From Pocillopora damicornis (Eukaryota): a stretch of DNA of 64,000 nt. Below, one piece after another: positions 1 through 64,000 of the stretch (its first letter is position 1; each line of letters opens with the position of its first letter). The notes under the pieces are model-generated. The model did no database searches and had not been told where the DNA came from. It saw only the letters and a list, made by a program, of their open reading frames with translations. The position numbers and the translations under genes were made by a program. The stretch is from positions 434,001 to 498,000 of the forward strand of contig NW_020846942.1 of the NCBI RefSeq assembly GCF_003704095.1, written 5' to 3'.

Positions 1-12350: not shown

Positions 12351-12564
12351 TTAACCCTTAAACTCCAAAGATATGATTGTCAATTCTCCCCTAGAGCTGC
12401 TACACATTTCCTTGTAAATTAGTGACAAGAATTTGCTGTTTGATCAAAATAGTAACTTCTGCCTGATAAGTTTGAGTATTCTCATTACATTTTCGCGGGA
12501 TAATGTATGGATATTATAGGGAGAAGTTATACATGTTGAGAATGTCTGGGAGTTGAAGGGTTAA
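12351..12564. mobile_element. piggyBac-type MITE (TTAA|CCC...GGG|TTAA)
   Basis: ttaacccttaaactcc ... ggagttgaagggttaa. Internal sequence is shared with other copies in the window. Confidence 0.75.
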
Positions 12565-12967
12565 ACTCACGACACATCAGAGTATCAACATCAAGGTTCT
12601 TCTAAATAAAACACGAGTCTCCTCACACTTGACTTGAAAGATGTGTCTTTGGGAAAAAAAGCCACAAAAATTTCATGCTTTCCAAATCTGTACCTCCGAC
12701 ATGAGCACCAGGAACAATTAATCCAAGAGTGTCTCAATGGTTCCTTCAGGCACGCGTCATCCCCGCGCACTTTCGGTTCCAATCTCCACACTTTCTCTGA
12801 CTCTCGCAGGGGTAAAAGGAAGGGGGATATTTTTATTTCTCCACAAGAAGACATTCGCCATATCTTTACCCTATCTCGCATCTCAGTCTTTCTGAAGTGA
12901 CCGAGTTCTCTTTAAGCTTATTTTCATTTATAATCTTTGTTATAAATAGCTCAGCTGTCTCTCTCTC

Positions 12968-15900
12968 TCACATTGATCCCTGTAATTCCGCCTTCACACT
13001 GTTTATCTCTTTCTCCAACATCTCTTTCTCGGTTTCCAGCGCAGCTGTTCTTTTGAGATTCACCTGTAATCTGTTCTCCAGAGTTTGAAGAAGAGGTCCA
13101 CACATAACCTCCATGAGCTGACACAAAGCCTTGGTAAAAACTGCCAAAATAATAAAAAAAAGCATTTAATCAAAACAGAAATAAGGTAAGAAGAGATACT
13201 GAGTAATGCAGAATTGGGGGAAGCAAAGAGTGGGGAGGGGGGAGTGGGGGAGAGGGGGTGGGGTGGGAGTGAAGTGGGGGAGTAAGGATAGTAGAGGGTG
13301 AAGAGGAATGAGTGGGGAGATGGGTGAAATGCGAGTAGGATGGAATGACCTGGAATAACACTGATGACTTTTTAAATGACAGAATAAACTTATTCCCTCC
13401 GCTTATTAATTTACTAATTTTGATCAAATACAATTGAAGACAGAGTACTGCTGAAGTTTTCAAGATTAAATGAAAAGAAGTTGAAAATTTGCTATTTCAA
13501 GAATTCTGTTCTCTGCTAAGAACACACACTCAGGAACTTAAGGCAAGTACATTGCATGGTCACAAAAGAGAAGAAGTACAATCTGTTAATCACTTGCAGC
13601 ACAAAAGTTCATGGAAAGATATTCACAGGGCTGACTCAACAAGGGCTATGGGAGTAAGCAATTTGTCCATCCAAGAATCCCACCTCTACCAAATTTTCTA
13701 AAACACTGTTCACAAAATGACTAAAATCACATTATAGTTTCAATAAATGCCTCTACCAACCTGTACTATTATGAACTGCTGTTAATAAATCCTTAGAGCT
13801 GTTAATAAAAATGGTAAATTTAAGTTTCATACAAGTGGACAGAATACCCAGCTGTGATCACTTGAATAAAATGACTCAGAGCAGAAAAAATGTCTGAGCA
13901 TTTTGAAAGAACCTTGGCTGCATTGTTCAAAACACAATTTTAATTATGAAATTATGAAATAAATCCAGGATTAGTTTTAAAAAAAACTCTTCAGAGTTTC
14001 TTTTTTCTTTTGAGAAGCCAGGCATGAAAATAACACCAGCCAACAATGGGTAAAATTTGTACCAGAACAAGACAAGTATTTTACTGCTTTTTATAATTAA
14101 ACCAGCCAGCACTTTTAAGCTTTAAATCAAGTAGTTGGTTAAAATGCTGGCCACCACTACCTCTGGAGCACACTATTGCTTCGCCATACCAACTAAATCT
14201 GGATTAAGGCAGAGCAAGTTTTGATAAACTTGACTCATGACTTGTTCACCCTTTCCACACAAAAATACTTCAAAGCATATCTTATCCCAATAATCTACTC
14301 TCACTTGGCATTTTGCAACCAAGACAGAACTTCTCCTTGACCTTTCAATTCAATATCAAGCAGACAAGAAATGATATTAAAGAAATGTATCAATTAGGAG
14401 ACTAGTTTATCCAGTTCCAAATTCTCCACACTAATACCTTAAGAATTGTATAGCAAACAGTAGGGAGAATTATTAATAAGATCTTGGGAGTGAAAAGAGT
14501 TAAATGAACATGGACTAATAACCCCTTGAACCTTTAAACTCCCATGAGTGACCAAGACAGAATTTCTCCTTACAATATCAATACAATATCAACCAGATAA
14601 AATATCAATTTGGGGATAATTAGTTGATCCAATACTAAATTCTCTGAACTAACATCATAGGAATTGTATGGTTGACAATAAAGAGAATTACAAATTTGAT
14701 CTGGGAGTGAAAGGGTTAACATCGATACAAACCCTTTGTCTAGTGTCATTAGTTTCTGTTAGAGTCTCTTTGTGGATAAACATCAGCACTAGGGAATATA
14801 CTAAGCTGTACACAAAACTAAAAGGTAAAACGATAATATTTTTTTAGCAAGCATTTCTGTTGATAGAAAACTTACTTCAAAGTTTTACTGTATGCCTCTT
14901 CTTCTTCCTTTAATGAATAAAAAAAAAAAACAAGGCATCAACAATGTCTTTCTGCATTTATTAAGTGGTCAAGTATTGGAGTAAAGTACTGTCATTGGTT
15001 CAAGGGTAACCTGGTGCAAATCAACAACCATTATTTTCTTTTAAAATCATTTTTTTCGTATTTGAACTGATGGTTTATATTTTAAGCAATAGGTGTTAGA
15101 TTTAATCAACATTTAAATAAAGACACACACTAAAATTTATCAATTAACTACTCTGGGTAAGTTTCCTACTGGACTTCACCAGTGATCAATTGCATAGTAA
15201 ACCTAGTTGACTGTAACAGGTAATTTAGTGTTAACAACTGAGTTGAAAACATAAATTGGCCACCATAACAAGGTGAAAGGCTGACATTTCGAGCATTAGC
15301 CCTTTGTGAAAAAGGGCTATCAAAGGGCAACGAAAGGGCAATTGAGTGACCAAGACAGAATTTTTCCTTACAATACAATTTTAACCAGATAAGTGATGAG
15401 AATAAAGAAAAATATCAATTTGGGGATAATTACTTGATCCAATACTTAATTCTCCAAACTAGCATTACAAGAATTGTATGGTTGACAGTAAGGAGAATGA
15501 AACATTTGCTCTGGGAGTTAAAGGGTTAAACTCTTTACAGTGGCCAATTTATGTTTTCAACTCAGTTGTTAACACTAAATTGTCTGTTATACTCTCCCAC
15601 CAATGCAGCACCACAGTTTCTTTAGAAACTTATCCTCTTTTTATCTAGTTGACTGTAGTTTTGGTAGGCAACTTACAAATGATTCTAGAGTCCAAATAAA
15701 TCCTTTGATAGGGAAATGAAAAGTTTATCTATGCATGTATATCTATGCAAAGGTGGTCTTCACAGACTTTGTTTTTTTTGTTGTTGATGAGTTTAGTTTT
15801 TGAAATGAATCACTTTAAGGAATCATTCTATCACCTCACCTTTGATAGTATTTGTGGCAGTTCTGACAAGCTGTTTAAAGTAGCCTTTGACAAAACCTCT

Positions 15901-18900
15901 GTATGAACTATTTGAAGCTCAATGTCAGCTCGCTGATATCTGATGCAATAAGAAAATACAGAGCACTTGGTTATAAAAATTAATACATATATATTACATG
16001 GCCTAAGGCACCCTTTAGAAAAAACTGAGATCAAACCATCTAAATCAAGTCCACATATCAAATTGAATTAGATACATGTAGCTGCTACACCTAATACATG
16101 ACAAGAACTGACCAAAGATACCCCTACAGGGCTGTCACCAAGTTTGAAAGTATGTGGCAAATAAAAGACAGTATGGATACTATGTTATTTCATCAGATTA
16201 CATGTCTGTGAACTATTCAGTTAAACTTATAGTAAGCATGAACATCCATGCAAACTCTGAACATGGAATTCAATTATATATTTAAACCAGACACTGGTAG
16301 ATGATGCTTTCAATTTGTGTCTTGAACAAAACAGATCTGAATGCTGCTGCTTGGAGTTTGTATCAGCTATTTCAGCTGGTTTTTCCTGGTGACTATAGGA
16401 GTATGGAAAGTGAACTTACTGTGGAGGACTCCCCTCAGGCTTGATGTTCACTGACTGAAAACAATAAACTTTTAAATGGCCACCCTGAAAGAATCATGCG
16501 GGTAAAAAAAGTTACTAAACCGGGCTCCAAGCTTAACTTTTTCAAAGTTACCTTTGGAGAACCGTTAATAATAGAGTGGTGACAAGATATTAATGTTTGG
16601 TTAAGGAAAAAGAAACTGTAACCTTTTCACCCCTAAGATTGACCAGCTTCTAATTTCTCCTTACAATATCAGCCCTGAATCAAACATTTAGATCACGAGA
16701 ATCAAGGAAATGATCACCAATTTATGAAGCTTTTGATTTTAAACAAACTCTCCTTGTCAGCACTCCAGGAAATGTATAAAGAACAGTAAGGAGAATATAC
16801 ATACTGATGTTAGGGTGTGAAGGGTCAAGCAACATTACACCACCCAGTAATCTACTGACCAGACTACCTTTGTTTGGAGTGAGTACTGGATAGCTGGTAT
16901 TCATCATGAGAGAATCACATGCTATATCAAGGCTTGATACCAAGGAAACCAAGGAGAAAGGGGCAAATTTTCATTTTTACCAATGACAGAACTTAAGTGA
17001 TATCTATGAAAATGTGTATTTACTTTGACTTCAGACCATAAGAACTAAGTCAATAAAATGTTACAAAAGAGATTGCCACATTCCTGTAATTATTATTTTA
17101 TGGCAGTCAAGTTCAAGAAAAGTTAACCCTTTAACTCCCACAAGTGACTAAAATAGAATTTCTCCTCACAATAATAACAATACAATATCAAGCAGACAAG
17201 TGTTGACAAAGAATAGTATCAATTAGGAGATTACTAATTGATCCAATTCCTAACTCTCCAAACTAACATAAGTTGAATAGTATGGCAGACAGTAAGTAGA
17301 ATAACTAATGGCATTTGGAAGTGAAAGGGTTAAATACTACATGTAAGCCACTCACCAAATTTGTATCGGTGTTGAAACAAGAGAAGATAAGGCCAACAAA
17401 TCCTGCATCCATAAATTGGTAAGAAGCCTGAGTCCGTAGGTCTATTGCACACATAAAAATTACTTCATTACTGCATCAATTCACGGTCTACCTTTTTTTA
17501 CACTAATGAATAAAGAAGGTAAGTTTCTAAGGAAACTGCAGGGCTGCATTGGTGAGAGAGTATAACAGGGTAATTTAGGATAATCAACTGAGTTGATAAT
17601 ATAAATTGGCCTCTGTAAAGAGTTTAAAAGTGGACATTTTGAGCATTAGCCCATCATCAGAGCAATTGAAGAAGGGCTAACACTCAAAACTCCAGCTTTT
17701 AAACTCTTAACTGTGGCCAATTTACATTATCAACTCAGTTGATAATACTAAAATTACCCTTTTTCCCACTACTTACCACTTAAGTGTCATTTCATTGTAA
17801 CTCATTAGGAAAGCATGATATACATTGACAATAAGGACATCCATCTCATTTGGGCAAATCTCTTGACCTCTGTCTATAACTGCTTTTTTTCCTTTTCCCA
17901 ATTTAATATATCATCCCTCTAATGTCTAAAGATAACAGGGGTCCTAGCCTAACAGTCTCATGAAGCTGATTATCAGACAGCCATTAGACAGTTCTCAAAT
18001 AATAATATTTATTTCTTGGTGAAAGGGTTTAACCCTTTAACTCCCATGAGTGACCAAGACAGAATTTCTCCTTTCAATATCAATATAATATCAACCAGAT
18101 AAGAGATGAAAATAAAGAAAAATATCAATTTGGGGATAATTAGTTGAGCCAATACTAAATTCTCTGAACTAACAATATAACAATTGTATAGTTGACAATA
18201 AGGGTTAAGGCATCAGGCTTGACTTTATACTAATGATCGCATGCTATCACATCAGGAACTTACCAACATGTGATGGCCAAACAGTAATGTGAGGATGAGA
18301 ATGATACCAACCAATCACCCTCATTGGTCGCTGTTTTGACGTCAACATACCAAGCCTCTGAAATATCAGAAGAAAAGTATTGCAACTTATCTGTTTAAGC
18401 ATTGCTTTTATAACCATGAATGAACACTTAATGGTTTGTCCCATGATTTAAAGTTGCCTTAAATTATAAAGTCAAACCATCAATTGAAGATTGCAGCTTG
18501 TTGACCCATTTCTTCGACCAGTTAAGATCATGATAGTTTACCTCTGCCTGTGTTGAGGCATCTGACAATTGTTCTGGAGAAATCTCCACCCGATCCTTCC
18601 GCTTGTCCAGTCTCTGAAGCATGATAACTGAATAAATATGAGCTACTCTCTCATCCTCAACCTAGAAGAGGAACAGAAGAAAGAGATCATACACCAAATA
18701 TATGAGAGTACAATTTAAAACGAAGAGCATTTAGATCGATATATGGAGAATGGAAATGTCCCGGGGAAACGAAAATCAGTAGATTGTGACAACCAATGTA
18801 TAGCTAAATAATAAAATTAAGCCAGCTGTCTTTGACTCGAATACACGAGGGATTGGGAGTTTTTAACCAGCAACAGTTCGAGAAATCAAAATTCTGCAGA

Positions 18901-19189
18901 CTAAAGTTTCTTAGTGATAAGAAAAATTCCAATACATATACAATTCCAACCATATACCCACAATATTTACAAAGTTTCATTTCACTAGTGAGGCAGTTGG
19001 GGACAGTTTACAATTCAAAAGAAGCGTCTTTTATACCCATTACTTCAAAACAGCTGAAAAGTGGCAATGACCACAATAAAATACCTCTCCAATTAACAAG
19101 CCCATAACTTCTTCCCTTTCAGTCGATAGAGCGTGAGTCAAACAAACCATATAAGCATCTGCTTCAATCTTCACAGCTCCGACGGCCAT
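12968..19189 (-). CDS. BRCC3: Lys-63-specific deubiquitinase BRCC36 (JAMM/MPN+), 9 exons, about 270 aa
   Basis: Exons 19189-19085, 18661-18542, 18357-18264, 17441-17356, 16484-16420, 15939-15840, 14907-14876, 13798-13761, 13140-12968, all phase-consistent. CLTHALSTEREEVMGLLIG, RLDKRKDRVEISPEQL, JAMM motif GWYHSHPHITVWPSHVDLRTQ, C-terminal VFTKALCQLMEVMCGPLLQTLENRL. Confidence 0.96.
15216..15644. mobile_element. Palindromic retroposon remnant (probably Penelope-like terminus) with 13-bp TSD; contains a nested TTAA-MITE fragment (about 15343-15528)
   Basis: Inverted arms ttaacaactgagttgaaaacataaattggcca / tggccaatttatgttttcaactcagttgttaa. Tail ctctcccaccaatgcagcaccacagtttctttagaaac. Perfect direct repeat ctagttgactgta at 15203-15215 and 15645-15657. 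Confidence 0.7.
17123..17333. mobile_element. piggyBac-type MITE, complete copy with TTAA TSD
   Basis: ttaa|ccctttaactccc ... ggaagtgaaaggg|ttaa. Related copies at about 14246-14502, 14530-14719, 16620-16826, 18029-18207, 31328-31538, 33500-33650, 42583-42789, 50061-50202, 60776-60975 and 61672-61900. Confidence 0.8.
17517..17760. mobile_element. Palindromic retroposon remnant, same family as 15216-15644, opposite orientation
   Basis: gtttctaaggaaactg...tcaactgagttgataat.taaattggcc...gagcattagccc...gggctaacactc...ggccaatttacattatcaactcagttga. Confidence 0.7.
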
Positions 19190-19764
19190 CTTGCACTTCT
19201 CTTCCGGCGTCATCGTGCGACGCCGCTGACAAAGGATACCTCTCACATTTTAGTGACGTAATTATTTCCGAACGATACCCCCAGGCCCAGTCTACCAAGA
19301 CCCCTTGCAAAATCGGGTGATTCTGGAAACCAGGATTTTGTGGCTCTTCCCAGTGGGGGAGGTAGAGCTAAAAATGTGACGATAAAACAGGTGAAATTTG
19401 CGATTTCTATTTGTTATGGCCTCAACTTACCTTTTGCAGTTACTTGGGTTGCTTCGCAGAGGGTGTTTCAAGATGATTTGGTTATTAGAGATTTTCTAAA
19501 GTTGATGTTCGTTAGCCCAATGCTTTGAAAAACAAAGTGAGACCAAGAAAAGACTGAAAACATTTTATAATGATGATGTAAGCTTACCGATCCGTAACTC
19601 CTCAAAATTCCTTACTTTCACTATTCTTGAATTTCCCGTTGTTGACAAGCGGCTTAACTATGACGTCATCAGGCTTACAGGAACAGCTAACAGCGGTCAC
19701 GCTGAAATAGGTTACGTTGCTTTCTTACTTTTCTGGTCAGTTGTTTATGCATAGAACCCAAAAA

Positions 19765-22197
19765 ATGTTTTCCAACAGGGCTAAGTTTAACCACTTTCTG
19801 CAAACTTTGAGTGTTACACTACTTCATGTGGTGCAGTTCTCTGGAGCCACACACATCCCGAGCATCATCATTCTGTATCAATTGTTCTTTTATACACCTT
19901 TGTGGCCGTTTGTGCTTCTTTATTTGTCATGGACGTATCTCGCCGAGTGGAAAACCCCTGAACGTGGTGGAAGAGATCTTCTGAGGAATTTCATGAGACG
20001 GCTCCCTATTTTCAAGTTCATGAGGGATTACTATCCTATCACACTCGTTAAAACTAGAGACCTCGATCCACAGAAGAACTATATTTTTGGATATCATCCT
20101 CATGGAGTTTTTACCGAAGGAGCATCGATAGGATTGAATACAGAAGCATGTGGATTTAGTGAAAAATTCCCTGGAATCATTCCGCATTTGTCCGTGACCT
20201 CAGGTACTTTAAAATATCTTAACAGGCATTGTTGACGTTTCATTGGGTTTCGTTTCGTTTCCTTGTGTATGAAATTTTCACATTATCACCCTACTATTAT
20301 TATTTATGAATCAGTGATGCATTCAGCAGTTTGTCGTACTCCTTCGTGTGACCCGAAATACATTTTATACAACTTTTATACTCGTCATTAAGCTTAGACT
20401 TCACTTCGTGTTGATTTGCATATTTTCCTGCTCAGTAAAATAAATAAATAAAAGTAAAATCTAGATCACTGGACTAATGGACCAGTGGAGAGAGGATCGT
20501 ACCTCACTTCATCCGCTAGATTAATAAAGGAGTCTTTAAGGAGTATTATGTTCCACAAAGCCATTTATTTCACATCACCATCATAAAAAGGTACATGCGA
20601 AATCATGACGTCTACGTGTTTTGGGATCTCAAAGATTAACTGACCTCTCATAAATTATCTTCACGTGAGTATAAGGACGCCGACATCTTTAATCTTGCCC
20701 GGCACCCTTGCCACTTAACCTGCTATGTTCTAGCATACTCTGATCTCTTTCCTGGTACGTTCAGAGGCTACACTTATTTATTATTATTATTATAAGTTTG
20801 TTTTTCTATTCTTTGGAATCTCAAATCGCAAAAAGATGTTAATCTTGTTTCAACTTGGCAGAGAAAGAAAGAAAAAGTTGGAGCATACTTCTCCTTGAAA
20901 TTTGTCTCACAGTTTTACTTTGACTCGGTTCCCAATCCTCGTGAGGGGAAGGGTCACGTAAAATAGTTTTCAGATTGCTGGACAGGTTGGCAAAGAGTTC
21001 CAAGCTGGTGCCCTTTACATAATTAATATTTTTGAGCAAACTTTGATCGAACCCCTGTCAACAGCTGATTACATAGAAAAAAAGGAGACTTAAAGCCATA
21101 TCTCTGATTTACGTATACTTGTTTATCGATTTTTCCCGCAGTTATACTAAAACCCCTGTTATACCGGGACANNNNNNNNNNNNNNNNNNNNNNNNNNNNN
21201 NNNNNNNNNNNNNNNNNNNNNNNNNNNNNNNNNNNNNNNNNNNNNNNNNNNNNNNNNNNNNNNNNNNNNNNNNNNNNNNNNNNNNNNNNNNNNNNNNNNN
21301 NNNNNNNNNNNNNNNNNNNNNNNNNNNNNNNNNNNNNNNNNNNNNNNNNNNNNNNNNNNNNNNNNNNNNNNNNNNNNNNNNNNNNNNNNNNNNNNNNNNN
21401 NNNNNNNNNNNNNNNNNNNNNNNNNNNNNNNNNNNNNNNNNNNNNNNNNNNNNNNNNNNNNNNNNNNNNNNNNNNNNNNNNNNNNNNNNNNNNNNNNNNN
21501 NNNNGGCATTTGTCTTTTTTTTTCTTCCGGTAATTGTTAACATAAGTTTACTTCTTGTTGTTATAGTAAGAAGATCCTAGTCCTCCATTACTCGGAGTTT
21601 TGACATGAACTGTAATCAAATGGAGATATCTATCATTTTCAGGTGCGATCTTGTCCCTGTGTTTGGCTTTGGACAGAATAATCTTTATCTTAATATAATT
21701 GGCGGCAGTAGTTGCTCCCAATATTCACGGCCTCAACTTTGGTTCAGAAATTTCACCTCTTACCTCAGAACTTGTTTTCTTCCGACACGATCTCCAATCA
21801 ACGTCGTAGGTAAGCGTATTTTTCATTTGTGAATGTTTTCTTTTTATTGAAAGCACTTTTATTTACAAGTCGAACATTCCTTCTAGGATTTAGGACCAGC
21901 ATGAACTGGAAAACTGTATGATAAAAAGATGACCAATGCAATCCCAAATTAGCACCCATCAAACTTTTGTTTTGTGTATGATTTCTACTCACGCCGATTG
22001 CATAATGGTAGCTCAGTAGCATTACAATTTTCTTTTCCGCAGTGGGATCGCCTATTTCTGTTTCCAAGATTGATAAACCAAGGAAGGAAGATATAGACAA
22101 ACTTCACACACGGTACATAGACGAACTAAAAGAATTGTACGAGAACTATAAGGACAAATATCACCCATCAGAGAGATCTGAGTTGTTGATCATCTAG
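19765..22197 (+). CDS. DGAT2/MOGAT-family acyltransferase, copy A (exon 2 runs into the assembly gap)
   Basis: Exon 1 19765-20203 (FGYHPHG). Exon 2 starts at 21142 (VILKPLLYRD) and enters the N gap. Exon 3 21643-21809 (DLVPVFGFGQNNLY). Exon 4 22043-22197 (VGSPI..IDKLHTRYIDELKELY). Confidence 0.85.
21172..21504. other. Assembly gap (333 N) covering most of exon 2 of acyltransferase copy A
   Basis: N run. Confidence 1.
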
Positions 22198-23078
22198 TTA
22201 CTAAAAGGGAAATTGTTTGAATTTTTTTTTTTAGTCTCAATAAAATGTCACTAATATACAGTCGTTTTTATTTGTTCTTCCTTGGGAAACTCACCCATAC
22301 CCCCAGCGGAAACTCCCACCAGATTTCTCATGCTGAGATCCTTTCGCGTTAACGATGAGATGTATCGTGGGTCCTAGGGTGCGTAGGATTTGAGAATCCG
22401 TAGAGCATCAATTGTTTCTTTTTTTCTGTCACGTCACCGAAAAATGAAAATAAAACCCATTTTAATGGCCGGCTGCAGTTAATAGCTAGAGAAATTGCAG
22501 AATATTGATTAAAAACCGCATCCGTCAGTCTATTGTTGGAAACGCAATAACTTCCCTACTGCAAACTAGCAAAAGATTTATAAAAACAATTTTGTAGCCT
22601 AAGCAGATTGCGGGTTATTTACGCGGCCTTAGTTCACGTTACTTGAACGCATGGCAACGTTAATTGCGAAGTGAACGGGAAAAAGATTCGCCGACATTGC
22701 AGCATCAAACCCTCGGCTTGCATCACTCGCTTCAATGGGTTTATCGTTCGCCAAGAGGCTCCGCTGACAAGACACATCCTTCGCAAAAAATCGAGCTTTA
22801 TGGGCAAGAACTAACGTTGTATGTCGTTCAAGCAACACACTTCATTATTTATATCAATCGCTTCTTCTAAAATTCTCCGGTAGCAGGGAAAGGTAACAAG
22901 AACCCAGCTCATACACTCCGCCTATCCGTTATCCCTTGAGAACTACATCTACAGTTCCACAATTCCAGAATTTTTGGTTGTGTGCTTCAACTACGTACCA
23001 TGTTTCCTCCTTCCATCGATTGGGTAAACATCATGCTACGCGTACTTCAACTGCTTCTTTTTGTGTGAAACCCGAAAA

Positions 23079-25271
23079 ATGCCCCTCACTATCGATTACA
23101 TTCTACAAACTTTGAGCATCGTTCTGCTGTACTACGTAGGATTCTTAGCGAGCACTCACCTGCTGGGCATCTTTACGCTGTACAAGCTGTTCTTCTATAC
23201 ACCCTTATGGCCGGTTGTACTTCTCTATTTATCATGGACGTATCTCATTGAGTGGAAAACCCCTGAACGTGGCGGAAGAGATCTTCTGATAAACTTTGCA
23301 AGAAGGCTTTCTGTTTTCAAGTACATGAGGGATTACTTTCCTATTAACCTCGTCAAAACTAGCGACCTCGATCCACAGAAGAATTATATTTTTGGATATC
23401 ATCCCCATGGGGCTCTTACCGAAGGAGCATCGATAGGATTGAATACAGAAGCATGTGGATTTAGTGAAAAATTCCCTGGAATCATTCCGCATCTTTCCGC
23501 GCATTCAGGTAAGCTAAATCAACTTGAATCGCCATATTGGTCAATGCTTCATTACGATTTAAATTTTTAGTAAACAGCTCAAAGTTTTTACCTATTTTGA
23601 CATTATTACAGTTTTTGATTCGTCCAAGTATTCATTCTCTGTCCATTATTTAATGAGAAACATGTATACGACTGATCTTTTGACAAAATGTTCATTTATT
23701 TCATTCTTAGTTAGTTGTAACAATAAATTTGGGTGTAAAATCTGTATCCCTGGATCAGTGGTTAAGTGGATTACGGACTGCACCTCGACGTAACTGTATT
23801 CCATGTACTCAATTATTCAAGTATTTCATCAATTATCAGGGAGCAAGAAAAAGTATTGACCCAAGTTCCCAGCTTTTCCCTTTCCATATACCACATTTGA
23901 ATGCACCTAAAATGGAACCCACGGCAGGAATGAGACCGAGTAGACACACCGCACCCATGAGCAGTCCTAAGGCAAGTTGCAGTGTAAGAAAAGAGACAAA
24001 CGCATATGGGGCTTATTCGGTTTGTATCTGACTTGCTTGTTTTCTGGAAACTTTTCGTTCAGGTATCCTAACAGCCTTGTTATACCGTGATATCGTGTTG
24101 GCCCTTGGCGTGATTGATGTGACACGTGACAGCTTGGAATACAATCTGACACAGAAGGGGGCGGGACACTCGGTTGTCATCATCGTGGGCGGACAAGCAG
24201 AGATACGAGAAATGGGCTTTGATAGCTACGTGCTGATAATGAGTCGGCGGAAAGGATTCATTAAATTGGCTTTACAACTTGGGTTTGTATCAGACAGGCA
24301 TCTTATCTTATCAAGCAGGAGCTAAGTAATGGGTTCCTGATGATAGTAAGATAACTGAAAAATGTTAGAAGAATTATCTTGCCTTCAGAGCTAACATCAT
24401 AACATTTTTGTGAATATTCTGTATCCTCCATTACACGGAGTTTTGACATGGACTGTAAGTAAGTGCGGAAACTTTTATCATTTTTCAGATGCGATCTTGT
24501 CCCTGTGTTCGCCTTTGGACAGAACAATCTTTATCATCATTTTATTGGCGGCAGTAGTTGCACCCGATATTCACGACCTCAGCTTTGGTTTAGAAATTTC
24601 ACTTCTTGCCTCGGAACTTGCTTTCTTCCGGGACGGTCTCCAATCAACGTTGTAGGTAAGCGTATTTTTCATTAATGAATGTTTTTATCTTTTATGCAGT
24701 GGTTTTTTTTACAAATCGAGTATCAAAAGCAATCCGAGATACCTGTAGTTTTGCTCTACTTCGCTCTATGATTGGTCCAGAAAACTCGTCTCGCTTTCTC
24801 AACGTACCAATCAGACGCAAAACTAGAACCAATCACGAATTGGTCGCTCGCGTTTTCCCGCGCTTTTGGTTGTTTTAACTTGAGTTCTCATTGGCTCTTT
24901 AAGTTATTTTCTTTTCTCCTGAGAGGCCGTTGCGATTATTTAAGTTTTGGTGTTACAACACTCGATCGAAAAGAGCTCTAAAGAAAGACCTATGCAATCC
25001 TAAATTACATTCGACACAAGCTAGCAACCAACAGATCTGTTGTTAGTGTATGATTTCTCTTCACATCAAATCTATAGTGGTTAGTTCAGTAATGGTTTCA
25101 CTTTTCCTTTTCACAGTGGGATCGCCTATTTCTGTATCTAAGATTGAGTGTCCAACGCAGGAGGATATCGACAAACTTCACGAACGGTACATAGACGAAC
25201 TGAAAGGATTGTACGAGAAATATAAGGACAAGTATCACCCATCAGAGAGATCAGAGTTGTTGATCGTCTAA
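23079..25271 (+). CDS. DGAT2/MOGAT-family acyltransferase, copy B, about 323 aa
   Basis: Exons 23079-23508, 24063-24282, 24489-24655, 25117-25271. Motifs YFP, HPHG, VGGQAE, RRKGFIKLAL, LVPVFAFG. Confidence 0.92.
24715..24980. repeat. Interspersed repeat (also at about 48040-48315)
   Basis: Shared string tgattggtc.agaaaactcg...accaatcaga.gc...aatcacga.tt...cgcgttttcccgcgctt in both places. Confidence 0.7.
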
Positions 25272-25869
25272 TTTACATTAAACGAAGTTGGTTGAAGTTT
25301 TTTCGGTTTTACCCTCAACAAAATGTACCAAATTACAGTCGTTTTGATTGGTCCCTCTTCCAGGAAATCTCACCCGCAATCTCTGAAATTTCCACCATAT
25401 TTTTCTTGCCTAAAGGTTCCATGGTGTGCAGTGAGTTCTGTTGTGCATAAGGATCGAGAATGTGCGAAATATTGTAAGTGATAAATTTCCCACCTCGAAC
25501 TACCGAAGGAATACATTAACAAACTCTCCAGCCTCTAAGCACATGGCGGGATTTTTTCACGTGTCTTTACTTTAAATTATTCAAACACATACGAGCGGCG
25601 AAGCGAATGGGAGAACTCCCTGAAATTGCGAAATTAATTGCAGGCATCAAACTCTTAGCCTGCGTCACCCGCAAAAATAGGTTCATCGTTTTATCGGAGG
25701 TTCCACTGACAAAATGCACCCTTCGCAAACAATCTAGTAAGGTGGGACAAAACAACCACTATATGCCGTTAAGCAACACACACCGTCATTCATGGCTTTT
25801 ATCGAAATTTATCTGGAGGTAGGGAGAAGTAGCAAGAATTGTGAGAATGGTTGACTCAGACATTCCGCC

Positions 25870-26240
25870 AATCCTGCAAACGTTGAGCATTACACTTCTA
25901 CATTTTGTTGGATCTTAGGAGGCACTCACGTGCTGGGTATCTTTACGCTTTACCAAATATTCTATTATACACTCCTATGGCCGGTTGTACCTCTCTTTTT
26001 ATCATGGACGTATCATGTTGAGTGGAAAACCCCTGAACGTGGCGGAAGAGACCTTCTGATACATGAGGGATTACTATCCTATTACCCTCGTTAAAACTAG
26101 CGACTTCCATCCTCAGAAGAATTATATTTTGGATATCATCCCCATGGAGCTTTTACCGAAGGTGCATCGATAGGATCGAATAAAGAAGCATGTGGATTTA
26201 ATGACAAATTCCCTGGAATCATTCCTGTCCGCGAAGTTAG
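25870..26240 (+). pseudogene. DGAT2/MOGAT exon-1 pseudogene
   Basis: Homologous to exon 1 of copies B and C, with 1-nt deletions (ggatcttagg; attatattttgg), a deletion of about 30 nt (ctgat|acatgaggg) and a short 3' deletion. Followed by intron-1 homology to about 26720; no exons 2-4. Confidence 0.88.
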
Positions 26241-27049
26241 GTATGCTCCAATCGATTCGAATCTCCACATTTTAATGTCGTGTTTAGTGATGCTTCGTTA
26301 CGATTGAAAATTTTAAGTAAACAGCTTAAGTGTTCAGTTATTGAACCATCAACGTTTACAATTCGTCAAATAATTAATTTCTCTTTCATTCTTTAATCAG
26401 AAATATGCTTACATCCGATCTGTTGACAAAATGTTTAGCCATTTTATTCTTGATCATTTGTAACAAAACATTTCGAAGTAAAATCGGTATCCCTGGACTA
26501 ATTGACTAGTGGATTACTGATCGTTCCTCGATGTGTCCGCATTCCTTTACTCAAATGTAAAATTATATCCCCAAATTGGTAAAAAGATTGGCTTCCCAGC
26601 CAACACGAAAAAAAGTAGTGACTCAAGTTCCCAGTTCTTCCCTTTTCATATCCCACTTCTAACTGTAACTCATATGGAACCCTCCGAGGATAATACTGAG
26701 AATAGCAAAACCACACCCTTATGCAGGCGCTTTCTCTTTCGCAAGTGATTCAGTGAGATATGACAAAATTACCGTTACATGCCGTCAAAGCGACAAACGC
26801 CGTTATTCATAGCATTTGTTACAATTCCTCCGAGGGCAGAATAGCGAGGATATAAACCAGACATTCCGCTGATCCCTATCAACTGTAAAGTTTCAATTCC
26901 AACGTTCCAGAATTTTTCAATATTTACAATGGACGGACCAATCAACGCAAGCTATGACGTATAAGATATCTTCGTGTTCTTCTCATTAGACTTGACAAGC
27001 ATCACGCAATGCCAATTAGAGCTGTCCGTTTCGGTCTAAAACCCGAAAA

Positions 27050-29621
27050 ATGTCTCCAAGTATCGACTACATTTTACAATATTTGAGTATAGCACTGCTG
27101 TACTTTGTGGGATTCTTAGGAGGCACTCACGTACTGGGCATCCTTACGCTTTACCAAATATTTTTTTATACACCCTTATGGCCGGTTGTACTTCTCTATT
27201 TATCATGGACGTATCTTGTTGAGTGGAAAACCCCAGAACGTGGCGGAAGAGACCTTTTGATAAACTTTGTACGAAGGCTCTCTGTTTTCAAGTACATGAG
27301 GGATTACTATCCTATTACCCTCGTCAAAACTTGCGACCTCGATCCACAGAAGAATTATATTTTTGGATATCATCCCCATGGAGCTTTTACCGAAGGAGCA
27401 TCGATAGGATTGAATACAGAAGCATGTGGATTTAGTGACAAGTTCCCCGGAATCATTCCACATCTGTCCGTGACATCAGGTACTCTAAATCAACTCGAAT
27501 CGCCATGTTATCGATCAGGTTTGGTTGACTTTTTACGATTGAAAATTTTAAGGAAACAGTCAAAAGTTTACAGTAATTTTACTATTACAGTTTGTGTTTC
27601 GTCTGGGAATTAATTTATCTTTCTTTCTACTTTCGGAAATATGCGTACAACTGATCTGTTGAAAAAATATTCAACCATTTAAATCTTGGTCACTTGTTAC
27701 AAAACATTTCGGTGTAAAATCTGTATTTCTGGACTTGTGAACTATTGGATCACGGATCGTACCTCGATTTCTTCATAATCCTTTAACTCAAATATTAAAA
27801 CACCTTTTCAAATCAATATTTCGTCAGCTTTTCAGTGAGTACAAAAAGTATGGGCTCAAATTCTCGGCCCATCCTTTTTTTTATATCCCGACTGTACCTA
27901 AAGTGAAACTCCTGACAGACACTAGGTGGCCAAACTACACCCTTGTAACCCTTATATAAGAGATACAGAAAGGCAAAAGAATATTTATCTCTAGTTTGCT
28001 GTTTTTCCGGAATTTTTTTGGTGCAGCAATCCTTAAAGCCTTGTTATACCGTGATATTCTGATGGCCCTTGGCGTAATCGATGTATCACGTCACAGCTTG
28101 GAATACAATCTGACGCAGAAGGGGGCGGGACACTCGGTTGTCATCGTTGTGGGAGGAGCAGCGGAGATTCGTGAAATGGGCTTTGACAGCTACGCACTGA
28201 TAATAAAACGGCGGAAAGGATTCATGAAACTGGCTTTGCAAACTGGGTGTGTATAAGACTTGGAGTTTCTTATCAGTTGGAAAGTCGTCTATTACCAAAG
28301 GTTTCATTGATTTACTATCACTGTAATTTCGATTATCAGTATTTCCAAAGCATCATTGTCCAGCCTATAACTTTATGGGATCCATCTTTTTCACGTCTTA
28401 TCTGATTTCACCAATAAGTAAATCTGACGACGACACGGATGGTTTATAAAAGCCTGACGCGAAATAGAAATTCGTACTTAGCTCAAACTCGTGGGGTAAA
28501 AAGGAAGTTTCTTGCCTCTTAGGAATTCGCAGAGACGTGAACCTTTTCTGAACTACGCTCCTTGATTTCCGTTATTCAGCATTTTTCAGCTTTTTATTTA
28601 TTCGCATATTTATTCATTTATTTTTAATCTTTACCATTAGTTTTTATCAATTTTTGAGAGGCACCCTCTGGATTGGTATTCCTGGTTGTAACTGTTCAGT
28701 TCTCCATCACTCAGAGTTTTGAGATGAATCGTAATCAGATGGAAATGATTATCATTTTCAGGTCCGATCTCGTCCCTGTCTTTGGGTTTGGACAAAATAA
28801 TATTTATCAAGTTATTGGCGGCAGTAGATCCTGTCAATTTTCACGATTTCAGCGTTGGTTCAGGTCTTTTACTTCTTGCTTAGGAACTTGCTTTCTTCCG
28901 AAACGATCTCCAATCAACGTTGTTGGTATGCAGAAATCTTGATGAGCACTTAATGACTGGCCACAAGGGAAACAGTGAGTTTTGTTTCCCTAAGACCTTC
29001 AATGTTCCCCGATGTGACGCCGAGGAGAAACTAAACTCACTATTTCCTATGGTGCCAGTGTGGTTTTTTTTATGCTTCAAAGCTCAAAAAATAGAACAAA
29101 TTGTAGAAGAGTGGCGCACAAACTTGCCCCGATTTCAAGGTGCATTTCCCCATCATGTTTGAGTCGAAAGTTTAAGTTATTTAAAGGGAGTTTGTGAGTT
29201 TTGACTCATGACACGTGATACGTTCTTCCCTCCAATTGGAAAGCGCTTTTAAGTTGGGAGGTGAAACAATACTTTTGATCTAGCTTGAAACTATTACGAC
29301 AGTCATTCGGTAGTCATAACTTCTACGTTTTTTCAAAAACTGTGGAAGGACCGTTAGTTCTTTCTGCCTTCATCATAATTGACATAAGTGGCATTTATAA
29401 GTTCAGTAGTTATTTGTTTTGAGGAGACGATCTATTCAGTACCGGTTTTAATTTTCTATTACACAGTGGGATCACCTGTTCCTGTGACCAAGATTGCCAA
29501 CCCAACACAGGAAGAGATAGACCAACTTCACGCGCAATATTTAGAAGCACTTACCGATCTGTACGAGAAAAATAAGGACAAGTATCATCCAACAGGGACT
29601 TCAGAGTTATTGATCATTTAG
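27050..29621 (+). CDS. DGAT2/MOGAT-family acyltransferase, copy C, about 322 aa
   Basis: Exons 27050-27479, 28027-28246, 28762-28925, 29467-29621. Motifs HPHG, VGGAAE, RRKGFMKLAL, LVPVFGFG, VVGSPVPV. Confidence 0.92.
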
Positions 29622-30492
29622 CTATGAAAGTAAGCCTCAAAAGTGTTGTTCCAGAATCAGTAAATCAAGTCTGTTTCGTTCTGTTTTTTTTCCGTTTTTA
29701 TCCTCTCACACAAAGACCTTGCCAGGCAAGTGTATGGTGACTACATTGAACAGAGAACAATTAAAACTGGCCGATTTTCTCACAGTTTCCTGGCTTTGCC
29801 TATTGTAAACCTCAACTTCACACTTGCATTTCATTGAGATAATCGCGGTAAATATTTCCGATGAATTTTAGATGGAGAGAGTTTAACAACTACGCTTGCA
29901 GCAGTTAGCAAGAATTTAACTCTTGTAGTGTGCCGCTTTCAGTCGTTTGTCGCATTAATTCGAAGATATTCTTTTGTGTACGAGGAGGTTACAAAGGTTG
30001 TGCTTCTTTAGCATAGAATTCGAATCAAGTTTAGCGAGAATGTATTTAGAAGTCTTTAATGAAGAGCTATTATAAGCTGATGATTTATTTGAAAAAATTA
30101 TTATTATGCTATCAGCATTGTCAATCTAAAGCGTTTGTATGCTGATCTCGAGCGTGAAATTAAACCCTTCTCAGCGCGAGTTTCATTAAAAGATCTCCAT
30201 TTCGCTTGTTTTCACTGACTTCTTTGTGTACATGTACCTAAACAGCCAGTCCACATTCGTGCGAACGAGATTTGAAGAATGCATAAAGAAGAATAGTTAA
30301 AAAAAGAATAATGTTGTATAGCGTTTCTCCCACATTATCAAAATTTCGAGTCTATACTAATAATCGCGATTTCAAACTAGAATAGGTTGCGCGGGTCGGT
30401 TGCGCGCCTGGAGAGCAGGAAAAAATGAGAGTGAGACTGGGGCGGAAAGCAAGTCGCGGTCGCATAGTTACGTTTTCAAACTTGAAACAAAG

Positions 30493-32622
30493 ATGGCGTC
30501 TGGAAATCCCTTGATAACACTAGAACGAATGCTTAATGGCAGGACAACGTTAAAAACACAGAAGGTGACACACACAAATATCGTGTGTAAGTATAGATAT
30601 TTCCTTTTCTGACATTATGCGTGAGTATGAAGTTTCCAACCAACTTAGTGATTTTGTTCTAGATTACTTGATCACTAATTTGGTTCTATTGATCAGCTGA
30701 GTTGATAATGTGAATAGTGGCTTCCGCAGAGAGAAAATAAAGCTGACGTTTCAGAGCGAGTAATTTATTAACACTACGACGAATGCGATATGCTAAATGA
30801 CAGGATGACAGCTCTGACAAAAGGCTAAAGCTCTAAATGTCAGCTTCATAATTTCTCGACGGCGTCCAATTCACATTGCGTTATTAACGCAGCTGATAGA
30901 AACAAACATCTGTTTCTTTTAGCGACAGTAGAGAAAGAAATTAAAGAATTTTTGAAAGGCTTCATTTGAGGGGAAAGCCTTCAGGCTGAAGGTTTGAATT
31001 ATCCATCATTTTCTTCTTCTTCAAGTGATACTGTTATTATAAACTAAATGACCCTGTATATTATTGTCGGTAGGCATTGGAACAGAACTTTTAAATGAAA
31101 TACAACAAGTTATGAGAGAAGATAAAGGAAAAGCTGTTCGAGAAGCTGTAAGTTAATATTAAGCACAGTCCACAGCACAGAGTGGGTTTCTGTAGAATCA
31201 TTTACTCGCACAGAGCAGCTTAGATGTTCCCTGTCCCTTCATATATATTTGTTTCTGTTGAAACTTAGAGATTTGTTGTTCCCTTAAAATGAGTGATATG
31301 CTTTTCTTCTAAAACAACTCACTAATATTAACCCTTTAATTCCAAGAGTGACCAGCATTTAATTTCTCCATACAGTATCACTCCTGAATTACACATTAAG
31401 ACCATGAGAGTAATGGAAATGATCAACAAGTACAGGAGCTCTTGATTGTTAAGCAAAATCTCCTTGTCAGCACCTTAGGAAATGTACAGAAAACCATATG
31501 GAGAATGTGCATACTGATCTTAGAGTGTAAAGGATTAAGGAATCACAATGTAGCTTTCCCAAATGCAATTAGAGGTGTCTTGACTGTTTAAACTTTTTTT
31601 TGCTCAACAAGGTTTGGCTATTCAGCCTTCCTGAGGATAAAATTACAGGATTCTTTCAAAAATCGTGCTAGACAGATTCAAAATAGCTAATCAAAAGTTA
31701 TGAAAAAAAAACCTCTCTGTCCTGGAAATTAGAGTATTTTTCAGAGTGTTTTTCTTGGTTAATTTTTTTCTAATCAAATTAGTACCTATTTCAATATATT
31801 TATTTATTTTAGTGTTGATTAAAAAAATTCGAATGTTCTGGATAAACAACAGGTTGCTGCAGCTGAAGCAAAAGCACATGCGGAATTGAAAAAAGCTCTC
31901 CAAGAGCAAAAAGAACAGATGGAGGGAGAGAGAGATCGTGCACTGGAGGAAGCTAGACTGGTAAATGACATTATCACATGTATGAGTCTCTCTCTAGCCA
32001 TATAATCTTTGGACAAACACTTTGTTGGGTGAAGGGAGGGGAACTGTTGAACAGCAAGGCTTATGGGTCGCAACATAAAGGTAGTTGCATATCCAATTAT
32101 TTAGGCAATATTTTTTTATGTAGACATCATGATCAACACTAAGTATCACTTTGAAAGGTTATAACTAAAAGTGTGCTTTAAAAACTTGATGATTTCTATC
32201 ACTGCTTTGAAAAAGTATACAGAAAGATTCAGCGCCACTTATTGCCTTCTAAGATTCCCAAGGCAAGAGCAACCTTACTGTTAGAGATGTCTTCAAATGT
32301 TCTAAAAATGTCCAATGTTATTTGGTGTCATTCTGCAACCACTGAGTGATGTAAAACTGTTAGATTATCTCTTTCAAAATCTATAGGTCATCATTAACAT
32401 AGTTGCCACTAAGTAATTTGGCATTATCAACTGTGTTGATAACTTAAATTGGCCACCATAAAGAGTTTAAGAGCTGACGTTGCAAGGGTTATCCCTTTGT
32501 CAATCGCTCTGATAAAGGACTAACACTCAAAATGTCAACTTTTTGACTCTTTACAGAGGCCAATTTGCATCATCAACTCAGTTGATAATAGTAGATTAAC
32601 CTGTTATTGACTCTCACTCTGA

Positions 32623-32659
<37 letters not shown>

Positions 32660-35600
32660 ATAGATGCCACTGAGTTTGGTGGTTATCACTGTATGAAGGA
32701 CAAGTTCTTCCTCCCAAGATCTAAGTATCAACTCTCTTTAATGTTTGCTATACAATTCTCTACAATTGTAGCTTTGAGAGTTTGGTGTTAAATGAAAAAA
32801 TATCTCCTTGATTTATATTTTTTTATCTTCTTTTCACCTTTCTCTTTAAAAAGTGTAGTGGACTATGAAAAGGAGAAATTTATCTCGGTCACTCCTGGTA
32901 TGATTAATTTGATTAATTTTTTTTTCAGCAAGCGGAGGAACAAATGGCAGAAATTAGGTACAGATGTGAGGTCGCAGAAAAAAAGCGGGCTCGCTCGGCG
33001 TTGGAAAGATTTCAAAAAGAAAAGAGTGATGCTTTGCAAAAAGCAGCTGAAGAAGCTGAGAAAAACAAACAGGAAGCTCTGAAAAATCTTACGGAGACGC
33101 TTGCAAGAAAGCTCAGAAACGAAGCAGCCCTTCAAAGAGAACTGGCTGTTGGTGAAGCACTTGCAGTTGCGAGGGTAATTTTAAACGTTTGCGTAAAGTT
33201 TATTTCCTCAGTATCTGTTCAAGGACTAGATGACAGTGTTTACAAATACTTTAACTTTTATTTTTCTCAAGAAAAATGCCGAGCGTCGTCGACAAGAATC
33301 AATCGAAGAAACAAAACTAGAATGCGAAAGAAAATCTGCAGCAGAAGCGTCAAGAGTTGCGCGGGTCCACCAGAACAAAGTGAATGAACTCAATCAAAGG
33401 TACAAACAACGTCATTTGATTTCGAAGTTCTTGGTTGAGTCTCTAAACGTTCCATCAGTTTCATTAAAGGAACACGTGACTGTGCTGTAGTGCCCCTGCT
33501 GACCTTTCAACTCTCAAAAACTGATTGTTAATTCTCCCCTCTAGCTGCTACACATTTTCTTGTAAAACAGTTGCGAGAATTTGGTGCTAGATCAAGAAAA
33601 CAACTTCTACGGGATCAGTTTGAGTATTCTCATTACCCATTTGCTGGTAAAATGTGCACGCTGTTAGAAGCTTGAGTTGAGTAAAATTCGTCTAAAAGCA
33701 AGCGGTGGGGGTGGGGAGAGGGGGTAGCGTTTACATATAGAAGATGAAAACAGAACAATAGGCCGTGTGTTTTTCTGTGGGGGAGGGGGGGGGCGCGGAA
33801 AGGGAAAGAGCGCGGGAGATGGGGTATATTGATTGGGTATTACGGAAGACGAACGAAATCGGGGACAAATATCATCTGTAGGTTGTCCTTCCGACTCTCC
33901 CACCATTTTTCGCCGCATCCTTTTTCGGCGGTCTTCATTGGCGGGCAACCTGAACTAAGCTGCATTTGATTTCGTTTGTAAGAAGCTCATGATATCTGCA
34001 CCAGGCGCTGCCCCGAAATAATGCGGGCTCTAATCCTGTGCTGCAATTTTTTTTCCAGGATTGATCAGTTGGAAAGAAATTTAGAAGCTGAAAACGACGC
34101 AAAACTCAAAGTAGAGAATTTGTTTCAAGTAAGTGTTAAGTACTGAGTGACGCGAAAAGTTTGCGGCAGTTTTATTTCGGTGGTTGTCAATGTTTTTTTT
34201 TGTTGTTTTACCGCAACGGATAATTTTTGGTTTGAGGTGACGAAAATTTCTGTGGAAAACTAATTTCAATTTGGGATTGGCAATTTAAGCTTCAAAACCT
34301 TAACAGGGATAAGAAAGCTAATATTCTTAAATTTTATAACATGTCGAGTTATGCAGAGGGATGATACCTGGTGGTTGATTCATCGATGAAAATTCTGAGT
34401 GGGTCCAAATACAAGAATCCGATTTGAAATTTGATTTGCAGGTGGAAGTTTTCTTTTAACTGCTGGTAGGAAATTTGGCGGCCTTCTTGCGGGTTTTAAT
34501 TTTGCGTGGTGCGGTTCGACGATGAAGCATGAAATCCGCAAAAATTTGAATTCGCAAAGTGTGAACTCATTTTTCGAAATACATTGATTAGCGTGTGATT
34601 CCAGACCAAATTTCATTACACTTTTAAATACCAATACTAATCGTTTCGCATTTTTATTAGACAATTTTTTAATAACAATTTCCAATTTTGAGAATTTTTG
34701 TTTGAGATGACTGAAGAGACATCTAGTTGTAAAATTTACTAAGTCGTAGACTTTTTAATACGCTTTTTAACGTTTCCAATCATTCTGTGAGTCGTGTCTA
34801 ATCGTTCGTCAGCTTCTTTAGTGGTAATGGGGCCAGTGATAGTCTTCACGCCTTCTCCATTTTACCTACATACTCGAAATCTACTGGAGCTTGCTCGACA
34901 CCCCGCTTTCTTTCGGGAAAAGTTTTCTTCTTAACACTTTTTAAAGGAAACGGATCTATACGTGATAAGAAAAACGAAAATTCATTTACGTGTTTTCATT
35001 CTTGAACCACGCATGCCTTTCCACTTTTCGCCTTTCTAGCGTACGGAGAAGCGCGTACGGAGAAGCGCGTACGGAGAAGCGCGTACGGAGAGGCACTTTT
35101 CTCTTGCAACATATCCAGCCACCAATAACAGCAAGATCCTAGTCTCTCTCGATAAGATTTTTCGAGTTCTTGCTTCAAATCTTTAAGGAAGCAAATTGGC
35201 TTATCTGCCATCAATTGAACTTGTGTTGCAAGCGAGTGAGAAGAATTTTGCAGGTCGTAACACATCACATATAGGCAACTTTATATCGTGACTAGCCGCC
35301 CTCAGACATGTAAAATACTTTCTACCTGTTACTTAACATTAACAATGCCGTGCTTTGTCTTATAGAGACCTTTGGCTCTTCAACTGCAGATGATAACTTT
35401 CAAATTCAGTATCAAGACTAAATTCATTTTATTTTGAAAAGTTTCAACCAGCTGTTAAAACATTTTGATGCGGTCAGTAAAAAAATTGTCAAAATTTCGT
35501 TTGTGATATGCAACAAGCTTCAAGAACCCGTTTACAGAGCAGAAAGGATGTAATTCATTTAGAATTGACAACTGTGGTTGCAGTTTTTTTTTCAGGCTGT

Positions 35601-35847
35601 GAAGTAAAGCTGAAATTTCGCGAAAAGAAACTCCAAAACAAAGCCCTCTTTATATTAACTCACAGTTCTTGAAGCAGATTAAATTTGAACGTAGTTGTTT
35701 ACACTGAAAGATTTATTAAATATAAATAAAAATACAAATTTTATCCTAAATGTTACACAATTCTTTTTCTGGCAGGAAATGAAAGAAGACTACAAGAGAT
35801 TTCAGAATTATACCAGAGGATTTCATTCGGACTTTCTTATGAAATAA
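30493..35847 (+). CDS. C6orf163-like coiled-coil protein, 7 exons, about 263 aa
   Basis: Exons 30493-30586, 31074-31147, 31853-31960, 32929-33174, 33272-33399, 34059-34128, 35776-35847 are phase-consistent. E/K/A-rich heptads. N-terminal THTNIVCIGTELL and C-terminal YKRFQNYTRGFHSDFLMK recall the C6orf163 termini (from memory). Confidence 0.75.
30690..30900. mobile_element. Degenerate palindromic retroposon remnant (same family)
   Basis: atcagctgagttgataatgtgaat..ggc...agctgacgtttc...gctctgacaaaaggctaaagctctaaatgtcagct...ccaattcacatt. Confidence 0.55.
32415..32660. mobile_element. Palindromic retroposon remnant (same family) with a degenerate 15-bp TSD
   Basis: Inverted arms plus tail gacgcagcaccacagtttctttagaaacttaccccc. 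Flanks tagttgccactaagt (32400-32414) and tagatgccactgagt (32661-32675). Confidence 0.65.
35039..35094. repeat. 14-bp minisatellite x4 (gcgtacggagaagc)
   Basis: Direct inspection. Confidence 0.9.
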
Positions 35848-36842
35848 CCAACGTATTTGTGCAGGATTATTTTAAAGGTGTTGGTAAATATTCAGAAGGC
35901 ACTCAGTACACAGTCATAACAAGCTCTAGAGGAGTTATTTGTACCCACGCACGATCTCCCAGAATCAAATAAGAGAATTTGTTTTGTTCACGGGGAAAAA
36001 ATCATTAATTCTCTCTTATTACGACGAAAGCATTATAAATGTTGCCAGAAAGCATTATTTATACATGAGAAATTACTGATAGTTTGATTTTAAATTTCTA
36101 TGTGGAAAAAAAGGTATGGAACATACAGAAGCCGTAATTCTCCTATAAACTAGTGGGTTTGGACGATCATAATTTATTTTTTTGCTCTTGACCAGAGTTG
36201 CTATTAATTTTGACTAGTCGAGCACTATTTCCAGATAAAAATTTCACCCCTTGCCAGCTAGTGGTATAATTAATTCCCAATTCGTTAATTTGCCATTTGC
36301 CATTTCAAACGTACGCAAAGAAAATGAATTGGCACGACTGTTCTTTAAATTAAAGATTGGGTTGAAAAAAAAAGAAAACAATCTTGCCTTAATCTTGATG
36401 GACAGATTTTCTAACCAGTCGGCAAAATCAATTTGTTCTCTATCCGGTTCAGGTAGATAACCTACTGGGCTTTGCCAAAACAAGACATTGTTTTGCATAC
36501 GGTTTACTCGCCATTAATGTACGCATTTTCAAAGTAATGAAACCACAAGAGTGAAATTCCCTGTGCGGTCGCAAACGGAGCATCAATTTGAACTCCTTTT
36601 GTACTTTTTCATGTCAGCCTAATGGAAGGTTTCAATTGGAAACGAAGAACGAACCAAAAACAATATTGCAATCGCTCAACTATGCGAGCGATCACTGATG
36701 GTGAAGATAAGTTTAAACGTTATAATTTATGCATTACACCTCAATGATAATAAAGTACTTTTTCATCGTAAATTCTTTAATAAATTCAATGCGTTATTTC
36801 CTGAAAGTCCCCTATATTTTGACGGCGCTAATTTCATTACTA

Positions 36843-38102
36843 CTATCTGTAGTACTTATTATGTCTTTGAGGGATTTCTTCACTGTTGTTCAATAGTGAA
36901 TCCAGTTCGCTTGCGGCTTCTGATGTTTCGCGATTTTCACGAGCCTCGTCCTTCTCCAACATGTTCTTGTAATAAAGAGTATTGAAATTCGATACAAATG
37001 TTAGGACGGGCAGTGCGAGAGTCACCGCGCCAAATATTGCACAAGCAGCCGACATAAGTTTTGCTAAAGGGCTGTGAGGTACCATGTCTCCATATCCTAT
37101 TGTTGTGATGGTTTGTATTGAGAACCAAAATGTTGCAGGTACACTATGAAAATCCGTCTTGTCACTTCCCACTTCGATATAATACAAAAGGCTAGCTGTA
37201 ACAATCACACTGAAAAACAGACACAGAATTAAAAGCCCTAATTCTCTGAAGCTCTCAAACACGCAATACCCAATTATCTGAAGACTCTTGGAATAACGGG
37301 AGAGCTTGAAGATTCTAAAAACTCGAACGATCCGTAATATTCGTAGCGCTGCCACTGAGCTTGCTTCGGACTTGGTGAGAAGAAGCGAAACATAGAACGG
37401 AGCGATGGCCACCAGGTCGATAATGTTCAAAATCGACGTAAAAAAACTGCACTTGTTCGGGGAAGTGAACAGCCGAACTAAATACTCGATTGTAAACCAA
37501 GTGTTGAAAGCTAATTCTAGAAGAAACCAGGTGTCTTCGCTCCAGACCGGCTCCTCTGCGGTGTCTGCAAAATTAGCGAAGTCGGCTTTCTTTTCTCTTA
37601 TCGAGGGTACAGTTTCTGCGATAGAGACTGCAATTGCCACGACGATAACGCTGACAGAAAATATGGCTAAACACGATGCCGCAAACGACGTGTCGGGTTG
37701 ATCAAAGAGTTCCCAAATTTTGCGCTGAAGTTTATTTTCAGGAAGTTCTCGTGGACTTTCGTTTATACTCAGATACCCTTCCTTTAGTCGAATGTCACTC
37801 AAAACTTCATCTCCCAGTTCGAAAAACTCAATTTCTTGCTTAAAAATACACATCGGGACTTCAGCCGGCCGCCTGAGTCGTCCACTGGACTGGTAATAAT
37901 AGAGGATTGCCTCAAAGGCCGATCGATTGCGGTTGAAGAAGTACTCTTTAAATTCCGGTACGTAAAACTTGCTTCGCTTCTCCTCGTTGCCCAGGAGCGT
38001 GTCTGGAAAACGTGATAACGTCGTCTGGCGCGTTTCAAATATCATGCCGCTTACGTTTATCACTACACGGTCGTCGTAGATAACGCTTCGTACAGAGCAC
38101 AT
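36843..38102 (-). CDS. Intronless Shaker/Kv1-family voltage-gated K+ channel subunit, probably a regulatory (silent) type, 419 aa
   Basis: T1 domain (RVVINVSGMIFET..TLSRFPDTLLG; YFFNRNRSAFEAILYYYQS), S4 LRILRIVRVFRIFKLSR, pore TITTIGYGD, S6 LALPVLTFVSNF. Confidence 0.95.
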   Translation of the reverse strand: MCSVRSVIYDDRVVINVSGMIFETRQTTLSRFPDTLLGNEEKRSKFYVPEFKEYFFNRNRSAFEAILYYYQSSGRLRRPAEVPMCIFKQEIEFFELGDEVLSDIRLKEGYLSINESPRELPENKLQRKIWELFDQPDTSFAASCLAIFSVSVIVVAIAVSIAETVPSIREKKADFANFADTAEEPVWSEDTWFLLELAFNTWFTIEYLVRLFTSPNKCSFFTSILNIIDLVAIAPFYVSLLLTKSEASSVAALRILRIVRVFRIFKLSRYSKSLQIIGYCVFESFRELGLLILCLFFSVIVTASLLYYIEVGSDKTDFHSVPATFWFSIQTITTIGYGDMVPHSPLAKLMSAACAIFGAVTLALPVLTFVSNFNTLYYKNMLEKDEARENRETSEAASELDSLLNNSEEIPQRHNKYYR

Positions 38103-41100
38103 CTTGAACGCTATGATATGGCTTTTGGAGGTGCACCCTGCACCAAAGCGACGTGCGAGCCAGGAGCTTATAATTTGATGGAAATTTCACGTAGAAAATG
38201 AGTCATTTTATAGACCGCTTGAAAGTAAACAATCTAACATACCCAGAGCAGGTTACGCACCTTGCCATCATCACTTAGCTATTCGCTCGCTGGATGTTTA
38301 AGGTAGAAGTGTCGCATGAATTATTTATGCATCATTCTCGTAGTTCTTCTTCAACGCTTGGAGCTACAAAGAAAAGAAATCCTGTGATGTCAAAATGTGA
38401 TTTATTCGTCTTGTAGCTTTAGAATGGCCATTTTCAAAAGATAAGGTTTTTGTTTGAGTAATAAAAGTAGCTATAGAAAGGGCTAATGCATAATTCAGGT
38501 TAAAAAGCGTGATTTTCTAGTGCTCCTATGTGTAAATTCAATGACACCTGTACTTCAAAAACACTATTTTTATCACCAAACCACAACATTTGTTGTTCTT
38601 CAATCGATATACTGTGATCCTATTCACAAATTATTTGGATTTATTTTATTTTACACGAGCATTTCACTCAAAAAAGGTTATTGTAGATGGACATATCTGC
38701 ATCGCAGCGCGGTGGGTAAATTATTACGAAGTCTAACTCTTTAGAATTGAAATTTGACCAAAGAGACATTTTTTATCCATTTCTCCGCATTTGAAAATAA
38801 GATCGTCTTAACAATGCGACGTAGAAAATCGCGAGTACGAGTCGGTGAAATAGGAGTTTGCGCATCATGTACAATAAATTTGACCCAACTCACCGGTGTT
38901 CGCTCTGTGCGGCGTGTGAAAATTACGTTTACATCTTTAAAATGGCTTTGTTTAACGTCTACAATAGTATACCACAGATTTATTCAAAGCTTCCATAGAG
39001 CAGTAGGGAAAATTGATTAATTAAAAATTCGTCCCGTGTTCTTATGTCGAAATCCTTAGTCACTTCCTCCACATACACTGTTTTTGTTTAAAATTGACGC
39101 AAAATAGTCTTACCACAACTTGAGCTTTGAGTTCCTCGATTACGATATTCAAACATTGCTTTTCTTCAAGTTTCTTTAGTATTTGATCATTGTCATGTAG
39201 GGCTGAACTGATCTGTAATGAAAATTAGGAAGGTTCCTTAACGCAAATGATAGCACCCCGGTAACGGGTTAAGGAAAAACTTGTTAAATATACCTCGTTG
39301 TTGAAGGATGTGTACTTATAGGAACGCGTCTCTGGGTAGGATACGCGTTGAATCGAATGATCCTGAAGCCTTGATGGATTTGGGCGTTGTTGTTTTTTCA
39401 ATTTTGGAAAACGGCAGAAAATGACTGCAGTTACTTAATAAGAAGCTTAGTCAAATTGCCGCCGGACAAATAACATGAATCATTCTAGGTAATTTCATAC
39501 CACGAATCACATGAATTTGCATTTTCACGTTATTTTTCGTGAAATTTCATGTATTTAAGCAAGAAAATTGGAAACGATTCAATAAGAAAAGACAGCGCAT
39601 TTTGGCAAGGAGATGATGGCATAAATGCCGGACAGAGTTGGCAGGTGACTACAGGGTTGTTTGGAAGCTGAAAAAACCAAACGTAACAGAAAGTAAAAAT
39701 AGGACGTTATTACAGAGGTGTAAAATTTGCTCAAAATGCTTAACCAACCATGAACTGAGAAATAATCGCTCGTTACTCGTAATGGGCAGTGATTGATACT
39801 TGACATGTACTCTTGGGATTAACACTCCATTGAAGTGCGTTGATAGCCAAGTGACAGGAATATCTAACGACATAACATTCAGGATCATAATCACAAGACG
39901 CGCACTTAGTATTTCTTGTAGGCCGATTTAAAAAATTATGAATTTATCTATTTTTGTCCATTGCGTTGATCAATGAACTTGCTGGGTCCCATAAATTTGC
40001 TGGCCATGTCGCTATGATCGCTGTTTTCGTTCGCACTTAATCTTTGACACCAACACAACCTGTGAAATTGTAATTTCTTTCATAATTGTGATTTTTGTGT
40101 CTGCGATTAGAAACAAGTCTTACTCAACCGAGAAATTCGTCAGACCCCGGCGGCTTGGGAGTATTAAAAAAAAATAAGCCAAGGATCTGTAGCGGAGTAA
40201 CTCGAAAAGGGGGCAGCCGATTAGTGGACACCACTATAATGGCGAGGCACCTGCGATCGCGAAATAAAAAAATGGTTTCATCGCAAACCCGAAGCGCGCG
40301 GTTTTCATCTTGTAGAGGAAGTCAAGGCCTCCGGCCACAAGCCTCGTATGATGTACAACACCGTGAAAATAAGCTATAGTTACCAGAGTTTCGCCTTCCC
40401 CATTCGGTTTTACTCTGATGCTATCAAAGCTATCAAAGCCTTAACTTTGTATCCTTCGCTACATATCCTAGAAATCACTAACAATCTATTTCACGTGACT
40501 CGTTCCCAGTCGTCTTCAGAACGTGAACGGCAGATGAGCGTAAACGGGAGAGGAAGTCTTCTCTTTCTTTTTCCAATCAGCCCTTTCTTTCACGCTGCAC
40601 TCCCGAACCACACGCGTTTTGAAGAAAACTGGATTTGAGGAAAATTGTTCTACTCCGACCAAAATTACAGCTCTGAAGAAGCGTGGATTTGAAACTAATA
40701 AACCCAGTATAGTTAAAATGTAAAAGTTCCTCAAAGCGACAAAGATTCTTATTCATGAAAGGTTTACTCTGATAGATCGAGAAAAAATTGCCGACAAACC
40801 CCATGTACTTGGAGGACTGTATTTTTGAGCGAATTCATTTCCTAATTTTCGTATTTTGTCAAACGACACGTTTTTGAGTATCATTTTCGAGCGATGACTT
40901 CACTTCATTATGTGTAAACTAAAGGTAAATTGCTTTTTGTTAAAGAATCTATCATAATTAGTTCTCTCGTAATACTCTATTTGTACAACATTTCCGTTGA
41001 AAGAGCACGGGAATAGTAACAATAATACGCAACTTGGACATTTTCGTATGGACGAGGCCCTAAATGTTAATTTGAATAATAATTTGTTACTGACTCACTA

Positions 41101-41274
41101 AATTTACACTGATTTATAATGCAGGCTCTTCAAAAACGCAGTTTAGGCTTACGGATGAATTTTGCTAGAATCGAGACTCTACGAAAATAACTTTACACGG
41201 TGACTGTCTGCTGTTTTGTAGGCGACCACCAACTGCACGCCACACCGAGCATCATAGCCAGTTTATGTGATAAA

Positions 41275-41760
41275 GGTTTACAGTCAAGTCGCCCGAGGGT
41301 CATCTCGCCCAAAGTCATGTCGCCCGAAACCTGAGTCATGTTGCCCGAAATTTTAGTTATGTCGCCCGAAAAAAAAAGTGAAGTCGCCCGAAGAAACAAA
41401 TACTAAAAATATCAGAATTACAGCTGTTAATAGGCAATAACGTTGAGAAATTTTTATCAGAGAAAAAGTTTCTCAGGCTTACGAAACGTCCGTGAGTAAG
41501 AAACGATTGCATACCAAACGAACGCTGCATTTTGTTGTTAGAAACGAACAACATTTCCCTTTGTTGTTAGGGACGAACAACGCTTTAAGAATCTTCATGA
41601 TGTTGTCGGAAACAAAGAGCGCTTCAGTGATAAAAATTTCTCAAACGTTATTGCCTATTTACAGTCTGAAATTCTGATCTTTTTTGTATTTGTTTCTTCG
41701 GGCGGCATTACTAAAATTTCGGGCAACATGACTCAGGTTTCGGGCGACTTGACCGGTTCC
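41275..41760. mobile_element. Mutator (MULE)-like MITE with long TIRs and TCGCCCGA subterminal repeats
   Basis: Left arm about 41275-41460 is inverted against about 41629-41760. GG...CC ends. Flanks tgtgataaa (41266-41274) and tgtgattaa (41761-41769) form a 9-bp TSD with one mismatch. Confidence 0.75.
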
Positions 41761-41814
41761 TGTGATTAACTATCGCAGGTTCGACCAAGGTTTTGAAAGT
41801 CTTTTGTCAAGATG

Positions 41815-44800
41815 CTATCTTTCAAATCGCTGAAGCCTTCTTCTACAAACTTCATCCAGCGAACTTTCCTGGGGCGTGACGCTTTCCGGGGGGTACGGCG
41901 CATGTCTCCCTGTGTATCCGTTAACAACGTGTTCTTGCGGGGGAGCAGAAGGTTCTGGATCCGTAGAGTAGGATTCCGCTATCCCCGAAGGGTACGGTGG
42001 AGACTGCGCGAACGCCCCGCCTGTATAGGGAGTAGGATCCGGCAGGCGGGGATAAAGACCTCCTCCCTCTCGAGGGTAGGGCGGAACTTCTTGGGAGGGG
42101 TAGGCTGAGGGCCCCTGAGTGGAGTAGGGTGGCGGCCGCGAAGAAACGCCACCAGATGAAGTTGCCGACCGAGAATTATAACGGCCCCCATTTTGAGGGG
42201 GGTATGGTGGGGATCCGGAAGATGGCCCTCTTCTCTGAGGCTGTTGGTTATCAGACCACCGAGAGGGCTCCCCTCCTGGGTTATCTAGGCTCTCTCTTAT
42301 TGCCGTCTGTATCCTTGGGTCATAATCATCCAGGTTTGGCTGTCGATTCATATGTGTTTCTCGGAGGCTTGCCCTTATAGCTTCTCTGAGTTCTTCATCA
42401 GCGGAATCATCGTCATCTGGAGGCTGTCTGTTTCGTCTTCGTCCTGTAGAAAGATTGGACTTAAGATGAGGGAGGCTCACTTAAGTTTTGATTAGAGATA
42501 CTGATGTTTTACAACAAGAACAAGGTTCACCATGGTATTCAGGCACGAGTAGTTGCATTTGTACTTTCAGGCAAGAAACTGTTACCCTTTACACCCTAAC
42601 ATCAATATGCATATTTTCCATAGTGTTCTCCATAAATTTCCCAAGATGCTGAAAGGGAGAACTTGTGAGGAAAAGAGCTTCTTTGGTTGATAATCAGTTC
42701 CTTTATTCTAGTGATTTAATTGTGTGATTCAGAGATAATATTGCTTAGAGAAATTAGATAATAGTCACTCTTAAAGATCAGAGGGTTAATTACTCCTACG
42801 ATTTAAAAGGTTAATACCAACACTCTTTATGTGGAGCCTGTTTCAAATAGTTAGTTTATTTCTTGTTAACCTGTTGTCCCCACATGGTAGGTGTATGATT
42901 GTCTCATTCTTCTTGTCACTCCTGATCCTAGCAAAAAAGGGAGTTAGCACTTAAAATTCAGGCAAAGAAAAATAATCTACAAATACAAATATAAGTTAAA
43001 CTCAAAACGACACTTCTTAACCCTTTACACTCTTACTTCAGTATGCATATTCTCCATACTGCTTTCGATAAATTTTCTAGGGCATTGGCAAGGAGAATTG
43101 TTTAACAATCAAGAACTTCTTTAGCAGCTGATCATTTCCTTTCTTCTTCTGATCATAATCTCTGTGCCATTTTCGATAAATTTTCTAGGGCATTGGCAAG
43201 GAGAATTATTTAACAGTCAAGAGCTTCTTTGGCAGCTGATCGTTTCCTTTCTTCTCCTGAACATAATCTCTGTACCATTTCAATAAATTTTCTAGGGCAT
43301 CGGCAAGGAGAATTGTTAAACAATCAAGAGCTTCTTTAGCAGCTGATCATTTCCTTTCTTCTCCTGACCATAATGTTTGATTCATGGGTAATATGATGGG
43401 AAGAAATTAAATGCAAGTCACTTATTAGGGTCAAAGGGTTAGTTGAACCCCTATTTCAGTCTCATCTCAACTGAATGGGGGGCACTTGGAACTAATTTTA
43501 CCATATCACCCCAATAGTTGTTTGCTATAACATAACATAGAACACCATATATCACCCCAATAATTGTTTGCTATAACATTACATAGAACACACTTTTCCA
43601 AGTAACAGTGATGAATTAAGGTATACATTATGAGAATAACCATTCACAAAATGACCTAAATAGTTAGGGTAAATTTCCAGGAGCATAGTTGTATTGTGTT
43701 AAATTATTTTTAAAACTTTTGCATGGACACTTAAAAATTAACAGTAAGGAATTGTTACTATTTTCTTTTCACTCATTACAATATTACACGGTTTTGAAGA
43801 AAAAAAGGTCTGCATATTAACTCAGTGTTTCAGGCAGTGGCTTTCAAACTTTGAAAAAGAATTGATAGCAGAAACCAGAAACAAGAAACCTGAAAAAGGA
43901 TTATAAATTATCAGATCATTTTTGGATTCTGCATTCAAAAGAAAAAAAATTATGAGTGATGTGTTTGGTGTAATGTGTTGATTGAATAGGGATGGAGGTT
44001 TTCCAACAAAGGAACAGGTCCTGGTTTTTCAAAGGTCGAATAATGCTATCCACAGGATAAATCTCAACATGATGGATAATCTCTATTAAAAATCTATCTG
44101 CTGGATAGTAATTTATCTGTTAGATAGAATTATTAAACCTTTATACAACAATTAGTTAAGTTTAAACCTGACTGGTACAGAAAATAAATAACCAAGCAAT
44201 GATGATGCATTTGTTGAAAGATGTTCTTTTCATCTTGTCACAGACATGTGAAAAAGAGAAATTCTTGAGTTCTAAGGGCAAAATAAATGTTAGATCACCA
44301 GATTTTGGACTTTGATGCTCAACCTTTTAGCCATATGGACTCTCCTATGAGGACAGTTGTTACTGGGTTCAAAGATAACACACCCACTGTATACTGCAAT
44401 GCTAGGAGCCTTGTGTGAGTAAATAGTAATCCTAATAGTATAAATACAACTACTACTTCTAATAATAATAATACAGAGGATTTAGGTGGAGCTGTTTCTA
44501 CCAAGTATCCAACAGTACTTTACAATATTGAAAGTTAAATAATAAATTAATTAAGAATAGAACATCAATGAGAGTTAGAACGAAATAGAAAAATGGAATA
44601 GAAAAACTAGAATAATAAAGACGTAAAAATTTAAATTCAGTGTTGAGATGAAGAAAGATGTTTTTCATCCATAATAACACAAACATCATTTCAGACAAAA
44701 TTTAGCTGGCTTTTCCTTAAATAAGGGAAATAACGCTAGTATTGAGTAACTTACCAGCACCACTGATTGTATCCATGATATACTTTAAAGGACCTTTAAC

Positions 44801-45433
44801 GTACATCATTCCCACAAGAATACCAGCTAAATGACCAGTAAATGAGGCATTAGGAACAAGAAGCTGAATGACAATCAACTCCGCCCAACAGGCCCACCTC
44901 ATTGGTACTGGGAACATACCCATCACCATGGAAACACCAGAAGGAAGGTTGTACGTTGTAAGAACTTTAAGGGCAAAGATGACACCTGAAAAACCCGCAG
45001 CACAGGTGTACATGTAAGAAAAGTCCTCAGTTACGTTCGCCAGAACCATGTCTAAAGCAACAAGAACGGTGTTAGTTAAGGCAGTGAATACGGACAAGAT
45101 GTACAGAAATTTCGGACTTCCCATCCTTGGTTCAAGCGACATGCCCTTCCAAACGAACGAGGCCATGTTGTAGTACAAATGAAAGTCGTTTAAGTGATAA
45201 AAGGCAGCGAAAATGATTCGCTTCCAGTCGCCATTGTACCAGACATGATGGGCACTAACACAAGCTTTTCCGAGAGATGGAAGGTTGTTCAAAAGCTGGA
45301 GATAAACTGCGACGTTTATACCGATGAAAGTCAGTGTTACAGGAGGAATCCTGTTAAAACCAATGTTGTAGAGCTGGCTGGCCAAAAATAACAATCCGAT
45401 CCCCGGGGATCTTCTTCGCCCCGGCCGGAACAT
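41815..45433 (-). CDS. RHBDD1: Rhomboid-related protein 4 (ERAD rhomboid protease), 2 coding exons, about 435 aa
   Basis: Exons 45433-44755 and 42443-41815 (phase 1). IPPVTL, HLYYNMAS, catalytic GFSGV and GHLAG, UIM-like DEELREAIRASL, C-terminal VCP-binding-like RRRLQRF. Confidence 0.93.
43017..43442. mobile_element. piggyBac-type MITE expanded by an internal tandem triplication of about 108 bp
   Basis: ttaaccctttacactc ... gtcaaagggttag. The unit tttcgataaattttctagggcattggcaaggagaatt... starts at 43063, 43171 and about 43278. Confidence 0.75.
43501..43590. repeat. About 45-bp tandem duplication
   Basis: ccatatcaccccaata.ttgtttgctataacat.acatagaaca occurs twice. Confidence 0.85.
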
Positions 45434-46742
45434 TGTTCATCATAAAATATCAGGAAGGAAAAGTTCCTTTCTAAAGTCGACCTTTGGCGTATTCGTTTCC
45501 CTTTAGCACGTCAAAATACAGGTGTAACTCAGTGACCTTATACTCTATAGTGGCTCCCAAAAAGAAAGGCTCTTCTTTTATACTTTTGTTAATCTGACGT
45601 GTCAAAATTAATTTCGATTTCAAAATGCCTTACTCATCACTTTTTCAACCTGCCCGCCATCTTTGGTAGACTCGTCTCAACCAGCACCAGTGTAGTGTTG
45701 AATATTTGCTAGGGCAATCTAAGAATACCAAGAGACTTCTTCATTGAAATGTGACAGAAATAAAATACAAGGGCCAACACTGTTCTCTCGCGCTATGAAA
45801 GTGTAAAACTTTAAAATAAAAATAAATATAAAACCTACTCTCACCTCAGTGGGTTTACGTTCGTCTATCGACCAGCGGAAATTTCCGACATTGCACGTCA
45901 TATTTGACGAATTGAGATATACCTAGCCTTCTCCTTGGTGCCTGCTCGCGGTGCACTCAGATCTCCTGACATCTGATACAATAATTTTAAGAAACGGTCG
46001 GGCACTTCACTCTTCGATTCAGTCATTCATCCAGAGGAGAGAAGGAAACTAGTATATATTTGGGGTTAGCTGAGGAGAATCCTCTATATAAGCTTTAATT
46101 TCATCTTTGATGCTACATACGGTATCACTGCTGAGGTAAGGTACTTGATTGCAATTTCATTCAGGCCCAAACTTTAACAGGTTTTTAAATAAAAAAAAAT
46201 AAAAGAAGAAAAAAAAAAAACCTGCGAACATCTGAAGATTGGTGAAAATCAAAATGGTTTCAAGAAATGATAAAATATCAACAACAAAAGTAAAAAAACT
46301 TTTATTTTTCAGAATCTAGTACAATATCCTAGTCTACCCTTAATCAGGTAGATAGTGGATGCTGAAGGAGTATGCCTTATGTCACACGCCAGTCTGGACT
46401 TTGCACATATGTGAAGTGCGGTGGTTACTGTGTGATTACTGCTTGGCAGCCTATCAATCACTAATGCTTTGTGAATTCCTGACATGTCTTTTGAGTTCAC
46501 AGAATTTACTCGGAAGGATATTAAATTATTCGTATATAAAATTTAGATTCCTAATATTTGGAGCGCCACCAATATCGTCATTGAAACGATAGAACACCGA
46601 TATTTTCTCGACGTTTCTCGCCTAGTTTTTGAGTAATCTTCGTTCTATCAAATATATGTAGCTTGTATCCGAAAACCAGGGTCGTAATTGTTTACCCTGA
46701 CGACGATCTCGAGCTGATCACGTGAACTTCACGTGGCCTTCA

Positions 46743-49700
46743 TCATGAAGGAACTATGATGTATGGCTGAAATGGAACAAAGGCGCCCTTTTCGTGACAG
46801 ACAATGATCCACCTGGGTCGCACAAAGGCCAGGGAAGGGTTTTCATCGAGGGCCTGGGAACAAGAGGAAAAACAACTGGTTACGTTTATAACACATCAAA
46901 TAGACACTGTGGGAACAGTAAAAGACAATTATGAGTTTGGCTGACATGTGTCGATTTCCAGATTTTTAAAATTCTTTTAATTTCATACATAAACGAAGGT
47001 CTCTTTCCCCCGACCTCGCATTGAGAAATTGCGTAAAAAAGAATTCAATTTCCCTTCCTATTTTCAAGTCATTTCATCGGCAAAAATAAGTTCCATGTAA
47101 TTCTGCATAATTACCTAGACTCAGAACGACAGATCGATGTTAGTCTTATCGTGGTAAGTATTGCTTGTAAAACAGTTGCTTAAGAACAAAAGGGAACAGC
47201 CGATGTGCACACTTTACTTACCTCATCAAAGTTTTTGTCCCAATCCTCATTGGTTATGACAAAGTCGACATTATCATTCATATACTCTTCTATAGTTCTG
47301 CAGAGAATGTAACAAGAGACATCAAAGATAATTCCGAGGATTGAGAAGAATTTCCGAAAAGAGGACGGTGATTCAGCTCTTTTGACGCCCACAAAAAGTG
47401 TTTCACAATCAAACAAATCCCTCACCCATTATAAGCAGTGATGTATCTTATCAACAGTCTCCTGGTCTTGCCATCAATTTCACCATACAGCATGAAATGC
47501 TTATGAGAGAAAAAATCAGGTAACAGGGGAAGGTCCTCTGAGCTTGAAATGACTTCGTCAGCAGACTCCGCCTTTCCTGCAAAAAAAAAAAAAAAAAAAA
47601 AACGGTGGAGGTCTGGGGACATGTTTTCTAAAAATTTCTTGATGTGATTTATGACAGAAATTGGAGGAGCGTAGAGAGAGATCGGCAACTCCTGGTACAT
47701 GTTAATAATTAGCCCGTCAAAAATTCTTTCTCGAAAATTGAACAACGTTCTGAGGAGAAAAACAATTTTAGTTCTGATTTTGAATTTGCTGAGATCTTGC
47801 ACTGATAGGACCCATGAGTTTAATATTTTGATTAAAAAAAAAAGGGATTCGAGGTGTTTCTTTGAAGGCCACCTTTTCCTCCCGTACCTTGTTCGTCATC
47901 AGTCGTACCGCCATATATATCTTCGCCTTCACCAGTTTCTTTTTGGATTCTACAAAGATAAAATCAATGAAATGAATACCCATAGTCAGAATGCCTGCCA
48001 ATGACACCTAAAACCTCCGAAGGGATGTTCGGTTAGGGCTGTTTTCAACTACGTCTCGAATTAATTGACTTGGTTTTGCATTGCTAAGCCCTGTGATTGG
48101 TCAAGAAAACTCGCTCCGCCCCCTCAACCAATCAGATGCCGTATAAAGACACAATCACGACTTGATCACGCGCGTTTTCCCGCGCTTCAATCAAGTTCTT
48201 GGTTTTCACCAAAAGCGCATTAGCTTCTTGTATTCTTGAATTATTTTTCTTTTTTCTGAATTGTCGATGAGGATAATTTTAGTCGCCTTTTTACGACACT
48301 TAATTGAAATACGCATAACCATTTCTTTCCCGCCCGGTTCTTGTTGCCATTACTGTAGTGGCTCATTTGCTTTCAGGTTCTGGTATGCTCACCTTCTTAA
48401 TTCATCCTCTGTATCATGATCACTGCATGAAGTCTCTTTTGGGCTCAAAGGAGATGGAGCAGTTTCATTTTTACCACTCTTTTCCGGTTGAGGTGATTCG
48501 TCGTCAGTTGAACCACCATAAATGTCATCTTCCTCCTCTATTTTCCCGGCTGCATCTTAAAAAAAAATACAGAAAACAGATTTGATTGAAAAAGCCTCGG
48601 CAAAGTTACAACAAAATCTAAACCGGCATTTACAATTACCCCATTTTTAACAGTTTTCAAATACTTTTTTTTGTTGCATGTCTGTGTTTTCGAAATGTTT
48701 CAGTGCTGTGCGTTACTATCATTCTTCAAAGTAGAGGTTTGTTTCTGAGAAGTGAGTCTGCGTCTACGTACCTTTCTTTTCATTTGGACCCGAGACTTTT
48801 GCCACTAGAGTTTTGTCGCTCTCTTCGGGAGTGTCGTCTTTCTGCACGTGAACAAATTAGAGTCGTTTTCGTTCAGACCAAATAGAGCAAATTTCGATTT
48901 CATGCTTTACATAACCAATGGGGTGACTGAGGATCCAAATGTTTTGTACCACACTTGAGTTGTATACAATAGAAATATTTAGCATCGCGTTTACATGAAA
49001 CGGCAAACGTCATGTTTCACGTAAAATAGCGTAAACCTTTCTACTTTAGCTTTGCATTAGTTCATGTCATCTCGGCATTTGAAGGATTTTTAACGTAAAA
49101 CTTCATCTGCCCTTATACGACTTATAGGAAATAGTTTTTGGTGCCCTTCTTCCGCCAATAAAATTCTACTCTGTAAAAGAAAAAGTGAAGAAAATCTTAC
49201 GTACACGGCAACCGTGAAACAGCTTATTTTCACGCAGAAACGCCAAAGCGCAACCCGCAAACGGGAAAAATGGCGGGACGTGGTTACGTGGTCACTCTTG
49301 CCCTTCACGTTTCACGTAAACGCGGTGCTAAATCTCCCTAATGATAAAAGTTCACGAAAACACAACCAGCAAATCACGAGCATCACTTATCGCACCTTTG
49401 AATTCGCATCACTTGCTGGGGCCTTCTTGTAATTCCGCTCATTTCTGTCACTTCCTGTTTTAGGAGGCGGCCGTGCTGGTTTGGCATCCTCCCCTTCACT
49501 GCTTTCATCAGATGAACTACTGTCGCCTGGTAAGTGGTAACTTACAGAAAAAAAGAAAAGTCATCAAGAACGTTAACTAATTGGGAGGAAAAGTCGATAA
49601 TCTGTAAATCGGACGGAACTAGCCGGAATCGAGCGGAAGCGTCCAAATACGGACGAAAGTGGCGAAAACAGGACGGAAACCGACAAAACACTTTTTAACA

Positions 49701-52700
49701 CTCACGAAACACAAACGCAACGTTGCATAAGGGACATCTCCCAATTTCCTGACACAAATTTTCCCGAGAGTCCTTAGTGAAATATGTGGTACAGGAGCGG
49801 AGTTACTTACTGTCGAGTGGGCAAGCATCTGCTTTTTTTAAAACAGTCAGTTATCCACTTTTTTGTGACGATCTTTCCTTTCCCTGAAGTTTAGTGAAAA
49901 AAAAAATAGTGCAAACAAAATAAATCACATTATGACCTTTAACAAGTAAAGAATAAATCTTTGTAGGTTATGTGCAGTTCAAGTCATTGCAGAAAATGAA
50001 GATTGAAAAAATTCAGGCGTCAACAAGGATGAAGCCCTTAGCACCCTGCTTATGTTTACTTTAACCTTTACACCATAATATCACCAGGACCTAGTTTAGT
50101 TGGTGATCATTTCCTTTATTCTCATGACCTGAATGTTTGATTCAGTGGTGATATTGTAAGGAGAAATTAGAGGCTGTTGACGATCATGAGTCAGAAGGTT
50201 AACTTCGCATCCAAAACTCAACTGTATTTCTTAAGTCACTGACACATACTTGAGATTTAGCGTAAACAATAACTAACCTTTCACTTGGTTGAACTTTGGA
50301 GTGTTGGCGAAGGCACAACTACAAAAGGAGAAACATGGGCCATAAAAATTCATTCAGTCCCTTTATGCTACCCCGTGTATCTTACCATTTTCAGATTGTC
50401 CTTGATTCGGAAAAGGAAAATATCGTTGAAAAGGATCCTACATTCTTATTCATGAGTGGACGGAGATACTGTAAGAGCGTGCGCCAAAAAAGGTTCAAAT
50501 TGAGAATACCTCTGGCTTATCAACCAAGTTTGAGGTCCACGCTGTAAGTCGAAAATTGAAGGAGGGCAAAAAGTGTAAGAAGTGCGAGGACGAGGCTAAT
50601 GCCTAAATATATATTACTACATCTCTATTGTAGGTCTGACGGCTTTGAAAAAAAAAATTTCTAGCTCAGTACACCCAACAGCTTCACATGACTGACGCAC
50701 GTCGATAGCCAAACGCATCATTTCGAAACCGTCGTACACCCATTAGCACGTTTTAACCCAGAATGTAAAGAAGAAGAAAGATTTTCTTCTACTAAAGGTA
50801 CTATTAATAGCAAGACTGCTTTGGCAACAAAACAGTTTTAAATGTTAGAGAACCGTGACCGTGCAGAAAGCAGGGTACGGCTCGCTAAGTCGACTTATCA
50901 CAGCACGCCTCTTACATCAGATGAGTGCATCCTTTTCCCCAGTCCTGTCTGTACTGCGCTCCCATCTGCAATGCCTTTTCGCGAAGATTACCTCGCTCAG
51001 GGTTCACAAATCCACTCATAACAAACACTACGCCTTTCTTAAAGAAACCAAAAAACAAATGTATGGAGCAATAAGAGACCCATTAGAGCCTATAATAAAC
51101 TGTTTATGTTTAAGAATGAGGTCAAAGCACAAACAAGCTGAGGCGTGGAGTGTGGATTTTACAATTAAGCCTAACGTTACCATAATTTCACCAAAAGGAA
51201 CAGAACTTTCGTCACGTATAGGAGAGTCTGAAAAAAAGCAGCAAAAAGTTATCTATTGCCTGGTAATTTTGTCACCGGTTTGCCTTTTCTATAAATGTTG
51301 TGGAGGTGTCAAAATGAATACAGTCGTAAAATAGGTTGTGGTTTTTCATCCTGGTAAATAACAGATCAAAAGAGAAATAAAAGCGTTTGTCTCACGATGT
51401 GGTCGCTTCAGATATGGATAGCGACCTTTCGACTGCATACTGCTGGTCTTCTTCAGACGGTCATGGTGAAACAATTTGAAAAATTCATCTCTGGTTATGT
51501 CCTTTTACCTCTTTTTTTCTTGGATGGTGGTGCTGGTTTATTATCATTTTTCTCTTTTGGTGAATCTTCATGCTTCCGTTTGGTGCTCTGAAACACAAAA
51601 ATATAAAAACTTCAATTAACAAGCGTTCACCTAGCACAATACTTCATAACGCGACTCTATCAGTATGCAAAAATCCCGAGCAATTAGTAAAAATCGAGGG
51701 CGGTTTCAAGACAGAATAGTGAAAAATTAACGATTAAATCCAAATTCCTCGAGTAGCAAGTGAACCACGGCTGGTTAATTCAACGACCGAACAGAACAAA
51801 ATAATGTAAAACCTATGCGGAGGCAAAAAGATTATTCAACGTAAGGAGACAGCCGTCCTGACCGCGTGAAAACGTGATTGATCAAGTAACTGAATGGAAA
51901 ACTGGTGCAACTCTTCTAACCGATTACCGAGCACAGAGAAACAAACCAATTTCCAAACACTTTTAATCACTCTCAAGTAAGAACCTACCTCGCTTGTTTT
52001 CCTATGAGAATACCTCTCGCCCGGTTTTGGGGAAGATCTACCACCAATTTTGTCTGCTCTGCCTCTGGCCACTGGTTGTCTGTCCGAGGCTACTGAGTGT
52101 GTCTCTCTATCCCCTGACTGTCCATCCTTTGTTGATGGGTGCTTGTGATTCTGAGCAGTGCTGGCAGCAATTGTTCTCTTGTCGACTGAAGAAATGACTG
52201 TTGATGCTGCTGCTCGAACTTCAGCTGCAGTGGACATGGATGGCGGAGAGCTTTTCTTTTGAAATTTTTTGAAAAAGAGATTTCCAGAAGAAATTTTTTT
52301 CTCTTCAGTGTCACTATCACCTTTTAATGTAAAACGTCCAAGTCTCTTTGAAGCCTGAAATGATTTTAAGGAAATCATGATCATATTGGTCAGAGCTTTT
52401 CAAAAAAAAGTTAGCCATGTTGTGCTAAAGAATGAGCCAGGAACATGATATAAATGAACCACATTTGTCAAAAGAAGTAAGCCTATCACCAGACAGAACA
52501 TTTGAACATCAAAACATTTACTAAATCTAAGAACTACTGGCTTGACTTCAAAGACATCCTACACTAAAAAAAAAATGGTTATTTAAGAGAGCTTATATGG
52601 TTGGCAGCCCATAATAAGCATTCTTATCAGAGTGAAGCAGTGAATCATGCTTCAACACAGGAGTAGAACTATTTACTTTTTTTTATCTCAGGGATTTACG

Positions 52701-55402
52701 TCTTGCAAAATTCTTATGAAGTTCAATTTAATTTTTATTTATGGAAATCAAGATTGCATACATGTAAGGTTATAACCTACTTTAAAAGAAGAAAATAATC
52801 CTTCACGTACTATTTCAATCTGTATTGAAAAGTCTCGCCAAGGAGCCATGCAGAGAGATGTGAAGCAAAACGTTCTTTGTCACAGTGGGGATTTTTGATA
52901 CTCACTGTCACTGGAGTGTGAGGCATTGCTTCCTTTGTGGCTTGAGAGTCATCGTCCATGTCATCAGGAGGAGAATGGAGGTTAATGAAGGACAGACCAT
53001 AACGTTCATTCTAAAGAATGGTGAAAAAAAAGCTATTACAACATATTGCATTTTGGAATTTTTATTGATTTTGGAATTTTTTACAGATGATTTCATTAGT
53101 TTTGCATTTTTTTCTATTTTTGTTACATTTTTTTTTCCTCTGCTGTTAAGTTAAGGTTAGGTTCTATTTCATTGCCAAAACTAACAATGTGTATTACCTT
53201 GTTAAATGGTTGGGTGCAAACCAACTTGACCCTGTCCCACTTCTGAGTTGCTACTGGTTTGGAGAGCTTATCAACACCTGATGAAGGAAGAAGAGTATTT
53301 TAAGTCTAATAATTAATTTCAAATAAAACAAATAGAATAAAAATGAAAAGCGGTAAAATCAGACAAGCTCAAAGCTACATGGGCATGGCAATCATATCCT
53401 AATTTAGTAACTGAGAAAGTAGGGTGACCATAAATCTGTAAATCACAAGAGAGATTTTGTAAGTAACTTCTCCTAACCATATCAAAACAATGTCCTGCAG
53501 ACAGGTGCAGTGGTCTCCCTTATTTTAAGCATGACATGTAAAATAAATGTTTAACTGGGTAGAGCAATGACCAGCTCAACTTTTAAGATTTCCAAGTGGT
53601 TTTAGGTGGTAATGAGAGGTTCTACAAGCTGTTAATTTTACTGGTTGAAAAGGAGAAAACTGCAAGTGATAAGAATAATTAAAATTATCAACTTTAAGAC
53701 AGTCTGTTGATTTAGAACCAAATCATCAATTGTGTCATAAGATGTAATGTAGTATGTTTGACTGTCTTTTTACCAATTTAATGACCCAGGCTGGATGTTG
53801 GGAGAACACGACAAACCTTTGTGAATCACCCGCCCCTGACTGGTGATTTGCAAGCTTTGGTTGTGTTCTCCCGCTATATCAGGTAGGTTATTGCACTAGT
53901 AAATCAACAGAAAAAGTGGTCTATTACTATATGTTTACCGGTGCAATAAATGATACTGAGGTTTTTGACTAAAAAAAAAAAGGGTGAAGTTCCCCTCTGA
54001 GAGAGGGTTACTAGAGAACAGTAGAACAATGAAATATTCTTTGCCAAACCCAAGCTCTGATGCAATCAAACATGATGAATAGATAGCTCATGCTAACCAA
54101 ACATCCTCACTCTATTGGTGCTGGTAAAGGATTTACTTTCAGCTGGGCTCATAAAGGACGATGCAACAAGAAGAACCTAAAAATAGTACATAAAATTCAT
54201 CACATTCAAAACTTGCACCTCTGGATACAGTCATGTAATTCAATAAACTTCATATCTGGTTTAAATCTTGTATGATCTTTTAATAAAATTTTCAAAACAC
54301 TTGGAAATCAATTTTCCATTATAGGTTTTTTGTTGGTTTGTCTCCAATTATCCATGTCCTTTTCCCTAGCAAAGCTTCCTATCATTGGCTGCCTTTTTAT
54401 CCAAACAATTGATAAACTGCAGTCATTTGAAGCATTTAAACCAAATCTAAAACTGTGCACTTGTTTTTGACTGCACAAGATGGAGTACATAGTAATATCC
54501 AATAGAAGATAACAAACAAACAAACAAACAGAATGTAACAGAATAAAACTAGAGCAAAAAAATTATTTCAAAAACTTGGACTTCACCTGAAATTGTTCAT
54601 CAGAGCTCCAAGAAGATCTTCCAACTAACACTTCCACAAGTGCTGAACCATTGTTACCTAGACAGTAATGATTTATTTTGAAGCAACTGAAAGTGATAAA
54701 CCCTCCTCATAACTTCAATACATTGTCTACCAGACAGATGATTAAAATGAACAAACTTGATGACTGGTGGACATATTCTAAACAAACTTAGGTAGAAATG
54801 TTTGGCAGCTAACATGGAAATGAATTAAAGGACCTCTTTTAAGGATATAAACAACACCATCCCGGAAAAAGATTACAAACAAGTTCAAGCCCAGAGTTTA
54901 ACGAGTGCAACAATTATATCATTCCCTACTTCTAGAAGCGACAGGTACCAACCTATGTCGATGGAATGTATTTGCGTTGCTTTCTCAAGCTATAGTGGAA
55001 AAAAAATTCAAGTCTTAAAATCATACAAGAGCATTCAAAGTGTTACTAGTCCATGCGAGCCTGCTAAGTCCTAACACAGAGAGTACAAATAACACCGACA
55101 CTCAATGGGTTTGAAGTTATACAAATATCCTGTTCACAAAATTTACCTCCAAAATAACAGAAGCTTGTTTCTCTCCTGGAGATGCACACCTCCATTTCCT
55201 ATACGTTTCTGATTTAAGTAGGTTTTGTGCTGGTTGTGTCTAGGAATAACAAAGTTGTGAAATCAGGATTTAATTTATGAAGGGGAAGTTGTTGATTCAA
55301 CTTCTAGATGTAGCTGCTTTTCACAAGTAAAGTGAAACATTTCGAACTTACCACATCTTCGCTGCTGAAGGATAACACATGCCTGGGACGAATAAGAGGC
55401 AT
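46743..55402 (-). CDS. XRCC1: DNA repair protein XRCC1, 20 exons, about 673 aa
   Basis: Exons 55402-55352, 55239-55147, 54989-54953, 54657-54587, 54176-54098, 53277-53198, 53010-52906, 52354-51989, 51587-51509, 51227-51181, 51037-50916, 50318-50278, 49883-49811, 49540-49396, 48841-48772, 48555-48393, 47949-47888, 47576-47426, 47297-47222, 46853-46743. N-terminal domain (MPLIRPRHVLSFSSED, IDIGNNGSALVEVLV, FMSPAES, KWDRVKLVCTQPFN), BRCT1 (VVFVMSGFVNPERGNLREKA..CTHLICAFANTPKF), BRCT2 (LPDFF..LIRYITAYNG..FVRPRWI). Confidence 0.96.
48971..49339. mobile_element. MITE with terminal inverted repeats in an XRCC1 intron
   Basis: atttagcatcgcgtttacatgaaacg ... cgtttcacgtaaacgcggtgctaaat. Confidence 0.65.
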
Positions 55403-55709
55403 GCCTCTATCGTTTATTTGACTGACAAATCGTCAAATTTTATAAACGCAGCAAATTTAGACGTGGTTGCTCGTTAAATGCAAAACTCACTCAGGCGTTC
55501 CTTGTTCTGCACGGTTGAGCTCTGGACTCCAGTTTTTTAACGTCATTTTCCCGCCAACTTCCTGTAGGCACACGCGCCGCTGGCTGCTCTACACGCTGCC
55601 ACTACATGTGACTTTTCCGCATGCTCAACCTTCGCCAGAATCTTGCAGAAAAACCCTCTGGTGAACCACATCCCTTCTTGGAAAAATCCTTTTCTTCTAT
55701 TCTACAAAA
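55403..55709. promoter_or_regulatory. Putative bidirectional promoter / 5' UTRs between XRCC1 and the RRM-TatD gene
   Basis: Only 307 bp separate the divergent ATGs. Locally richer in GC and CpG. Contains tttcccgcc (E2F-like) near 55547-55555. Confidence 0.6.
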
Positions 55710-58700
55710 ATGTCAACAAATAGACGATTTTACATAGGTAAGTGGAGGCAACTGTCCGTAAACTGGAACTAAATACATTGGCATAACAGAGCCTGTTCAG
55801 CTTGGAACGAGGTTGTTTGTTGTGACAAGCGTTCACGTGGTTTGTTCTCAGCTCCCACCCGTCTTGCTTTTAAACGAATGGCTTTATTATGTTTGAGAAG
55901 TCGCATTCATGATTTTCGCGCAATTATGTGGCTGCGAAATCTCCTTCGAATTATTTAGCTTTGTTGCCGTGTTTGTCACAGTTTCGAAATTAATTGAGAC
56001 AGATAAGCCTGGAAATCACTCCATGAATTTAAAACAGCTGCAAGCACTCTAAGATGCCACAGAAAGCGTTTTTAACGGCATGAAAAGTCCATAGGTTTAT
56101 TAAAACAACACAGAGAGGATTGCAATCTTGGCCCCTAGCATGTTAATTTATCTTTAGCTCGCAGTGAAACATGAAACTGCATACAACACTCCATATATGT
56201 GCAAACCCCTCTTTACGTGCGCTCATGCACAACACTTCAATACGTGATGTTCACGTTACTTGAAGATTAAGTTGACTTCTTACCTCACAAAAAGGCAATG
56301 GCTTCAGCATTCCACATCACAACATTAATGTTTTCACCCTGAAGTCAGATTTAAAATGGATTTAAAAAACTCACATCCAGTGTTAACACATGCCTACAGG
56401 CTAATTTCTCATTCCATTCCATTTCAAGAATTTGAATTTGAAAATAGCATGCCTTTGAATCAAATCAGCAGACAGGTACACAAAATATTTTCAAAATACC
56501 CTCGGTATTCTATTTGAGCTTTGCATTGCAAGTGTCTGTTGTCTTTTCCTTGTCATTATCCATACTTTGTTTAATTTGTAGGCAATCTCTCTTTGAAAGT
56601 GACTAAAGATGACCTCCGCCGTCACTTTGGTTTAGACAGCACGCCTTACTTGAGATCAAATTCATGGATTGAATTACCTGTGGAACGTCCAGGAATGTCT
56701 CATGGGTTTGGATTCATTAATGTACCAGAGCAACTGGCAAGTAAGTTTTGAGTGTAATAGTGAGAGGTTAAGTCTGTTCACAAGCCAAGTGGTAAAATGG
56801 TACTTAATACAGTACACAGAACTTGAACTGTACCATCACCTTGCTTGCAAACTTGATAAAACTTTGAGGCTTTATTGTATTCCAGGTCACTTACTTCAGC
56901 TGAATGGAACAAAACTTTATGACAGATTCATCAAAGTTGAACCAGCTAATACTCAAATGGGAGGTCGCAGGAGCAAAGTCTCTATTCCTTCAATGTTTCC
57001 ATCTTCATATGTAATGCCAATTCCACAACTGGCTAACTATCCCTATGGAATGAACCAGTATAGTCATAACATGAAGGGTCGACGGAACAGGCAATTTCTT
57101 CAAGGGCCAAATGAAATAGTGACTGTTCCAGAAGATAGAATTTTACAGCTTATTGATGTTGGTGTCAATCTGCCAAACAAGGCGTAAGTCAAACTAACTA
57201 ACTTTGTTATATGGCCAGGCAGTCCTGAGGTAAATCGCAAGTGTTCAGTTTTCAGACCAAAGATGAACTTTTTCGAATCATTTGACATTCTCTGCCAGAA
57301 AAAAATTAAAACACAGAAAATCACTTAGTAACAAAATAATAACTTCTTTGTTGAAGTAGTTTTCATTCTATTTTTTAAGGATTTAAAGTTTTATGTAAGC
57401 TATGTTTTAAAATCAACTTGACTGTTATTTTGCATTTTCACTGCAGATTTTCAAGAGATATACGAAATGTCATAGAACAAGCAGATTTAGTGGGAATAAA
57501 AAAAATGATTTTAACAGGGAACACTTTACAGATGAGTCAGTCAGCTGTTCTTCATGCTAAGGCACATCCTCATGTCTTATATGCATCTGTCGGTGTACAC
57601 CCTCATTTCACAACAAAAGAATGGAATGAAAAAACAGCCAGGGAGATTGAAGAATTGGCAAAAGACCCGGTAGTCGTTGCTATTGGTGAGGTTGGTTTGG
57701 ACTTCCACAGAAATTATTCAGATGAAAAGGCACAAGTTGAAGCATTTACAAAACAGGTAAGCCCTTGGGTATTTAGTTCATTGAAATTGTGGACAAAACC
57801 AGCAATAACGATTTCTTTTTGATAACACAACAGGTTGAAATTGCTTGTGAGGTTCAGAAACCTCTCTTAGCGCATGAGCGGGCATCGCACCAGAAGTTTA
57901 TTGAGGTGTTGAGTCACTTCAGTGGCAGGTTGCCTTCAATTGTGATTCACTGTTTCACTGGTAGTGTCTCTGAAATGAGTGCCTATGTTGCCATGGGATT
58001 TTACATTGGAATTTGTGGCTTTATTTGCAAAGGTTAGTTGAACTGAGTTTCTTTTGAGGGCACTGACTAGTTTATCCAAAAGTCTATACCTGAGCTGAAT
58101 AGCCCACAAGGGAGCTTATCTTAGTCTCCATGAAATGAAGCAACCAGCAGTTTTGTTACTCCCTTTGGGCGAAGGCTTTTTCAAGCATCTATTTACATTA
58201 TTGCATAGAGAGAGGTGCTGTGAGAGTGATGTGTCTTACCCGAGAACTCAGCAAAATGACCTGGCTCAGTTAAGAACCCAAACCCTTAGACCTGGAGTTA
58301 ACCATTATGCCGCCATGCCTCCTTCCAGTAAATCCTTACTTGTGAGTTAACCCTTGTGAATTTGATTATCTGATACTTCAAATTCCCTCACCTTCTTGAA
58401 AAAAAAGAGAAAAAAGAAAAACTTATATATTTTTGTTTCTTATAGGGTCATTTTCTTCAATACTTTAACTTCTTTTAATTTTTGCAATTTTATGACATCA
58501 TTAGTTGTCTTATCCTGAGAATATAACATTATATACTTGCAATAATCCCCTGGTGATGATTTTCTTTTGCTTTTGGCTAAAAACAGGGGAACAAGTAAAC
58601 AAAGATCTTTAGTTTACCCACCCAAAAAGGAATAACTAAAAACTTTTTCCATGGTTGCAGATAGTCCAGGCAAAGCATTAAGAGATGCTCTTAAAGAAGG

Positions 58701-58989
58701 TGTTTTACCACTTGACAGGATTCTTCTTGAAAGTGATGCTCCTTATATGATCCCCAATGCTCCTGAGAAGGAGTTGGACGATGTATGCAAGTCACTTCTT
58801 AAAAGGTGTCAGCCAGGACGGAATGAGCCTTGTACTCTTCCTATTGTGGCCCACACTGTTGCAAAATGTCTAGGGGTTGATGCTGAAGAGGTAGCACGAG
58901 CATCAACTGAAAATGCAAGGCGGGTTTTTGACCTGAAGTTACCTGTTCCTACCACACAACCTGCACCCACAGCCATTGGGTCTGAATAA
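55710..58989 (+). CDS. RRM-TatD fusion: N-terminal RNA-recognition motif plus a TatD-family (E. coli TatD/TATDN1-like) nuclease, 6 exons, about 440 aa
   Basis: Exons 55710-55737, 56582-56740, 56886-57183, 57447-57756, 57834-58032, 58661-58989, all GT-AG and phase-consistent. RRM: RFYIGNL (RNP2), HGFGFINV (RNP1), LNGTKLYDRFIKVEPA. TatD: IDVGVNL, GVHPH, GEVGLD, LAHER, IHCFTG, LESDAPY, RNEP. Confidence 0.88.
58085..58325 (-). repeat. Probable SINE remnant in the TatD intron
   Basis: Resembles the reverse strand of a tRNA-derived SINE body (gagagaggtgctgtgagagt...tgtcttacccgagaac...aaccattatgccgcc). Recognised from memory only. Confidence 0.4.
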
Positions 58990-59430
58990 ATGCTGCATTG
59001 TACAAAGACGATAAAAACTACTGCACTTAGTCAAAGTATATAACATGTATCTATCTCTTTCAGAATGAACATTATGATACATGTAGTCATGCTTAGGCAG
59101 TTGGTTATTATCTATGCAGGAAGGATTGGTAGTAAAGGCTCTTCCCTTCTTAATTAAAGCAGAATTAAGTCATTATTCATGCTAAACCTACTGCCAGACC
59201 TTCAGAGAAGTTTTCACTGGTGGTACCTGCTTTACAATTCCCCCAACTTAATATTTTTTTTGTCTTAAAAATGCCATTTGTTGTCTAAAAAATCCAATCA
59301 GACATGGAAGTGGAAAGGAAGTTTTTGAAAGATTAGTAATCTGTTACTTTACCAGGTCATTTTTGACAGAGTAAAGTGAAAATGCAAGACGAAGTCAGGA
59401 GTTATGCTGACTGATTATTGTACAATAGAA

Positions 59431-59634
59431 TTAACCCTTTAACTCCTTGATTAAATTTGTAATTCTCCTTACTGTCAACCATACAATTTTTATGTTCAGA
59501 GAATTTAGTATTGGATCAACCAATTATCCATAAAGTTATATTTTTCTTTATTCTCATCACTTATCTGATTGATATTGTAATGATAATTTAAGGAGAAATT
59601 CTGTCTTGGTCACTCATGGGAGTCACAGGGTTAA
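59431..59634. mobile_element. piggyBac-type MITE, complete copy with TTAA TSD
   Basis: ttaa|ccctttaactcc ... ggagtcacaggg|ttaa. Reverse orientation relative to the 14530 and 18029 copies. Confidence 0.8.
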
Positions 59635-61523
59635 TGCAGGGTCTCAATGATTATTGCAACACGTTTTAAATTTATCCTCATTTATAGCCAAGCTAAGGAA
59701 TATTTTGACCCATTAACAGGTTAAGTATAAACAGTTACAATTTTGACAGAGTTAAAAAGTGCAATTGAAGAGTATATTCGAAAGTTAACTGAAAACTATA
59801 GATAACAATGTTTCAAAGATGTTTAATATAATGTTTTGTTTATTTACAAAAATTAAAAAGTTGAAAAGAAAGAAAAAGCACCATCTACAGAATGCAGTTA
59901 ACCATCTTTTCAGTCTTGTAGAGCTAGAATACTTCTTAAGGTGTCAGGATTTTGCTTTTTTCTAAAGACAGTTGTGTTTGCTAATGTACTGTGTATTCCA
60001 TCCAAGCAGATATTTAAGTAGCATCCATACAAAGGGTGTTTTTGTTGAATATGAAAAGAAAGCAACCATTAAACTTTGGTGTCGGTTTTAAATCTTGGCT
60101 TACTTAATCTATTATCTCTATTATTGTCAGTGGCATGTGAATCCAAAGAGGCTGAATTGTTACTCTTGTTACCTCTGGTTACAGCAAAGTAAGTTGCTTT
60201 GTTAAAAAAAAAATGTGAAATAATTATTTTTATCACAGGTATTAAACATTGTTGATATTTATAGTGAGAATTGAATTTTATAGATAAGCAACATGGTGTA
60301 ATTTTTCTCAACAGATTTGTATGCTTGTGAGGGTTTTTGTTTTTTTCTGTGCCTACTGTTAGAGTTGTTTGCTCCATGATTTATCTCCCCTCCTTTTGAA
60401 TATAGTGGAAAACTGAATCTCTTGTTATTGTCAGTGAAGTTTTTTTTAGTTAGGACATTTGGATGAAACTGAAATTTTTAAATTATGTCTGATATTGCAA
60501 AGAGAAGATCCAAAGCATCCCTATATAGAAACATTGAGTGTTCCCTGAAAAATAAAATGCCCCTTTGGAATTTGAAGTGGTGGAAGATTCCATAGTGTGT
60601 CTTTACTCAGGAATGATCTCAATTTCCTTTATAGTAGGTGTTTATTTCATCAAAAATGCAAATTAATTACAGCATACAACAAAAGGGTCTAAACATGGCT
60701 GCTTAAAATTCTAACTTTCTTAAGATGGATTGGACAAAAGATACATCAACAAAGCCTTCTCCATATCCATGTGGTAACCTTTTACATCCTAACATCAGTT
60801 TGCAGATTCTCCATACTGTTCCCATATGTTATCTAGGGTGTTGATGAGGAGACTTTGTTTAACAATCAAAAGCATCTTAAGTTGGTGATTATTTCCTTTA
60901 TTCTGGTGTTAACGATTGATTCAGGGGTGACATTGAAAGGGAAAATAAGATGCAAGTCACTCTTGGGAGTCAAAGTGTGGATAGAATGCTATACAGAAGA
61001 GCAACTTTAAATTAAGTTTTTAAACCATCTTTAGTTTGTCTTTTCAAAAGATAAAACTCATTAGCTAAAAGATGTTTGTGAACTCTTACCTGTTTCCAAT
61101 GTTTGGTCATTTTTTTTTTAATTTGTGTTTGGCATTATAGTGTGAATTTGAATTGGCTTAAATAACTTCTTCAAAACTGTAACAGAAATGTTGTACATGC
61201 CAGTACCAATGCTGGCAGTTAAATGTTGAAAATACATCTCTTATTTTCTTCCATTAAACATAAGAAGTTAACTTTAATTTTCACTTAAGATCAGTAAAAT
61301 TTTTCTTACATATCTCTTGACAAATGCACAATGATTAGGTTTGAAGTTCTCAAAACACCAATGAAAACTTTGAAACACAGGGGTACATCTAGTGGGGAAA
61401 ACGAAAGGTCTAACTTCTCATTAACCTTGATGTTCAGTTCTTAAAGTGAGAATCCGTCAGAGGCAATCATAGAAACGTTGCCTTCTGCTCTAGCCACGTG
61501 GTTTAGTGGTCACCGGTTATTTT

Positions 61524-63474
61524 CTAAAAAGGCTCTTGGGATCGCTGAGGGTTCAAATTCGGTGCTGATGGGTTATAAGCAAAACCCTACAAAACAAATC
61601 AATTAAATTAGTAAAAGACCCTTCACTAACTTAGGCTTTAGATTTAGATAAAACTGTCATCTTTTTGTGTTGTAACCCTTTTATCAGTTGCTCTTGGTAT
61701 CTTGCGGCTTAACATCAATATGCATATTCTCCTTACTGTTCTCTATACATTACCTTTTGTACTGACAGGTAGAATGTGCTTCATAGTTAATAGATCCGTT
61801 AGTTACCGATCATTTCTTTAATTCTCATGACCTAAAATGTTTGATTCAGCATTCATTCTGCAAGATAAATATGCGGCTAGTCACTGCTAGGGGCTAAAAG
61901 GTAAGTATTACCTGAGAGTAAGGTGCAATGTAGTTAGGAGAATCCATAGGTGGATAACCCAAGTACCACTTTGGCTGCTCTGGGATCACCATTCTGTGAA
62001 ACCCCTGGGGATTAATGGTGACGTTAGGTGGGGCACCAGGACTCAAATTCTGCATCCGTGGGGAGCAGTGTAGGTAACCAAAGTAAGGAAGGGGTGGATT
62101 AGACAGGTTTGTGTATTCAGGGAAATGTCTTGACTGCTCTTTTGGTAAGCCAGGAGAACTCCGTTTGGTATCCAAAACTCCTCCCGTGTTTGTTGTTTTC
62201 GGCAGATAGCTTACTGTGGGGGTTGGATCATATCCTGAGAATGATTCAAAAGAAACACCATCTATGTGAACAACCGAAGTCTAACGAGGGTAATGAATCA
62301 GTTGATCACCACGTGTCTACGACTCAGATTCACCCTATTTCTTTTGAAATTCTTCAGTCTGTGTAAAGTCTGAAGTCGATTGCCAGCCGCTTGTCGTAAA
62401 GCTTTCTCTGTGTCTCTTCTTTCTTTTTTTTCCCTTTTTTATTTACCATGTTATAAAATTAACTGCAACTGTTGGCGGTGTTGTTTTTCAGCTTGTTAGC
62501 GACATATCATTCCTAGCAGCCAAAAGTATCGTCAAAATCTCGTTAAAAATTAAAGTGAATTGAAAAAATGTTCGTCATTCTGCTAAGTTTAGTTAGTTTG
62601 TTTCTTTTTTTTACTGTGAACTTGAGAAAAGAGACAAAATACGAATGATTTTTATCTGCATTGGAGAGTTTTTGTCAGTGTCCAGACAGGTCGGCCTCAG
62701 TACGTGCCCACACTGGATAATGATAACGAACGGTCGAAAGTTCATAGAGCACAAAGCAAAGACCATTCATAAATCGTTACTCTTGTTTGCGATGCGAATA
62801 TTTTATTGTTAACATTTGATTTAGATCGCACGTTTTAATGAGTGATTTGGATCGATTAACAATTTGATTTGAGCTGATGACCTGCAATTAATGGACACCT
62901 TTTTTTGAAAGGGAATGGATAAGCAAACGCATTTTTCTCTTCAATTATATTGTCCATGTCGCATCGTGTAAATGCTGTTTTCTTTTCAGCAGGATGTTTA
63001 CACTTAACCTGTACTTTTGCTAGTCAGTACCTTATTTTCAATTTTTTTTGGAGCATGATTTATAAGGAAAGAACTCCAAAGTAACTTAACTCATTACCAA
63101 CACATATCAACTGTAAATAACGAACCATTTCCTTGTGAGAGCGAAGTGAGGTGGGCATCCGCTTTGGCAGGTTCAATAAAGGGTTCCTTCATGTTTTTTT
63201 TCTCGGCAACATCTGCCTGTTTAGTTTTCTTTGCAGTTTTTTTCTTCTTGGACGATTTCTCTCTGACTCCCTCTGTTTGACTTTCCGGTTTCATCGAAAC
63301 CAAGCGTCTCTCCAAAATTAAAATACAATGCTTGCAGTTGCACATCTTGTAGGGGCATACATTTCTATGGCCCTTCAAAGGTACGGGGTATATACCGTGG
63401 TTACGACAGCGCGTGCATTTGGGCTTCTGCCTTGAATCCGATCCTTTGTCTGAACAGGAGGATTTGGAGAGCAT
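61524..63474 (-). CDS. Doublesex/mab-3-related (DMRT) transcription factor, divergent, about 244 aa
   Basis: DM domain PKCTRCRNHGIYPVPLKGHRNVCPYKMCNCKHCILILER. Proposed exons 63474-63126 (weak GTTCGT donor), 62234-61912 (Pro/Tyr-rich) and 61586-61524. The exon structure is less certain than the DM domain. Confidence 0.8.
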
Positions 63475-64000
63475 GATATTGGCCACTTACAGTTAGTGCA
63501 GAGAAGAAATATCACACCGACGAATCTTGTAGGAGGAATGAACAGAACCACGAGACAAAGCTTTGAAATAGCACTTTCAAAATTTGATTGACAGTTTGCA
63601 GCGGTTGTTTCGACCTGAAGGTTCCCAGAAGTACTCCAAAATTGGACGAACTTCAGACCTCTGAGGTCAGTGTTAAAGATTCCATCAGCAACATGAAGGC
63701 ACATAATACTTAACGTTCTCTTTTTCTAATTATTTTTAATAAAAATTTTATTCAGTTGATCTCTTTTGGTAAACAACTCCTTATTTGGTGAAAGGAAGCC
63801 CTTTCACTGCTTGTGGTGCAGGGTACAAATTGATGTTTTTCTTAAATTGCTCGTTGTGTAAGTAGATGCGTTCATGAGCTCAACCATTACACAAACACGA
63901 TTCTTTAAAGGGAAAGTTCTATACCTTTTGAACTGACCGAGAAAAGTTTCCGGTGATAGCACCTTACGCCAAAAACGTACTTAGACAGACAAGACTCGTG

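Follow-up and report, generated by a model that had tools for sequence, protein, structure and literature searches.

TatD nucleases are ubiquitous, and their in vivo substrates are debated, with apoptotic DNA, oxidised DNA, AP sites and R-loops under discussion. The E. coli enzyme is a Mg2+-dependent 3'-5' exonuclease on ssDNA and ssRNA, and C. elegans CRN-2 has been summarised as having a role in apoptotic DNA fragmentation (both PMC4176340). Humans have been described with TATDN1-3 only, and TATDN1 and TATDN3 have AP-endonuclease activity besides exonuclease activity (PMC10085689). TATDN2 has an N-terminal extension that is required for R-loop binding (PMC10711561). The Group I enzymes are defined by a (G/A)xN motif at the first strand, where HxH is the alternative (PMC10085689).

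We have analysed a window of 64,000 nucleotides from the coral Pocillopora damicornis (NCBI RefSeq assembly GCF_003704095.1, contig NW_020846942.1, positions 434,001 to 498,000 of the forward strand). It contains a gene in which a TatD domain is preceded by an RNA recognition motif (RRM).

Gene structure and transcript of the coral RRM-TatD locus

The gene extends from 55710 to 58989 on the plus strand, in six exons (Table 1) separated by GT..AG introns of 844, 145, 263, 77 and 628 nt. The 440-aa product is identical to the NCBI entry "hypothetical protein pdam_00000960" of P. damicornis (P0153 in our protein database). This protein, which served for all whole-protein analyses, is tiled exactly by the translated exons: the in-frame translation of each exon is an exact substring, and the split codons between the exon pieces contribute one residue each, namely G, S, A and D. 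A spliced Logan contig (L006; ERR9592165_237610, 1943 nt) aligns to the locus in six blocks with 98-99.5% identity. It spans 55584 to 59482, its 5' end lies 126 nt upstream of the ATG, and all five of its junctions match the predicted splice sites exactly.

The first-pass annotation had proposed that three small exons splice in frame into a complete RRM, and that the fusion to TatD does not depend on a guessed splice. Its description of all six exons, with their frames and GT..AG borders, is correct, and the junctions of L006 agree with it. The ORF from 56669 to 57187 contains exon 3, which in a single frame encodes the fourth beta strand of the RRM (IKVEPA), then the linker and finally the beginning of TatD (IDVGVNL). 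The RRM extends to about 56944, the Arg/Gly/Pro/Tyr linker occupies approximately 56954-57109, and IDVGVNL begins at about 57146. The same annotation had named transcripts that start downstream of the RRM exons as evidence against the fusion; L006 contains these exons and begins before the ATG. The RRM-TatD locus is a bona fide, transcribed coral gene.

Table 1. Features of the RRM-TatD locus, in positions of the window
Feature	Position	Strand	Basis
Presumed shared promoter region, short divergent intergenic stretch	55403..55583	.	between the XRCC1 start codon and the first L006 base
5' UTR, at least 126 nt	55584..55709	+	L006 block 1 begins at 55584
Exon 1, coding part: Met and first half of RNP2 (..RFYI-G), phase 1 end	55710..55737	+	frames, L006
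Exon 2: remaining RNP2 (GNL), alpha1, FGLDSTPYLRS loop, beta2, RNP1 (HGFGFI), start of alpha2	56582..56740	+	L006
Exon 3: RRM end, linker, first TatD strand with GxN	56886..57183	+	single frame, L006
Exon 4: TatD profile positions 13-114, GVHPH (H213, H215), GEVGLD (E243)	57447..57756	+	Pfam E 4.8e-21
Exon 5: TatD positions 116-179, AHER (H279), HCFTG (H304)	57834..58032	+	Pfam E 1.1e-13
Exon 6: TatD positions 186-253, LESDAPY (E355, D357), RNEP, C-terminal tail, TAA	58661..58989	+	Pfam E 6e-14
3' UTR, to the limit of the transcript contig	58990..59482	+	L006 block 6 ends at 59482

Upstream, XRCC1 is arranged head-to-head on the minus strand, with its start codon at 55402, and 307 bp separate the two ATGs. 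We considered conservation of this neighbourhood as a clue to function and rejected it: the adjacency is shared by Pocillopora and Actinia only, it is absent in Porites and Clytia, and in the ambulacrarians Patiria and Glandiceps it is IFT57 that lies head-to-head with the gene. The upstream ORFs of a further eukaryotic contig (L016) gave no Pfam matches. With the XRCC1 neighbour limited to Pocillopora and Actinia, the genomic context does not connect the family as a whole with repair.

Domains of the protein

The TatD barrel comprises about residues 150-423. The TatD_DNase profile (Pfam PF01026) matches residues 152-421 over profile positions 1-252 with 211.9 bits against a cut-off of 27, and exons 4, 5 and 6 each match it on their own. 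Among solved structures, the best sequence match is E. coli TatD (1XWY) with 178 bits; human TATDN1 scores 89 and human TATDN3 54. In the AlphaFold model, the mean pLDDT exceeds 90 in most 10-residue blocks between residues 145 and 425 and is at least 74 in all of them; the top Foldseek matches are 3RCM, 4P5U and 1XWY (P. putida and E. coli TatD), with TM-scores of 0.87-0.92. The mark of Group I is present in IDVGVNL, where G155 and N157 align to the DIGVNL of E. coli TatD. Residues E91, H127, H152, E201 and D203 of E. coli TatD correspond to E243, H279, H304, E355 and D357 of the coral protein, and H62 and H64 correspond to H213 and H215. All are present; the metal-binding and catalytic roles of the E. 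coli residues have been described (PMC4176340). Judged by this alignment, the C-terminal part of the protein is a Group I TatD with every metal and catalytic residue of the E. coli enzyme; the first-pass annotation had already called the TatD motifs intact.

The RRM, which the same annotation had also recognised, takes up about the 85 N-terminal residues (about 4-82). The aromatic residues of RNP2 (FYIGNL, residues 7-12) and RNP1 (HGFGFI, with GFGFI at 51-55) are intact and kept across the family alignment, as F/I-Y-x-G-N-L and G-F/Y-A/G-F/Y in nearly all RRM-bearing sequences. Such a conserved aromatic pattern is a mark of nucleic-acid-binding RRMs. In the coral protein itself, the RRM_1 profile (Pfam PF00076) matches residues 8-79 over profile positions 2-70 with 19.1 bits, just below the gathering score of 20.7, whereas orthologues exceed this score (34.6, 29.9, 26.5 and 23.5 bits). 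Three exons share the domain, and the exon-by-exon Pfam search was accordingly nearly blank (E 0.044, for exon 2 alone). As a single query, P0153 finds the RRMs of RBM7 and RBM39 in the PDB (E about 1e-3). The family profile matches dozens of solved RRMs over profile positions 6-100; single RRMs give E-values of about 1e-9 to 1e-11, and the multi-RRM PABP gives 1e-21.

The predicted fold agrees. AlphaFold places the b1-a1-b2-b3-a2-b4 elements at residues 4-10, 18-24, 38-40, 53-58, 59-66 and 79-82, with pLDDT values of 81-92. Since a Foldseek search with the full 440-aa model returned only TatD/amidohydrolase barrels, we used the N-terminal model of a family member, the 192-aa single-exon homologue P0289. 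Its top 50 PDB matches are all RRMs, with an rmsd of mostly about 2-3 A. For single-RRM chains, most of the target-normalised TM-scores lie at 0.65-0.83; longer chains give lower values. Taken together, the orthologue Pfam scores, the family profile and the predicted structure identify the N-terminal domain as a canonical RRM. An unusual, strongly conserved loop motif of the family, FGL..TPYLRS, lies between alpha1 and beta2 and is modelled as an additional short helix. The RRM is followed by a linker of about 60 residues, which is disordered (AlphaFold pLDDT below 50 at residues 86-137), basic and Arg/Gly-containing, and in many orthologues RGG-rich. Sequence change has been faster in the RRM than in the TatD domain: in comparison with Porites, exon 2 matches with 62.5% identity, and the three TatD exons match with 85-93%.

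Lineage, taxonomic spread and active-site substitutions

In a careful maximum-likelihood tree of 48 rows, which contained no full-length TATDN1, the animal sequences form a clade (support 94/88) that is divided into Cnidaria (100/99) and Bilateria (99/99), and the named CRN-2 proteins of Caenorhabditis fall inside the bilaterian subclade. The tree thus assigns the coral TatD domain to the animal lineage that includes C. elegans CRN-2. In both trees that were made, with full-length eukaryotic TATDN1 sequences left out, the animal clade adjoins bacterial TatDs. Horizontal transfer from a bacterial donor was considered, but we do not propose it on the basis of these trees.

UniRef names the protein automatically as "Deoxyribonuclease TATDN1". 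Orthology to TATDN1 was considered and rejected, because the scores favour E. coli TatD over human TATDN1 and because the coral has a TATDN1-type gene of its own (G000:C4004, locus L008), an exon of which matches human TATDN1 with E 1.4e-7 and E. coli TatD with 0.21. The coral candidate of HxH type (L001) is a different gene, with CCHC zinc knuckles. As TATDN1-, TATDN3- and zinc-knuckle TatD genes are all present separately in the coral genome, RRM-TatD is a fourth paralogue.

The architecture was found in anthozoans, hydrozoans, hemichordates (acorn worms), echinoderms (starfish) and one annelid (a tubeworm). The first-pass annotation had named no described case of it. This stands insofar as our literature search found no paper on it; it does not stand in the sense of a novelty, since the architecture is widespread in Cnidaria, Ambulacraria and Annelida and such proteins are already annotated in databases, under labels such as "3'-5' ssDNA/RNA exonuclease TatD-like" or "RRM domain-containing protein". 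On this distribution, RRM-TatD is a nuclease variant of long standing in animals, not an isolated case. As annotated, the ecdysozoan and amphioxus members consist of the TatD domain alone, and for Actinia and Hydractinia the annotations include shorter X2 isoforms from which the RRM is missing entirely or for the most part. No vertebrate sequence was among the best 120 matches of either word-index search, so vertebrates may have lost the gene. The presence of the RRM-bearing form in Cnidaria, Ambulacraria and an annelid suggests that it is probably the ancestral animal form.

According to the alignment, the acidic residues that E. coli TatD requires are replaced in many of the RRM-bearing relatives. 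The equivalent of E355 is Q or H in a medusozoan-like clade, and the equivalent of D357 is N in the same clade as well as in Porites and two echinoderms. Within the set compared, the positions equivalent to E201 and D203 are substituted in RRM-bearing lineages only; the rows for RRM-less animal proteins and for bacteria show no such change. The E201A and D203A exchanges abolish the activity of E. coli TatD (PMC4176340). However, the equivalent D222A and E220A exchanges barely change the activity of human TATDN1 (PMC10085689), and D707A only reduces that of TATDN2 (PMC10711561). Because essential acidic residues are replaced, the conserved job in the substituted lineages may be other than classical hydrolysis.

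A wider evolutionary reading can be offered tentatively, as a possibility that we rate well short of even. The ancestral animal CRN-2/TatD protein would have been an RRM-guided nuclease for RNA or RNA-DNA hybrids. The RRM would have been lost later in ecdysozoans and amphioxus, and perhaps the whole gene in vertebrates. The active site would have been altered in the medusozoan-like clade by the change of E to Q or H and of D to N, and in Porites and starfish by replacement of the Asp alone. These changes would leave an RRM-TatD protein that binds nucleic acid and whose hydrolytic chemistry is altered or absent. If true, this would add a previously unrecognised, RNA-linked branch to TatD biology.

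Proposed function and comparison with known TatD nucleases

The explanation that we favour, with somewhat better than even confidence, is that the coral protein is a TatD nuclease of the CRN-2 lineage that is tethered by its RRM and steered to single-stranded or RNA-containing substrates. The TatD barrel would act as a Mg2+-dependent 3'->5' exonuclease on single-stranded nucleic acid, possibly also as an AP endonuclease. The RRM and the basic linker would grip a segment of single-stranded RNA or DNA. Such a grip could raise the affinity and direct the nuclease to RNA 3' ends, R-loops or 3' overhangs, in a manner similar to the N-terminal extension of human TATDN2 in R-loop binding. The most likely cellular role would be the processing of nucleic-acid ends in genome maintenance, in preference to the clearance of apoptotic DNA or RNA turnover.

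An apoptotic DNA-degradation nuclease in the manner of C. elegans CRN-2, with the RRM as an accessory for ssDNA ends or for regulation and not for RNA targeting, appears unlikely. The TatD domain shares a well-supported animal clade with CRN-2 and other "Cell-death-Related Nuclease" proteins, and RRMs can bind ssDNA, as illustrated by the solved "Ss-DNA binding protein 12RNP2" among the matches of the family profile. However, CRN-2 and all ecdysozoan members are without an RRM, so that the CRN-2 function does not need one. No observation connects the coral gene with cell death, and the apoptotic role overlaps with the favoured explanation without excluding it. It is quite improbable that the RRM is a protein-protein module (UHM-like or a pseudo-RRM), which brings the nuclease to a partner complex without binding nucleic acid. 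The sub-threshold Pfam score of the coral RRM would fit such a module, the FGL..TPYLRS loop with its extra helix could serve as a docking surface, and the RBM7 and RBM39 RRMs, which are among the top single-sequence PDB matches, were solved in protein complexes. Yet the RNP2 and RNP1 aromatics are kept almost throughout the RRM-bearing sequences, next to the basic and often RGG-rich linker.

We consider it very improbable that the family is drifting towards a non-catalytic nucleic-acid binder, a pseudo-nuclease, and that the intact-looking coral copy has little activity. The confinement of the active-site substitutions to RRM-bearing lineages points in this direction, as do the inactive E. coli mutants. 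Nevertheless, the coral protein retains all of the residues, the whole barrel is highly conserved, and the corresponding human mutants are less affected. That the fusion is an annotation or read-through artefact, which joins a small RRM gene to a TatD gene, is scarcely credible. Old gene models of Nematostella and Actinostola contain the TatD part only, but the same architecture recurs in many taxa, both in annotations made independently and in contigs of transcript length, for which the library type is uncertain. At the coral locus, an artefact is refuted by the single frame of exon 3, by the complete ORF in L006 and by the exact tiling of P0153 by the exons.

A conserved and apparently ancestral RRM on a TatD nuclease of CRN-2 type points to single-stranded RNA or RNA-containing substrates. 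The data also show that corals and several other invertebrate phyla have a fourth TatD paralogue, which has been hidden by the automatic "TATDN1" naming. Moreover, the scattered active-site substitutions among the RRM-bearing members provide a way to ask which residues TatD chemistry needs.

With respect to the catalytic domain, the best solved sequence match of the coral protein is E. coli TatD (ExoXI; 1XWY, 4P5U, 4PE8), which also ranks among its top fold matches (TM 0.91-0.92) and shares its Group I GxN motif and its metal and catalytic residues. The bacterial enzyme is nevertheless a single-domain protein of 260 aa, which has neither RRM nor linker. C. elegans CRN-2 (NP_504476) shares the animal clade and all catalytic residues with the coral protein, but with 286 aa it consists of the TatD domain only. 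Human TATDN1 (2XIO, 8EFG), a 3'-exonuclease and AP endonuclease (PMC10085689), likewise belongs to Group I by its (G/A)xN motif, yet it scores only 89 bits and is a distinct paralogue. As an enzyme with an added targeting module, human TATDN2 is the nearest counterpart in function. However, this enzyme belongs to Group II (HxH), its long extension is disordered and not an RRM, and it is not orthologous to the coral protein.

Gene model and transcript

The RRM-TatD gene was read from window 55500-59200 as six coding exons, and the model was then checked by script (see table). All five introns (844, 145, 263, 77 and 628 nt) have GT..AG borders, and the coding length of 1323 nt corresponds to 440 codons, then TAA. 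The in-frame translation of every exon is an exact substring of P0153, the 440-aa database protein of the gene, and the pieces tile residues 1-440. Split codons account for one residue each (G10, S63, A162 and D332), and in every case the codon that spans the intron encodes that residue. P0153 is listed by NCBI as 'hypothetical protein pdam_00000960 [Pocillopora damicornis]', and the source assembly comprises 234 Mb in 4393 contigs.

The Logan contig L006 (ERR9592165_237610) is 1943 nt long and contains a single uninterrupted ORF for a 440-aa protein (P0155). It aligns with the window in six blocks of 98.1-99.5% identity, which span 55584-59482 and begin 126 nt upstream of the ATG. The block borders are 55737/56582, 56740/56886, 57183/57447, 57756/57834 and 58032/58661; the first three are the junctions that the first-pass annotation had singled out for checking. 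Since L006 lacks all five introns, it derives from spliced RNA, and the RRM and TatD exons therefore share one mRNA. Independently of L006, exon 3 alone carries the end of the RRM, the linker and the start of TatD in one frame, so that the fusion, as had been argued, does not depend on a guessed splice. The proposed fusion of RRM and TatD is thus real and transcribed. The 52 nt at the 3' UTR end of L006 recur at two further positions of the window (86-88% identity), and are probably a short dispersed repeat.

Coordinates of the RRM-TatD exons and of neighbouring or related features (window positions unless a contig is named)
Feature	Position	Strand	Remark
Exon 1 (coding)	55710-55737	+	read and checked by script
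Exon 2	56582-56740	+	read and checked by script
Exon 3	56886-57183	+	read and checked by script
Exon 4	57447-57756	+	read and checked by script
Exon 5	57834-58032	+	read and checked by script
Exon 6	58661-58989	+	ends at TAA stop
FGL(D/x)(S/T)TPYLRS	56633-56665		residues about 27-37
52-nt 3' UTR segment	59431-59482		matches 14668-14719 and 15478-15529 (minus)
XRCC1 orthologue	46746-55402	minus	start codon 55402
XRCC1_N matches	53192-55242
238-aa ORF	44717-45433	minus
Second XRCC1_N-domain gene	G000:C809:422028-423941
TATDN1-type gene (L008)	G000:C4004:297000-305000		exon vs human TATDN1 E 1.4e-7, E. coli TatD 0.21
TATDN3-type gene (L007)	G000:C3510:138000-147999		sole PDB match TATDN3, E 3.6e-11
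CCHC-TatD, intronless 349-aa ORF	L001:1249-2298 (G000:C3979, about 227165-228214)	+	HxH-type (Group II)

The RRM, the linker and the active site

Single-exon searches give only a weak RRM_1 match (E 0.044), as the coding sequence of the domain is divided among three exons. The entire P0153 scores 19.1 bits (profile 2-70, residues 8-79) against a slightly higher cut-off of 20.7, which is exceeded by the orthologues P0008 (34.6 bits) and those from Clytia (29.9), Glandiceps (26.5) and Ptychodera (23.5); about two dozen further proteins have a precomputed PF00076 match. A family profile of 26 members matches solved RRMs over profile positions 6-100, with E values of 1e-21 for PABP, which has several RRMs, and of ~1e-9 to 1e-11 for single RRMs (hnRNP A1, U2AF65, RBM7, nucleolin). 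With P0153 as the sole query, the RBM7 and RBM39 RRMs are matched at E ~1e-3. AlphaFold2, run on P0153 with the 26-member alignment, predicts beta1 (4-10), alpha1 (18-24), beta2 (38-40), beta3 (53-58), alpha2 (59-66) and beta4 (79-82) at pLDDT 81-92, and an additional short helix (31-36). For the model of P0289, a 192-aa single-exon family member, the best 50 Foldseek matches in the PDB are all RRMs (rmsd mostly ~2-3 A), with target-normalised TM scores mostly of 0.65-0.83 against single-RRM chains and lower against longer chains. Orthologue Pfam matches, family profile and predicted fold thus agree on the complete RRM claimed earlier. The aromatics of RNP2 (FYIGNL) and RNP1 (HGFGFI) are intact in the window protein, and likewise in nearly all RRM-bearing relatives. 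The linker (residues 86-137) is basic and predicted by AlphaFold2 to be disordered, and in many orthologues it is an explicit RGG tract. The alpha1-beta2 loop contains a family-specific motif, FGL(D/x)(S/T)TPYLRS, which is kept from corals to hydrozoans and corresponds to the additional helix of the prediction.

The TatD domain of P0153 matches the full Pfam profile with 211.9 bits. Scores against solved structures are 178 bits for E. coli TatD, 165 for P. putida TatD, 89 for human TATDN1 and 54 for TATDN3, and the leading Foldseek matches of the P0153 model are 3RCM, 4P5U and 1XWY (TM 0.87-0.92). The motif is of the Group I GxN type (IDVGVNL), not HxH. The reported intactness of the metal and catalytic residues is borne out by the HMMER alignment, in which E. 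coli TatD E91, H127, H152, E201, D203, H62 and H64 correspond to E243, H279, H304, E355, D357, H213 and H215 (7/7 kept). In the E. coli enzyme, the Mg2+-dependent 3'-5' exonuclease, which acts on ssDNA and ssRNA, is lost in the E91A, E201A and D203A mutants and strongly reduced in H62A (PMC4176340).

Many RRM-bearing relatives depart from this pattern. The E201 equivalent is Q or H in the RRM-bearing medusozoan-like clade, the D203 equivalent is N in much of this clade, in Porites and in two starfish, all RRM-bearing, and the H152 equivalent is sometimes Y or F (P0176, P0162-P0191, P0156, P0110 and P0348 in alignment A1 and the residue comparison). In this comparison, no animal or bacterial sequence without an RRM shows such changes. 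The Asp equivalent is partly dispensable in TATDN1 (PMC10085689) and TATDN2 (PMC10711561), and the substitutions are therefore no proof of inactivity. They warn that the conserved function of the family may differ from simple hydrolysis.

Distribution, paralogues and genomic neighbourhood

The fusion is represented by proteins of 413-481 aa in the scleractinians Pocillopora and Porites lobata, in Actinia tenebrosa (Actiniaria, isoform X1), in the hydrozoan Clytia (where UniProt calls it 'RRM domain-containing protein'), in the hemichordates Glandiceps, Ptychodera and Saccoglossus, in the echinoderms Patiria and Asterias and, with a degenerate RRM, in the annelid Lamellibrachia. It is also encoded by many transcript-length contigs of about 1.4-2.9 kb, putative transcripts, which group with the hydrozoans. 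A second word-index search, seeded with a hemichordate orthologue, found the same TatD type to be widespread in invertebrates, including nematodes, insects, crustaceans, a myriapod, a tardigrade, a horseshoe crab and amphioxus. These proteins are mostly about 285-340 aa long, and the RRM is absent from every one scanned or aligned; the Caenorhabditis members are named CRN-2 or 'Cell-death-Related Nuclease'. The absence of vertebrate proteins from the best 120 matches of either word-index search is suggestive only. As the RRM occurs in cnidarians and bilaterians alike, the parsimonious explanation is an ancient fusion that would be ancestral to both, with later loss in Ecdysozoa and, going by the annotation, in amphioxus. 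Shorter X2 isoforms are annotated in Actinia (P0158, 359 aa, no RRM detected) and Hydractinia (P0188, 337 aa, starting within beta4, so that most of the RRM is missing), and some species may thus have a second product that lacks the RRM.

The first-pass annotation knew of no described RRM-TatD architecture. The literature searched indeed contains no mention of it, but databases annotate such proteins in several phyla. RRM-TatD thus belongs to the known TatD/CRN-2 nucleases as a form with an RRM, annotated but not yet characterised. The same coral genome has three further TatD-type loci, which makes the window gene a fourth paralogue and its UniRef auto-name, 'Deoxyribonuclease TATDN1', misleading. 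The TATDN1-type and TATDN3-type genes are canonical and made of small exons, and an additional copy of one TATDN3-like exon (LLLETDSPAL) is present in L009 (G000:C3966). In the L001 ORF, two CCHC zinc knuckles precede TatD; this second TatD with an appended nucleic-acid-binding module is possibly the TATDN2 equivalent of cnidarians. A careful ML tree of 48 rows, with the HxH paralogue as outgroup, divides the animal clade (94/88) into Cnidaria (100/99) and Bilateria (99/99), in roughly species-tree order. Bacterial TatDs adjoin the animal clade, as in a quick tree; since the ML tree includes no full-length TATDN1, no conclusion on a bacterial origin is drawn. The nearest non-animal relatives include further fusions, of an RNase_T exonuclease and of a weak Peptidase_S24-like N-terminus with TatD (P0021, 539 aa, and P0081, 373 aa).

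The gene lies head-to-head with XRCC1, at an ATG-ATG distance of 307 bp, and the 5' end of L006 is 182 bp from the XRCC1 ATG. Fourteen XRCC1 exon pieces are collinear with Actinia XRCC1. The divergent pair recurs in Actinia tenebrosa (L017). In Porites lobata (L020) and Clytia (L018) no XRCC1 lies closer than 10 kb, and in Patiria (L021) and Glandiceps (L022) IFT57 takes the head-to-head position. The pairing is therefore hexacorallian, and at most a weak hint at co-regulation with strand-break repair. The genome holds a second XRCC1_N-domain gene. The 238-aa ORF encodes several hydrophobic segments as well as GFSG and HLAG motifs, which mark it as a candidate rhomboid-type intramembrane protease.

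Possible function

The combination of an RRM with intact RNP aromatics and a basic, RGG-like linker is a typical module for binding single strands. Flexibly tethered to the nuclease, it would raise the local substrate concentration, and could bias the enzyme to RNA 3' ends, R-loops or 3' overhangs. By homology, the TatD barrel would be a Mg2+-dependent enzyme that shortens single-stranded nucleic acid from its 3' end, and may also cut at AP sites (PMC4176340, PMC10085689). Given the kinship with CRN-2, apoptotic DNA degradation is another possible role. The nearest precedent for the role suggested for the RRM is human TATDN2, which degrades the RNA strand of R-loops and needs its N-terminal extension to bind them (PMC10711561).
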